The translations under genes were made by a program, and so were the position numbers. A stretch of DNA of 64,000 bases from assembly GCA_000182565.2 (NCBI GenBank), contig KQ257462.1; one strand, given 5' to 3'. Positions within the stretch are counted from its first letter, which is position 1, and each line of letters opens with the position of its first letter. Positions 1 to 64,000 of the stretch are shown piece after piece. The notes under the pieces were generated by a model that did no database searches, was not told the origin of the DNA, and saw only the letters and a list, made by a program, of their open reading frames with translations. This stretch comes from Spizellomyces punctatus DAOM BR117. Taxonomy: Eukaryota.

Positions 1-1742
1 CAAGCAGTTTGTAGAAAATAAAAAAAGGGGGGGCCAAGTCTCCAGGCGGAAAAAGAAAAAAAATTATAAAAAACACTTTGAGAGAGAAGGAGGGGGAAAG
101 CCGGAATCAAGCAAAGCGCAATGAAATCGTATGGGCCTTTTTGTCCGATGCAAAAGGGCTCTCGTATTTTTATAGCGCGCTTAACAGTATACGCAAACTT
201 TATCGTGTTATTAGTGTGTGTAGTTTTGGGGCGTGTGTGCGATGGGGAGGGACGTAGGGGGGGGAGAGAAGGCGGCGGGGAGAAGAGGCAATTTGGGGAA
301 AAGCCTCTTTCAAAAACTTTTAATTTCGTGGATTATAAGGGCAAAAGAGTTGCCAAAAAGCCGCAAACAATAAGACAAACGACGACGACGGACTTTTGGA
401 CAATACGCAGAGAGAGACTTGTGCATTTTAAACAGCCTTTCTGTGAAAGCATTTTCCTTCTGCCCTTGTCATAAGATGCGTGAGAATGGAAGCAGTTATC
501 CTGTACAGTTATGCTGGGGAGGAGAAGAGTGTGTGCTGGGTGTGTATGGGTGTTGGGTGGATGGGGAAAAGGGCAAACCATTCCAGAGATTCGGTAAGGA
601 GGGACAAAAGCGGGTCTCCGTTTTCTGCAGAGCCAAGTGTTCAAATCTCTCTTGGCTTGCAGCTTATGGCTGCTGCGACTGCTGCGGTGTTTGTGTTTTG
701 TAGGTGGGCGAGTCCTGACCACATCCTCTCCTTTGGATCGTATAGATGGCGAGAGACAAGAAAAGAATCACTTTTTGCAATGCAATTTGCTGACAAAGCA
801 CATCTTGTTCCTATTCTTCTGGCAACTTGCTCTTTCAATATCACTCTCATTTGTCCCGTGGCCTCTCCCCTCAAATGGCTGACACAATGGGGACAAACAG
901 GCAGAGTTTCTCCAATGGGAGATGATCACATCACCAAATCTCACATCACAATAACAACTGTGCCAACAGAAAAAAAGGGCGCTATTTCTCCAGGCTCGTT
1001 CTGGCCTTGGTCCCATTCATTTTTACCGCAGTGCCGAGGGTTCATTTTGCCAACAACACTTTTGTTTTTTTTCCTTGCTGAGGCTGCGACAGGCTGCCAC
1101 AGGCTGCCACAGGCTGTCAGAGGGCTGCAAGAGTGATCCAATGTATCTAACGTGCGTTTTCATGTGCAATTGCCAAAAACACATGGCAAAGCAACAGGAA
1201 AGAAACCGACGAAAAGTGTCTCCCATCAGTCCCTTTTAACTTCCGTCGATTCATCCGAATCCATCAATCTGGTACCTTGGTAGAGCCCTGCAAATTTTAT
1301 ATCAACAACTGGGCGTTCACTAGCCGGCGGCATTTCACATCTTTGGGTTTGGTCAGATGACATGGACAGCCACAATGTCGGGACGACCGGAGGAGCGGAA
1401 CAGAAACCAAGCAAAACGACATTCAGAAACAGACGACGACGACGAGCAGGAGGAAGATGAGTGACAAATGACAACCAATGACAAGATTTGGACACAATTG
1501 AGCAATCAGCCCAGGCAGAGCCAAGAACACACACACATACATACACACATACGACATGCATACGCAATGAATGGTCCCCCCCCCCCCCCCCCCCACAAAA
1601 AGGCATCAGGTAACAAAGGGTCAATATACGAAAATCCAGGGAAAAAAAGTAAAATCTCATACGTTTTTTTTTTTGGGGGGGGGGCTGTGTATGTAGTTGT
1701 GTTATAAAAAAAAAATAAAAACCTTTTAAACAGTCAAGCTTA

Positions 1743-4225
<2,483 letters not shown>

Positions 4226-5549
4226 GTTTGCTTCCAAAGACTGTTGATCCAACAAGGAAACAAATTGTATGACGGGTTTTGGTTTGTCTTTTGTATACTC
4301 TAGTGGTGAGTACTGTAGTCAGACTCGGGTAGACGACGGAGGAAGAGAAAGAGTGGCAGGTTCTTACCAGCAAAACACCGAAAAATCCAAACGTCACAAA
4401 CACTAGGGGTGCGTACGAGGGTTTGAATCAAAGCGTACCAAGGCTTTGTATCCGACTCTCTTTGATTCTTCTCTGTCTTGCTTGTGGCCCGCCTTCTCAA
4501 ACGTCTACTGGTAACTGAAGACAAACTTACAAGCGATACTTGTCAAGAAAAAAAACGGACTTTTAAAAAAAAAATCTGTGGGTTGCCCACTCCAATTACA
4601 AAGACTATCCTACAAAAAAAAATCCCTCAACCCGAGGTAAAACGTTCCCCAAGAAAAACAACACAACCCACACACACACTTTAGATATTGGCAAACTAGT
4701 ATCCCATATTCTTTTTCTTCAACAACCCACAAATGGGACGAAAATACTCCGAATGAATGGTGGGGTGTTACGCGCCAATACAAGGGCAAAAAGGTATTTG
4801 CTTGGTAATGTCAGAGAAACAAACATTCACATTCCCACGTTCAGCAATAACAGTCCTTGGAGACACCTGACGTAGCATAATATGGTTACCCCCATTCATT
4901 GTATTGCAAGCTTTCCGTAGTACGGATCCATGTAAGATTCCCTTACAGTGGCAGTGCTATAATGCTATTCAAAAAAACTTTGATGAGATTAGATATATAA
5001 CAAGGGGATTTGGCTGATGGGCTTTAAAAGATTCAATTCCCAAAAAAAATCTAGAACTTGCCCAAAATGTACTTGAAGAATCTAGCCTATATCCAAACGG
5101 CCTTTTCCCTACTCTACTTGCCTGATCTACATGGTGTGTTTTTTAATCAAGCACCCTCAAAGTATTACAAAAGCCATATTCAAACATTCAACAAGGGACA
5201 AAAGGGAAAACTTTGAATCCAAACCTCCGCTAAATACCCTAAACTCCGACCGCTTACGTATATGGCTGACAGAGCGCGCTCCGTTTTTTGTTGAGTTGAT
5301 GATGTTTTTTTTTTCTGGACGAAGGGCGATTGGAAGGAACAAGGTATTGCAAATGTAATCAGATTTCCATGGCGAGATGTCATTAGTATTATGTTGAAAA
5401 TGTGTGATGATGAGATGCCTCGTATACGGTAACTGAACCATGAAAGAAAATCTATATTGCACACTACAATAGACCCCATGTCATCAGGATAAAGTCAATA
5501 CAATCAACCAAAAAAAACTACAAAACTACAGCTCAAAAATAATAACAGC

Positions 5550-8456
5550 TCAAATATCAATCCCTAATCCACTTTCCACACTCTGTACCAATGCCTCTAT
5601 TTTCAATCCCGCCATAAGACACAGCCTCTCATCACGCCGCACATCCTCTTCTTCAACCCCCACCACGTGGATACCACGTCCAACATCCGCCAACAATTTA
5701 CTGTACTGTTTGAGCCGGAGAAGAGGTCTCAACAAATGATGCCTCCATTCCCGTTCCGTCGAAATCGTAAGAACCGGATGCCGGTCTTTACCTTTAAAAT
5801 TCGCCTGCATATGCTCTACAAACAATGTCCGATCCCGCGCGGTACTTTTAGAGCTTAAAATTCCAAGTCGATGAGGCGCGTCAGCGGTCGTGAGGACTGC
5901 GTAGGTAATATACGGCCTCGTTAACGCGCTAGAAAAGTGGAGAAAGGGGTGTCCGATTTTTAAAGATTCGAGTTCGGGATCTGCGGTGGGTGGGGGGATT
6001 GTTGCTCTTCGGAGAGCTGATAGTAAATCTTCGTGTAGGGAAAGCAGACTTTGCATGACGGTGTAGAGGGCAATGTAGTCGTTTGTTTCGTTTTGGAGGC
6101 GGGTCAGGTAGGTTTTGTCGTCTTCCCCCGCCAGACGTGCGAGTGAGGACGCGGGATCGATGGTAGGTGGTGGTGTGTTGGCGCTAGTAGCATCCGAATC
6201 CATTGAATCTGAGACTGTCCCATCTGAAAGGGTTTTGCGAACATGTCGAATATATGCCTTGCGCTCTTGAAGCAATGTTGCGCCATAAGAATTGATGACA
6301 GTTAGATTGTGTACATAGTGTTCCTGTTTTAGATATGGAGAGAATGGGTTATCAGCTAAAGCACAGTCTACCATAATAATGTACTTCAGAACATTTGCAT
6401 ACCTCACTCAAAACCAACTGCTTAATTCCTCCTTCCCTCTTTTTCCTCTTTATCAACTGCATTTTCATCAAAGCCTTTTTAGACACCTCTTCAAAATGTT
6501 CATCAGTAGTCACGTCTGTCGCTTCCGAAGGTGGGGGTGAAGCGGGCGGCGTTAAATTGTTGTTTGACACGGCACGAAACGAGTGATCATCGTAAGTTGA
6601 CCCCGCATCACTTTTTTCAAGGTGGGTTTCATCGCGGGTAACAATCACTGTTGTGTCAGAGGAGTGGGAAGGGGTGCGTGTGTGGTTGATGTGGGATGAG
6701 GAGTCGGAAGCGGGAGGGGAAGTAGGTGTACTAGGACGCGGATCAGCCGACATGACACTAAGGTGTTTTTGGTATTTAAGAGCTAAAACGTCTTCGGAAA
6801 GTCCTGCATGATCAGAAGGTTCTGCTTCGTGTGTTGGTTGTTCTGTTTCTTGTACTTGAACGAGTGTATCAGTTGGAGCAGCAGGTCGACTCCATCGATA
6901 CGCGTACATTGAATAAAGCGACTCCCCACTCGGCCGTCTGGACATTCGCTGCTCATCCCTCGCCATCATGCTATTGCTATTCGATCTAGACCGTGCTCGA
7001 CTCCTTGATGCCCTTTTCGACCGTCTCCGACCATCCTCATCCTCCTCTTTGAGGATAATAACCGGTCCATCCCAACCCTGTCGTCTCGCCTGTCGTTCAA
7101 GTGCGCAAACGGTTCTCAAGACAGTCAACCCAGCCCGTCGACTCGGGTCCCCGTCGACACCCATCAAAATGTCCGCGACGGAAAAGAGGTACTTTGGTTT
7201 CACGCCCACCGTTTTGCATAATTCCAGAAAAAAGATAATTTTGTGTACAGTGAATTCGGGGCCTTTGGTCAAGAGTTGACATTGGGTTCTTGGGTAGAGT
7301 TTACAAGCTAAATGGCAGAGGACATCGCCGGTTTGGAGGAGTGTCATAATGTCCCCGGGTGCATCGGCCGGGAGGGATAGTGTACCACGTAACCATTCAA
7401 CGACACGCGGACCGTACTCTTGGTAGATTTGGGCCGGCGTTTTTTGTCCAAGGGGACCCCCTGTAATTGCCAATGCCAGGATGATGAGCCGCTCATCCCG
7501 TGGTAAAATCAATGCACCGAAAACAAAATGTCGCTAACGTACCCAACACTGACATTCGCGCATCCTCTCGCCTTTTGGCCTCCTCATCTGCACCCACTGA
7601 CCCACCTGCCGCCAAAATCGACAGATGAGCGGATAATCGAAAAGTCTGCTCCGAATTCAAGAGCTTCATAAACTCAATCTCCTTTGGCGATGGAGTTGAT
7701 GTACCCGCCTAATGTATAACCCGGTAGCTATGAGTATCTATATCAACTGTCAAAAAAACAAACCAAGTTGAAACACACCTGTAATCCATCCCTCAACAAA
7801 ATCTCCCTGTACGCAACAGACACCCTCTGCAAATGCCTGCGGAGATTGGTAACCCGTCTCGACACACGCCGTTCATCCATTTTGTTATCCACAGGTGACG
7901 CCGACCGCCCAGTACCCATCCCCTTTTTCATCTCATTCACCCGCTTTCGAGCACAATACCCTCTCCACACTTTTTGCAAAACAATCACAGCCGACCGTCG
8001 TCGTTTCATTTCCCCAAAATCTTCCAAAATCCTTTGACCACGCTCACTCAACGCCACTACCATCCCTGTTTCGCAGTCCCATATTTGAGCGTCCTTTGGT
8101 GAGAGACGGGCGGATGTGAGGTAATCCAGACATGACCCATGCAGTGTCGAAACAGGTGGAACCCTCCTGTCTATAAACCGAGCGTAGAATTCTGCGAGTG
8201 AAAGAGTGTTTTGCGGTGTGGTGGGTGATGATGGCTGGGATATATCATATGAGGCCGCATATGAAGCGCGGGGGTCGTAGGAAGCGTGGGGGTCATAGGA
8301 TAGGTGGGGGTCGTAGTAGGATGGGACGTGGGATGTGTGAGGTGGATACGCTATGCCATTTGGATGGCTGTTGTACTGCTGCCCATCGTATCCGTTTGGA
8401 TACGGGAGCATGCTGTATGTCGCTGGCCAACTGACGACGGACGACCGCGAGTCCAT
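5550..8456 (-). CDS. IQ + calponin-homology + Dbl-homology (RhoGEF-like) protein with an N-terminal myosin-converter-like segment; 4 exons (~8456-7779, 7709-7543, 7461-6403, 6323-5550)
   Basis: IQ motif LQKVWRGYCARK. CH motifs VVEWL...LQTGDVLCHLA...IIFFLELCKTVGV..LFSVADI. DH motifs LVLSE|EHYVHNL, IGHPFLHF...YITY and LLRPLLRLKQYSKLL. The three track ORFs join in frame through GT-AG introns plus one exon missing from the track. Confidence 0.8.
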
Positions 8457-8899
8457 TAATGAATTTCGTTTTGCAGAAAAATATCAGATGGAAAGCGGTC
8501 TTGTTGTTTGAATAGCTACAAATATCGGCCCGCTAGAATTTTGGTGGGTGCCAATAATGTGTGCAGTAAACGTTGGTGGTGGTCGAAAAGTTTAAATTCC
8601 AGTCAATTTCATCTGTCTTCAAATCTTTTTCAATAAAAAAACAAGAGGTGTTCAATGTTTATGTTTTGGGAGGACAAGGTTGAAACTTGCTCGTTGACCC
8701 AACAAAGCTTTGTTCAACTCTTGTCCTTGTTGCTGGCCTTTGATGCAACCAACAAAAATAAAAAATCCTTTTGCGTTCAAGCAGTTGAGGCGCTTTTGAA
8801 GCCGTTTGTGTTCTCGTTTCACACTTGGTAGTTTGGCACGCGCATCGAATTTTGGAACACTTAGGTGATCAAAAAAAAGTGCACAACTATTCTGCAAAG

Positions 8900-8972
8900 A
8901 GCCCGATGCGGGGGTCGAACCCGCAACCTTGAGGTTAAGAGCCTCACGCTCTACCGATTGAGCTAACCGGGC
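8900..8972 (-). tRNA. tRNA-Lys(CTT): tRNA-Lys (anticodon CTT), intronless
   Basis: Reverse complement reads GCCCGGTTAGCTCAATCGGTAGAGCGTGAGGCTCTTAACCTCAAGGTTGCGGGTTCGACCCCCGCATCGGGC. It has A and B boxes, an anticodon stem TGAGG/CCTCA around CTT, and a downstream poly-T Pol III terminator (~8871-8878). Confidence 0.97.
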
Positions 8973-9176
8973 ATTGATTCTGGGAAGGCTAAGGTTTTTT
9001 ATGTGTTTGCTCAATATTAAGAATCGGACGAGCCCAGTTACCATGGAGCACAATGCTCGCTTTCCTTCAGATCCAACCCAAGAGGAACCTCGTCTTTTTA
9101 CACGACAACTTTTGCTAGATGCAAATCACCTTCCAGACGCTGCTCCTACCGTTGCCAAGATGAAGAACAAGAGAAT

Positions 9177-11796
9177 ATGGCGGCCATATCCAGATTACTG
9201 CATTATGTGTTCTTTGAGCGGCGACAATGTTGGAGTGAACGGTAAGACGTCCTAATGCATATGGCCGTGTTTTTGACTTTTGGCACTGACCGACGTCCAT
9301 TTTTACTGCTGTAGCGTCATGTCGACAGTGCCGAAATGCACGGTCCATAAACAACCGTTCAGATCGCATTCTCAAGCGCCTGGCCGCCAAACACAAAACG
9401 ACGAGCATCATCGAACAAAAAGAATGCCAAGGGAAAGACACAGTCCCATTACCATGCAGATAGCAAGATCCAGTCACCAGCTGGCGACAATCCCGAAACT
9501 CCTTGAGCAAAATGTGGAGGAGAGACCAGACATGACGCAAGGAGTAACACTTGACCTATGGAAGCAAGCTGTGCGTCATCCACCTGTAGAAGGGGAGTCT
9601 GACGAGGCCGTGCGGGCCAAATGGCGATATTATCAAACCCATATTCGGGGATCGGACGCTCTCAAAACCCTAGAAACGGATGATTTCCATCTGTTATTAT
9701 CTCAACTCGGGATCGAGAGCGGTCCGACATTTTCAGAAAAGGCAGAGATCATTCTCGGAGATATGGAAAGTGCTGGTATTCCAATCGAGTCACGCATGTA
9801 TGAAGTCTGGGCAGAGCATGCGGATATCATGTCGCTGGCGGACGCAGAGTCGTTTCTTAGTACCGTGTGGTGGTGCGGTTCGCCACAGTTGGTGTCAGAC
9901 AACCTGTTTGCGACTCTGATTAGGATTTTGGGTGCGCAACAGAAGCGGGATGCGGCAATGGTTCTGTTTAATAAAGCAAAGGCCTCTGGTCGTGCCGGAA
10001 AGAAAACATATGTTGAGACGATCAAAACCGCGTGCTGGATGGACGCAATGAATCTGGCTCGTTCTTTGTGCGATGAGATGGAGGAGGAGATAAAGACTGT
10101 GATTACAGAAGATCTTTTGGCGAGTATGATATGGATATGTTCACGAAGAAATCGAAGGGATCCGTCCTCCGCCACCCAGATCTTTGATTGGGCAAAGCTC
10201 AAGAAAAAATGTGGAGTCAAGGTCTACGCAGAGATGATGTGGACCTTGTGTGCGGCAGATATGGTGGATGAAGCTGTGGAGCTATGTAAGGAAATGATTG
10301 TTGAAAAGAAGATTGCTCCGAATACCAAGATCTGCAATACACTCTTATGGGCATACCTCAAACGCAAAGAGGACGACATGGCCATGGATGTATTGAAACG
10401 AATGACGACCGCGGAAGTCACGCCAAACTCTATTACGTATGAAGGTGTCATTGTCGCCTTAGCCAAGCAGCGTGACGTGGACGGTGCCATGGAAGTTTTT
10501 CGACGAATGGAAGAGTCCCCAGGTGCGACGCCGACGACATATACCTATAACATCATCCTCAACATCCTGTTGAAGCATGGGCGGATGGCGGACGTAATGC
10601 AGCTATTGGAGAAGATGCCTAAAAGAGGAATAAAGGCCGATGCCATTACATATCGGACGTTGATACAGGGGCTGACAGTGAATGGACGAGCGGATGAGGC
10701 GCTGAAAGTGTTCCATTCAATGTTGAAAACAGGTATTGCCGGCGATGCACGAACCGCGGTTGTGGTTCTCAAGGCGTTTGTAGCTGCTGGCAGATTGGAG
10801 GACGCAATTGCATCCCTCAATCAAATGAAAGCTGGGAAATGGAAGATTAATTCCTGGGCAGTTACTGTGCTCATCCATGCCTATCTGAGAAGAGCAAGTT
10901 ACGAAAATGCCTTTGAATTGCTAGATACCCTCGGTGACGGCATGCAACCAGATAGGGTCACGTACACTTGCTTCATTGATGCGTACGCCTCTCGGGGCGA
11001 CATGGAAGGTGTATCGAGAATGATACGCGCCATGGATTCCCGACAAATCGAACCCGATACCCCGCTCTATAACGCGCTTATCGATGCACATGTGCAGCAA
11101 GGAAATAAAGATGAGGCGTTTCGATTATTCCGCGCAATGGTCGATCGTGATTTACGGCCTGATGTGCGGACTTACACGATGCTCGTGAAGGTGTGCGCTG
11201 ATAGTGGAGCTGTTGAGGAGTGCGTCCGTCTGATTGAGGAGATGGAAGTGAGCGGAGTGTGGCCCAATGTCATGACATACACATGCCTTATTCTGGGACT
11301 GCTGAAAGCCGGTCAAGGCCAGAGGGTTGCGCAATGGTTTGAAAGGATGGTGAAAGCCAGCACCTCACAGTTGTTGATAACGATGAGGCCAACCAATGGC
11401 GAGAAAAAGACTCTAGTGAAGCACCCCAGCTTCACGGTGGATGGACAGGCATGTTCGACAGCACTGACGGGCTTGGTCCGTTTAAAGGATTTTGACAATT
11501 ATGCCAAAGTCTTGCATTCGATCCATGATTGTGGCCTGCACGTAGATCCCAGCCACTATGTCTTTGCAATTGAAGCTCTTAAAGAATTGGGCCGACCTCG
11601 AAGGGCCGAAATGCTGTATCGGAGGATGCTTTCCGATGATATTCATGATCGAGCCGCTGTGCGGCGGGCTAGGAGTGCAGTATTGGCGGTCGTGGCCAAA
11701 AAGTACGGTGAAGATGGAGTCGAGGGCTTTCTGCGACGAGAACGATATGGCTGGAAGCATGTGCCTGTTGATGGGATTATCAAGGTTGAAGTTTAA
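9177..11796 (+). CDS. Pentatricopeptide-repeat (P-class PPR) protein, probably mitochondrial RNA-binding
   Basis: A dozen or more ~35-aa repeats (PNSITYEGVIVALAK, PTTYTYNIILNILLK, ADAITYRTLIQGL, PDRVTYTCFIDAYA, PDVRTYTMLVKVCA). Probable first exon 9177-9241 (MAAISRLLHY...) splices at GTAAGA..TAG to 9315 in frame. Confidence 0.93.
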
Positions 11797-12682
11797 CGGA
11801 AAATTACAAGGTGAACGGATCTATTTCTCGCGAGAAGGCAGATCACCTGGGAAAAGGGGGGAATATCTGAGTGGATTGACTCTTAAGTGACTACGTTTTG
11901 TACAGGAGCATGTGGGTATTGGTAGAAGGCATCTTCCAATTGGGTTAGACTGCAAGCGCCTTTATTTTTATTCTAAACGTTTTTTTTATTTAAAATTAAT
12001 TGGATACTCGCTTTGCATTGCTTGATACATCTTCCATCCCTGGCGTGTTGAACCTAGCTCGATGTGGTAGTAGGATGTACGGTAGTAGGGTGTACGGAAT
12101 GGATTCCAGTAGCACCATATTTCCTGCACCACTGTGGCAGATGGCGATCAGTATCGAACACATAAAGGATCCTCATACCAATAACTCCTGTTCAATGAAA
12201 AATGGTCTTTGCCGGCACATCTGGAGGTTCATGATCATTAGCGATTCCTTGCACATCACCCCACGCCGTAAGGCATCGTTTGTCTGCAGGTGCTGCTGCC
12301 TAGGAAATTGCCACCCTCTGCATTCCTGATTTTGGTATTGGCCAATTTATTAAGAATTCGCAATGCACATGCCATCGTCACTGTTCTACTTCTACAATTG
12401 CGCTACATAACTGCACAACTCCCATGAAACTAGCAATTGAAAACTCCGTATTTACATGATATGTACGAGTGATACCCTTGTCATACGGATGAGATGTTCA
12501 TTTTCGACAATTCTGTTGCAACGACATTCTCCAGATGCTATCAATGGAGCTACCAAAACTCCTAATTACAAAGAAAAGGGCACCTCCCTATGTACAAACC
12601 CACTCGGCGATTCCAGTTCCTCTTCATTCCAGATACTTTTCAACATAGGCCAAGTTGACCCTGCAACAGCCATACAGCTCCA

Positions 12683-13629
12683 TCAAGGTTTCAACACTCC
12701 ACAATCAGATATCACCACATCCTGTAGTGGCCGATCAGACATATTTGTCGGCACCGCTTCCATTGCCCGAAGTATATCCATGCCCTCTATAAGCATTCCA
12801 AATACGACATGCTCAGGGTCGAGCCAATTTGTAGCAGCGGCTGTTATAAAGAATTGGGAGCCTTGATGCAGAATGAGTTGTAACGCCAGCTTGTCAAACC
12901 TGAAAGTGGACAAAGGTAGGCCCCTTACCATTCGTATCTGGCCCCGCGTTCGCCATACTGAGCATGCCAGGGCCATCATGTTTAAAAATGAACCCCTCAT
13001 CGGGGAATCGATCGCCGTATATTGACTTTCCTCCCCGTCTAGATATGGACGATCGAGTCAGTCATTGGTATATTGCTCGTTACCAACTGTCATTAAGAGT
13101 TCTCACCCATCACCACGCGTGATATCCCCACCCTGAACCATGAACCCTTTAATGATCCGGTGAAATTTGGAATTCTTGTATCCGAATCCTTTCTCGCCTG
13201 TTGCCAGTGCCCTGAAATTCTCTACGGTTTTTGGGAGAGCATTTCCAAAGAGACCTAGGGTTATTCTTCCCAGCTAGATTTCGCAAGATATGAAAATGAA
13301 TTGGTTAACGTCCCATTACATTCTACAAATTAACGATTGTTTTTTGAGCCTATACGCACCTGCTTTTCTCCATGTGTAATATCAAAGAATACTGTATGAG
13401 TGATCTCCTTGGGATCCCCCGTGGGGCCCTCCATGGTCTCATTTTGTTTACCCTTGTGAACGATAGACTGTCGGAGCGGGGAAGACGAGTCGTGCTGGTG
13501 TTCTTCTCCATACATCTCTCGCCCTAGTTGACTCAGATCTTCCTTCGGGCCAGCCGGTAAAAGAACATACAGGAAAAGAGCAGACACTATGAGTGCAGCA
13601 AAGAGGACCGAGCGCCGTGAGCGAGCCAT
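12683..13629 (-). CDS. Cyclophilin B-type peptidyl-prolyl isomerase with N-terminal signal/anchor; 4 exons
   Basis: [76 protein letters not shown] and [10 protein letters not shown]. The N-terminus is hydrophobic ([17 protein letters not shown]). Confidence 0.95.
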
Positions 13630-13942
13630 TTGTCTCAAGTCTTGATGCAGCATGAAATTTCCTTTGAATTTTCAAAACCCATTTGGATGAGCGTTTGGAA
13701 TGCGACGAGCATCATTGACTCATTCCACGTGAATGGCACAGTCATGTAATTTGTGGCACTTGACAATATCATCAAAAGTGTTTGTTGCTTTGCATTGACA
13801 GATACAGGGCTGGGCTCGTAGAGGAAAGCTGCTGTTTGTTGAACGAGCAGGCTCCTTTCCATCTTTTGCTTGCTCATCGTTTGCCTCAGCCCCTCCTAGT
13901 ATACCCCCCAGGAAAACAATTGTCTTTTGTCGCAGTAGCGAA

Positions 13943-16900
13943 ATGGCCAACTCCTTTTTTGGCTTTGACACAACTCTTCCAGGTAGAGGGGATCCCAGGG
14001 CATTCCCTCAATCACGGCGTAATGATAGAGATACCTTTGGAGAAGAGTTGGGAGGAGCTTTGGAAGATGGAGATGGATTTGAGGGTTCGCGGTTAGACGA
14101 ACTTATGGAACAGAAATTTGCTTATGGGGGCCCGCAAGATGTCGGATTGGAGGAATCAGAGGAAGCTGCCGGCGTCTCATTGGAGGATGACAATGCGGAT
14201 TTGAATGATGAAACATTTGGAGCATCGGCGGCGCCAGAAACAATTGGTAGGTAGAAATGAGATGATTCCACTTTTATGTCGATATTTTTCAGACTTGGAA
14301 GCTTCCGGCTGACGTTCTCCATTGCCATCATTGCTTTTTTTAATAGGGACGGACTTTGACTTCTCGGCCAATAACGAATTGATGAGAGAAAGTGTTCCCT
14401 CACAACCAGATCTAGGTAGATATCTTCATGCCCATTGTGGAGCTTAATTTGAAGAGTGACTGACTGGCACCTCTCGGATGTAGATCGTTTGAATGGGCAA
14501 GGTTATCGAGATCACCCGCGTGCTTCCATGTCCTATCGTAATGACCAATGGGATGAACCATTACCGGGAGAAATGTCCAGGAGGCCATCGCAACTGGTAG
14601 GATGATCATTTTCTACCAGGACTATCTCAAGGTGTGGGAATGATTGACATTGTCACGCAAAAGAGCAGGGAAAATCTTGCAGAAATTTGGAACAAACCTC
14701 AAAGCGCTAGTTCTGGTTTGTATGAAACTCGATCAGGATACCACACACGTGCTTTTTTTGACACTCTATATCCTCTAGCAACAATGCGTAGACAACCACC
14801 GCCGCAGCCGTATGACAATCCCGCATTAGGGATACCACAGCGTCCGATGTCATTGGAGGAGATTGAGGCGCATATGTTGCGGAATGCGAGAACTGAGAAC
14901 CGTCACCTGGAGGAGATTGAGGCACAGATGATGCGCAACGCTAGAGCGCACGGCCAAATGCACCCGCAAGGGTATGGTCCAACACAATCGGGTGTAGATA
15001 GACACATGATGAGCTTGGCTGAAGTAGAAGCCGCGTTACGGGCGCAACATGGACCCATTCCTCCCCAGCATATGCCAGCAAACCTTCACAACGCCATGAC
15101 AATGGGTGGGATGCGCCCAGCAAGTCCGCGTGGACCGCAGATGGAACAGGCAGGTCAGATGCGGTCACAGAGCCCGCGGCCCCAACCAATGGACCAGGTC
15201 GGCGATGGGGGCTACCAGTATCGTGGCCAACGGGCTCCTGTGCAGCTTGGGCATTTCTTCCCTGCTCAGCATCGTGGACAGTTTGTGCACCAGAATCGAC
15301 AAGGATACCCGCGAAATGATTACCAACAGCGGTATCAAAATGATCGTCGAGGGTTCCAGGATCGCCGTGTGGACAATCGGCCGCGCGAAGTGAGTTAATA
15401 CTCGCCTGCTACTACACCATCCGTCTTCAGCTCATCAGACTGCATTATTTTTCAGGAGCGATACCGAGGCATTATGAATCAATATGAAAAGGAACTCATC
15501 GCCAAGATACAGATTTCCCAGCTTGTTACCGATGATCCATATCGCGATGATTTCTATTATAAAGTATACACGTCGCTCACAGCGGCCAATCAGCAGACGT
15601 CAGATGATCAGTCAAAAGCGGGCTTGAACTGGCAGCAGTCGCTGCTCATGGATCAAACACGGGGTGGCGGAGCAAATGTCACAAATCGCATGCAGCAGCA
15701 AATGCAGCGTTTAATTGAGGGAAGAAAGCAGAAACCAAAAGGGACCTCCTGTGAGTAATCGAACTCGCGTTGATTGCAACTGATGAGATCACCATTAACA
15801 CCCCTTGGCAATTGTTTAGTGTCATTGGAGGGCGCATTGGGAAAGATCTCATTGAGTTCGGTTCGAAATCCCAGACAACTACTGCAAGTAAGCGGACCAA
15901 ATTCGACCAAAGAAGCAAAGGTGTGTATTTGGCCGTCGGTCTTGGCAAACCTCTCAAACGGATGCTAACTGGTGGTATAAGGATTTACCTGCCCCGCAAT
16001 CTGCGCGCCTCTCATCAAAGCAAATCTTGAAACGTATTGAGGCAGTTTACAGTGACGTGTTAGAGTTGGAAGTTTTGAAGCGAAAGGGCCCAGAAGAGGA
16101 TAATGTTGACGAATGGAACTCCCAAATCGAACAATGCAGACAAAAAATGTGGGCCGATCTTGGAGTTGCCGAACCAGTTCCCCTCAACTTCCCGCATCCT
16201 TTCGCTGCTTTCCTTTCATTTGCAAAAGGCAAGAAGGTTGTACCCCGTGTCTTCCGCTTCTTGAATCGAGACCAAGGTTTGGCCCTTATCAGCACACTGC
16301 TTTCCCGTCTCGAAAGCATCGATGTGTGCAACGCTGCCTCATCGGAAGAAGTGGACATTTTCATGTCAAACGTAGTACCTACCGTGGTCTCCGTTATCAT
16401 GGAGGTTCCTCTGTTTGTTGTCAATGCATGTGTGCGGATACTGTTGGAGCGTCATAACATGGTTTGGTTGGCGAGGAGCAAACCCGGGTTGGCATTCTTG
16501 ACGATGTTTTTGAGTCGGGCGGAAATGTTGAAACAAGGTGGAGGAGTGGCTCAAGGGTTACCGCCAGCAAGCGAGCAAGAGTTGGCCATGTGGTACGTGT
16601 TACTCCCTCGTGTTGAGGCGTGCATTTCCTGTTGAACTGTGATTGTTGACTTGTGCTATTCAATTTTTAGGACCGACATTTACAATTTCCTGTTTGCATC
16701 TCTCCACAACAACTTTGCAAGCATTTTCCCGCCTCTTGGACCAAGCGCCACAGCGGCCGATGAAGTATATGTATGGCAATTCCTTGCTGCCATGGCCGTG
16801 GGTGCAACCACTGTTGATCATCAACGTGTACTGTTGACGGAAGTCAGGTGAGCGTCTGGACAATGTTTTGGTCACCTGTAGGGTTCCTTTCTGAGCAAAC

Positions 16901-17038
16901 TGCGGTGGTAATAGGGATAAAGTGTTGGAAACCGCGAGGCGAACGGACGATGCCAAGGCTTTGGCAAACGTGAACTTGTTCCTGAATGCCTTGGGATTAG
17001 GCATTGATGCCGCGCAATTGGCCAACATGTCTCTGTAA
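13943..17038 (+). CDS. PAT1: PAT1 mRNA decapping activator / P-body protein, multi-exon
   Basis: N-terminal MANSFFGFDTTLP, LNDETFG and DFDF. Middle region MNQYEKELIAKIQISQLVTDDPYRDDFYY and SLEGALGKISLSSVRNPRQLL. C-terminal HPFAAFLSFAKGKK, YVWQFLAAMAVGA and NVNLFLNALGL. Confidence 0.95.
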
Positions 17039-18211
17039 AGAATTATTTCTACTGCGGCAGCAAGACGGGGCAGCGAGTTTGGACGACGGTTTAGGGTTAG
17101 GCCCCAAATGTTGACGGGCACCAGCGTTTGATACTTTATGACTGCGACGGAGGCTGCATATTACCTGTTATTTATGGGCTACTTTTCTTCGCTGTCTCTT
17201 GTGCGATAGGGGATTCATAAGAAAGCTTGATTTGGGGCGATTAGCATGTAGTTTTCCATATTGGCGTGTTAGCGCTTTTCGGACTGAAGAAGTCATTTGG
17301 ATGGATTATTAAAAAGACTGGTCCTTTGGAAAGTGCTTTTGCTATGTCTTTAATTCTGCTTTGACTGTTTGGGGGACTCCCCCATGAGCTCAGCACAGTT
17401 AAGAAGAAATCCCAGATCGGTAGACATTATGATGGCTGTGCCTCCGATTAAATGCATTTAGCCAGGCTTGAAGCGTGAACCCCCATCAGCAAACGCAACT
17501 TTCCTCCCGTTGCTCTCGCAAATTGCCACGCAGTACTGCCTTAAAGTGCAGATCCTCCAGTTGCGGGCAGCTGCAAGAAGGAATCGTCTCACTATTCTCT
17601 TAACCCATGGATTGGGGGTAACTACCAGAGGGTCTGTATAATGGGGATGCTTCATCCTTTGGTATGATAGTGGTTTGTGTTGGGACTGGAATTGGATACG
17701 AAATGGTGGTTTAGTGATTGAGGGAAAGTAGACTGTCGAGAAGCATTTACGGATGCTGGAAGTCTGTTCAATTCGCCGTATCCCACCAGTTGCTGCAGGG
17801 AATTACTAATGTGTCGTCTTGAAAGATGAACGGTTGAAGTCTTGCTTGATCGTATGGAGTGTTTCCTCGCTTATAATTTATAAAGTTATTGCCTTGGGTG
17901 CATGAAATCCAAATGTCCAAATACAAATTGAAAACTGCCCCATGACAGCGCGAAAACAGACCATCGCACTTGCTCGATTATTCTAAACATATTTATTGAC
18001 AGCCTACACAGTGTTTTCTACGGTCACAACAGAGACCGTATATCTTTCCAAAGGCGCCCTCCAAGAATGACAGACGATTTCACCCAAACAAAGAGAAGCC
18101 AACATAACGTGGCAATAAAGAGGATTGCTTTTCAGTTCCCCCTTACGATGTATTTTTCTTTTTATTTCTGGGGGTATCCACATCTACAGCCGCAATTCAG
18201 TGTTTCCATCG

Positions 18212-20162
18212 TTAGACCGCATAGGCCTTGTCATGAACGTGAGAGGAAGGCGGGGGAGATTGGGGGTGTGACAGAGGGTGGTGGTGATGATGATGGGGGT
18301 ATCCTGCTTCCCTCACAAATGGAATGACGGTTGTGGCACCAGAGGCGGCTCCCACTGGTTGTTGAGACTGGTATGAGCCTGAACGGCCGATCTCCGGGCT
18401 GTGGAGAGCGTTGCTGTTGTTTTTTGGGGTGTTTGTGCGGGGGCTGCCACTGCTTAGGGGGTGCTCCAACTCCATTCTCGGGATATTGAGATGGGAGGAA
18501 CTTGCGCCAGAGCTGGCAGAACCAGCTGCGGCAGCGGCGGCGGCAGCAGCAGCGGCGGCAGCGGCAGCCGCAGAGGACGAGGATGAGCCCGCCGTAGATC
18601 CCCACAAGGGGTTCCGATCTGATCCACTTCTGTGGTAGGTGTAATGTCCGCTAGCGTACTGAGCTTGAGTAGGGGCCTGAGGGGCCGGGAGATACCCTTT
18701 CAACCCACTCGAGACATGGGCGGGTTCGTATATGCCGGCTGGTGGCTGGGACCAGTGGCCATACCTGTAAGCCGGAGTGTGCTCCGGAGGAGGGTATGGA
18801 GAATATTGGTGGGGATGGTGATGAGGTGGTCGGTCATAGTCGTACGCGGCAGGGTATGGAGGCGGAAAGCGAACGTAGCCTTCGTGGGGTTCGTAAATGC
18901 TCCCGGTGCTGCCCCTTGATGACATGCTGAGGTGTCTTGGGTAGTAAGACGACGGACTGGTTTGTCGCACGTCCGGAACGGCTACACCTCGGGAGTCAAC
19001 AACGAGACCAAGCTTACGTGCGTGTGCTCGGTAGTGAACCTAATGGTAGAGATGTTAGTCGGGTCCATCATCAACTGTACAGCTGCAGACAATTGCGCTG
19101 ACCATCATGTTATCTCGTCTGGCAAAGCCCTTATTGCATTCGGGGAGTGGACAGCGATGAGGCTTAATTCCCATATGTAGTTTGACATGGCGAGACAAGT
19201 GCGCACTGAAACGATGCAGCACAAGTAAGTTAGCACATAAGAAGACTGCCCAAGATGTGGGAAGGATAGACAACGTATACCTAGTCGTAAAGGTCTTTCC
19301 GCAACCAGCAAATTTGCAAGTATGTTTCTGCACCCAACCTTTACCAGGATGATTTGTCTCCGAGGGCGTCGGCGGTTGTTCAGTTGCCGAGGTGGGTGTT
19401 GTAACAGCTGCCTCATTTCCCGCATCCGATATTGTCGTCGCATTGCTGGGCCTCCTCATCAAGTTGACATCAAGAGACACCTCCGAATCCGCCGAGGGGC
19501 GCGGAGGGGACATGGGGACGTTTGGGGTCTGTGTCCGGATGGAGAGTTCAGGATCAGATAGCGACATGCCGCCCATAACCGTTCGGGTGCGATAGGTAAT
19601 ACCGCCTGAATCACTGTTATGATCCTCAGGAGGGCCCGTACGCACCCCGCCGTTGTTTTCGGGATTCTGGGATTCGGCCCCTTGACGATAATGATGGACG
19701 CTCTCGGAAGTGTCCTGGGGAGACGTATTCACACCAGAGGCTTTGTCCGAGTGTTGTGTTTGTTGTTCTGCAGACGACCGCTGGTCCATGTCTGTGTATA
19801 GAGCTGCCTTTGATGTTTTGCGCTCGTTTAATAAACTTGTGATGGATAAGGGCTTAGCGGACTGGGGTGAGCGGTTGGCGGAGTTTGGGTCGGGGTCCAC
19901 AATTTCGGATGACGAAGCGCGGTTTGTGGAAGTGGCGTATGGGGCTCGACGATTGTTGATTGGAGAATCAAAAGGTCTGGATTCACGCAGATGATGAGGG
20001 CGTTGAAAGGTCTGTGGGTAGCGATTGCAGTAGGAAAGTAAGAGGTCAAGTGTGAAAAAAGAGCGTTAGCTACACGCGATATCGAGACGAGTGCAATGTG
20101 TGCAGACGAGTAGCTTGGGTAAGCCTTACCTCCGACTCGTCGCGGTTCTGGTCGCGTCGCAT
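18212..20162 (-). CDS. Two-finger C2H2 transcription factor, Nrg1-like repressor; 4 exons
   Basis: HTCKFAGCGKTFTT|SAHLSRHVKLH-MGIKPHRCPLPECNKGFARRDNMM|VHYRAH. Also an LSITSLLN motif and poly-Ala and poly-His tracts. Candidate first exon MRRDQNRDESE (20162-20130) splices in frame. Confidence 0.85.
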
Positions 20163-22223
20163 AGTAGGCTTGTTGGTTGAAGGAGACGGGGAGGAATCGA
20201 CAACCCCGGAAGAGAGAGGCAGATCGAACAAGAAACGAGAAAAGAAAAGAAGAGAGGTAGAAACTGCGACAAGCCAAAAAGAAAACAAGGTCCAGCCGTG
20301 ACAGCACCAAAAACAGCAGGGTAGAATCCCAAAAAATCCAAAGGATGTCTCGCGGCTTTTTGCCGTAAGGTTGTCCGCTCCTTCCTTTTGCTTAAAACGA
20401 GAGACGGTTCGTGGGCGACCAAAATTCAGTGAAATAGAGCTGTTTCCCCTGAGCTCAGGTTCACGAGCAGAAGGGAGATACCTCTTGTTAAACAGCCTCG
20501 AAACCCTTGGCCCACTGCACAAAGCAAACAAAGCTTTGGATTTTGCACTGTTCTAATCATTCAAAAGACCCCTTTCAAAACCGAACCAAGAGAGGGCGTA
20601 CCCAATGGGTCAGTCAGTCAGGGATCAAAGCTCGCGATTTTCGCTTCCAAATCGGATCGGAGCACGCCCAAACAACAGACGGATTTTTTTTTTTGAGCCA
20701 AAGAGTGTCTTATTTTTGCTCGAACTGTCAGCCGAGGAAGCTCGCGCCTGTGTGGTGTGTCAGCGTGTTCTCACCTCTCCATCGGACAAGCTGCTCAATA
20801 CTTTATTGGAGAGCAATAACAGAACCAAACCACCACGCGCGTTAGTTTTTGATTGTCTAAACAGAAAGCTTCTTTGTCACCCAGCATTGACATTATCATA
20901 TAATTGTTTGTTGAATGAAGCGCTTTCCCCTCGGTTTGACTAATGAATCGCCAGGGGCTGGTGGGGAATGCACCATCAAACACAAACAGTCGACGACTAT
21001 TCATTGGTTGATTTTATTTTAGCTGAAGGGTGACCCGAATTGTCTCCAACGGTTTTTTAGGGAGAATGACATAAATACAGTTGCTATTTGACAGGTGTTT
21101 GGTTGCTTGTTTACGCTCTCGTTTTTTTTTTTCTTTGCCTAGATACCAACTCAACCTCTCGTTTGTGAAAATGGCTGTGCGCCTCCCCAATGCCTCGTCA
21201 TGAAATGTCACCTTTTGTATTTGCAGAACCAAACAATACAGCAAAACAAATGGACCAATGGGCAAAGCTCAGGTACCCAGAGCAAAAGAATAACACACAG
21301 CGCGCACATAGCTTGGCGTAGTTTTTTCGTCCTTTGCTTTGCTGCCACACGAACTTTTTTTGATATTCAAGAAACTTGTCCCATATGCCAGGACTCGCCA
21401 CAGAACCCAAAATCACCACACCTTTGGATCGTGGCCCAGACGGACCCAGGCACCGTCGGGCTTACATACGCTGTATCTCCAGTTTATCGAGCTTGGCCCT
21501 TCGCGTTCAAATAGGACTCCCATGGCTGAACCATGTTCATCCAAAACAGAAAATGGGCATTGAACGATCCCCATCCCTGATTGAAGTGATATACCCTTAC
21601 ATGAATGTCGCCCAATCAATAGGGACTGACCATGGACAATGGCGAGGTGATAAATCGCAATTGTCCACGGGTTATGCATTGTTATGAGCATAACTGTAAT
21701 CTATATATTGTTTTAGCTTTCATTCTTTGCTTGAATCTGCATATGTTAGATTTGAGTTATTCAAAATCCAGGTTTTTAAGTAGGGAGGTTTTACAACATT
21801 CAGCTATTAGCATTCATTGATTTGAGGGTTTGCTTGCAATCAATATTCGTACTTATGCCAAAACATACCCTTTTCTAACTAAGTCCTGCCAAGCATCAGG
21901 AAAACAAAAAACACGACATCGGAGATTCTCGTCGCGTTTGGCTTACATGATCCAATCCCATCCAAATAAAGGTACATGGGTCGGCAAAGTGTTTTGCCGC
22001 CAAGATGCGCGCGTGACGCGTTTGCTTACCTTATATTTCCATGGTCTTTCGTAATCACTCCAGAAGGGTGTTCAGGTGGTTCACAAAAGATCTTGTCCGC
22101 TTCCGCGTTTTCCTTCCGTTGGGGATCAACCTTCTGAGGGGTTGACGGGTGTTTAATCGTTAGGGTGATCCAGTGGATCTCTTGCGTTCTCAAATCCCTC
22201 ATACAAGTTCTTTTATTTTCAAA

Positions 22224-23009
22224 ATGGCACTCTACGACCGGAACTTAACCCGTTTCCCGCATCCATCCCCTCACCTATCTCTCCTTGCCAAGAACCCGTC
22301 TCTCCGTTTTCTCCCCGACACAGATCTATGGTGGCCTAGTTACAGTTTCCGGCAAGAGACGGGGTTGTTTATTGGAGAGGACTTTTTTTATGGGAGTGGC
22401 AAGTTCCAGGTACGGTATTTTGTACCGAAAGGATGCGTGTTGATGAAGCCGGATGAGACCGAGGATGCCAATATGGAGATCTTGGAGATGAATGTCAAAT
22501 TTTTGCCTGCGGATTGGAAGCGCAATGTGTTGGATGCGTATGTCGCGGCTGGACATTTACGGTTTATGGTCGGTTGCTTGCATTTCACGGCGGAAGTGGA
22601 GGGTCCCCCTGCGTTCGTGCATGGCGGAGCAACGTTCACGGCGTTTGATCAACTGTTGGGCGTATTGGTCCATTACTACAATCTGTACATTCCGCACATG
22701 ACATTGACGCTGACGATCGATTATAAACGCCCAATGCCGCTGTCTGGAACGCAGTACTACAAGATATGGATTGAAAAAATTGAGGGGAAAAAGGTGTTTG
22801 TTGAGGGATATATATTCGATATGGACCTGTTGGAGAATGAGACAGAGTTGGATGTTGCAACGGCGGATTTTGAGAAAGTAAATGTGCCCCCTGCTTTGCG
22901 TCGAGCTGAAATTAGGGGGATTTTCTTTCGGATTGGAGAGTCGAATGGGAAAGATGGGTTGGCGTACTTGGAGGAGGAGAAAGGGCGAACCGCAAGGCCA
23001 AAATTATGA
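22224..23009 (+). CDS. Hotdog-fold acyl-CoA thioesterase (THEM4/PaaI-like)
   Basis: EGPPAFVHGGATFTAFDQLLG and MTLTLTIDYKRPMPL...IEKIEGKKVFVEG; single exon. Confidence 0.85.
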   Translation: MALYDRNLTRFPHPSPHLSLLAKNPSLRFLPDTDLWWPSYSFRQETGLFIGEDFFYGSGKFQVRYFVPKGCVLMKPDETEDANMEILEMNVKFLPADWKRNVLDAYVAAGHLRFMVGCLHFTAEVEGPPAFVHGGATFTAFDQLLGVLVHYYNLYIPHMTLTLTIDYKRPMPLSGTQYYKIWIEKIEGKKVFVEGYIFDMDLLENETELDVATADFEKVNVPPALRRAEIRGIFFRIGESNGKDGLAYLEEEKGRTARPKL

Positions 23010-23199
23010 AAACAGACAACCTTTTCTCGGCGTAAGATGCTTGCTGACTTATGTAGAGCTTTTTTAGGAAACTTCTTATTAGATGATATTGAAGAATATA
23101 CGATATGTCTAACTAATGAGTAGGAAATACTAATATCCTGTCCGGTTCTTTTTACGCATGCCATCATTTACTAACAACCCATTTACGATAATACCCAAT

Positions 23200-24432
23200 T
23201 CAAATCTTTTGCGCCCTTACCCGATACACAACCTGTTTGGCGGTAACGTATGAATATTCATTATTAAACCTCAACACAAAGACCTCTCCAGTAGCTTCAA
23301 TGGTTCCCTTTCCAGTCTCCAAACGCTCTTCCGGCCCAGCAGTATCCTTTTCTTCACCCGGGTTCTCAAACCCATATGAGAAGCCAATATCTTGTGCATA
23401 GGTGGTGAATTCGTACTGAAGGGTCGCGGAGGGCGTGACTGAGATCCGGATCGTTTCGCTTTTGCGGGCAGGAATGGCCACAGTTGTAATGGGTGTAACT
23501 TCCAAAGTATCTTTAACGGGCGCGAATCCCCCATATTGTTCTAGGATTTGGTCAATATCGATGCATTCCAACAGGGCAGCCCGGGATTTGGTTTTTCCAA
23601 CCATGACAAACTTGCTTCGTGTCCGTTTGGATACGAGACCCCCAAAGACGTTAAACATGAATTCCATGACAAGAGGAACGCCCAAAAAGAACTTTTTTTC
23701 TAAAAATTCTGGGTAGTGCTCTTGAAAGATGTTGATGATTTGCTTGCTGGTTGCTTTGAGTCGCTTGTCAATGGACATGCCCACACCGGTATAATCATGA
23801 ATTTGGGTCACAGTCTCGGCAGAGGTGGGTGAGGAGAAATCGAGCAGCGCAATCGCCCGTTCGTGGAGTTGAATTCTCCAACGAAGGAAACGTTCTGGGT
23901 GGTTTGCAACGTCGTCTTGGGAGATGGTACCGTAAAAGTTGTATGTAACGGGTGCGCCCTTTTTGTCGCGGCCGTGAATAGTTCCGAGGTCAGTGAGAGC
24001 TTGTGGGAATTCTTCCGTCAAGAGTGAGGACATGTTAAACTCTTTTCGCCACTGTTGATTCAGCAATTATTAAAGATGCTTATTTTCTTGTATGAAACTT
24101 TGGCATAGTACCTTGAGCGTCTTGACCAACATATCTGTCGCTTCAACCACTTTGAACTCTCTTGCGCGCAAAAACTTTAGCAATATCCTGCTCTGTGCTA
24201 GATCCAACTTGTCTGCAGTCGTGAGGCCGTACACTGGTACACCCCATAACTTTAACTACCGAGGAAACCATATTTGAATATTGGAATATTCATCATACAC
24301 CATACCAAAACGACTTACATCTTGTTCTTCGAACCCCAACTTGCCCACTTCCTCTGCCACCGCCGTGCAAAAGGACTCTAAACCCGTCTTCTGCTCCTCT
24401 GTAAGGTTATCGTGATATCCCGTTTCTGCCAT
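23200..24432 (-). CDS. CRAL-TRIO (Sec14-like, Sfh5/patellin type) lipid-transfer protein with C-terminal GOLD domain; 3 exons
   Basis: LLKFLRAREFKVVEA (CRAL-TRIO-N), DKKGAPVTYNFYG, FLRWRIQLHER, QIHDYTGV and FQEHYPEFLEKKFFLGVP. GOLD-like YEFTTYAQDIGFS...LRFNNEYSYVTAKQVVYRV. Confidence 0.9.
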
Positions 24433-25102
24433 CTCAAAAAGTTCCGGTGAATGAAACAAAACGTAGATGCTTTTAAAAACCCAAGCCCACCAACACATGA
24501 GTAAAGGGATCTATCCATAGCATGACTGTGCCATCGTAGGTGTTCTGCGCACTTTCACGAGGCAAAAGCCCCAAACGAACTCGTGAAAATACTTGTATAA
24601 AGGGCACTTGTGGAGGGATGATGGCCTGATGGAGCGCTTATTCTGAATGAAATAGCATTCTGAAGGGATAGCATGCACGATGAAGGAATTGTCATATGTC
24701 AATCATTGTCACTTTAGGGGCACCCATAATCGATCATCGAAAAGGGTACGCAACAAACCTGGTCTCCCGCGCGCGGGGGTTGGTAGGCGGATCTCCAACG
24801 AGATCTTGTCGTTTTCAATGGTTCACTAAGAAAAGGGAGCAAATGCACAGGGTGCTCATCAAGTGTAGTTATGATAATCAATGTAGTATCTACCCTTTCT
24901 CTTAAAGTTAGACTGGAGATTGTACATTGTCGGTAGGTAATGATAGATCCTCTGGTCCCCGGTTGCCCCTCATCGAAAGTGAGACGAGCTGAATAGAGTA
25001 GAACCCTATCCGCAATGTGCATGAACGTTCAGCACCATCTTGAGTTGCAGTAATAGTTGGTTCTACAAGTATGAGGACGGCCCATTCGCCGGTACCCAAG
25101 AG

Positions 25103-25983
25103 TCACCCGACACAGCCTGCCACCAATTCCCATGCCAACTTCCATCTGAACTCTTCCACATCCAAAGATACATCATCCCCAATAAACTTTCTTATGAACA
25201 AACACAACCAGATCCCACAACTACTCCCATCTGTTTGTTGTGGACATTTGGCATGATGCGTACTGTATGATGGCAGGTTGCCCGTGGCTTTATCGGCATG
25301 TTCGGCGGCAAGGTATTTGAGTAGGGTGCGGAATTTGGGGGTAGGGTCATTGAGAAGGCTGTCATAGTATGTTATGGTGCGCGTGCTGTTGTCAATCGTG
25401 AGGAGACACCTAGTCGAGTATGAGGACAGTGAAAAATGCAAGAAAATAGAAGATGTATGTACCAATGACATCCAGTGTGAATCGGTATGACCACCTTGGT
25501 GAATCCATATATACCCTCTTTATAGCGTCTCGTCCAGCGTTTCACACGGGCATACCCATCTTTGGTAAGCGTGCTCCAAAAATACGTATTCAGGAAGAGG
25601 ATGGTGGGGCGGAGGGGTGTGAGGAGGGTAAGGTACGTGTTGATTGTGTCAGAGGAGAGCCATGTTCGGGAAAGGAGGGCGCCAATGTCGGGATGCTCGG
25701 CAAAAGTGCTTTTCAAAAGAGATTTCTGGGATGCTGTTAGAGTTTTGGAGGAGAGCGGTGGGAGGGATGGAGTGGTCGTCTGGGTCGTCGGGAGAGGGTC
25801 CAAGGTGTCGGGCACCGTCGTCAAGTCGATCACATCTGTTTTTCAACAACGTTCATAAAAACCCTCGTTTTCCCTGTTCCCTATGGTCAACACAAAAGAA
25901 GCTTGCAACATACCCTCGCGTTCCGCTGGATGCAATGCATCTCGAGTCAATGACGACCTCCAACTCGACAAAAGGCATGCGAC
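25103..25983 (-). CDS. Ulp1/SENP family (peptidase C48) SUMO/Ubl protease, catalytic domain only; 5' end unresolved
   Basis: WLSSDTINTY, FLNTYFW, VKRWTRR, IPIHTGCHW|CLL, YYDSL and PQQTDGSSCG give an intact His-Asp-Cys triad plus the oxyanion Gln. Confidence 0.88.
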
Positions 25984-26256
25984 CTACACACCTGCTGCTT
26001 CAGGAGCACAGACCGAGAGATTTGTTAGGGCTGCGATGAGTGTGTCCATTTGTTGCTAATGTGCATGTCAAACAATTCCAGAATGACGGGGCAGAAAGGA
26101 CGCGTGACCGTTCGCATCTGAGATGCAATGACCCTTCAGGAACTCAAATACAAAAACACATCCAAAAAAACAGGACAAAGGATACAAAGCAAGAATATAT
26201 TTATACAAAGCGCCATGGTGCACATCCCAGCGTATATCCACACTCTCCTTCCCAGC

Positions 26257-27479
26257 CTACCCGTTGATAATATATCCTCCATTCGGGTGAAGCACCTAAA
26301 CAAAAAATATCAGAACAGCACAAACGGAACCTTCAAGATAACTAGAACTTCACCTGTCCAGTATAGTAACTCGCCTCTTTGGATGCCAAAAAGACATATG
26401 AGGGACCCACTTCGGCTAGTTTGGCCAAAAACATATGAGTAGGGGGAACGCAAAGAACAAAGTTAGGAGAGTGGACGTACCCGGTTGACCCACTCGCCCC
26501 AGAGGCGGAACTTTTTCTTGAAAGCTTTCAACATTATCTTCCGGTCTGAAAATCCAAAGCCCGTAAGTAAAGTGTAAAATTTCTTTCAAAAAGGGTGCGG
26601 ATTGAGATTTTTTACCTGGATGCAGGTTGAAGGGGTGTCCAAATGGGACCGGGTGCCACGGCGTTGACTCTGATGCCCTTTGGAGCGAGTTGGAGGGCAA
26701 GGGAGCGAGTAAACGATACGATGGCGCCCTAACAGAAACCTTATTATCCCCATAAACTGATAAAAATCGGAGTGCAAAAACGTACCTTTGTAGCAGAATA
26801 GTCCAACAAATGCGGGCTCCCCTTATAGGCCGTGACACTCGTAGTATTGATCACAGCACTCCCAGTACGCATGTGCTTAAGCGCCTCCCTCGTAATCCAA
26901 AACATGGAATAAATGTTTGTTTTAAAGGTTTGGTCCAGTTGGTCTGTGCTCAGTTCCGTGATGGATTCTTTCATATGTTGGACGGCGGCATTGTTGACGA
27001 GGATATCGAGGTGGCCGAATGTGTCGATAGTGGTTTGGACGAGGGAGACGCAGTCTTGCTCGCGAGAAACGTCTTTGGGCTGTTTTAAAAAAAGCATTAC
27101 ACATTTCATTGGCACATGAAGCTCATAGGCAACTACAGCAAACACGTACAATCAACAAACACTTTCTCCCAGCTTCCTCAACCGCTCTCCGCGTCACTTC
27201 CGCATCCTTTTGCTCTTTGGGTAAATAAACAACAGCAACATCCGCACCCTCCCTCGCAAACATGATGGAAACCGCACGCCCAATGCCTGAATCCCCACCG
27301 GTGACAATGGCGACCTTGTCCTTTAACTTTCCAATTCCCTTGTATTCTTCCAATCCGTCGCCCTCAAGGCCAGTATCAATGGGCCGCGGCGTCATTTCGT
27401 GTTGAAGCCCAGGTTGAGGGGCATGGGTTTGGGTTTGGGGCGGGATTTGACCTGGTTGAGGGTAAGTCGGTGTCGGCAT
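26257..27479 (-). CDS. Short-chain dehydrogenase/reductase (glucose/ribitol dehydrogenase, YhdF/YghA-like), multi-exon
   Basis: [57 protein letters not shown] and VLHPNGG. A TATA-like TATAAAAA lies at ~27591-27598 on the minus strand. Confidence 0.93.
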
Positions 27480-28206
27480 TCTGTGGATCTTGGGAGCTGC
27501 AAAGTAGAATCGCTTGAAATTCCTCAAAAGATAAAATGTTTGTCTGTACTGTAGTCTGTAGTATGCCATTGAAGGGGAGCGAATAGGGTATTTTTATACC
27601 AATGGGCCTTTCAAGGTGCTGATGATGATGACGCGCAAGTGACGATCAAAACGAAATGCGTTATAATAACCAAAGTCCTCAAAGACAAAAATCCTTACAT
27701 ACAAATATCATCATGGTCCCTTTCAACCGTCTTTTTTTTTCTTACCGCCCGAACCTCCCCAAAGAGAGTTGCTTTGGTTAACGTAAAAGCCAACAAGAAC
27801 AACGAGAGGTATTCCTCTAGAATTGCCAATTGGCTAATAAGATTATCGGCTTGGCATGGTGAGGTCCGGATCAGGGTCATTGCATGCCTACAAAGTGTGC
27901 AGAGAGATGCTTCGTCACATGGATATGCGGAAAACTTCAGAAATAAGAAAGAGGCAAAGTTCTTAGGACAAACACACTTGCTGGAATCATCAATAATCCT
28001 TTTCCATCCTACAACCGAAATGACATATGGTGTCCGTAAGACAGTGCAAGCAAACATTATCAGTATATTGTAATTCGTTAGTTTGTGTCGAAAGTGCACG
28101 GAGACTGCCATTATTTTTCGCTTGATTTTCATCCCCAAATCTAATTCAATAACTTGCAATTTCACTACAACATTCACGACACCCAATAAAAGCGACTAAA
28201 TAACAT

Positions 28207-29333
28207 CTATCTCATTCCCCCAGGAGGATGCGAAAACAGCCACTCTACAGCTGCTTCAACATTTCCATTTGTCAGTGTGAGAGCACGGACGTTTTCGGTT
28301 GCATCGAAAAAGCCCATTTCTTGAAGTTGACGGAGTTGGGTCGCAAATCGTTCTTCGGGGGGACGCGAATCTTGTGGTGCGAGTCCGGCAGCATTGGGGT
28401 TACCGCCCATGAGCATTTGGAGGAGAGCGGGGTTAAAGAGGGGAGCCGTAGTGGGGGTACCAGCGGTGCTGGTAGGAGTACCGGTGGGTGTACCGGCGGT
28501 AGGTTGGGGAGCAAACATGTTAAAGGGACTGGCACCTTGCTGCTGGCCCATTCCGCCCATACCGCCCATACCGCCCATGGCCGCCATCATGGGCCCCATT
28601 TGCATCATGGTGCGCATCATGTTTGGATCACTCATCATTTGCCTAAACTCTTGGCTGTTCATCATCTCGCGGACTTGAGGCGTCATCATGGATGAGAGGG
28701 CAGGGTTGGCCGCCGTGAGAGATTCGAGGATTTGCGGGTTGGACATGAGTTGGGAAATGGATTGGCTGACTGCTGGGTTGGAAAAGAGGGCACTCAACAT
28801 GGATGGATCTAAACCAGCGCCTGCGCCCTGCCCGCCACCAAATGCCGCAAATGGGTTCGCTTCGGGTGCATCTCCACCAGCTGCTCCGGCCCCAAACATT
28901 GCGGCGAGCGGGTTGAAGGGAGGGACTCCCGCTGGGGCAGAGCGGGGTGGCTCGGTTGTGCCCGATGCAGCAGGTGTTGTTCCGGAGGCGGCAGTTGACG
29001 TTCCAGAAGGTGCTGCCGTCTTTGTTGATCCGCGCACCATATGAACCCTACAACAATGTCAATTCTTTTGCTATGATGCAAACCGCCTTTGCATGTGTAA
29101 GTACACAAGAAGAGCACTTACGTATTTCCTTCAGCCATCTTGTAAGTAGTCAAGAGATCTTCATCCTTCAAGACCTTTCCTGCAAAGATGAGTCTCTGCT
29201 GCGAGACTGGAACGTTGCCCGGTCCATCAGCCTGAATCTTTTCCTTGAGGGCGAGAACAGTGGATTCTGCGTCAATCGTAATGGAGAAGGCAGATTCGTT
29301 GGCTTGTTTGATTTTTATAGTAATCTCTGGCAT
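28207..29333 (-). CDS. DSK2: Ubiquilin/Dsk2 ubiquitin receptor (UBL-STI1-UBA); 2 exons
   Basis: UBL QQRLIFAGKVLKDED, Met/Gln-rich STI1 region, and UBA PPEERFATQLRQLQEMGFFDATENVRALTLTNGNVEAAVEWLF. Confidence 0.96.
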
Positions 29334-29530
29334 GGTTTCTAATGTGATCAGCAAAATGGGAGGGTTGGGCAGTCCAAACTCTACAGCGCGCAGGGCGATC
29401 CAAGTCTCAAACGGCTAAAATGCGTCACGCTGACTAAGCATTGCTTCTGCCTGCTTCTATCAAGTCTTTTGTATTTTTCAATCATCCAGCGAGAGCATAG
29501 CGGAATGCATTGTTCCAAGGTATATCATGA

Positions 29531-29550
29531 AAGAAGAAGAAGAAGAAGAA
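29531..29550. repeat. (GAA)n microsatellite
   Basis: aagaagaagaagaagaagaa seen directly. Confidence 0.85.
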
Positions 29551-29785
29551 GGATGTATGGAGAGGTGCACGCACAAGAGACGATAAATTGATGAGAACTG
29601 TCATCAATGGCTGTAAAATAACTGAAAGCATGCGGACAATGTTGCTTGTTGGGTATCGCCTAATTGCAGTATCATGAGGAAAGCAAAAGGCCCATGCAAG
29701 CTCCCGAGCCCACTGGAAACAGCGTCATGGCACTGCGCCAAAACTTTAACGGAGGAAATGCTGCGGCGCAGTCGAGTGACAATAA

Positions 29786-29786
<1 letters not shown>

Positions 29787-29818
<32 letters not shown>

Positions 29819-29852
29819 CGACAACGACGACGATATCGACGATATCGACGAT
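29787..29852. repeat. (GAC/AAC)n degenerate trinucleotide microsatellite, intergenic
   Basis: gacgacgacgacgacgacaacgacgacaacgacgacaacgacgacgatatcgacgatatcgacgat seen directly. Confidence 0.85.
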
Positions 29853-30602
29853 ACCAAACAGACGACTTTTGTAGCATCATTGCCATGCCATGGCAAAATG
29901 TGTTGATGAGTGTTCTATCACGTTGGGCTGAAGCGTTGTCCGAATGCATCGGACACATTTGACGTCACGACGACAAGTGGCAGTGGTGTGCAGAGGAGCG
30001 AGTGAAAGTGTGCGCACAGATTGAAAGTCATCCCTTTGCAAACACACAGCCAAGTAACGCATCGTGCTGTGTTTTTATTGCAAAGGTGCTGTGTTTTGGG
30101 GATGACCTTCTTTTTGTTTTTGTTTTTTTGTCATGGCCAAATACACTGTACTGGTAGCATGAAGAAGACCCCATCATCTTCTGCAGGTTGGGTATCGATG
30201 GGATTCAACGTGATGCATTGCCAAAAAGGCAAGCTCCAAACAAAGAAGATCATCCCCCTCCTTCCTCAATCCTCCCCCTTTCAACCTTCTCCTCCTTTTC
30301 ATTCATGCTCTCCTTTTGATTTTCTCATCGTTTTGACTCACTTTCTACGTAATCTAACTTTCCCACGCTCATAATAAACCTACGCGCAATTAAACGCGGG
30401 GTTTTTATTTTAGAACACTTTACTTTTTGTTCAAAACTCTCAACTTTTTGACATTTTAGCGTTATTGAACAAGAACCTCATACTGCCCAATATTTCTACA
30501 CAGAGTTTCTACGACGACGCAAACCCAACTCCCGCAACTGTTAAAACACACACTCCACTGACATTGACGCCCGATTTTCAACGCTTTGGATTTGCGCCCC
30601 TT

Positions 30603-32560
30603 ATGGGACGCTCCCACTTGCCTCTCGAAATATGGACACGCATCTTTAGTCTCTTGGACTCTTCTTCTCCCGCTGCATTCAGTCAGGCATGCAAGGCATT
30701 CTATCACATATCAATAGATCCTCACGCACGCGCGCAGTATCTCTTGAATCGCTATGGCAAACAACTGGCTTTGTATTCGGCTTTCAAGTGGAACAGAAGA
30801 GTCTTGTCGCCAAATGTTGGAAGATTGATGAGAAAGCGAGGTGCTGGTCTCCCTAGATTCTTGGTTCAGTGGGTTGACAAGGAGGTGAGTAGAAGCAAGC
30901 AACACATTGGGGTGAAGGAGGACCTTGAGGGACGATCGCGTAGAAATGATACGCGTGGGAAAATACCTGCCCTTGGGAAAATATCGAGAGATGGCCTGAA
31001 AGGATTTTGAAAAAGATGGAAATCATCGAGGAATGCTTCTGGGGAGACGACGATCGTTCTGGTGCTGCAAAAGAAGGAGAATAAAATAGCGTTCTGTTTG
31101 GTACACATTCTAAATGACCTTGTCGTTGTCATCGTCCTTTTGATGCAGTACCACAAAGCGGATCGAGGAAAGCGAGCCGTGTCCATTCCTCTGTACGTCT
31201 TTTTCATTCAAGAGGGATTTGAAATCTATGGAAGTGAAGCAGACTTTAAAGACGACGTAAGCCAGGCATTGTGCTCTTGTCGCTTATTTTGTGTTTTGAC
31301 GGATCCCCCGCTCGGCGATAGGACGTGGCAAAGTTTGAACGATTGCTCTATAGCAGTACGACCACTTCCTCGACCGTTACTGCCACCGACGACGCCATTG
31401 CCTCTATCCGAACCCTCCTCGACGCCTATGCGTTTTGTCCCGTCAAGGGCCTCGGCTCTCCCGTGGACGAAACAGTCTTTCTGCTTTCCAAACTCGACGT
31501 GACCCTCATACCCAAACTCATTGCAAATGGTCTCGATTTAATGTCGGTCAATGACGCTGTCCTCGAACGAGTCCTCTGGCGCCAAGATCTTACGGATGTG
31601 TTCTTGCAAAAGTACCTCGACAATGGCTTTGCTTTAACACCCATGTGCATCAAGAAGGGCCTACAGACCTCTCGACCTTCCACGCTCGCCGTCCTCCAAT
31701 CTCGCGTTTCAACCGCGCTACTCACTGAATGCGCTAAAGAGGCCCTCGTGGACATGTTGGGTCCCTCGTCAGGGCGAGCCTGGAATTGGGTACCTGAAAG
31801 TGCGGAATTTCTCATATCCACATTTAACATCTCTACCGACGTTATTGCACAAGCCCTCTATACCCACCCCGACGCACCTCGCCTGCCCAACGGCGGATGC
31901 CCCGAATTCCCCGCCACACGTTCCTATATGAAATCTAACCCATGCCCCGTCTGGCGCTGGATCCTCAAATCCTACGGTCCCCATCACCCGTTCACAAAAG
32001 CCTGTTTTGACGATGCTCTCAGTCGCGCTGCAGCCGATCGAGACCTCCACGCTCTCCACGACGAGTTTCTTCAATCTGGGGTACGCTTCTACCCCCGCCA
32101 CGTTAAAATACTCGCATGCCGCCTCTTGCACCGAGACATGACTGCGAACGCCCTCCATCTGCTCCAAGTCCTCCGCGAGCAAATTACTGACGACCGCGAC
32201 GCGGGGATCCTCACTGACGCTGAACGATCCGAATGGCTACACACACTCCGCGACGAAGTCGTTGAAAACGATGAATGGGCCCACCGGATGCGTACGACTC
32301 AGTTGGAAGGCGGCGCTCGAGGCGGTGCCTACCGTATCTCCCGGCCCCCAGAAGATGCACTTCGCTTTCTTGACGAGGCACGCGAGATGGTGCTAGATTT
32401 GATCCCACCTGTTCCTCCTATCCCGCGGGTCGACTGGAATACCGTTTCTGTCCATCCTGCGCGGAGACAATCGGTCAAAACATGGGTGAAGCGCATGGGG
32501 CTGTGGTGGAAGGAGCAGTGTGAACGGGGCGTGTGGGGTGTTGTTGATCATGTAGTTTAA
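30603..32560 (+). CDS. F-box protein with unassigned helical C-terminal region; 3 exons (~30603-30884, 31149-31256, 31322-32560)
   Basis: N-terminal HLPLEIWTRIFSLLD...FSQACKAFYHISID is an F-box. GT-AG introns join it to the 411-aa ORF. Confidence 0.78.
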
Positions 32561-33683
32561 CGGGACACGTCATTTTTCTCTTCTATGCATTGACCGGCCG
32601 GCCTCGTTTCGAACGTGTCCTGAAGTGTGATGAACAGTCAGAGACGTTTTTGTTCTATGAAACCATGTGTTTGTATCGGACGCTATTGTATGAGACTGGT
32701 TTTGTCTACTGTACATACTCGTTTGTATGATTTACTTTTTGTTTCTTTACCTCATGGGTTGTGTATAGCGGACCGTTTTTATGGACAGTTGTAAATGCAA
32801 GGAAAAAAAGGGGGGATAGTGTAAAAGGAATGTACAGTTGTGAAAGAGTATAGTGGTTTAATAAAGTTTTTTTTCCGTATCCTTAAGGTGAATGTATGAG
32901 GTTTGTTTATTGAGCTGAATCCGCGGATAGTGTAGAGGTGACAGAAAATGGCACTAGCTACTACACCAGGGAATAAACCAGCGACAACCGGTTCGGAAAA
33001 GCTAACTAAGCTACTACTAGGCAATTATACACGCAATACATAACGGTTGGTTCTAACCGGATAATTGCCCACCACCACACGCGGCCCTACTGGGCCTTTG
33101 ATCCAGAACTCTTGATGGCATTGAAGCCAGAGTCTTCGCAACATTGGGGAGACTCGCAAGCTGGAGGATGTTCAGTGACAAGGCTTGGAGACTAAAAAAA
33201 CTGCATGTCAGCGAGGTGAATGACAGAATGACATGATGCCATTGGTACATACCAACCAAGCTCAACAAATGTGGCAGCATAATAGTAGGTTTGTTATCGG
33301 ATCCGCTTGGTTGCCACTGGTTCTGATCACGGTTGCTGTCGGGCAGTCGAGGTCCTTGGCACCAGAGCAGTATTCTCATGGTGAACTTGAGACTTGTTGG
33401 GCAGATGCTTTGAGTCGAGGGATAAAGAAACAAGAGGAAAGAGACAGAAGGCCCCCCTTTTATAAACCTTTGGCATGCGCCTCACCGCAGTTTTAAAAAA
33501 AAACATTACATGCATGCCACACCAATCTGAGCGATAGATGGGGGTTCTGATTATGCGATATGATTAACCGGATTAATCCGGATAATAATGAGTCCTAGTG
33601 CCATTTTCAATCGCCTACTCAATATGCATTTCTGAACTATCCTTCTACCTAACAAGTGCATAAAGAATATTTACCGCACTGAT

Positions 33684-34697
33684 TCACACCTCCCTACACG
33701 CCCGGGGCTTTTCCCCTTCATACGCCTCACATACACTCTTTACGAAATCCTCAACCGCATGCCCACCAGGACAATCATACCATTCACCTCCATCATGCGT
33801 ACACCGGTGTTTTCCATTCACATGAACCGTACACGATCTCCTAAACAAATGTACAATTTAATATATACTTTTGTTAACGCACATAGACGAGGGGACTTAC
33901 GAGACACCCCGCTCCTTCGCCACCTTCACATCCTTCCACGCCAATTCCCTTCCCTTGCTCTCCACACACCCCTCCAATTCCTCATACTCTACGCCAACAG
34001 CTCTCGCACACACCTCTGCACGCTCTCGATCCGGTATGGCGCGATAATCCCGATTGGTACACAATATGTAATTAAACCATATTTTTGGATCAGGGTGCAG
34101 GTGTCGTATGCAGAGTTGTTGGAGCGTGCCTTGACATTCTGATGGTCCGTGTTTACATGTTAAACCTGTTGACGACGTCGTATTGCGACTGGCAAGGTAG
34201 TGGGTCGTAAAATGGGTTATGGATGATACTTCAAGTACTAAAAAAAACTCTATTGTCAGTAGAGAATCCCCGATAAAGCAATAAACCGCACAAGACAGAA
34301 CTTACAAACATTAGCAAAGACCCCTTCACAAAACACTGCATCTAACAAAATACTATCATGAATCCTCACTAACATAGTGTTCATTGTATGTAGAGTAAAA
34401 CCTACCAGGGCACTTTGCCATAACAAACAGTTCCACATTCACCTTTTTGCCCAGCCCTTCCTCCTTCACCTCACCCAAAAACCCCCAAACCGAAAACGGG
34501 AGAACAGTATCCACAACCCTTGTTGCAGACCAATACACCATACATGCCGTTACGAATGTAACGAGGACCCAAAAATGGTTGGTGAGGAGCGAGGGAACAC
34601 GGGGGGTTGTCGTTGGGAGTGGGAGCGAGTAGGAAGTGTATGTTCCGTAGGTTTTGTATTTTTGGACCATGGGCTTGGTGGGCTTGGTGGTGGGCAT
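33684..34697 (-). CDS. GILT (gamma-interferon-inducible lysosomal thiol reductase) family protein with N-terminal membrane anchor, multi-exon
   Basis: KVNVELFVMAKCP|DAVFCE, CKHGPSECQG and C-terminal NGKHRCTHDGGEWYDCPGG..VCEAY. TM segment FWVLVTFVTACMVYW. Confidence 0.88.
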
Positions 34698-37099
34698 ATT
34701 TTTACCACTTAGTGCCAGTCCAGAAAAGGTTTCTTGTTAATGTCGATGCAAAAAAGACAGTGTTTGGCGTTTATCGAGAACTCGATGGCGATATGATTAC
34801 GTAATTGCATTTGTAAATGCATTTTGGAAATGCAGACTCGCTTGCATTTCAACCATTTGTTAACATACAGAATTTTAGAGCTCGCATATTCTTTTTATCT
34901 CTTTTTCATTCCTTGAATTATCCTCTCAGAACAAGTGGAACAAAAAGTGTTTAGTTCAAACATGTAACCCTCATGCGCCAAATCTACCCTCTTCATTACA
35001 CATCTTGGATGCAGTGTCGGCAGGTGAGTCGTACCTAACCACTCTGCTTATATGGCCCAGAAAAGCGAATGCCCCAATCGTTCTGAATACCATGGCTTTT
35101 CAATGTTGGTCTGTATCGTGAGTTTGAAGAAGCATATTTATTGATTTTGGTCGGCTATAGTGTACACGATTTCGCCCGATCAACCGTCCCGGATCGAAAG
35201 GGAAAAGGTTGTACATAGCTGTATTGCTTGGGACAAACTTACTGAATCAGATTGGAGATATATTTTACAACTGTGCATAAACTGATCATATTTCCAAGAT
35301 CTTCTCGACGTCCATGTACGTCAGAGAAGCAGTAGTTGAAATGCGGACATTCGACGGGGTTCGCTTTTTCATTCGCAATGTCAAATGCAACCACTCCCTC
35401 CCATTATGCTCCTCCAAAGCAGCCTCCGACGAACGATGTGGAGGGTTCCAAAGGATGTGGCTATTCACAAAGGATATGGCGGACCACTTTTTATATAGAC
35501 AGTCAAAGAACCCATGTTACTGTAAAAACTGAGTGTCGGCCTCGTCCAAGATTCGGACATTCGGCACGTGACAAATTGGATCAGCACGTCCAAAAGATCA
35601 GCACCTCCAATACCCATCTCCTTGGATGCACGCAGATCTACACAGATATTACGGGAGCCGAATAGTCAGTCTAGTTGGATAAGGCGCAGACGTGCGACTC
35701 AACTCACGCGGTGTTCCACTGCCCCGTATGTGCGTGCTGGTCGGCTTGGACTGTAATTTGGGGGGTTGTGAGTAGCTACCTCCATCTTCAGATGGAGCTG
35801 ACTGATTGTTCCCGAGGGCGTTAGAGAAAATCAAAGGGAGGGCCTCGGCGGGTGGAAGCGAGTGTGTGTGTTATGTTTTGGTCAAGATCAGACAGGTGCT
35901 TGATGACCTGTTCATCTTAGTTCCTCTAGCAAAAACATTCTGGGTATGCTCCCAATACAAGAAAATCAAATCGGTCATATTAATAATGAACAGCTATCCT
36001 GCATTGCGAAGACTCATTTATAATTCGGACCCAGCGGCAAGGTCTGTCTCGAGGTAGAGGTCCTGAAGAGCATTTTGCGGCAGGAGGTTTGTTCAGAGGG
36101 AAGGTTTTTTGCCTTGGTTCGTCATCATCGGAGTCCCATTGGATGTGCTCATGACAAAAAGGTGATTGGTCAAAGTTATGCTGCTGTTTTGTATTTTTTG
36201 CTGAATCATTTATTGGCTTTATTCGGCACTTGTATCCTTCATGGTCTTTGCTATCGGAAGAGCAGATATTATTGCCTGTGGAATTGCCTCAATACCAATA
36301 GTTGAGTGAACGGGACATGTGCGGCGTGGCGGAGTTAGGTCATCATCCACCTATAGTGGACTTTGTTAAAAACTATGTTTTGTCCAGCAAATATCTGGTT
36401 TTTAGGAACACATTGAGTGAATGGACTGTAGGTAAAAAGTCAAATGGGCATCGTCGAAATAAGCTCTTGTTGTTTTTAAGCGATTTGTGTGAATACTGTG
36501 TGTTGTTTGAGGTTTTTTTTTTATATATTCTATTCCGATCACCCGATGCACCTCTGCGATCCAATGTTTCCAAATAATGAACAATAAAACTTTAAAAATG
36601 GATGCTTTCATATCTTTCTACCCCATCTTGTAAAGTCTCCATTTCACCTTTTGATGAGGACTTCCAGTCTGTCACTTGTGTGTACGCACCTGGTCTCAAA
36701 ACTGAAATCCCAGGGTGGAAACTGCGTACCAAATAGATAAGCATACGTTCATGTTATCGAGAGAGAAATAAAAAACACATACAGAGAGAACAAAACCAGC
36801 ATTCGTTCAACATTCATATTTATCAACCCGCATGACAAGTCGCCCTCTGCGGGCCGGTCGCGATACGAAAAGGCAGAAAGGGCGGGGGTTGGTGTGTAGA
36901 TTTTGGACACCGCTCGGGCCTTATTTGTATTTTCTCAAAAATAAGGACATGATATTTCATAAGAAGACTCTAAATCGGGTTTTGAATGTTCGGAAATCGT
37001 TACATGTATATATAAAGGGGGAGTTTGTTGGATACCGGTGGAACCTGGCTTTTTAATTTGGTTGTTCTCGATCCATTTCTTGTTTTTCAATAGTGAGGC

Positions 37100-38008
37100 A
37101 TGATGGAGTGGAAGCAGTTTGATGGGCTTGGATTAATGGTTCGTTCTTCTGCGACATCTTGGGAGAATATCAATATGAGACTTTTTGATCATTTGCTGTG
37201 TATGCATTGGTTGTTTTTTCGTTCTTTTTGTTTTTTGTATTTTCCAGTTCGATTTTTTTTGTTGACATTTTCCATGCTAGTTATATCGGGTGACTATGTC
37301 AACGAACTCTTCAATGCTGCATACCTTACCCCCTCGTCACCCGACTACGACCCCATCCTCGACACCAACCCCTACACCATGACGGACCCATTTTTTCCTC
37401 CCCTCACCGATTTCATCCGTTTCCTCTGCTACCGCCTCCACTGCACGCTCGAATCCCTCACATTAAGCCTCTTTTATCTCCATCGACTCAAATCCCTTCA
37501 CCCAATATGTCACGGATCGCCCGGAACGCCTCACAAACTCGTGTTATGCGCCTTAATGTGTGCATGCAAGATCCTCTACGACGATCACTATACAAATACA
37601 GTGTGGGCCAAGGCTTCTGAATTGTTTTCCTTGGAGCAGGTCAATAGGATGGAACGAGAGTTTCTGCAGTACATCGATCATGCTCTTTTCGTACCGCCTA
37701 AGGATTGGGATGCGTTTTTGGAAGAGATGGATGCGAGGTTGGGGAGGGCTCAGTTGGCCGTTTATGATGGGAGAAAGTGTCGAAGGGGGTTGAGGGATTT
37801 GGTTGGGATGGGTTCGTTGGAATGTTGTGGACGGGGTTGCCAGGATCGACATTTATTGCGGGCTTGTCCTGATGAAGTCGTGCCATCTTATTTATCAATG
37901 GCTGCTCATGCCTTGCCATTACCACCCCCCGAGCCTACACTATTGGCAACAACGTATCCAATTCTGCCGCCTGTACCTCACGCTTGGTTTACAATGCAAT
38001 GTGCGTGA
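37100..38008 (+). CDS. Pho80/PCL-family cyclin
   Basis: PPLTDFI, LSLFYLHRLK, HKLVLCALMCACKILYDDHYTNTVWA and VNRMEREFLQYID. Likely intron ~37200-37280; TATATAAA at ~37009. Confidence 0.88.
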   Translation: MMEWKQFDGLGLMVRSSATSWENINMRLFDHLLCMHWLFFRSFCFLYFPVRFFLLTFSMLVISGDYVNELFNAAYLTPSSPDYDPILDTNPYTMTDPFFPPLTDFIRFLCYRLHCTLESLTLSLFYLHRLKSLHPICHGSPGTPHKLVLCALMCACKILYDDHYTNTVWAKASELFSLEQVNRMEREFLQYIDHALFVPPKDWDAFLEEMDARLGRAQLAVYDGRKCRRGLRDLVGMGSLECCGRGCQDRHLLRACPDEVVPSYLSMAAHALPLPPPEPTLLATTYPILPPVPHAWFTMQCA

Positions 38009-38406
38009 CAAATTAGTAAACAAAGATATTAGATACCCGGGCACGAATGTGCCTCCATGATTCTTCAGTGACTTTTTACGTTCAGTTTTTTTCCCCATTT
38101 TCTTCTTGTTGGGGGTCTTTTATTCGTTTTCTGAAAACATATAGGAAACTTGCGAGTCCAGAGCGTGCAGCAATGTTTGCATCTGCTTGAGCGAGTCACG
38201 TAAACCTTGAAAAGCGCGCGGAGTTTTGTATTTGCGCAGCACTCTATCCTCTTGGCTCAATGTCCCAATCATCTAAAAATCCCATTCTGTCTCCCGCTCC
38301 ATCCCGATTGCTCCGTCCTCAATGTACTAAAACACGAGTACACCAGACAAGCAGTACTTTTCAATGCCCCCACTTCTAAACGTACTGCAACTTTAGTAGG
38401 AGCAGC

Positions 38407-41092
38407 ATGGCCTCCCGTCCCACAACTGCTTCAGCACGGCCGATTAGTGCCACCAGTAAAAAACCAGGCAAACATGTTGAGGATCTGCTTGTTTCTGATA
38501 CTTTTACCCGCGAACTCCCCGCTGACCCCCTAACGCCCTTGGATGGACCCGCTTTAACTCAATCAAGCGGAGACGGCACAGACCAAGACGGAACACATCC
38601 CTCACTCCGAACACCTCGACCCGTTCGCAATGCATTTTTCTCCTTCCTGAGACCGGTGCCCTGTCCTGATGCGATCCTTATTGCGCATTCACCGCCTGCT
38701 TGTCAGATATTGGATTTGGACTCGGAGGAGGTCCATCGACCGCAGTTTACGAGCTATCTAACTGGGACGACGCTCCTACCTCGTGCGAAACCATGGGCAA
38801 AGAATTATGGGGGGCATCAGTTTGGGATTTATGCTGGGCAGTTGGGAGATGGGCGGTGTATATCACTTTGCGAAGTCGTTAATGCCAAGAAGGAACGATG
38901 GGATATACAGATTAAAGGATCTGGTATAACACCCTATTCGCGGTTTGGAGACGGTTGCGCCGTGTTTCGAAGCTGTCTGCGCGAGTTTCTCTGTTCAGAG
39001 TATATGGCTGCATTGGGTGTCCCCACCACAAGAGCTTTAGCCCTCTTTGCGACCAAAGCACCTGTTTACAGAGAAGATGTTGAACCCGGTGCAATGCTCG
39101 TCCGGTTGGCGCCCACCTGGATCCGTTTTGGCACATTTGAGCTCTTTCACTATCGAAATGAAAAGGAACGAGTCAAAGAATTGGCGGATTTTGTTGTAAA
39201 GCATCATTTTCCGGATCTCGAGTCTCCCGTGAAGGATGCTGATATGGATGATGAGGCGAAAACGGTTTCGGTAACTGGGTACAAGCACCCACCAACTCAG
39301 GAAAGCTTGACTACCATCGATGCACGAACCCAGACACCTTCAAAACCGGAAGGGCAGATCATTGAGTTTGAGCTGAACAAGTATGCAAGACTGTTCCAAA
39401 GAGTTATAAAGCGGACAGCTGTTTTAATTGCTCATTGGCAAGCTATTGGGTTTGTCCATGGAGTCTTGAATACGGTGGGTTTCTTCGCATTCAATATATA
39501 TCGTTATCTTGATTGTGCTACAAACTTGACTTACGCTTTCTAATAGGACAACATGTCGATTCTAGGAATAACGTTGGATTATGGTCCGTTTGTAAGTGTC
39601 ATGCAGTCTGCTTTGATAGAGAGTTACGTTTGCGGATAACAAAAGTATAATGGATGGGCATATATAGGGTTTCCTCGATGCATATGATCCGTACTGGTCT
39701 TCCAATGCTGCAGGTAACGGAACTGACTATTCACACTCGATAGCCAATGTGCATGATCCGTACCAACATCTCCATTCCTGTATCAGACAAGCAAGACCGC
39801 TACCGCTTTGAACACCAACCCAAAATCGCCATGTGGAATCTCAGCAAGCTCGGTCGAACTCTGGCGGAATTGATGACGCTGCAAAACGGTGCTCAGGGCA
39901 GTCTTGGATCCCGGAAAGGGCCAGACGAGAAACAAGAATTCCATGTGAAGGGTGAGGAGATTGTTCGAGAGCTGTTGAAAGAGTTTGAACCGAGTTTTGT
40001 GCAGCATTACACTGACCTGATGCGAAAGGTATGGTGTGCTCTCGTGGTGTTTTCAAACATGTTGAACATCAATGAAATAAAATCATGCTATGCGAACATG
40101 TGCCGCCGTCCAATAGAAACTCGGTTTTCAAAGCACCCAACCGACCGATTTGAATGCTCTTATCCTTCCCCTCCTCCAACTCCTTTCCGACGCCCAGGCC
40201 GACTACACAATCTTTTTCCGCGCCCTTTGCAACTTTCGATGCAGTGACGCAGGGTTTGCCTCCTGTACCGCCTGGGATCCTTCTCATCCCATCAACACCA
40301 AAAAAGCGACCACAGACTGCCTTATTCACCTCCTCACATCCACGGAAAGACTCCACCGGCTCGCAAACCAGGGCCTGCAGAGTGGGACCCCTGCTGCCAG
40401 CGTGAGCGATTTGGACGCGAGCATGACAGGTGCATTTGGTACCACCGATCGAAAAACCGAAGGACAACGCAAGTCAACGTCAGCCAAGCAACACATGGAT
40501 GAAGATGAGCCGCCCACCCTGGAGGAAATCGCGACCCGATGGAAAGATTGGGCAACAAACTATCGATCCCGCCTCCTGTCAGATGCACCAAAGGCAACCC
40601 CAATGACCGGAAAGCCCCTTTCCGCTGATCTGGAAGATATACATCGCATGAACCGGATGAAAAAGGCTAACCCACGCTACGTTCTCCGGGGATGGATTGC
40701 GGAGGAAGTGATTGACAAGGTACAAAAACATGTGCCTGTTCTGGATGTGCCTGCTTTACCACAAGGTGCCAAGCCTGTTCGTCCGGTACCTCCAAAGCCC
40801 ATCCAGACGGACGACGCGTTTTTAGAGATTGAACGCGTGCTGAGGGTGTTGGTGCAGGACCTGTGGGGTGACATTGCCGATTCAAATTCGGGATGGAGGG
40901 ACGATGACGACCGGAATGCTGCGGAGAGGTGGGCAGGGCAAGTACCTGAGGTAACGTTGACGTCCCTTTCGTTTGTCCCAAAGGTTTTGGATCGATGGAA
41001 TTTCTAATGTATTTTTTTTTTTTTGTTTTTCGTTTTGGGCTGGCGCTGGATAATAGTGGGCGTTAAATCTAGTTCAAACGACCATGTCTTGA
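38407..41092 (+). CDS. SelO / Fmp40-family protein adenylyltransferase (AMPylase), multi-exon
   Basis: YGGHQFGIYAGQLGDGR, IQIKGSGITPYSRFGDG, REFLCSE, LVRLAPTWIRFG, HGVLNT|DNMSILGITLDYGPF, YRFEHQP and MKKANPRYVLR. Last exon 41057-41092 encodes WALNLVQTTMS*. Confidence 0.93.
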
Positions 41093-43561
41093 GCTTTTTC
41101 AATATGCTTTGATTGTATATACTCTTTACTAGTTTGAATTCATCTCTTCCTTTCCCCATATGGGCCAATAGCATTTATTGTTATGGTTCTCGAGGATTGT
41201 TTTCATGGCCCTTGTTCCCTTTTCTTCCTGGAATTGGCTCCTATTGTTTTATTCATGACTCTGAAAATGAGTTTTATGCAAGAATTCTAAAAGAGCAACG
41301 AGCACGAGCTAACGGGAGGCAAAAGGACAACGTGGAGGGCTGAAATCTTTGAAAGTTCGGGTTTTTCTTGGCTTGCAATTGTTTTCTGAACTGGCTCATG
41401 CTTTCTTCCGTATTCTTCCGCGAAAGGGCCAAGACTGAACTTTTGTCATTGCATGTGGTCAATTGACAAAAAGTGTTTTTTTGCGTGCATCATCGGAGGT
41501 CTAAATTGGCACTCCCTACGTCTGCCTTTCCATCGATGGTGGCCCTTGCGTGATTTGCAGATTGATTTTTCTCCTCGACACGGGCGTTTTCTTGTTTACA
41601 GGCCGGGCGTTATTCGGGAATAGCCCGGAGGTTGTTTATAGTTCAGAATTCGTTAGATTGCGCGGTCCATTTGCGCAGAAAGATCCAGTACCAAGGGAAG
41701 GATTTTGTAGTGTTTTTTTTGGGGTCATTGTCCCCCCACATTGTCCAATTGGGACATGTCCAGCAGGAACGTAAGGCCATGTGTGTGCACATTGCCCATT
41801 TGCAAACGGAGAGCCTGACAATACGACCCAATTGCCCAAAAACTAACCGCCCATTTGGGCTCATGACACACACTCTTTTCTATGGGGGATAGCCGGGAGG
41901 CAATCATCCACCCCCCCAATTTCCTTCTTATCTATGCTTTGTCCGTTTTATACCAGCAACTCTTTTTAAATAGAAACCGTTTCCCAACGTAGACATGATG
42001 GGGCGTTCCGTACACAAACCCTAGGGACTCTTTGCAGCACAGCCCACAAAAGTGTAAAAAAAATGGCTCCTACGTATTGTTGTTGCCTGACACGGCAAAG
42101 GAAATTAAACCAGTAGAAATGCGACCCTCCTGACCACTGCCCCATTGCGCCAGACAGAGAAGCCCCCCAAAAAGGGCGAAATACAAAACCAACTCACAAA
42201 GGCACTTTGCCAAAGCCCAAGAGAGCCAAGAGGATCTCACCAGAGTGTTCCAAAAGGGTATTTCATGTCGGATGTGTGCATTGAATGGAACACTTTATTC
42301 CTCGTTTGCCACAGATTTTGGGATAAACAGGGGAAGCCGCGCTGTGCAACGGGACTGTTTACCGTTCCTTTCACACTTGCAGGCCGATCCGTGGGTTCAC
42401 AAATCCGTTTGAGCGGAAGGTAAGGCCGCGCGCGGTGGGCGGAAGCGGGTGCTAGCTAAAGGATCGGAAGCGGGACCTAGTCTTAGGTTTTGATGTGTTT
42501 TGCATGTCAAACTCTACAAGTAACATTGTAATGTATTTTGGCGAAACACATGAGTGTCAAAAAAGAAAAATGCTAAAGTCATGCCAAGGACGTTGTTGAA
42601 AAAAAGGGCAAGATCCCATTTGGCACCACAACAACAAAAAAGTAACGCCCAAAAAGAATCTCTATGAAAGAAGATCATAACGCGCATTATTACAATGGCC
42701 GACCTGCATTGAAGGGGTTGCCATAAATAATAAACAAAAGAAAAGAAAGTCGAGGAAATTGAAATCCAAAAAAAAAACTGGGCGGAACATACCCAAAACA
42801 AAAAGTAAATAATAAAAAAAAACCGGAGGGGGAAGAAAAACTGGGTGTGCTCCCTCAAGTGCGCGCATGACGCGATGTGTCGCGATTCAAAGGTGTGAAG
42901 GTGTTCCATAAACAAAAACACAAAAGATGTCAGATCTTTTGGTTGAAAATGTCACTCTTTGAATGTGGAGAAAGCCAATAAGACGGATGGTGAGCTTGTC
43001 TTAATTGGATGAAAAAGGGTTTAGCGCTTAAAGTTCAACACTTGCGAGTTTCCTGTTCGTAAATATCCCCATCCGAAAAAAGGAATTGGAACACAAATTG
43101 AAAGTAGTCTGCGCAATTGTCGAACACAAAAGGCAGGGTCACCCCAACAAACCAACTTGTTCACTTCTGTGACCTTGATTTGTTGGGTCTTGAGTGTTTC
43201 CTTTCTATTGGGGAGTTGTTTAGTGTAGAGCAGTGTTCTTACGTTGTAAGCTGGCGACAAGTTGCTAGTTGTCATTTATTTTGTTGTGTTATTTTGTTTT
43301 ATTTCTTTTTTTTTTTTTGTTGGGAACACCTTTGTACGTCTCTCGCTCTCTCTCGCTCTCTCTCTCTCCCGCTTTCTCTACCGTTTGCTTCTTGGCGAAT
43401 GTTTTGCTTTTAAAGCAGGCAACATATACCCCTCACACGCAAAAAGACCCCTTCTCCCAGCTTATCGCCGGACGACAATTTTGGTTATCGGTAGCTTGTT
43501 GAGTTTTCCAAACTCTCGACCGCCCCGACCCCCATCATTCTGTTTTCGCTCTTCCTTGCTC

Positions 43562-44725
43562 ATGGCTCTGACCTTGTCAGTCTCTCGCTTTTCTGCCGAA
43601 GGTACCACCTTCGACTGTGTGGGCGCATCCCCAATGTCTGCCTCTGGAAACTACCCAACACCAGGCATGTTACATTGGCAGTCGCAAGGATGTTGGGGGC
43701 CCTCGGGGATCATCACAACTACCACAGCGGCGTCAACAGGGACAACGAATACGTCAGGAGCAGGTTATCCGTACTCTACGTCACCTGTAGAGTTTGAGTT
43801 TCCCACTCAAACTATGGATCATTCGCCATCCGACGCGTGGAACCCATCGTTCAGTATTCCCACTTTGGCAGCAGATTTGTCACCAACGCCCATTCCCGAG
43901 CCTACTTATGGAGTCGATCTCCAGGACACGGGAATCTTTATAGACAGCATGTTCTTTCACCATGACACGGCCAATGTCAAGTCTGCAGCTGTCGATATGT
44001 GTGCCATCCTTGCCGATACGGACGCCGAGGTCCAGAGTCCTGACGAACTCTCCAAGGATCAGGCCTATGTCGATCATGCGGACTGGACACGATCCGGGGT
44101 ACCTCCATCCCCCATTCACTTGGATAAACGGGGGATTGGGGAGCAGACACTCGACATGGACCCTTGGGAAATACCTTCAGAGCATCAGATACCCTTTACC
44201 CCCAACGGTCTTCACCCTCAAAACTCCCCACCTTTCAATCCAGTGTACAGCGCACCTCGGTACATGTATACGATGCCACCTGCATCCGCCCCGCCCTTGC
44301 ATTCACCATCAGCAACATCGCCACCTATCCAATCCCTCCCGATCCTCGTCCCAACAGCCCGAAACCCGGTCTTTGCGCCCTCTTCTTCACCCTCAGACAT
44401 TGGTTCCATCCCCTCTGCCCCAACCTCTCCACCCGTCTGCACAAATTGCGGAACAAGTCATACATCCCTCTGGCGACGCGACAAGACATCTGGCCGCAAA
44501 CTATGCAATGCGTGCAAACTATTTAGCGATCTGCATGGCGTGATGAGACCAGAGAGTTTATGGAAAACTGGCTTTGTCAAGCGACGAAGGCGAAATGGAT
44601 CGGGTGATTCTGATACGCTGGCACGTAAAAGGGGAGCTGGGGCTGGAAAGCGGAAAGTGATGGTACCTAGTCTTGTAAGAGATGTGAGGCTAGCAGATTT
44701 TGGCATGACACCAGGTGTGTCGTAA
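43562..44725 (+). CDS. GATA-type zinc-finger transcription factor (CX2CX18CX2C)
   Basis: CTNCGTSHTSLWRRDKTSGRKLCNACKLF...HGVMRP followed by basic KRRRR; Pro/Ser-rich N-terminal region. Confidence 0.9.
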   Translation: MALTLSVSRFSAEGTTFDCVGASPMSASGNYPTPGMLHWQSQGCWGPSGIITTTTAASTGTTNTSGAGYPYSTSPVEFEFPTQTMDHSPSDAWNPSFSIPTLAADLSPTPIPEPTYGVDLQDTGIFIDSMFFHHDTANVKSAAVDMCAILADTDAEVQSPDELSKDQAYVDHADWTRSGVPPSPIHLDKRGIGEQTLDMDPWEIPSEHQIPFTPNGLHPQNSPPFNPVYSAPRYMYTMPPASAPPLHSPSATSPPIQSLPILVPTARNPVFAPSSSPSDIGSIPSAPTSPPVCTNCGTSHTSLWRRDKTSGRKLCNACKLFSDLHGVMRPESLWKTGFVKRRRRNGSGDSDTLARKRGAGAGKRKVMVPSLVRDVRLADFGMTPGVS

Positions 44726-45563
44726 CGGCATTCATGTTTAATATTATATTTGTTTGGTCCACTATCATTACCACTGCTCTGGAGATTCTACCTGTGCAGT
44801 TTCCATTCAAATGTCTGATTCACATGTGCATGCTAGTGGTTAAACATGGTTGTCATATCCTTTTCAGCTGCCCCATAGCTCTTTCGTTTGTCATTTCAGT
44901 TCACAGCTAGTGGCAGCGGAGATTCAAAAGCGTTCCTTCTCGTAATAATCCGGATTAGTCAAGTTCGAACCATGTCCTACTGGATGCGGTTTATTTGGCA
45001 CCTTTGAACCTTGGACGGTTTGGGGGCTGTTTGTGTGTATTTCTTCAAACAACAAATATCAAGCCTCCAAAGAGCGGTTACGAAAATGACGAGAGTTGGT
45101 GTGCCTTTGGATCAGGTGGTGGGCAACTACGATGCCTGCAAAGGTTGACAGCGGGCGACACTCTGCCATGGATGTCAACTTTTGTGCGTTTTGGAAGGTC
45201 CTTGGCCGTCCGGTCACCATGCCTGTGTCTTCATAAAAGGAGGCTATGCTTCCGAGCAAGTCATATGCGGGTTTAGGGAATAGGGGATGTTCCCCCCCCC
45301 CCCCCCATGACAAAAATCATCTGAAACACCGCTGATATGGATATGTGACGTTGAGCACCAGATGTGACTTTGTGATATCGATTAAAAGTACTTTGTAGCT
45401 AGCTCCTTATGCCGATCTCGCGTGGTCAAGGCATGTGCACATCTCCATAGCAAGTATCCATCTTTGTTCACAAAAGGGAAAACGAAGCACGAGAAACCCC
45501 TCGTTCAAAATGTTGGCAACAGCAAAACGGTGAAATTCGTACACAGAGTTACAAAATGTGTCA

Positions 45564-46479
45564 TCAATTCAAGCCAGCAGCTATCATCTCGTCAATCTCC
45601 ATTCTTTCTTGGGTTAAAGCGCATGGGGTACATAGCAGGTGGCAGCAGCAGTCACCGCAGCTGTCGCCCTACCACGTGCAGAGATAAAAATAACCCGTCA
45701 GGTATGGCTTTTTAAGTCGGAATAAAAGGGTTGACAATAAGCCTTACCCGAATGTTATACTTTGCCCGAATTGTTGTTCGACCGCCACCCCCAACGCAAG
45801 AGTAAAGACCAAAGCAAGATGTTAGGGCGTACATAATACAGTCCTATTAACAAAGAAAAGCGATCAACATTTCCAACAAATATATGTTTCGGTTTTCGCT
45901 TTTTAGTAAAACTCACCCCAACCCAGCTTGAACGTCTACTCAGATCTTTCTTGTTCATTCCGTACACGACACATGGACAACAACATGCAAGGGCACAGAT
46001 ACCGCAGTTGCCGAAGCAATCAAAAATGGAATGATTCCAGTCCTTGGGTGGGCGGTGAACCGCTTGTGATACGACAACGACCTAATAACAAAAAGATGTC
46101 AGTATATCGAAAGTAGGTAGTCATCAATTTAGGGTGACTGGACTCTCTAATTATGGATCCATATTTAGAAAGCCCAATACAAACAGCAGTGAAAACCTAC
46201 ATTCGTGGTTGGGAGTGCGGTGACAACTCCAACCTGGGTCATAGCAGGTTGGGCAGTATAGATCGGCTAATCATATTCGGACGATCAGATCAAATCTTGA
46301 AAAAAAAGACCTTTGCTATCTTTTGGGCTGCCTTTAATGAAAGATGGGATACCTACTTGTGGGACATAGTTCGGCTGCGGAGTGGCATACACGGTCTGCT
46401 GCTGGATAGGCTGAGAATAAGCTGGTGGGTACACCTGCGGTTGACCGTAGGCTTGTGGAGGGGCTTGAGGAGCATACAT
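45564..46479 (-). CDS. PLAC8-family Cys-rich protein with Pro/Gln/Tyr-rich N-terminus; 5 short exons (mostly absent from the ORF track)
   Basis: Spliced translation: MYAPQAPPQAYGQPQ...KDWNHSIFDCFGNCGICALACCCPCVVYGMNK...RTTIRAKYNIR|GDSCGDCCCHLLCTPCALTQERMEI...LN*. Confidence 0.9.
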
Positions 46480-47737
46480 GATACAAATGCGATTTGGAAC
46501 TTTTCTTCGAGAGAGCAAATGAGTTTGTCGATGACCCATACCCTCTCCCTCCAATTAACTTTATGAATATGAAGTTCTCGAATGCATCGGAATCAGGTAA
46601 GCGAGGCGCGCTTCGTCAAACTCCGCTTTTTTTCTGCTCGAAGAGAGCGTTCGGTATTTTCTACAACCTGATGGACTACCAGATAGCGAGTATCAACCTA
46701 TGAATATCATCAACCGTGAATAGGATTCTGGTGGATTGATGAACTTTTCATGATCAATCGGCGGAAGCAATGTTAAATTGCCTCCATCGTCTTGATCTTC
46801 TCGTAGAACTTGACCAGGGAGGCACTGAGACAAACACTTTCAGGTGTCAAAGGACGCAATCAAGGACGCCAGCAAAGAACGCCAAAAGAAAAATGGGTAA
46901 TTGCACGTAATGGAACCGCAATCTAACGATTCTGCGCTAGTTCATCTCTTGACTTTGCCGAAAAGAGGTTTTGTACACGACGCCCAGGGAGCGCAGACCG
47001 TACCAAATCAAGTCGAGTGTGAACAATGACCTTGCAAGGTTCACAGGTTCAGCATTCTCGTTCCATGCAAATTCAAGTACAAAAAGTCGAAAACGAGCTC
47101 GCAGAAAGCGTCAGCAATATCAAGCCCCCGATGCTGTGCTGACAAGAACTTGCGCTGAACAGAAGCAAACGAAGAATGTAATACTGGAATGTTTGGTTCT
47201 CGGTACCGAATACTTTTCCATTCATTAGAATCAAATTTTACGTGGAATTTATTAATGAATAAAATTTCTTTGAAATTCTTTGTTACCGGGTGCTCGGAAT
47301 GGAGTGTCGGACTCTTTCGGACAACATGCAAATCACGCTTTTGGAGGGCTGGAAATTTCACACTTTTTGTGGTCCCCATCCTCGTTAAAAGCGGACTTGG
47401 CTGCAAACGGCTTTAGATTTTGGGGCAATCTTCCAAATGCGTGCAGTTTTAGCGGGTCCTTGTTGGTGGGAGGTGAATGCTCCTTATGCATTGTCCTCTC
47501 CTTTTAGGTTGGAAAGACGCTTGTAAACCGTTGTTTATTGAAAATTGATTGAAATTCGTAATGAATGGACGCACACACGTCGGGCCAAGAAGAGGGAACT
47601 AGACTTGCATAAAACAAGGGTTTAAGAAAAAGCGCAGTCAGAGCGGAAAAGAATGAGGGCAAGATTATTCAGCAGCACGCATTTGCCCCCCGCAACAATC
47701 TCTGATCCCCGCTCCCCTCCCCTCCCCCGCACACCCG

Positions 47738-47795
47738 CACACACACACACAACACACACAGATAGACGTATACACACACGCACACACACACACAC
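47738..47795. repeat. (CA)n-rich microsatellite upstream of the second cyclin gene
   Basis: Interrupted acacac tracts seen directly. Confidence 0.7.
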
Positions 47796-48295
47796 AAGGG
47801 CAAAATTCAAAGAAAAAAAACGGAGAAGGGCGGACGGGAGATGGAAGGTGGAAATTACACGCAATTGGCAACCTTTAACAAAATATTATCCTTCTCCTGT
47901 CCCAAAACTCTCCCTTCTTCCTCATATCAACAAGTTTTTCACTTTTATTTCCAACGCTTTCATAGCGTGGCAATAAGAGGGGGAGAGCACACTGTGGTTG
48001 GTAGAGGTTGTTGTTTTCCGCCTCCGGGTGCAACCGGTCGTCTATATCTCTCGGGGTGTATGGTCTAGACACACGCACACTGCTTGTCGTTCTTGGTCCT
48101 CGGGGATTTTTTTCCCGTTATTCATATTAAACGATAACAAGAGCTCTCTTTCCTCCCTACAAAACCACAAACCTTGGACAGAGTGAATTCACTGAATTCA
48201 ACGTGCCGCCATTGTCTTGACACTTTATTGGAATCTTCCATTCTCCGCCCGCCATTGCGCACGCTGCTGTGGCAGTTTCTTTTGACTCGGAAAAC

Positions 48296-49883
48296 ATGGC
48301 CGTACCTTCTGTCATGCATACTCAAGCATGTCACTCTAGCGGATATTGTGTACCACAGTGCAAAGTTTCCCACTCGGCCAACACAGCACTGTCTCTCTCC
48401 TCGGCTCCGCCCCCGGTCAACGGCGTAGTAACCTTCACCGCAAACGACCATTATACCATGCCACCGGCAGTAACGTCAACTCGTCCTCGCAGTCATATTC
48501 CAATACCTGTCAACTCATCCATATCCCGCAGGTGTGTATACTTTCTGGTTCTGGCGTAGACATTAGCGTATTTGCTGACTCCATGCTATCTTGATATATA
48601 ACAGCTCCGACATCCCAGCCAGTTCTAGCACACTTGGTCCTTTTGTACCTGTCAGTGCCAGTAATCCTTTCGAGTTTTCTGCCATGCTCATCCCACGAGA
48701 ACAATGTCATCAATCCCCATCCCCACCCGCAACATCCACTCGATCTGAGCGCTGGCTGCTGTCAAGCAACAGAGACCTAGCGCGGCTCGCTGTTCTCATT
48801 GTCACTTTGCTCTGCGAACCGGAAGGGATACCTTGCACCGTGCCGCACAATGTGTCGGGACAGGACACGAGCGATCCAAAGTTGGTCTCGTTCACAGAAC
48901 AAGTCCTTCGGGCAACGAATCTCTACGTCTCATCAGTCTATGTTGCATTGTGGTACATGTGGCAGCTTCGCTGCTTGCGCTGTAATGGAAATGCAGACTT
49001 TTCGGCTCGATGGGCCGCGCATACACTCTTGGGCAAGATCAAGGAACGAGAAGATGGTGCCTTGACGTTGATCACCCTTGCGCTCATGTTGGCAAACAAG
49101 ATACAAGATGACCATACGTACACCAATCGCACATGGAATCAACTTACCAAGATCCCATTAGAAGAGCTCAATAGCCTCGAACGTGGATACCTGAGAGCGC
49201 TCGGCTATCGGCTGCAATTGAGTGACGTGGACTTTTCAATGTGGCGAGCCAAAGTCGACGCATTTTGGGTGCGCAGGGCTGGCGGCATTCCACGACCATT
49301 GAGCAACACGCTCAAGCCTCGCAAGTCTCAATCGCTCACACACGCACAAACGTACGCACCACCGACTACCAAACGAAACGTACCATTGCAAGCCAACGAT
49401 CACTTTATCTATCACCAGCAGCAGCACATCATCCCCACCAGCTTTCAAACCCAGCAGCAGCACACACTTCATCAAGCAACTATCGGTCCCACACACACCA
49501 GTATACCTTTGGTACCATCAGGCTTCGATCATCCTTTCCCCACACGCGCATTCCTTCCAGTGAGCTTTGCAGTTCCACCCGCGGTCACCGCAACAACCCC
49601 ATCTTATACCTTTGGTCCCCCACCTGGTCTCAAGGCACGGCGCACAGGGCGACCTTCATCTATCTCGACACTACCCAAAGGGTGTGCGTGTGGCATGCAG
49701 CACGGCTCACCCCTGTCATCATATGGCTGCAGTCTGGCAATTTCACAAACGGGCGTTCCTCTACCGTCGCATATGGATTACCAGGGCGCACCTGCTGCCG
49801 AAATTGGGATGCTATATCCATACGAAACCACTTACACTACGAATGGAATGTTTGGACATGAAACAGTCGAGACCTGCATGTAA
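48296..49883 (+). CDS. Pho80/PCL-family cyclin (Clg1-like) with low-complexity tails; 2 exons
   Basis: FTEQVLRATNL..SSVYVALWY, LALMLANKIQDDHTYTNRTW and ELNSLERGYLRALGYRL. Intron ~48532-48604. Confidence 0.85.
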
Positions 49884-50187
49884 GCAGATAACTTTGGACG
49901 TCCGGATATTTGGAGAAGAATGGAATAAATGTAGACGGAAAGGGTATACCTGAATCGGAATTCAAAGCTTTATAATGCACCGATTCAACAAAGATGATGG
50001 GAGAAGGAATAATAATAATAATAATATCTCTGTAACTTGCGCTTTAGTACTGTTTGAGGGGACGATGGCCTATATAATATAACAGTTTGCTTGTCCCAAG
50101 TTGGTTCCACTCGAATTAAATGTGTACCTAATCAGTCTGGTTTGGATGCTGGTGGAAGCGAACCTGGCGATCCTGGAGCATTCCGAC

Positions 50188-51478
50188 ATGAAAGTAGGTA
50201 AGTGGTGGCCTTCTCAGGCTCCTTTCTATTTGTACTGTCTTCCCGGCCATCAGAGGGGGGATTGGTCAAAGTATTTTTTAAGCCGACCGCCTCAAATCGC
50301 ATTTCATTTCCAGCGTGTTTACAGTTCTCCCCGCAACATGGTCAACCAGATCTGAACCGAAGGCGAGCGGACGAACTGATACGAGAATCAGGGTTGGTGT
50401 TCTCTCTTTCCCGTTGATTTAAAACTTTAAATAAACTAGTCTTTTCTGTTGCGAGCTCAAACACTAATGTCATTTTTGCAAAATCAACTAGTTTGAGCGC
50501 TCAAAATGTGGACATTCTCGTCTTGCCCGAGATGGCCTTTTCCGGTTACATTTTCGAAACCCGACAAGACGTGACACCCTATGCGGAATCATCAGAGAAT
50601 GGAGAGACATTGCAGTGGGCGATCTCATGGGGTAACCTTAAAAGTCTTTTGTTCGCTCAACACTTGCCCATTTGTAATGATCTAATTGAAACGTGCAAAA
50701 AAAGCTAGGCAGTTGAGTGCCTATATCCAGGTCGGTTATCCTCGAATAGAACAATCTACAACCGGACCATCTCCACTGCTGTACAATTCTGTTTACCTCG
50801 TATCACCGGATGGTACGCTGGTCCGAACATATGATAAACATTTTCTGTATGAGAAGGATGAGCGATGGGCGGAAGAGGGGTTTGGGTTCTGTGCTTTGGA
50901 GTGCCCCGGTTTGGGAAAGGTGTGTAATGCGTTTTGTTTAGTGGTCTTTTATTATTTTTTACAAAAGGAGCTGAACAGGGGCCTTTCTTGATGATAGGTG
51001 GGCTTGGGGATATGTATGGACTTGAACCCATACCGCTTCATGGCCCCCTTTGATGCATACGAATTTGCAAACTTTCAACTCGAAAATGAATCGCAAATAA
51101 TACTATGTTCTATGGCGTGGATTTTGTCTCTACCAGCCGATGACGACTCGGTAGTGGATGACATTGAGCACGAGTCCATATCAATAACACCAGTGATGGA
51201 TACTGTTAAATACTGGGCAATGAGACTAATGCCTTTGATACAAAGCCGGCGTCGAATCATTTTTGTTGCTGCTAATAGAATAGGCGAGGAACAAGGTCGT
51301 GAGTTTCTTGACTAAAACGTTTTATTCAAGTGTTTGCAATGTTGTTTATCGTTCTTGAATTCTAGGGACAGTCTTTTGTGGAACTAGTTGTGTAATGGAG
51401 TTTATTGATGGACGAATACAGCTGCAAGGTGTTTTGGGAAGATCCGAGGAGGGGATCTTGTGTGTTGAAATTCAATAA
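50188..51478 (+). CDS. NTA1: Protein N-terminal Asn/Gln amidase (nitrilase superfamily), multi-exon
   Basis: MKV|ACLQFSPQHG, DILVLPEMAFSGY, YNS, YDKHFLYEKDERWAEEG, GICMDLNPYRF..PFDAYEFA, SMAW, YWAMRLMP, NRIGEE and FCGTS. The E-K-C triad is present. Confidence 0.93.
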
Positions 51479-51775
51479 ACCTTTCGATAAGTGATAGGTG
51501 ATGAAACATTGACGGACAGATGGTGGACTCTATTTTATCGCAAATGATATGTTCAGACCTGGAACTTTTGTGGCTAGCCGGATCCAAGAATGAGAGAGGT
51601 CTGGAATCGTTGAATCTGCCATGGTGGATCCCGTATGGATGTTGCCGCTCGTGCATCCAAAAATGAAGGAGATTGTATTCCCTATAGCGCTTTCCTTTGC
51701 GACCATACGAAAGAAGCGGCCAAGGCCCAAGAAAAACAAGCCAGAAGGTCAGGTACTGTTCAATAAATAGTCTAT

Positions 51776-52902
51776 TTAACGGTCCGACTCGTCAACAATG
51801 ACGACACTCCTCGCCAAATCCCGTGTCCGTCCATGCTGATCTACAAACGACACGCAGGTATCCACTGTCTCATTCACATGTCCCGTTTCATCGGTCACCG
51901 TCCGCGCTTCAGCCGTCACGGTCAACATAATGTTTTGCCCATCTACACTAGGAGTACACGCACTGACACGTCCTACCCCATTTTGAGCTTCATGGGCCAA
52001 AGATGCTGCCTTGTTGGCGGCCTTTTCACCCATAAGGAGAGCCTTAATGTCCACGTCGAGGAGGGAGCGAAGATGTTCAAGGTCTTGCTCGCGAATGGAG
52101 CCGTGGGGAAGGACTAGGTGTGAGGTTGCTGAAGAGTGTCGGGATGCTTCCAGAGCGTCGAGGACGGCCTTTTCGAGCTCTATGAGATGGGGGTCTGGTG
52201 CATGCGGTGCTAATATGCGCATGGAGTGGCATAATCCCAATAGGTCTATTGTGGACAATTAAGTGAAATGTTCAGCACATGTCAATGGATGAATATACGA
52301 CTTACAATCAGCATTCCATCCACTGGGCCCTTTGGTCTCTGCTATTTGTTTCGCCATCAACTCCAAATCCACTGGTCCCAAAAAACTTTCATTGTCCCCT
52401 GTGGCCACATATACCATGGCATCCTTTACAACCGGCAAATCATTCCCCTCGGCATCCTTCCCACCGTCAGGGTGATACACGTCAGATGTAAATATTTGAT
52501 ACCCATTCTTTTCTCTATGGTCTAAATGCGCCTTGACCGATTCCACTTTTTCGTCGGGTATCTTGTATGCGACACCCCAGCAGCAGTCTGTAGGAGAATG
52601 TTTGTGTGGGTCCGCCATGCCATAAGTGTGGAGCCATTCTTCGTACGGGATAAGTGTCACGACTCGTCCCGGTGAGGAGGGGGTCCCGCGGTGGTCAGTA
52701 CTGCCTTGCCAAAATCGTCGGACGTAGCCGCGCACGTAACCAGGGATGCGCTTTTCGTAGGGAAAGTCTAGACAATGCACATTCCACCACCAAAAACGTC
52801 AGAATGTAAGGAATGGCGGAATGCATAAAGACAAAACCACGAACGATAATAATGTACGGTACCTACTTTCCAGACCAGAGAACCATATCCGAATACCCAC
52901 AT
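51776..52902 (-). CDS. GCG1: ChaC/Gcg1 glutathione-specific gamma-glutamylcyclotransferase with C-terminal extension; 3 exons
   Basis: MWVFGYGSLVWK, RRFWQGSTDHRGTPSSPGRVVTL, WGVAYKI, LDHREKNGY and GPSGWNAD|YL. Confidence 0.93.
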
Positions 52903-55085
52903 TTCGGCTATATCGTTATTAAGAAAAAAGAAAGTGTTTTTGAAATGCGGGAGTTGCGTTGGTTTTGTTTGTGGACAACGGGAAGGTGAGCGCGCCTTTT
53001 GGGCTGCGCAATCTGTCGGAGGTTCACGTCATCCGTGATATTAGCACTTTATTGAAACCCGTCTCCCACCTGTGGACTATTCCAACTGCTGATTTTTAAG
53101 AAACAGATATTTCATATTGTCTTTATACTCTAGCAATTCTTTTTGTCTTTAGGAACCCCTTGTCCCTCGCATGCAAATAGTCTACATGAATACATAATTT
53201 GGTTAGATATGAGACATGTCATTCCCTGTCAATGGATGCAGAATAGTTGGACAAATAGTTGAACAATCATTCACTGTCTCTAGTTACTTCTTGAGACTAT
53301 CATGCATTTCAAGTCTGAAATACCATCTCCAGGAATCTTCCTTAATCGTCCTATGCATACACAAGCACTTTGACTGTCCCCACGCATGTATTGAGCGCAC
53401 TGTTCAATATTCATTCTCCTTGGCCAACTAGTCTCCCATTGCAGATTAATTCTTTATTATTGGATTTTAAGTATGGGACCTGCATATTCATTCCAATTAC
53501 CTAACTCTCATGTACAATGTTTAGATGACAGAAGCTGGATATTGCATATTGCCTTCAGCGCATAACCTTACCAGCGAGACATAGTATTCGCTAATGCTGA
53601 ATGCATTGAGGTAAAGAATATGATCGCCATGACTGGTTAGATGGCTTAAGAAGGTGTCAGGCGAAAAGTCCCAGCAATAAATTGTGGTTATGGTATGTAA
53701 ATGTGGTCGCCACGATGATATTTCAAGTAAACCAAATGAAATGCCCCGTTTTGACAGAGTAAGAATGGTTTGTGGCATTTGAGTGGAGGATGCTTTATCC
53801 TAGTGATTTTCTAATTCATCGCAACAACTGTGCATTCGTGTATGGAAGAATCATCTGTGCAAGTCTGATAGACAAATGATAGTTTCCCCTTCTGACCTCA
53901 AATTCACTATTTGTCACGAATCTATTTTTGCTTGCACGAAGGGTCAAGAGGTGGACAAAGTCTTGACAACTCTGACAATCCTTTTATTCGTTGGACAAAC
54001 CCATTGTAGCAACGGCTGTCAACATGGTGTCCGTTTCAGGTAAAGAAATAACTGCAAAGTGTGAGATTAGAACACTCAACACTGGCCTTGCACTCTATGG
54101 ACAATTTACGTATCTTAATGTCATCTTGCTGAATTTTCAGACACAGTCGTCGTTGAACATCACACCTTACAACAACAACATGTCCAATTATTGTGAATAT
54201 GAGTGGGAGCACTTGCGATCATCCGAGGACGGTGCAAGTCAGTGGCAGAATAAGCGAGACGTAAACTCGGATTGTTCATTATGTGGAGTGACGTTGACGG
54301 GAGTTCATTGTCATGTTGATAGGAGGGTTAGGCCTAGTAGAGGCTGTGTTTTCTGTTTTGCCTTGGTGATGACATTGATGGTACTATGCCCCGGTAATAG
54401 TCGAGGGACGATGACAACTGTGAATGAGCATTTGAGAATTTCTGCCCAAAAGAGCTGTAGAGTGACTATTTTTCTAGAGTTCCTGGTGAGCTCAACATCT
54501 CGGCGTAAATGCCGTCAATTTCCCGGCGACCACACATGAGTTAAAAGGAAATGGAACCGATGACAAATGGATACATGATACAATCTACAGTATTGCCTTG
54601 TACCCAATTCTCTTACTACTGGAATTCCTTCTTGTTATCTGTTTCTCCCTTTGCTGACTTTTTGTCTCGCCTCGTATCCATCGAGTGTGATCACAGGGTA
54701 GAGCGTGACCATTCCTTCGATTCGCCCCGTGGAGGTCTAGACTTTTGAATTGCAGTTGGCAAAAAGGGCCCACTACCACAACCCACCCCCCATCTACCGC
54801 CAACTCCCCCAATTCTCCTCCACAAATGTGACAAGAGCCTGTATTGTAAAAAGCCCAAATCGAAAACCTCCAAACGATTCCAACCTCGACAATCACGTTA
54901 GAATGTGATTCCATCCCCATTGGATTGCGGATAATCGTCATGACGTAACAATGGTCGTCATCATGAATCCGCCTGTATGAAAGCGAGACTAGAAAGAGGT
55001 TTTCCACTCGTCCATCACTACTACAAGTCAAAACCGATTCGGAAGAAATCCATCTTTTCTTGAAAACAAATACTGAATATCTCTC

Positions 55086-55479
55086 ATGTCGTCCAACCAA
55101 AACGTCGCAGAACCCTCTCTTACTCATGGACATCTTCAGTACGCAAAGGGTGTCGTAGAGGTAGGCCAAGTGTTCACAACCACAAGCAGTTTTCCTAGAG
55201 CCTATATAAACAAACTTGTCGGCTTTATAGGAAACTATCGGTAATGTTACCGGAAGCGAAAGCTGGAAAACCTCTGGGCATACCGATAAAGCACAAGCAC
55301 AAGCTGAGCTGCAAGCGGCTGATAAACTCAGCGAGGAGAGTCGACAAGCCAACAACGCAAATCGGGATAGGAAGTGGTTGGAGAGGGAAGGGAAAGCTGA
55401 GGAAGTTGTTGGGAAGATTGGGGGATGTGGGGGGTTGCAGCATCATGGGCAGGAGAAGCAGGAAGCTAGTCATCGGTAG
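55086..55479 (+). CDS. Small hydrophilic CsbD/LEA-like stress protein (107 aa); exons 55086-55160 and 55231-55479; not in the ORF track
   Basis: MSSNQNVAEPSLTHGHLQYAKGVVE|ETIGNVTGSESWKTSGHTDKAQAQAELQAA...EGKAEEVVGKIGGCGGLQHHGQEKQEASHR*. Phase-0 GTAGGC..TAG intron; KG.VEETIG.VTG pattern typical of CsbD-like repeats. Confidence 0.75.
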
Positions 55480-55843
55480 ATTTGGTGTTTCTTTTTCTTT
55501 GTTTTTTTTTGCGTCAGTCAGCAATGCACTTTGGACAATGTAGTATTGAATCAAAGAGTTTGAACTGGTAGGAAAACTGTCTCTGGTGATTATATGAAAG
55601 ATCCTTTTGAGCGCCTGTTGGGTCCGTTTGCAAGGTTCTGATAGATGTGAAGCAACCCCATAATCCTTTTGGCAATCAGCAAGCCAGATTAAAGGTCAAC
55701 CATATAGAAAACCTCGACGGATTGCATTGCGCCTGAGTACATTACCAAAATCTATAGTGACTACGGATTCACATCTAAATATACAGTTCATTGGACAGAC
55801 CATTACACATATCAATAGATCCGTCTTCTATAAAACGGTTGTG

Positions 55844-58701
55844 CTAATTCTCCATAACACGACGCCTCCTTTCCAGATACTCAACCCCACTGATACCATT
55901 TTGCGCCAGCAAATCATCGAGCCTCTTCAGCTCTAGCAGCCTTTCACGCATTTTCAGATACTCTGGACCCGAAATAATATTTTGCGCCAGCAGGGCATCA
56001 AGTTCGGTCATTGACGACGGCGCCGATGCAATGGATGTAGGTGAGGATGGCAAGAACGAAAGCGACTTGGCAGCCGTCGGATTCATCGAATAAGGTGGCA
56101 GATGCGGGGCTGCTAAATTAGTGGGAGGAAGATGCGGCGCTGCCAGAGATGTAGGTACAAAGGTACTTTGGCTGTTCAAATCAAATGTTACTTTGGATCA
56201 TCCAAGAAATGAAGTACCGACAACAGATTCTGGTTCTTACCTGGGAGATACTCCAGGATCATATCCAGTAGACGGGCTCCGAACTCCGGGGCCGGCGTAA
56301 GTATTCGCCCCAGCACTGGAAATGCCAAAGGTTGGAGTTGTGACTGCGCGTCTTGGAATCTGCGCGTGCGGATGTCTAGCGACGGAATTAACGGGAACGC
56401 CAGCAGTGTTTCGCGCGGGAATCCTGTCAGAAACAGGCAACTGCCGCTGCTGTCCTCCATTACTGGGAAGACAGTGTGGCCCTCGAAGCGAGTCGATGCG
56501 CGATGGCCGGGGGAGGTCTTGTTCGAAGCCGTCGATCATATTTGTTCGGTCAATGCCATGAGGTTCAGGCGACGCAGCAAGTCTGAGTCCCATGAGACCT
56601 GAAGTCACCTCGGCGACAGTATCTGTAAGAAGAGGCGATGTGCATTGTGGGGACGTAGGAGTGGTAGGAAGCACATCAGGATTCACAGGTGTACTGCCAG
56701 GACTATCCAAAATACCCAACGGAAATGCCCCCTGTGCTAACGTTGTCAGCGAGTGTCCAAATCCCCAGCCGTCTGGCCAAGATTCACTAGTAGAAAAAGG
56801 AAACCGTGAATATAACAGATTCTAGTCACGGCGACTATCTCCGGCACTAGGTGATAGGAACGTAGTTCTACTCACAGTACTGATATAATGTCTCCTTCCG
56901 AAATACAAAGTTCGTCGGACTGTGCAGGCACATAATCATACATGGCTCTTCCTTGGCGGTAAGTGGGTTCTGGTTGTGCGTGCGCCGCGGTTGGTTGGCG
57001 AGCAAAGCGGCGCACAGTATGCTTTCGAGATGACTGGTCAGGAGGAGCGGACTCGACTGTTTGAGCAGGTTTAGGTGGGGTCGGTATCACGGTTTCTAGA
57101 GAAGATACGGAGCGGGTCTTTCCGAAAATGCTACTTCGTCCGCTTCCCCTTTTTTCGGCTGCAGGCGCAACCATACCACCGTGCTCTCCCGTAGATCCAC
57201 GATCTCGAATTGCTCTCTGTGGATGCATGTCACTACTACCGTTTCTTCCACTCGCAGCAGGTGAATGGGGAATCTGCAATTTGACCGGAAGCCAGATGGT
57301 CGCTGTCTGGGTGGTTTCTCTACCGTCTGCAGGCGTGTAAGCGGGACTGTATGTAATGGAGAATGAAATCTCGTGATTGATTGCAACGCAAGAGCCAGAG
57401 TCGCTGTTCAGGCACATGTGAGTTGCTGTTAAACTGAGGCTTTAGAGCGAGAGCAGAGTGTTTGCTAGTTTACCTGTAGGGTTGGGCGTACGTGTCTGGC
57501 CATGAAAACTCAATGGGGCTGCAAGAAGAATTGTAATCAAGTAAACATGTATCGCCCAGTTGCTCCCGATAGACTGATGTTCCTTCGGATTCTGATTTGC
57601 TGTATAAAATGTACATGAGCAACCGATGATTCATGGAGAAAAGCCAGAAGGCAAGATCAAAGTGTCAGGTTCTTGCTCACCGGAATGTATATACTTCGAA
57701 CCAGGTAGCTTCAACCTTGACAATAGCGATGCTGTCGGCTGGGTACAGCGAAATATTTCCAGGTATTGCGTCGTCCGTGTAATATGCCGGAGAGGGGAAC
57801 CTTGCCACATAGTTGATCGGGCCTAGGTTGGGCCATCAGCATTCCTTTCTTACACGCTATCACACACAAGGTCTTGAACCATCACGCACCATTATCTGCG
57901 CAACCATCCACCTTTTTGTCGATTGGCTCAACCCTGTTGTGGCGTCGTCTAGCAAATACTTCCATGCACTCTACTAGTACTGGGCTAGTACGCTGAGAAC
58001 CTCTGAGACAGGCAAATAGGAGGTGCGTAATGCTGTTTTCTTGGTTTGGAGCGTCGATGTGGACGGTGGGAGGTAGACTCTTGGGAAAGGGAAGGGAAAA
58101 GGCAAATGTTTTGCTAGTGAAAAGTTTTGAGATAAATGCAAAAATGTCACAATACTGTAAACGAGAACGCAGCTTACCTTCCCGGCGCAATGGCTTTCAA
58201 GTCTGCGCAGACGACTGCAACGTTTCTTCCAAGTGGCCTGGCATGGATATCTCCCGCTGCTGGGCTCTCTGGGTCTCGCACGGTTCTGACATCCTTTACG
58301 ATACCCTGCCCGCTAAGCAGCACCACCACGAGCCGCGATGCTGCACAAGGAGAGTTTTGGTTGTTGACGACTGTAATTGTGCCATTGAGTTTTGTCGCTA
58401 GGGGTGGCAAGGACACTATGGATGTGTTTGGGATAAGAGGATGCGGTTCACTGTCCGCGATAGCCAAGTGGAGGGCCAGAGGTCGGGCAGAGCTGGATAT
58501 CGAGGAGGTTGAGGAATAGCGGGAGGAAATGGAAGAGCGGCTAGAAACTGGAGGGACGCTATTTGTGCGGAACGAGTCGGGTCGATGTGTTTGGACAAAC
58601 GAGGAGGAGGAGGAGACGCGTGCTTGATGATCAGTGTTTTCTGCGACCCGCGCAGAGTCCTTTTTCTTTGCAAACGGTTTCAAGGACAGGAAGGAAGGCA
58701 T
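55844..58701 (-). CDS. Arrestin-fold protein with SH3 domain, PY-like motif and tandem SHOCT-like C-terminal repeats, multi-exon
   Basis: Arrestin-like KLNGTITV, FAFSLPFPKSLPPTV...SITHLL and INHEISFSITY...WLPVKL. SH3 RAMYDYVPAQSDELCISEGDIISVL|ESWPDGWGFG...GAFP. LPPY motif. 2x LD.LLAQN.ISG.EYL..R.R. Confidence 0.75.
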
Positions 58702-59416
58702 GTTTCCAATAAAGTTGTTGGAAGCATTTGAAATGTTATTTGAAAGCAACGAGCCCAGAGCCCAGACACGGGCATTAAACTGGCAAGAAAAATATGTAGA
58801 GTTCCTTTAAATTCCGTGTCTTTTGGTTGGGATCAACTAGTCAATTAGACAAAAGGAAAAAAAAAAAAAAAGGGAGCAGGAGGAGGAGGAAATGTGTTTG
58901 GTAACAAGCTTTGAGAAAAGAAAGAACGACGAGAGAAAAGAAGGGCCCCTCCTCCTCCTCCTCTTGCAAGTAGATCATTTGCAAAGCAACGAATTTCAGA
59001 GGTGTGAAGGTGTGATAAATTTTGTTGCCAGTTCCATCCTATTGCCCAACTCAGGATTTTGTCCCTGCGCGCCCTTGGCCTCCTTCCTTCCTCCTTTTTT
59101 CGCTTTGGTCGGCCTGGACTCTGCCCCATCCAAGCCCACATTGCTACGCAGCCGCACATGCTGAGAGATCTTTCTCCCCGAAAATGACCAAGGCCGTGGT
59201 GGTTCGTCCTTTTTTTTCCCTTTTGGCTCCAAACGTTCTCGCCCAAAAAAAGACCGCGGAGTCGGGCTTTGGAATATGGGAATTTGATGGAGGTGGAAAA
59301 CCGCCCGTAATAGACACTTTTTAAAACGTCCAGTTTGCAACTTGCTATAAAATCCTGCTGTTTTTGCCATTCTCCCTTTCGTTTGTAACTGGGTGACTGC
59401 ACGATAAGGTTGCAGG

Positions 59417-62400
59417 ATGCGTTTCTTTTCTCTAACCCAGTGCACATGCGCCCTCCTTTTGGCCATCACTTTGCTGCCATACCTCAGCTGTGCCCAAGAA
59501 TTCCGCTCCATTGATGGAACAGGCAATAATGCAGACAACAAGGCGTTTGGAAGTGTCAACTCAACATTTGCGAGAACCTTGGGGGGGTATAATGCCAATG
59601 CTTTGACGTCGGGTTTGCCGGACGCCCGCGCCATTTCTAATGCCCTCGCGGGTGTGGTTGCGCCGATAGTGAGTCCGAGAAATATTACAGAGTTGGTAAG
59701 GTCTGATTGATCTCAAAGATATCGTCCATAAATATGATGCTCAATGTGTTCCGTTTAGTTTACATATTGGGGAGAATTCATGGCGACTGGTACGTCGTAA
59801 TGTAAAAGGAGAACCATTCATGTATAGACACTTGAGAAAGAACTTTTGTATGCTCTTAGATCTCTCGCATATCATCCGATCATCAAAACCAACCAACGCG
59901 ACTTTCACTTTACCTGCCAATGGACCATTGCCTCCTGCACCCGCAAACGAATCATTTACGTTTGGTGCAACTGACAGTACCAACAGCGCTCCGCCGGACC
60001 AAATCAACCATGCAACAGCATTCCTGGATGCTTCCAACATTTACGGGACCGATCCTGCCGTGCTGGCCAGCCTCCGGGCTCCTGGTGGCAAACTGGCGCT
60101 TCGGTCTGATCGACTACCGCTTGTCGTAAACGGCACCAACGACATCCGCACGCAGACGGTTCGAATTAATGGGGGCCTCCCATTGGACGTTTTTGGCTTT
60201 GGCCTAGTGAATGGGAATACAAGTCCCATGTTGCAGGTAACATTGGCTGCAATCAGTATCATGAAAGACCAAGGTTGCTAAAGAGTAATTCACTACTAGT
60301 GCCTGTACATTATTTTTATGCGTGAGCATAACCGTTACGTGGACGAGCTTGTACGAAACGGAACAAAGGCGAATGACGAACAATTATTTCAGCTGGGACG
60401 CCAGCATGTCATTGCGCTTATTCAACACATTTCGTACTACGAATACATTCCGGTGCTGTTTGGGGCAAATCTGTTGACGAACCCGGCTTATAACCGCGCT
60501 TTGGATCCCGCGATGGAAGCACTTTTCTCTACCGTCGCATTTCGCTGTATGTGATTGTCAGAGTTGGCTGTTTAATTTAAAGTTTGACAATTAACAACTC
60601 CGTTTTCGTACAGACGGGCACATGGAAGTCACATCTACGCAGATCATGCTCAAAGATGGCAAGCCAACTGAATTCAATCTGGTCGACGTTTTCTACAATA
60701 TCCAACCTGTGCTCCAGCACGGCATCTTCCCATTTTTCGCTGGTACGCTGTGTTTCCCTTGTGACTGTACTTGAATTCGGATTCACACCACAATCCCTAA
60801 GGCATGACCAAACGAAGCCAGCTTATTCCAAAGCTGTACGTTGTCCCCGAACTCCGAAATGTACTCTTTGGCAATCGACCGATGGACCTATTCGCCATTG
60901 ACATTCAACGTTCCCGTGAGTTTGGTTCGCCGTTATATAACGATGCTCGAAGAGCTCTCGGTCTCGCCCCTGCAGTAGACTTTACAGATGTCACCAAGAA
61001 CCAAGCTATTGCATCAACCCTACGAACGCTGTATGCAGGCGATATCAATAAATTGGATGCTATCGTGGGCGGACTTGCGGAGGATCACTCCCCGTCAAAC
61101 AATATTGGCGACTTGTTCACAAAGATTTTGATCTATCAATTTACAAAGACCAGAGATGGGGACCGATTTTGGTTTGAGAATGACGGTGTGTTGACTAAAG
61201 AGCACTTGGACGAAGTTCGGCATACGTATTTCCGGTAAGTAATTTCATGGAGTGTTTGCAAGTACGCACAGCGTGGTGCTTATGATGTGATCCAATCCAT
61301 TTTAGTGATGTGATCGCTCGGAACGTTCCAGAGATACCCCAAGAGACTGCCCAAAAAATGCTTCCACGCAATCTATTTCAAATCACAAATGATGCGAGTC
61401 TGGATGGCGGTATCCCGAACGGATTTGCGTATTCAAAGTCATATCTTGACAATAGATATCGGTTGTCATGGAACATTAACGACCGGGGCGGAAAGTCTGA
61501 AACTATTCGCGGATTGTTGGAGTGCGCCTCTGAAGGCTGGTGTGGCCTAGCGTTTGGGGAGGACATGACGGTCGCTGGTGAGTTCTTGATGCCAGTCGAA
61601 AACGCTCCGCGGAGATACATGTCGTAACAATTTCACCGCAGAATTCATGATTGTTCGTCCGGCGTCGAATGGGTCGCTCATTTTGGAGGAGCGTGATAGT
61701 GGTGGAGGTTTTGTCCGACCGGTTAGTGTTGCAGGCCAAACTTCCATTTTCTATCACATTTTGACCCTTTTGTCGTTAGGTCATGACGACTCGCCCACCC
61801 CTTGTGCAAGTCATTTCCAGCAGTTTCACAGGAGGCATCATGACACTTGAATTCCAAAGGGCGGTTCGTCGCGGTCAAGCTAGTTACAGTGAAGGAGGTG
61901 CTCTGCCAATTCTAGCCGCCTATTCTCCTCAAAAGGCCGTCGCCACGAACAACGACGAGTGGTTCCAGTTTCATCAAACGAACCGACAACGGATTCGATT
62001 AAACTTTGCAACAGGGGAGTCGACTGTCTCGGACAATGTAACACCCAGGCGAAGTGTGCATGGTATAGGAATGGCCCTTATTTGGGGCGTTGTCTTCCCC
62101 TTTGGAGTGTTTTGGTCCAGATATTTTAGGTATGTGCATGTTTGCATACCTGCTTCGCTGTTACGTTTATTCATTTAAAAATATACAGGCATCTTCCTGG
62201 GTGGATGCTCGTTCACATCCTACTTCAAAGCATTGGTTGCATCGCCGTCATTTTCTTGGCAGCTATTCCGCTTATCGATCCGCAAAACATGGGGATTACG
62301 ACCAATGCACCGCATTCGTACATTGGGATTATCCTCCTCGTTTTAGTCATCATTCAGTTGTTATTGGGAGGATTCAATCGACAGGTGAGCGCCAAGGCTA

Positions 62401-64000
62401 ATCAGATCTCGTATAGCAGGTAACGAGCATGTTTACTTATCATTCTCTTGCAGCGTCTTCGATGGGAGAAGCTGCGTGATGCCTCTCACTACATTAGGGT
62501 AGCCCACCATTGGGTCGGGCGTGGTATGATTTTGCTGGGACTTGCAAATATCGGATTTGGGCTTCGGCGCATCTATCCCAACAAAGACCCGTCGGATGGT
62601 ATCTGGTTGGTATACTATGTGGTCTTGGTATTTTGGGCTGCTCTCTTTGCCGCTCTCGAGGTAGGTAGCGCCTTTGTACCTATTAAATCACAACCACGGT
62701 CTCATGGTTCGCTCTATCCTCTACAGGTGTTCTTCCGCTTCAAGGTCCGCGCAACCCGCCCTGATGGACCGCAAATGCCTGTGCCTATTATGCAGCTCGA
62801 TGAGAATGGAAAAGACGGCACTCTTACTGTGATTCCCACTGTAACCCCCGTCATGGCCGCCATGTCTGCGCCGGTGCCGATGAAAAGGGACCCAAAAGAT
62901 CTCGAAAAGCAGCCACTCTTGAGAAGTTTCACGTGGAAGGATATTGACGACGCCGTCATTGGAGGGTATGCTACTGATATTTTTTCCCAGAATTTAGATG
63001 GATGTAGTCACTAACGACTTGCGCATTATTTTCGCAGCGAGCATTTGGTAGTCGGAAATGGACGCTGGGTATATGATATCCGACCCTGGCTCGCCCATCA
63101 CCCTGGTGGCCGACTAATTTTGGATACTGTGAATGGAACCGACATTACGATTGATTTCTTTAATGAATCAGACTTTGATGGTAACCTGGGACTGCAAGCA
63201 ACAAGCGGTAGATCAAACGACCAAGAGAAAGAATTTAGGGTGCTTCCCAATGCATTGGTACGGAACGGTACACCAAACGGGGATCATGAAGCATATGACG
63301 AAAGTGACTCGGTCATCAAAGTGAATCCTTTATTGCACAAACCATTTACGACATCTGGACCTATCGTTCACCATGAACTTTCTGTGGAAACCTTGAGAAC
63401 GAACAGCGAGGAAAAATCTGAAGAAGAGAGCGAACATTGGATTCCGCCGCCGGATATCAAAGCAGATGAATGGAAGGCAGTTCGAAGAGCTCGATGGACG
63501 CATGCCCACAGCAAATACGCCGCTGAAAAGCTCATTGGATTCATTATCGGCGAGATTTCATGCCCAAAAGTTCCATCAAAGTTTTATGATTCGGCGGATG
63601 GGTCACGATCTTTTGATCCATACGAGTACCGTCGATATGCAATGGTCCATAAACAGCTAGTGACTTCCAAATCAGCCAAACGTGCAGTTTACCGTGTCAA
63701 ATTCGCGCTGTTATATCCTTTCCAAGGGTTGCGTGAGAATGAGCCAACAAGTTTTCTTCCGGGGCAGTGCGTAGAAATTGCCGATCGCATCCAAGGACAG
63801 ATTGTCACACGGTTTTATACGCCTGTCTCTGGCAGTCCTAGTTGCTTTGAAGTGTTGATCAAAGTCTATCCGGAAGGATTGATGGGACAGCATATCCACA
63901 AGCGCAAACCAGGCGACCGGCAGCTTAAGGTTCGTGGTCCATTTGCCGAGCCTTTGATCAACCCTCACCCGCCATTGAGAGGATTGCATGCGGGATGCTG
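59417..64000 (+). CDS. Multidomain membrane oxidoreductase: signal peptide + peroxidase-cyclooxygenase-type heme domain + DOMON + cytochrome b561 + cytochrome b5 + FAD-binding (b5-reductase-like) domain; at least 12 exons, runs off the window end
   Basis: Exons ~59417-59695, 59759-59789, 59860-60236, 60300-60546, 60614-60742, 60802-61234, 61306-61577, 61642-61721, 61780-62129, 62189-62384, 62454-62660, 62727-62965 and 63038->64000 join in frame. Motifs: FRSIDGTGNN, TAFLDASNIYG, REHNR, AFRYGH, DIQRSRE, RDGDRFWFEN; GWCGLAFGEDM...QFH; four b561 His; VYDI..WLAHHPGG; RFYTP, KVYPEGLMG, VRGP. Confidence 0.9.

Follow-up and report, generated by a model that had tools for sequence, protein, structure and literature searches.

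A fungal gene joins an animal-peroxidase fold to DOMON, cytochrome b561, cytochrome b5 and flavin-reductase domains and may encode a single-polypeptide electron wire to the cell surface

The end of a 64,000-nucleotide stretch of Spizellomyces punctatus DAOM BR117 contig KQ257462.1 (the window) raises the question of whether a haem-peroxidase fold, a DOMON domain, a cytochrome b561, a cytochrome b5 and a flavin reductase are encoded there as one protein and, if so, where the electrons entering such a protein would go. A reading made without database searches had joined about eight open-frame fragments through GT-AG introns into a single gene. By script, we threaded the database protein P0001 (1480 aa), the product of the window's gene (100% identity), through positions 59417-64000 of the + strand and obtained 13 exons that reproduce its residues 1-1267 letter for letter (Table 1). 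All 12 introns are of the GT..AG type and measure 58-72 nt, which upholds the splicing first proposed and shows the fragment count to have been too low, one exon being only 31 nt long. The last 213 residues, which hold the NAD domain with its SH3, lie beyond the window and are taken from the database record.

Splicing is visible in contigs from runs of two studies, in which 7 of the 12 introns are removed, although no single contig among those examined spans all domains. Intron 1, on the 5' side of the micro-exon, is removed in one contig, no contig covers the position of intron 2 on its 3' side, and run X4 supplies a contig from which intron 12, which interrupts the first half of cytochrome b5, has been spliced out. 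Two domain boundaries fall within single exons: exon 7 carries the last stretch of the peroxidase fold (residues 500-510) together with the first DOMON strands, including Met586, and exon 9, according to our exon-to-residue table, encodes DOMON His681 together with the first transmembrane helix of b561. Exon 12 contains the linker between b561 and b5; a spliced contig connects this exon with exon 13, in which b5 runs on without a break into the FAD domain. The position of the peroxidase/DOMON boundary inside exon 7 argues against two separate genes, and the exact exon model, the single-exon boundaries and the spliced contigs together bear out that the peroxidase fold through the flavin reductase is one gene with one spliced frame.

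Table 1. Exons, domains and motifs of the fusion gene within the window.
Feature	Position	Strand	Basis
Exon 1	59417-59695	+	P0001 threading
Exon 2 (31-nt micro-exon)	59759-59789	+	P0001 threading
Exon 3	59860-60236	+	P0001 threading
Exon 4	60300-60546	+	P0001 threading
Exon 5	60614-60742	+	P0001 threading
Exon 6	60802-61234	+	P0001 threading
Exon 7	61306-61577	+	P0001 threading
Exon 8	61642-61721	+	P0001 threading
Exon 9	61780-62129	+	P0001 threading
Exon 10	62189-62384	+	P0001 threading
Exon 11	62454-62660	+	P0001 threading
Exon 12	62727-62965	+	P0001 threading
Exon 13 (frame runs past window end)	63038-64000	+	P0001 threading
Probable signal peptide, residues 1-26	59417-59494	+	By eye: hydrophobic core CALLLAITLL, small residues before Gln27
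Animal-haem-peroxidase fold, residues 29-510, exons 1-7	59501-61339	+	Pfam, PDB phmmer
Distal-helix motif FTYWGEFMAT (exon 2)	59759-59789	+	Alignment to 8s6c, 6erc, 2e9e
Predicted proximal haem ligand His314, codon (AFRYGH)	60619-60621	+	Aligns with GH of reference peroxidases
DOMON / cellobiose-dehydrogenase-type cytochrome, residues 541-700, predicted ligands Met586 and His681	61430-62031	+	AlphaFold2, Foldseek
Cytochrome b561 core, five TM helices, residues 705-874	62044-62747	+	Model, Foldseek
Cytochrome b5 first half, residues ~935-995, predicted HPGG ligand His968	62928-63182	+	Pfam
Acidic, variable b5 loop, ~93 aa	63183-63461	+	Alignment of relatives
Cytochrome b5 second half, residues ~1089-1121 WTHAHSKYAAEKLIGFIIGEI, His1104	63462-63560	+	Conservation, P0089 model
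FAD-binding barrel, cytochrome-b5-reductase type, from residue ~1140, cut by window end	63615-64000	+	Pfam, PDB
GEDM (Met586)	61553	+	Motif located
QFH (His681)	61960	+	Motif located
SVHG	62053	+	Motif located
LVHI	62208	+	Motif located
PHSY	62310	+	Motif located
AHHW	62502	+	Motif located
HPGG	63099	+	Motif located
RFYTP	63810	+	Motif located
GLMG	63876	+	Motif located

From N- to C-terminus the protein consists of a probable signal peptide, an animal-haem-peroxidase fold, DOMON, a five-helix cytochrome b561, cytochrome b5 and a b5-reductase-type FAD/NAD domain. Pfam, PDB sequence matches, AlphaFold2 and Foldseek confirm this order, which the sequence-only reading had given, and every motif quoted there, from GEDM to GLMG, was found in place. 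In Pfam searches of single exon translations, four of the five large peroxidase exons match An_peroxidase (E 1e-5 to 4e-38) and the last open frame matches both Cyt-b5 (E 1.6e-6) and FAD_binding_6 (E 1.5e-9). Whole P0001 matches An_peroxidase at E 6.6e-103 over positions 1-523 of the 530-position profile, and exceeds the curated cut-offs for FAD_binding_6 (35.7 bits vs 21.1) and Cyt-b5 (25.8 bits vs 23.7, profile positions 21-52 of 74). Its DOMON (26.7 vs 32.7), b561 (20.8 vs 23) and SH3 (19.5 vs 22.9) scores fall below theirs; all three exceed the cut-off in aligned relatives, and membership in P0001 therefore rests on those relatives and on fold.

An AlphaFold2 model of residues 519-889 (mean pLDDT 90.7) consists of a beta sandwich (model residues 23-182) followed by five helices. 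For the DOMON part, the ten best Foldseek matches (E 2e-5 to 1.5e-4, probability 1.00) are cytochrome domains of cellobiose dehydrogenase (CDH) and pyranose dehydrogenase and the DOMON of dopamine beta-hydroxylase, and the helices match the cytochrome b561 structures 4o7g and 4o6y (probability 1.00, TM-scores 0.57 and 0.53, E 0.03). Conservation was counted across 51 fused sequences, as rows with the residue over rows covering the site. The DOMON ligands are kept in 50/50 (Met) and 44/45 (His) rows and the four b561 histidines in 43/43, 45/46, 45/46 and 36/36; by these residues, the outer b561 haem would sit on His710 and His775 and the inner one on His742 and His816. Lys and Arg cluster at the predicted cytosolic helix ends and after TM5, with 0-1 in the outer loops, and the odd number of helices places DOMON outside and b5 inside. 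The model thus supports a topology with the N-terminus outside and the C-terminus inside, in agreement with the earlier expectation that the peroxidase and reductase domains would lie on opposite sides of the membrane.

On the cytosolic side, cytochrome b5 is predicted to be split in two. Its first half carries His968 (49/49 rows), its second half carries His1102 and His1104 (50/50 rows each), of which His1104 is the presumed second haem ligand, and an insert of 44-104 aa separates the halves in 45/45 aligned relatives. In a model of the relative P0089 the equivalent stretch has low pLDDT, and both halves are covered by alignments to solved b5 structures (7bwh at Z 8.2, rmsd 2.3 over 64 residues, model range 1-157; 2m33 at Z 7.9, model range 1-162), a middling match of Z about 8 made on P0089 rather than on P0001. 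The flavin domain that follows matches the b5 reductase 2eix at E 1.4e-8 in a PDB sequence search, and the top 16 Foldseek rows for P0089 are NADH-cytochrome b5 reductases. Arg1205 and Tyr1207 occur in 49/49 rows each. Downstream of the window, the P0001 record contains the NAD domain that an extension past position 64000 had been expected to reveal, with its NAD Gly conserved in 46/47 rows and an SH3 domain inserted in it.

The outer domain has the fold of an animal haem peroxidase. Its phmmer matches in PDB include 8s6c (E 6.9e-62), Dictyostelium peroxinectin A 6erc (E 2e-54), lactoperoxidases (about 1e-47) and DUOX1 6wxr (E 1.1e-40); 8s6c and 6erc, both classed as short peroxidases in the peroxidase-cyclooxygenase superfamily, are the nearest solved sequences and align over nearly the full length. 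Both keep the distal His, and 8s6c also keeps the distal Arg and the Glu of the GDxRxNE motif. In P0001, by contrast, alignment to 8s6c, 6erc and 2e9e places Thr103 at the catalytic distal His position and Glu99 at the distal Gln position, Asn221 and Thr224 stand at the Arg and Glu positions of GDxRxNE, and both ester-forming acids are replaced. The distal His occurs in only 1 of the 44 rows covering the site, and position 221 is N, A, G, K or V in 12/12 SH3-type rows; in many Glomeromycota rows an Arg stands one residue away from the canonical position, so that only in the SH3-type clade can the distal Arg be taken as securely lost. Position 99 is Glu in 11/12 SH3-type rows, and His107, four residues downstream of the distal site, is present in 10/12. 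Among 32 covering Glomeromycota rows position 99 is Gln in 20 and Glu in 5, and position 107 falls mostly in a gap; the family as a whole thus shares no substitute acid-base residue.

The proximal side is a different matter. The proximal His is found in 46/46 rows, Asp388 in 48/48, where the three reference peroxidases shown, 8s6c and 6erc among them, have Asn, and Arg311 in 46/47, as one half of a presumed propionate-binding Arg pair whose other member is kept in 42/47. By alignment, then, all of the proximal side that binds haem (His314, Asp388, Arg311, Arg391) is retained. Having lost the distal His/Arg pair, on which peroxidases depend for splitting H2O2, the domain would not be a competent classical peroxidase, and we read it as a putative reductive end station. 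The assignment to the animal-type haem peroxidases accordingly holds for the fold and fails for classical peroxidase competence, and wall cross-linking by peroxidation, one of the functions first suggested, is unlikely.

The full fusion is present in 8 named chytrid proteins among 12 database matches and in 35 Glomeromycota proteins, that is, in two fungal phyla. Named relatives come from chytrids and Glomeromycota only and are labelled just "heme peroxidase"; an Atlas cluster of 179 members contains An_peroxidase in 100%, Cyt-b5 in 97% and DOMON in 88%. A search of the literature for a peroxidase-DOMON-b561-b5-reductase fusion found no paper, in line with the earlier statement that no functional characterisation was known. 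Also common is a peroxidase-less core form of about 1000 aa, with 48 relatives of this type (Cyt-b5 in 46, FAD_binding_6 in 41, SH3_9 in 37, b561 in 30, DOMON in 22, An_peroxidase in 1), which implies that the core works, whatever its role, without the outer domain. This sister family had gone unmentioned in the sequence-only reading, as had the degenerate distal site, the split b5 and the SH3 in the NAD domain. Some relatives are over-merged gene models: P0003 holds two FAD/SH3 sets, P0065 includes a carboxypeptidase, and a DFP domain is attached in P0070.

The residues of all five haem ligand sets and of the flavin motifs hardly vary among the 51 fused relatives, and they lend good support to the electron path proposed at the outset, from NAD(P)H to a surface haem. 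The cytosolic FAD/NAD domain would take hydride from NAD(P)H, with NADH the likelier donor by family, and FAD would hand single electrons to the fused b5. From there they would pass to the inner haem of b561, cross the membrane to the outer one, continue to the Met/His haem of the extracellular DOMON and end at the His-ligated haem of the peroxidase fold, so that one polypeptide would carry FAD and five haems. Through its SH3, the protein's activity or location is probably tied to a partner rich in proline. We are rather confident that a transmembrane NAD(P)H-driven chain reaches at least the DOMON haem, and its end point is probably the peroxidase-fold haem. There, in the most likely reading, the haem would bind and reduce O2 at the cell surface, yielding superoxide, H2O2 or oxygen activation, a terminal chemistry that we infer in preference to classical peroxidation, with O2 itself only a tentative choice of acceptor. 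The haems of b561 and DOMON usually have positive midpoint potentials and the Fe3+/Fe2+ couple of peroxidase-type haems a negative one, so that electron delivery to the last haem and superoxide formation could run uphill. As a whole, a single-polypeptide electron wire ending at a reductive, perhaps O2-reducing peroxidase-fold haem seems to us slightly favoured by the odds.

In a different reaction, the outer haem would still react with H2O2 or organic hydroperoxides and the chain would reduce the resulting high-valent haem, in the manner of cytochrome c with cytochrome c peroxidase, external peroxide being destroyed at the cost of cytosolic NAD(P)H. Going by midpoint potentials, electron transfer from b-type cytochromes to Compound I/II is strongly downhill. 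The proximal His is partnered by the invariant Asp388 instead of the Asn of the references, and in peroxidases from plants and yeast it is a His-Asp pair that stabilises the ferryl state. Glu99 could act as acid-base catalyst, as a Glu does in chloroperoxidase, and the SH3-type rows mostly have His107 as well. Such a surface peroxide reductase is nonetheless improbable given the near-absence of the distal His, the missing Arg of the SH3-type clade and the failure of Glomeromycota to keep Glu99 and His107. We give a similarly small chance to the DOMON haem being the true exit, towards ferric, cupric or partner-enzyme acceptors as in plant CYBDOM proteins or the CDH cytochrome, with the peroxidase fold as a redox-inactive cap that binds substrate, adheres or stabilises. 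The peroxidase-homology domain of human DUOX is reported to be such a haem-poor cap, and the wide occurrence of the peroxidase-less form and the lost distal residues agree with this. The plant protein HYP1 reduces ferric and cupric substrates with DOMON as sole outer module (PMC10784544). Conservation of the proximal His, Asp and two Arg across two phyla would be surprising if the domain held no haem. That gene prediction merged a secreted peroxidase with a neighbouring CYBDOM-b5-reductase gene, as mostly automatic chytrid models, the lack of an examined contig across all domains and the over-merged relatives might suggest, is scarcely credible for a frame continuous through 12 short canonical introns, with neither a stop nor promoter room in exon 7 and the same fusion in many species of two phyla.

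Read as an electron wire to the peroxidase-fold haem, the protein would belong to known transmembrane electron transport (CYBDOM, which includes animal FRRS1/SDR2, and NOX/DUOX) as an uncharacterised counterpart of animal dual oxidase. It shares with DUOX1/2 an extracellular N-terminal peroxidase-type domain, with degenerate catalytic residues in human DUOX as well, a membrane conduit of two haems and, at the C-terminus, a flavin domain of the ferredoxin-reductase type that draws on cytosolic pyridine nucleotide. Its membrane part, however, is a b561 unrelated to the ferric-reductase domain of DUOX, its flavin domain is of the b5-reductase type, it has two extra cytochromes (DOMON and b5), and SH3 replaces EF-hands. 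No ferric-reductase (NOX) domain was reported in the 12 proteins scanned (Pfam, E <= 0.01). The proposed DUOX analogue thus stands as an analogy and not as a NOX member, and the resemblance is convergent.

The individual modules have closer counterparts. The best structural matches to DOMON, the CDH and pyranose dehydrogenase cytochromes (4qi7, 4qi3, 1d7b, 6jt6), belong to soluble, secreted proteins with a GMC flavin domain and without membrane passage; there the Met/His b-type cytochrome shuttles electrons from the flavin domain to an external metalloenzyme (LPMO). NCB5OR (CYB5R4, 6mv2), which the P0089 model matches at Z 12.0, and the haem-FAD part of nitrate reductase (1cnf and 5yly, also among the Foldseek matches) likewise place b5 N-terminal to a b5-reductase-type FAD/NAD unit, but they are soluble and lack the 44-104 aa b5 loop and the SH3.

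CYBDOM proteins such as Arabidopsis HYP1/CRR begin with the same extracellular Met/His DOMON and continue into a b561 of five helices; HYP1 has Met90/His174 and two His pairs, and its His spacings are 34, 33 and 36 residues against 32, 33 and 41 here (PMC10784544). HYP1 carries electrons outward from cytosolic ascorbate (PMC10784544); where plant CYBDOMs use this free donor, P0001 has a fused cytosolic b5 and b5-reductase-type flavoprotein and, at its outer end, a peroxidase-fold haem domain. The NOX homologues of Naegleria gruberi likewise have an SH3 inside the nucleotide-binding (NADPH) domain of a transmembrane electron-transport enzyme, read by the authors as the place where a proline-rich regulator docks, although there it accompanies a NOX dehydrogenase and a ferric-reductase domain rather than a b5-reductase type and b561 (PMC3591440).

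On the + strand, the stop-to-stop frames from 59417 onward carry recognizable protein pieces, with Pfam matching An_peroxidase in four exon-sized pieces and Cyt-b5 plus FAD_binding_6 in the open frame 63015-63998. A search with this open frame returned the window's own product, a 100% identical protein of 1480 aa (P0001). Threading P0001 through the DNA gave 13 exons that account for residues 1-1267 exactly, and the 12 introns between them are 58-72 nt long, each with GT..AG borders; the window end falls within exon 13, and the exon at 59759-59789 is a micro-exon of 31 nt. The sequence-only reading had proposed one spliced frame built from about eight fragments. The single frame holds, the fragment count gives way to 13 exons of which one is the micro-exon, and the motif coordinates quoted at that stage were all correct when checked on the P0001 exon model.

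That these pieces belong to one gene, as had been proposed, is borne out by domain boundaries that lie within exons, by spliced contigs and by the same order of modules in relatives. The first line of evidence is independent of RNA: we assign the pieces to one gene because domain boundaries fall within exons 7, 9 and 12. For the second, we placed contigs on the region from four public runs that belong to two studies and are not recorded as RNA; these contain the spliced form of seven of the 12 introns (1, 3, 4, 5, 9, 10 and 12) with borders exactly as predicted. The contigs are short and none crosses the whole gene; introns 2, 6, 7, 8 and 11 are unbridged, and the uncovered parts include 61024-61898 and 62519-62944. 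Set against the in-exon boundaries, a merged-gene artefact is so improbable that we give it almost no weight, and we conclude that the gene is real, conserved and expressed and that its architecture is unusual and uncharacterized. Consistent with the earlier impression that the fusion is uncharacterized, no description of it was found in searches of openly available article full texts. Contigs of two of the runs (X1 and X2) differ from the window by C>T at 60854 and 60888 in peroxidase exon 6, which is probably strain or allele variation.

In P0001, the DOMON and b561 modules both score below their Pfam cut-offs (DOMON, 26.7 against 32.7; b561, 20.8 against 23), and aligned relatives reach 41.6 (P0012) and 54.4 (P0141) for DOMON and up to 46.4 bits (P0075) for b561. 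In an AlphaFold2 model of residues 519-889 generated with 46 sequences (mean pLDDT 90.7), five long helices come after a beta sandwich. The first ten places in a Foldseek search with this model go to cellobiose and pyranose dehydrogenase cytochrome domains and to the dopamine beta-hydroxylase DOMON domain (E 2e-5 to 1.5e-4, probability 1.00), followed by cytochrome b561 structures (probability 1.00, TM-score 0.53-0.57; 4o7g, 0.57). The first part is a beta-sandwich DOMON or CDH-type cytochrome with Met/His ligands, and the second is a b561 with four conserved His on four consecutive helices. The five modelled helices would place the DOMON domain outside and the C-terminal part inside, and Lys and Arg are distributed as expected for this putative topology, which supports the earlier proposal that the peroxidase/DOMON side lies opposite the reductase side. 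A classical ascorbate-dependent six-helix b561 with both termini in the cytosol was considered and rejected, since five helices were modelled, the number that characterizes the CYBDOM subtype. A complex prediction combining the peroxidase fold (29-510), DOMON-b561 (536-876) and four hemes, in which alignments were unused, scored 0.01 and gave no answer. The same five-helix layout has been modelled for the plant CYBDOM protein HYP1 (PMC10784544).

Three features are new relative to the sequence-only reading: a split b5 domain, an SH3 domain within the NAD domain and a lost distal side of the peroxidase fold. The Cyt-b5 profile scores 25.8 in P0001 (cut-off 23.7) but is matched over positions 21-52 of 74 alone. 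HPGG...DITIDFFNESDFDG is separated from a conserved WTHAHSKYAAEKLIGFIIGEI, which resembles the second-His helix of microsomal b5, by a variable loop that measures about 93 aa in P0001 and 44-104 aa across all 45 relatives in the alignment; the presumed second axial ligand, the invariant His1104, is located past this insert. A model of the relative P0089 aligns across both b5 halves with 7bwh (Z 8.2, rmsd 2.3 over 64 residues; model range 1-157), with 2m33 (Z 7.9; model range 1-162) and with the sulfite oxidase b5 domain (Z 8.0); the fold match across the halves was obtained with P0089, with b5 rows at ranks 47-50 of a wide VIA search, and b5 was absent among the matches listed for P0089 by Foldseek (ranks 1-48, with gaps). 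With Z values in this middling range, we regard the split b5 as probable rather than proven.

The flavoprotein part is more readily placed. FAD_binding_6 scores 35.7 bits in P0001 (against 21.1), and the motifs RFYTP (1205-1209), GGAGISP (1276-1282) and VICGP (1440-1444) are present, the latter two past the window end. This part matches the b5 reductases 2eix and 7rom by sequence, and the top 16 Foldseek rows for the P0089 model are NADH-cytochrome b5 reductases. Judged by its RxY(T/S), GxGxxP and CGP motifs and by its fold, it is of the NADH-cytochrome-b5-reductase type. In the alignment, an SH3 domain located outside the window interrupts the NAD domain after GGAGISP...LQFVKEYLLP and ahead of the following strand, so that it separates the first strand-helix from the second strand. 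SH3_1 scores 19.5 in P0001, below the cut-off of 22.9, and 33.5 in the relative P0002, and the vinexin SH3 structure 2ct3 matches residues 1300-1357 at E 4.5e-6. An SH3 domain inside the NADPH-binding domain has a published precedent in Naegleria NOX homologues (PMC3591440).

The - strand neighbor upstream (56872-57441) carries an SH3 domain at the C-terminal end of its frame (~56875-56950; SH3_1 E 2.3e-5), of which the P0001 SH3 gives a weak tblastn echo. No Pfam match was obtained for the other large frames in 53976-58806, and 52259-52798 (-) encodes a ChaC-like protein of the gamma-glutamylcyclotransferase family (Pfam E 1.7e-43).

Our main argument that the parts work together is constraint at every cofactor site. 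We counted ligand residues across 51 aligned family members in which the peroxidase fold is joined to the DOMON, b561, b5 and FAD/NAD core, using a fast MAFFT mode that is coarser than our 8-sequence alignment. By these counts, all of the cofactor sites are strongly constrained across two fungal phyla.

Exons that span domain boundaries and conserved sites of the fused protein (rows with the residue/rows covering the site, 51 fused sequences)
Feature	Position	Strand	Rows	Remark
Exon 7	61306-61577	+		Last peroxidase-fold helix and first DOMON strands, including heme ligand Met586
Exon 9				DOMON His681 and first b561 helix
Exon 12				End of helix 5, linker and b5 start; joined to exon 13 by a contig
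Calcium site	Asp104		44/44	
Heme-holding proximal side	Arg311		46/47	
Proximal His	His314		46/46	
Proximal-side Asp	Asp388		48/48	Asn in the three references
Heme-holding proximal side	Arg391		42/47	
DOMON	Met586		50/50	
DOMON	His681		44/45	
b561	His710		43/43	
b561	His742		45/46	
b561	His775		45/46	
b561	His816		36/36	
b5	His968		49/49	
b5	His1104		50/50	
FAD	Arg1205		49/49	
FAD	Tyr1207		49/49	
NAD	Gly1277		46/47	

The outer domain combines a clear family assignment with an altered heme pocket. Residues 29-510 match the animal heme peroxidase profile PF03098, of the peroxidase-cyclooxygenase superfamily, at 345.5 bits (cut-off 25; E 6.6e-103) over profile positions 1-523 of 530. The closest solved sequences are 8s6c, 6erc (Dictyostelium peroxinectin A), lactoperoxidases and myeloperoxidase (best PDB E 6.9e-62), and DUOX1 matches the fold at E 1.1e-40. 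The domain had been called an animal-type heme peroxidase, and this stands for the fold and the proximal heme side; the catalytic distal residues are replaced in P0001. Residue roles (distal His and Arg, ester-forming Asp and Glu, proximal side and calcium site) follow myeloperoxidase numbering. Relative to three solved peroxidases, WGQFxDHD reads WGEFMATD in P0001, with Glu99 for Gln, Ala102 for Asp and Thr103 for His, and GDxRxNE reads GLVNGNT, with Asn221 for Arg and Thr224 for Glu. P0001 lacks the distal His, the Arg and the ester-forming Asp and Glu of a catalytically competent animal heme peroxidase. The distal His occurs in one of the 44 fused rows covering the site, that of P0036; Glomeromycota rows mostly have Phe or Tyr there, and many of them carry an Arg one position off the canonical register, so that the loss of the distal Arg is a firm reading for the SH3-type clade. 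At the position of the invariant Asp388, the reference Asn presumably hydrogen-bonds the proximal His. Because the distal side is lost and the proximal side is intact, the domain looks built to hold a five-coordinate heme without classical H2O2 splitting. Uniform loss of the distal His with full proximal retention represents a natural experiment on the behavior of a peroxidase fold that receives electrons and not peroxide.

P0036 (1637 aa) has the distal motif WGEFFIHD, with His at the canonical position, and this form, which may still perform peroxidase chemistry, is of use as a comparison. In 46 of the 47 family rows, residue 312, two before His314 (split codon, ~60546/60614), is Tyr, and the three reference peroxidases have Phe or Val in its place; Tyr312 could be a redox-active relay. 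In COX/Ppo-type enzymes the catalytic Tyr stands three residues before the proximal His (a Tyr-x-x-His rule). Membership of the cyclooxygenase, linoleate diol synthase and alpha-dioxygenase branch was rejected, given that Tyr312 stands two residues before His314, the distal His is missing and matches to COX are weak (E ~2e-8).

Gene structure, domain identities, a helix count compatible with the topology and the conserved ligand sets are established here, whereas the electron path is inferred. NAD(P)H would reduce FAD and FAD would reduce b5, which would then dock on the basic cytosolic face of b561, in the place taken by ascorbate in plant CYBDOMs; the two b561 hemes would take the electron across the membrane, and the DOMON cytochrome would hand it to the peroxidase-fold heme. 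As far as the DOMON heme, this proposed mechanism is well supported by the sequence. The potentials of b561 and DOMON hemes usually lie above those of peroxidase Fe3+/Fe2+ couples, so that electron transfer in the final step may be uphill if it is not pulled by ligand binding.

For the outer heme, we tentatively favor reductive O2 chemistry, that is, release of superoxide or H2O2 or activation of oxygen, because the pocket has no His/Arg pair, keeps a strong proximal His-Asp and would receive single electrons; this is a real possibility that still falls short of an even chance. NAD(P)H-driven reduction of peroxide at the same heme seems distinctly less probable; Glu99 and His107 speak for it in the chytrid clade but are unconserved in Glomeromycota. 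We attach similarly little likelihood to the peroxidase fold serving as a non-redox cap, in which case the DOMON heme would be the exit, and other acceptors are an alternative. Reductive O2 chemistry also enters a broader proposal, in which early-diverging fungi built, independently of NOX/DUOX, a self-sufficient six-cofactor enzyme (FAD and five hemes) that spends cytosolic NAD(P)H to activate O2 reductively at an external His-Asp-ligated heme, as an extracellular H2O2 synthase or an oxygenase with electrons supplied in P450-like manner. It would be under SH3 control in chytrids, and in arbuscular mycorrhizal fungi, whose genomes carry at least nine copies each, it could influence redox chemistry at the symbiotic interface. 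Taken as a whole, we regard this proposal as unlikely.

The protein resembles DUOX in its outer peroxidase-type domain, two-heme membrane conduit and inner flavin domain. At E <= 0.01, neither Ferric_reduct nor FAD_binding_8, which mark the six-helix NOX/DUOX type, was detected in 12 proteins, and because no ferric-reductase domain was found we do not consider it a NOX/DUOX member. Thus, in the description of a DUOX analogue made from other parts, it is the DUOX-like way of working that survives and not membership of the NOX/DUOX family. Its middle part belongs to the CYBDOM kind, and its cytosolic part is of the same kind as b5 plus b5-reductase proteins. We class the architecture as a variant of known transmembrane electron transport. 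In a striking parallel, the ferric-reductase superfamily independently recruited DOMON, a peroxidase-like domain and SH3 (PMC3591440), and animal-type heme peroxidases are noted in Mucoromycota (PMC10629195).

A scan of 1.84 billion representatives yielded 166 clusters at E <= 1e-30, and named matches are confined to chytrids (Phlyctochytrium, Geranomyces, Borealophlyctis, Rhizophlyctis, Thoreauomyces and Quaeritorhiza) and Glomeromycota (Acaulospora, Gigaspora, Entrophospora, Paraglomus, Rhizophagus, Cetraspora and others). The same order of peroxidase, DOMON, b561, b5 and FAD modules is found in eight named chytrid proteins among 12 matches and in 35 Glomeromycota proteins, and in a 179-member ESM Atlas cluster An_peroxidase is present in 100%, Cyt-b5 in 97% and DOMON in 88%. 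Database names of the relatives are 'heme peroxidase' or 'hypothetical protein' alone. Glomeromycota have many paralogues per species, with Entrophospora sp. SA101 contributing 11 of the 35 rows; in the six members of this clade that were scanned, no SH3 was detected at E <= 1e-4, and NAD_binding_1 was present in five. A form of ~1000 aa without the peroxidase fold (DOMON, b561, b5, FAD, SH3, NAD) is common, and among 48 such proteins we found Cyt-b5 in 46, FAD_binding_6 in 41, SH3_9 in 37, b561 in 30 and DOMON in 22. In an unrooted FastTree phylogeny of the shared core (46 sequences, 757 columns, with 24 of the 48 core-only rows picked by hand), the peroxidase-less proteins form a single clan (support 0.991) that adjoins the fused pair P0075/P0039 (0.993). 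On this tree, which has no outgroup, the peroxidase domain need only have been gained once or lost once.

Electrons cross the plasma membrane by three known routes: NOX, DUOX and FRE enzymes (ferric-reductase domain, NADPH), b561/CYBDOM proteins (ascorbate) and secreted flavocytochromes. In this family the b561/CYBDOM route is coupled to pyridine nucleotides directly, by fusion with a b5 and a b5 reductase, and one branch caps the chain with a peroxidase-fold heme. If active, it would be, to our knowledge, the longest single-polypeptide heme wire in a eukaryotic plasma-membrane protein, and the DUOX layout would have been invented independently a second time. Fungi do not have plant-type ascorbate, and an active protein would give them a means to run a CYBDOM without it. 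The restriction of named matches to chytrids and Glomeromycota, with multiplication in arbuscular mycorrhizal fungi, suggests connections that can be tested, to reduction of iron and copper at the surface, to ROS signaling, or to wall or interface chemistry.

An ESM Atlas cluster of core-only proteins (54 members, ~995 aa) contains Cyt-b5 in 85%, DOMON in 50% and FAD_binding_6 in 41%, and its taxa are labelled 'Eukaryota, commonest Ciliophora'; if the label is true, the core reaches beyond fungi, and mixed samples may also explain it. Among individual relatives, P0003 (1433 aa) has two FAD_binding_6 and two SH3 stretches, perhaps from a tandem pair of core genes, P0065 (1890 aa) has an N-terminal serine carboxypeptidase before the core and P0070 (2637 aa) has a DFP domain in that position; these three gene models look over-merged.

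What the first reader, a model, noticed from the sequence alone, without database searches (positions are those of the whole stretch)
59759..60930. Peroxidase-fold domain keeps the proximal His but has lost the distal catalytic His and Arg
SEEN: the canonical distal motif WGQxxDHD reads WGEFMATD (exon 59759-59789), i.e. Q>E, D>A, H>T. The canonical GDxRxNE reads GLVNGNT (~60198-60220), i.e. R>N, E>T. Proximal AFRYGH is intact, and the proximal Asn is Asp (DLFAIDIQRSRE). KNOWN: distal His/Arg cleave H2O2 in MPO/LPO/peroxidasin, and the Asp/Glu form the heme ester bonds. INFERENCE: the domain probably binds heme non-covalently but is not a classical peroxidase. It may be a terminal electron acceptor (reductive O2 activation, oxygenase or NO chemistry) fed by the fused chain, paralleling the degenerate peroxidase domain of mammalian DUOX.
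Basis: partly seen in the sequence, partly recalled or inferred. Interest (0 to 1): 0.72.

Follow-up and report, generated by a model that had tools for sequence, protein, structure and literature searches.

The report
Disarmed peroxidase cap on fungal wire
A fungal membrane protein that probably carries electrons from inside the cell to the outside ends in a peroxidase-like domain that has lost its catalytic residues but kept its haem-holding ones, and the same genome holds intact, disarmed and cap-less versions, which makes it a natural test of why such dead-looking peroxidase domains are kept.

Summary
Observation confirmed. The domain is the outer end of a 1480-aa protein: signal peptide, animal-type haem peroxidase, DOMON, cytochrome b561, cytochrome b5, FAD/NAD(P)H reductase with an SH3 insert. 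Gln>Glu99, Asp>Ala102, His>Thr103, Arg>Asn221 and Glu>Thr224 are real, and no alternative splice restores them. The loss is clade-wide: across 12 fusion proteins the distal Arg survives in 0 and the distal His in 2. The proximal His, both propionate Args and the Ca site are kept in 12 of 12. The proximal Asp is ordinary (28 of 84 intact enzymes). New here: Glu99 and His107 are each fixed in 11 of 12, so the pocket is remodelled rather than decayed. The cap is also dispensable: 53 relatives and four paralogs in this genome lack it, one paralog keeps His/Arg, and one puts a disarmed cap on a GPCR. A low predicted haem potential argues against the ferrous O2/NO acceptor idea. Best reading (0.45): a non-catalytic haem cap on a CYBDOM-like reductase. 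Boldest (0.27): a Glu-assisted, wire-fed peroxide reductase. This scan noted the architecture before on other DNA; five literature searches found no study of it.

The parts
59417..59494 (+). Signal peptide (aa 1-26)
   Evidence: Hydrophobic N-terminus; Pfam peroxidase match starts at aa 29
59495..61339 (+). Animal-type haem peroxidase domain, aa 27-510, over exons 1-7
   Evidence: PF03098 E 6.6e-103; AlphaFold pLDDT 91.6, Foldseek to CyanoPOX 8S6C TMt 0.86, rmsd 2.9
59759..59789 (+). Exon 2, distal helix: E99 (for Gln), A102 (for ester Asp), T103 (for distal His), first base of D104 (Ca ligand)
   Evidence: splice into this exon seen in run X1
59868..59870 (+). His107, clade-specific, at the register of the channel-lining Phe/Leu
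   Evidence: 11 of 12 in clade vs 5 of 84 intact enzymes; aligns to F of TPO DHDVAF
60015..60035 (+). Distal Ca-site motif T156/D160/S162
   Evidence: D160 and S162 12 of 12, T or S at 156 12 of 12; equivalents named in PMC11776367
60201..60221 (+). GLVNGNT in place of GDxRxNE: N221 for the catalytic Arg, T224 for the ester Glu
60543..60621 (+). R311 (propionate Arg) to H314 (proximal haem ligand), across intron 4
   Evidence: Invariant 12 of 12; intron 60547-60613 seen spliced
60900..60911 (+). D388 (proximal H-bond partner) and R391 (propionate Arg)
   Evidence: 12 of 12; Asp in 28 of 84 intact enzymes
61442..62016 (+). DOMON domain, Met586/His681 haem ligands
   Evidence: PF03351 E 6.8e-6, below the curated cut-off; H681 12 of 12, M586 10 of 12 and 10 of 10
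62044..62735 (+). Cytochrome b561 membrane domain, His710/742/775/816
   Evidence: PF03188 E 4.9e-4, below cut-off; four His 12 of 12
62913..63509 (+). Cytochrome b5-like domain: HPGG His968, and HxH 1102/1104 after a long insert
   Evidence: PF00173; invariant 12 of 12
63615..64000 (+). FAD-binding domain (RxYTP at 1205) and start of the NAD(P)H domain; the gene continues about 700 bp past the window with an SH3 insert and the CGP motif
   Evidence: PF00970 E 1.1e-8, SH3_1 E 7.4e-4; locus L002

Best explanation
The protein is a self-contained trans-membrane reductase: NAD(P)H > FAD > b5 haem > two b561 haems > Met/His DOMON haem > an outside one-electron acceptor, most likely Fe(III) chelates or quinones as in CYBDOM proteins. 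The peroxidase-fold domain is a haem-b-holding accessory cap that has lost compound I chemistry. Glu99, His107, Thr224, Gln229 and neighbours rebuild the distal cavity to hold the non-covalent haem and a ligand or substrate, so the cap binds or senses (substrate, peroxide, NO) and presents or gates, but does not turn over electrons itself. It is the middle state of a series intact cap > remodelled cap > no cap. Shown: domain order, residue losses and gains, conservation, cap-less paralogs. Inferred: haem binding, electron flow, the acceptor, the binding or sensing role.
For: Distal Arg 0 of 12 and distal His 2 of 12, and both positions vary freely (N/A/G/V/K and T/Q/M/L/H), so no replacement catalyst is selected there. 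Proximal and propionate residues and the Ca site are invariant. Mean pairwise identity of the domain is 0.40, against 0.31 for DOMON and 0.33 for b561, so it is not decaying; 48 of 86 core columns are kept. Of 75 proteins with DOMON+b561+b5+FAD, 54 lack the cap; 53 of these form one branch (support 99, FastTree) inside cap-bearing forms. Four cap-less paralogs lie in this genome, and at least three show a signal-like peptide shortly before DOMON. A disarmed cap also sits on DOMON + 7TM proteins that have no reductase (C5 paralog; P0015). A second fungal branch plugs the His site with F/M/Y in 5 of 5. CYBDOMs reduce ferric chelates (PMC10784552).
Against: Glu99 is fixed in 11 of 12 and found in 0 of 84 intact enzymes, and the one member without it (P0037) also lacks His107, which could mark a catalytic pair. 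Two members keep the distal His next to Glu99. No haem binding, activity or acceptor was measured. The order of events rests on a FastTree topology without a clade test.
Confidence: 0.45

Rival explanations
1. Glu-assisted, wire-fed peroxide reductase. Glu99 replaces the His/Arg pair as acid-base catalyst, the widened pocket admits H2O2 or organic hydroperoxides, and the Met/His DOMON haem reduces compounds I and II. This would be a cell-surface NAD(P)H peroxidase that works like bacterial dihaem cytochrome c peroxidase in an unrelated fold.
For: E99 11 of 12 vs 0 of 84; H107 11 of 12 vs 5 of 84; both absent together in P0037. Intact fusions with Gln/His/Arg exist (C12 paralog; P0019), so peroxide chemistry is probably ancestral. 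bCCP/MauG/BthA use a five-coordinate low-potential haem with a distal Glu/Gln, fed in bCCP by a Met-His haem; E277Q is inactive (PMC6405878). It is the one route in which electron flow to this haem is downhill (inference). The one-chain ectodomain model has pTM 0.92, compatible with a fixed cap-DOMON arrangement.
Against: Loss of both His and Arg normally cripples compound I formation (recalled). H107 is two turns from E99, past the helix end (model helix ends at aa 105), at the channel-mouth Phe register. Glu99 geometry over the iron could not be measured. The cap is dispensable in most relatives.
Confidence: 0.27
2. One reading: the wire reduces the cap haem to Fe(II), which then binds and activates O2 or NO (oxidase, oxygenase or NO chemistry).
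For: Complete wire and intact proximal site. Tight NO binding to ferrous haem could pull an uphill step (inference).
Against: Potential falls with fewer ester bonds: MPO +0.005 V, two esters -0.13 to -0.18 V, one ester -0.276 V (PMC5787809). This domain has none, plus a proximal Asp and a distal Glu. DOMON haem of AIR12 is fully reduced by ascorbate (PMC10784552), so it lies far higher (about +0.1 to +0.2 V, recalled). No Tyr at proximal His -3 (R311). Wire retained without the cap.
Confidence: 0.13
3. Haem-free structural, docking or adhesion domain like the human DUOX peroxidase-homology domain.
For: DUOX precedent (PMC7794343; docking idea in PMC6411640). Ca sites could be purely structural.
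Against: H314, R311, R391 and D388 are invariant in 12 of 12, whereas two animal DUOX hits have lost the proximal His (P0110, P0111).
Confidence: 0.1
4. An ordinary peroxidase whose catalytic residues are restored by other splicing or supplied by His107.
For: H107 conserved; intron 2 is not covered by transcript data.
Against: No splice restores His or Arg; independent gene models of 11 homologues share the loss.
Confidence: 0.04

Closest known systems
Dual oxidase (DUOX; family 7 of the peroxidase-cyclooxygenase superfamily)
   Same: Extracellular peroxidase-fold domain without distal His, on a membrane NAD(P)H/FAD/haem chain; Ca-site residues kept; 7D3F is the third Foldseek hit.
   Different: Membrane core is b561 + DOMON + b5, not a NOX/ferric reductase domain; no EF hands; proximal His kept (absent with no haem in human DUOX1, PMC7794343). 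A shared origin of the two peroxidase domains is neither shown nor rejected (AU p 0.43).
CYBDOM proteins (Arabidopsis CRR/HYP1, animal SDR2/FRRS1)
   Same: DOMON Met/His plus four b561 His, outward electron transfer (PMC10784552).
   Different: Has its own b5 + FAD/NAD(P)H reductase instead of relying on ascorbate, an SH3 insert, and the peroxidase cap.
CyanoPOX (8S6C), DdPoxA (6ERC), LPO/MPO
   Same: Fold (TMt 0.85-0.86 for the first two), proximal His/Arg/Arg, Ca site.
   Different: They keep the distal Gln/His/Arg triad and at least one ester-forming residue; they are not fused to an electron wire.
Bacterial dihaem cytochrome c peroxidases / MauG / BthA (works-like comparison only)
   Same: Distal Glu near a five-coordinate low-potential haem, next to a six-coordinate donor haem (PMC6405878).
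   Different: Unrelated c-type fold; no homology; the analogy is untested.
Alpha-dioxygenase / cyclooxygenase (family 4)
   Same: Same superfamily, non-covalent haem, weak hits.
   Different: The catalytic Tyr at proximal His -3 (recalled) is Arg311 here; the C8 paralog of this genome has Tyr there (VYRFH).

Membership tests
Peroxidase-cyclooxygenase superfamily (fold) | PF03098 match and helical haem-peroxidase fold | tested here: met
   E 6.6e-103; Foldseek E 2.7e-37 to 8S6C
Classical active peroxidases (families 1-3, 5, 6) | Distal G-Q-x-x-D-H-D with catalytic His (PMC4420034) | tested here: not met
   G-E-F-M-A-T-D
Classical active peroxidases (families 1-3, 5, 6) | Distal R-x-x-E (catalytic Arg, ester Glu) | tested here: not met
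   N221-G-N-T224; Arg 0 of 12 in the clade
Classical active peroxidases (families 1-3, 5, 6) | Proximal His with Asn partner and propionate Args | tested here: met
   H314, R311, R391 present; partner is Asp, as in 28 of 84 intact homologues
Classical active peroxidases (families 1-3, 5, 6) | Bound haem and H2O2 turnover | not testable with these tools
   Needs spectroscopy and kinetics
DUOX | NOX/ferric reductase membrane domain with EF hands | tested here: not met
   Pfam gives b561, DOMON, b5, FAD_binding_6, SH3; no PF01794 or EF hand
DUOX | Peroxidase domain descends from the DUOX peroxidase domain | tested here: inconclusive
   Separate branches in both trees, but one clade is not rejected, p-AU 0.43
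CYBDOM | DOMON Met/His plus b561 with four His | tested here: met
   M586, H681, H710, H742, H775, H816; both Pfam scores are under their curated cut-offs
CYBDOM | Ascorbate-fed two-domain architecture | tested here: not met
   Four extra modules, own flavin reductase
CYBDOM | Ferric-chelate reductase activity | not testable with these tools
   Needs an assay
Alpha-DOX / COX / linoleate diol synthase | Radical Tyr three residues before the proximal His (recalled) | tested here: not met
   R311 at that position, 12 of 12
Bacterial dihaem CCP (works-like) | Distal Glu placed over the iron, donor haem within electron-transfer distance | tested here: inconclusive
   E99 occupies the distal Gln register; no coordinates with haem were available, so distances are unknown

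The most novel reading that the evidence does not exclude
Zoosporic fungi re-engineered an animal-type peroxidase pocket from His/Arg to Glu(/His) catalysis and feed it from cytosolic NAD(P)H through five further haem and flavin centres in the same chain: a one-polypeptide, cell-surface NAD(P)H:hydroperoxide reductase that converges on bacterial cytochrome c peroxidase logic and runs opposite to DUOX (consuming rather than making peroxide).
Probability: 0.27. Interest if true: 0.85.

Novelty: new variant of a known kind. Interest (0 to 1): 0.58.

Why it matters
The role of the degenerate peroxidase domain of DUOX was called obscure in PMC4420034. Here a wire built from different parts carries the same fold in three states inside one genome: catalytically intact (C12), remodelled with the haem site kept (this gene) and absent (four genes), with a fourth use as a GPCR ectodomain (C5). 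That is a ready comparative series for asking what such a domain does. If Glu99 is catalytic, it would be a new acid-base solution in this superfamily and a self-powered extracellular peroxide sink in early-diverging fungi. If not, it is a well-conserved haem-binding pseudoenzyme, useful but less surprising.

Tried and rejected
Complex prediction of cap (27-525) with DOMON (530-698) plus haem and Ca gave no verdict (score 0.00, alignment not used); it counts neither for nor against contact. Independent origin from DUOX: not shown, AU p 0.43 on a quick tree of 32 rows. The careful tree did not finish, so the quick tree of 55 rows was used. Proximal Asp as a sign of degeneration: rejected. Alternative splicing: rejected. 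Raw RNA reads of X10 were too sparse (37 reads) to show joints; intron 2 stays without transcript support; small-share runs say nothing on habitat. Alpha-DOX/COX-type oxygenase: rejected by R311. No numeric DOMON/b561 potential was found in the library, so those values are recalled. Two papers on the C. elegans DUOX peroxidase domain were not held. A first alignment of 147 domains timed out; the 30 weakest, long RTX-repeat hits were dropped and 117 aligned. Sequence look-ups in earlier scan notes found nothing. N223-T-S forms a glycosylation sequon, but it is present in only 7 of 12, so no role is claimed. No supplements were read.

Full report
Observation. The region is part of a spliced fungal gene starting at 59417 and ending about 700 bp beyond the window. 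Fourteen exons with 13 GT-AG introns translate to exactly the database protein P0001, 1480 aa. Pfam gives An_peroxidase 29-510, DOMON, cytochrome b561, cytochrome b5, FAD_binding_6 and an SH3 insert; the DOMON, b561 and SH3 scores are under their curated cut-offs. Alignment to CyanoPOX, DdPoxA, LPO and TPO places E99, A102, T103, N221 and T224 at the distal Gln, ester Asp, catalytic His, catalytic Arg and ester Glu, and H314 and D388 at the proximal His and Asn (signatures from PMC4420034, section read; residue roles from passages of PMC5787809 and PMC11776367). Contigs of one run, RNA by guess, are spliced at introns 1, 4 and 5 and fix the frame of exon 2; intron 2 is not covered. No alternative splice among 10 and 42 open-frame combinations restores His or Arg.

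How widespread. Two protein searches and one representative search gave 12 proteins with the full architecture including the SH3 insert, this one among them. Named ones come from Phlyctochytrium, Thoreauomyces, Geranomyces (two), Borealophlyctis, Quaeritorhiza, Nowakowskiella, Blastocladiella and Sorochytrium (Chytridiomycota and Blastocladiomycota; phyla recalled); two are unnamed. Their peroxidase domains form one branch, support 99. In these 12 the distal Arg is kept in 0, the distal His in 2, the ester Asp and Glu in 0. R311, H314, D388, R391, D104, D160 and S162 are kept in 12. Mean pairwise identity of the domain (0.40) exceeds that of DOMON (0.31) and b561 (0.33), so it is under selection. 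AlphaFold gives pLDDT 91.6 and pTM 0.92 for the ectodomain, and Foldseek matches CyanoPOX at TMt 0.86. Haem binding is therefore likely but inferred.

Of 117 aligned domains (30 weak hits dropped from 147), 98 were not fusions, and 84 of those had His, Arg and proximal His. Among these 84, Asp replaces the proximal Asn in 28, so that change is ordinary. Glu at the Gln site occurs in 0 of 84 but in 11 of 12 clade members; His107 in 5 of 84 against 11 of 12; the one member lacking Glu99 also lacks His107. G222, T224, Q229, Y312, E316, Q361, Y367 and F385 are likewise clade-specific. His107 aligns with the Phe four residues after the distal His in TPO. In CyanoPOX that position lies between two residues that contact a haem propionate, and MPO Phe99 stacks on docked ligands in the distal cavity (passages of PMC11284790). 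So it lines the cavity mouth rather than replacing the catalytic His. The pocket is remodelled, while positions 103 and 221 themselves vary freely.

The cap is optional. The representative search with the cytosolic exon returned mostly proteins without the peroxidase domain. Of 75 proteins holding DOMON, b561, b5 and FAD parts, 54 lack it; 43 of the 54 have a Met start, a hydrophobic N-terminus and DOMON within 220 residues. Fifty-three form one branch (99, FastTree) nested among cap-bearing forms; the 54th is a fragment. No clade test was run on this tree. The window's own genome holds four cap-less wires (C2, C3, C8, C18) and one fusion on C12 that keeps Gln, His and Arg (the Arg read across an inferred GT-AG mini-exon). 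It also holds a disarmed cap on a DOMON + seven-helix protein on C5 (the same design in P0015) and a stand-alone gene on C8 with Tyr before the proximal His. Five further fusions have F, M or Y at the His site. The simplest order is intact, remodelled, lost (inference).

How it probably works. The chain residues are invariant or nearly so, so electrons should run from NAD(P)H to the DOMON haem, as CYBDOM proteins do from ascorbate to Fe(III) chelates (passages of PMC10784552). Reducing the cap's ferric haem looks uphill. Potentials in this superfamily drop with fewer ester bonds, to -0.276 V with one (PMC5787809), and this domain has none, plus two nearby carboxylates. A DOMON haem is fully reduced by ascorbate (about +0.1 to +0.2 V recalled). 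Reducing compounds I and II would be downhill, and dihaem peroxidases show that a distal Glu with a Met-His donor haem suffices (passages of PMC6405878); hence the Glu-assisted peroxide reductase (0.27). Against that stand the free variation at both catalytic positions, the dispensability of the cap, and its use on a receptor with no electron source. I therefore prefer a non-catalytic haem cap that binds or senses a ligand on a CYBDOM-like reductase (0.45). A haem-free scaffold (0.10) conflicts with the invariant proximal residues; a classical peroxidase (0.04) is nearly excluded.

Comparison with known systems. It is a member of the peroxidase-cyclooxygenase fold but fails the active-site tests of the classical families. 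It is not a DUOX: different membrane core and no EF hands, and human DUOX1 lacks the haem-ligand His and haem (passages of PMC7794343). Whether the two peroxidase domains share an origin is unresolved (p-AU 0.43). It contains a CYBDOM core but is not a plain CYBDOM. It lacks the oxygenase Tyr (position recalled).

Novelty. Five full-text searches aimed at the architecture (listings only) found no study of it. Passages of PMC3591440 and PMC10629195 do not describe it; subscription papers and supplements were not seen. Other papers seen: PMC6411640 (passages) and PMC9137787 (passages, not informative). Earlier notes of this scan report the same architecture in other genomes, one with a lost catalytic His, and the GPCR and cap-less paralogs in this genome; these are unchecked AI notes, not independent support. 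This report adds the clade-wide residue counts, the Glu99/His107 remodelling, the nesting of cap-less forms and the redox argument. Verdict: real, new variant of a known kind, interest 0.58.

Noticed in passing
L019:1750-7460 (G000 C12): Paralogous peroxidase-DOMON-b561-b5-reductase fusion that keeps distal Gln, His and Arg and a proximal Asn but lacks both ester residues; the natural positive control.
   Followed up: partly
L018:2050-5900 (G000 C5): Disarmed peroxidase domain + DOMON + seven-helix class C GPCR-like tail; the same design in P0015.
   Followed up: partly
L028, L029, L030, L031 (G000 C3, C8, C18, C2): Four cap-less DOMON-b561-b5-reductase(SH3) genes; part of a 53-member branch.
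   Followed up: partly
L002:4900-5330 (just beyond window end): An SH3 domain is inserted inside the NAD(P)H-binding domain of the reductase and is a marker of this subfamily; it suggests regulation by a proline-rich partner.
   Followed up: partly
window 63180-63500: The cytochrome b5 domain is split by an insert of about 100 residues between HPGG and an invariant HxH motif.
   Followed up: no
L017:5800-7600 (G000 C8, minus strand): Stand-alone peroxidase-cyclooxygenase gene with Tyr three residues before the proximal His, alpha-dioxygenase-like.
   Followed up: no
window 60216-60224: N223-T224-S225 forms an N-glycosylation sequon created by the Glu>Thr change; present in 7 of 12 clade members.
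   Followed up: no
proteins P0268, P0271, P0280, P0282, P0285: A second fusion branch without SH3 in which F, M or Y fills the distal His site.
   Followed up: partly
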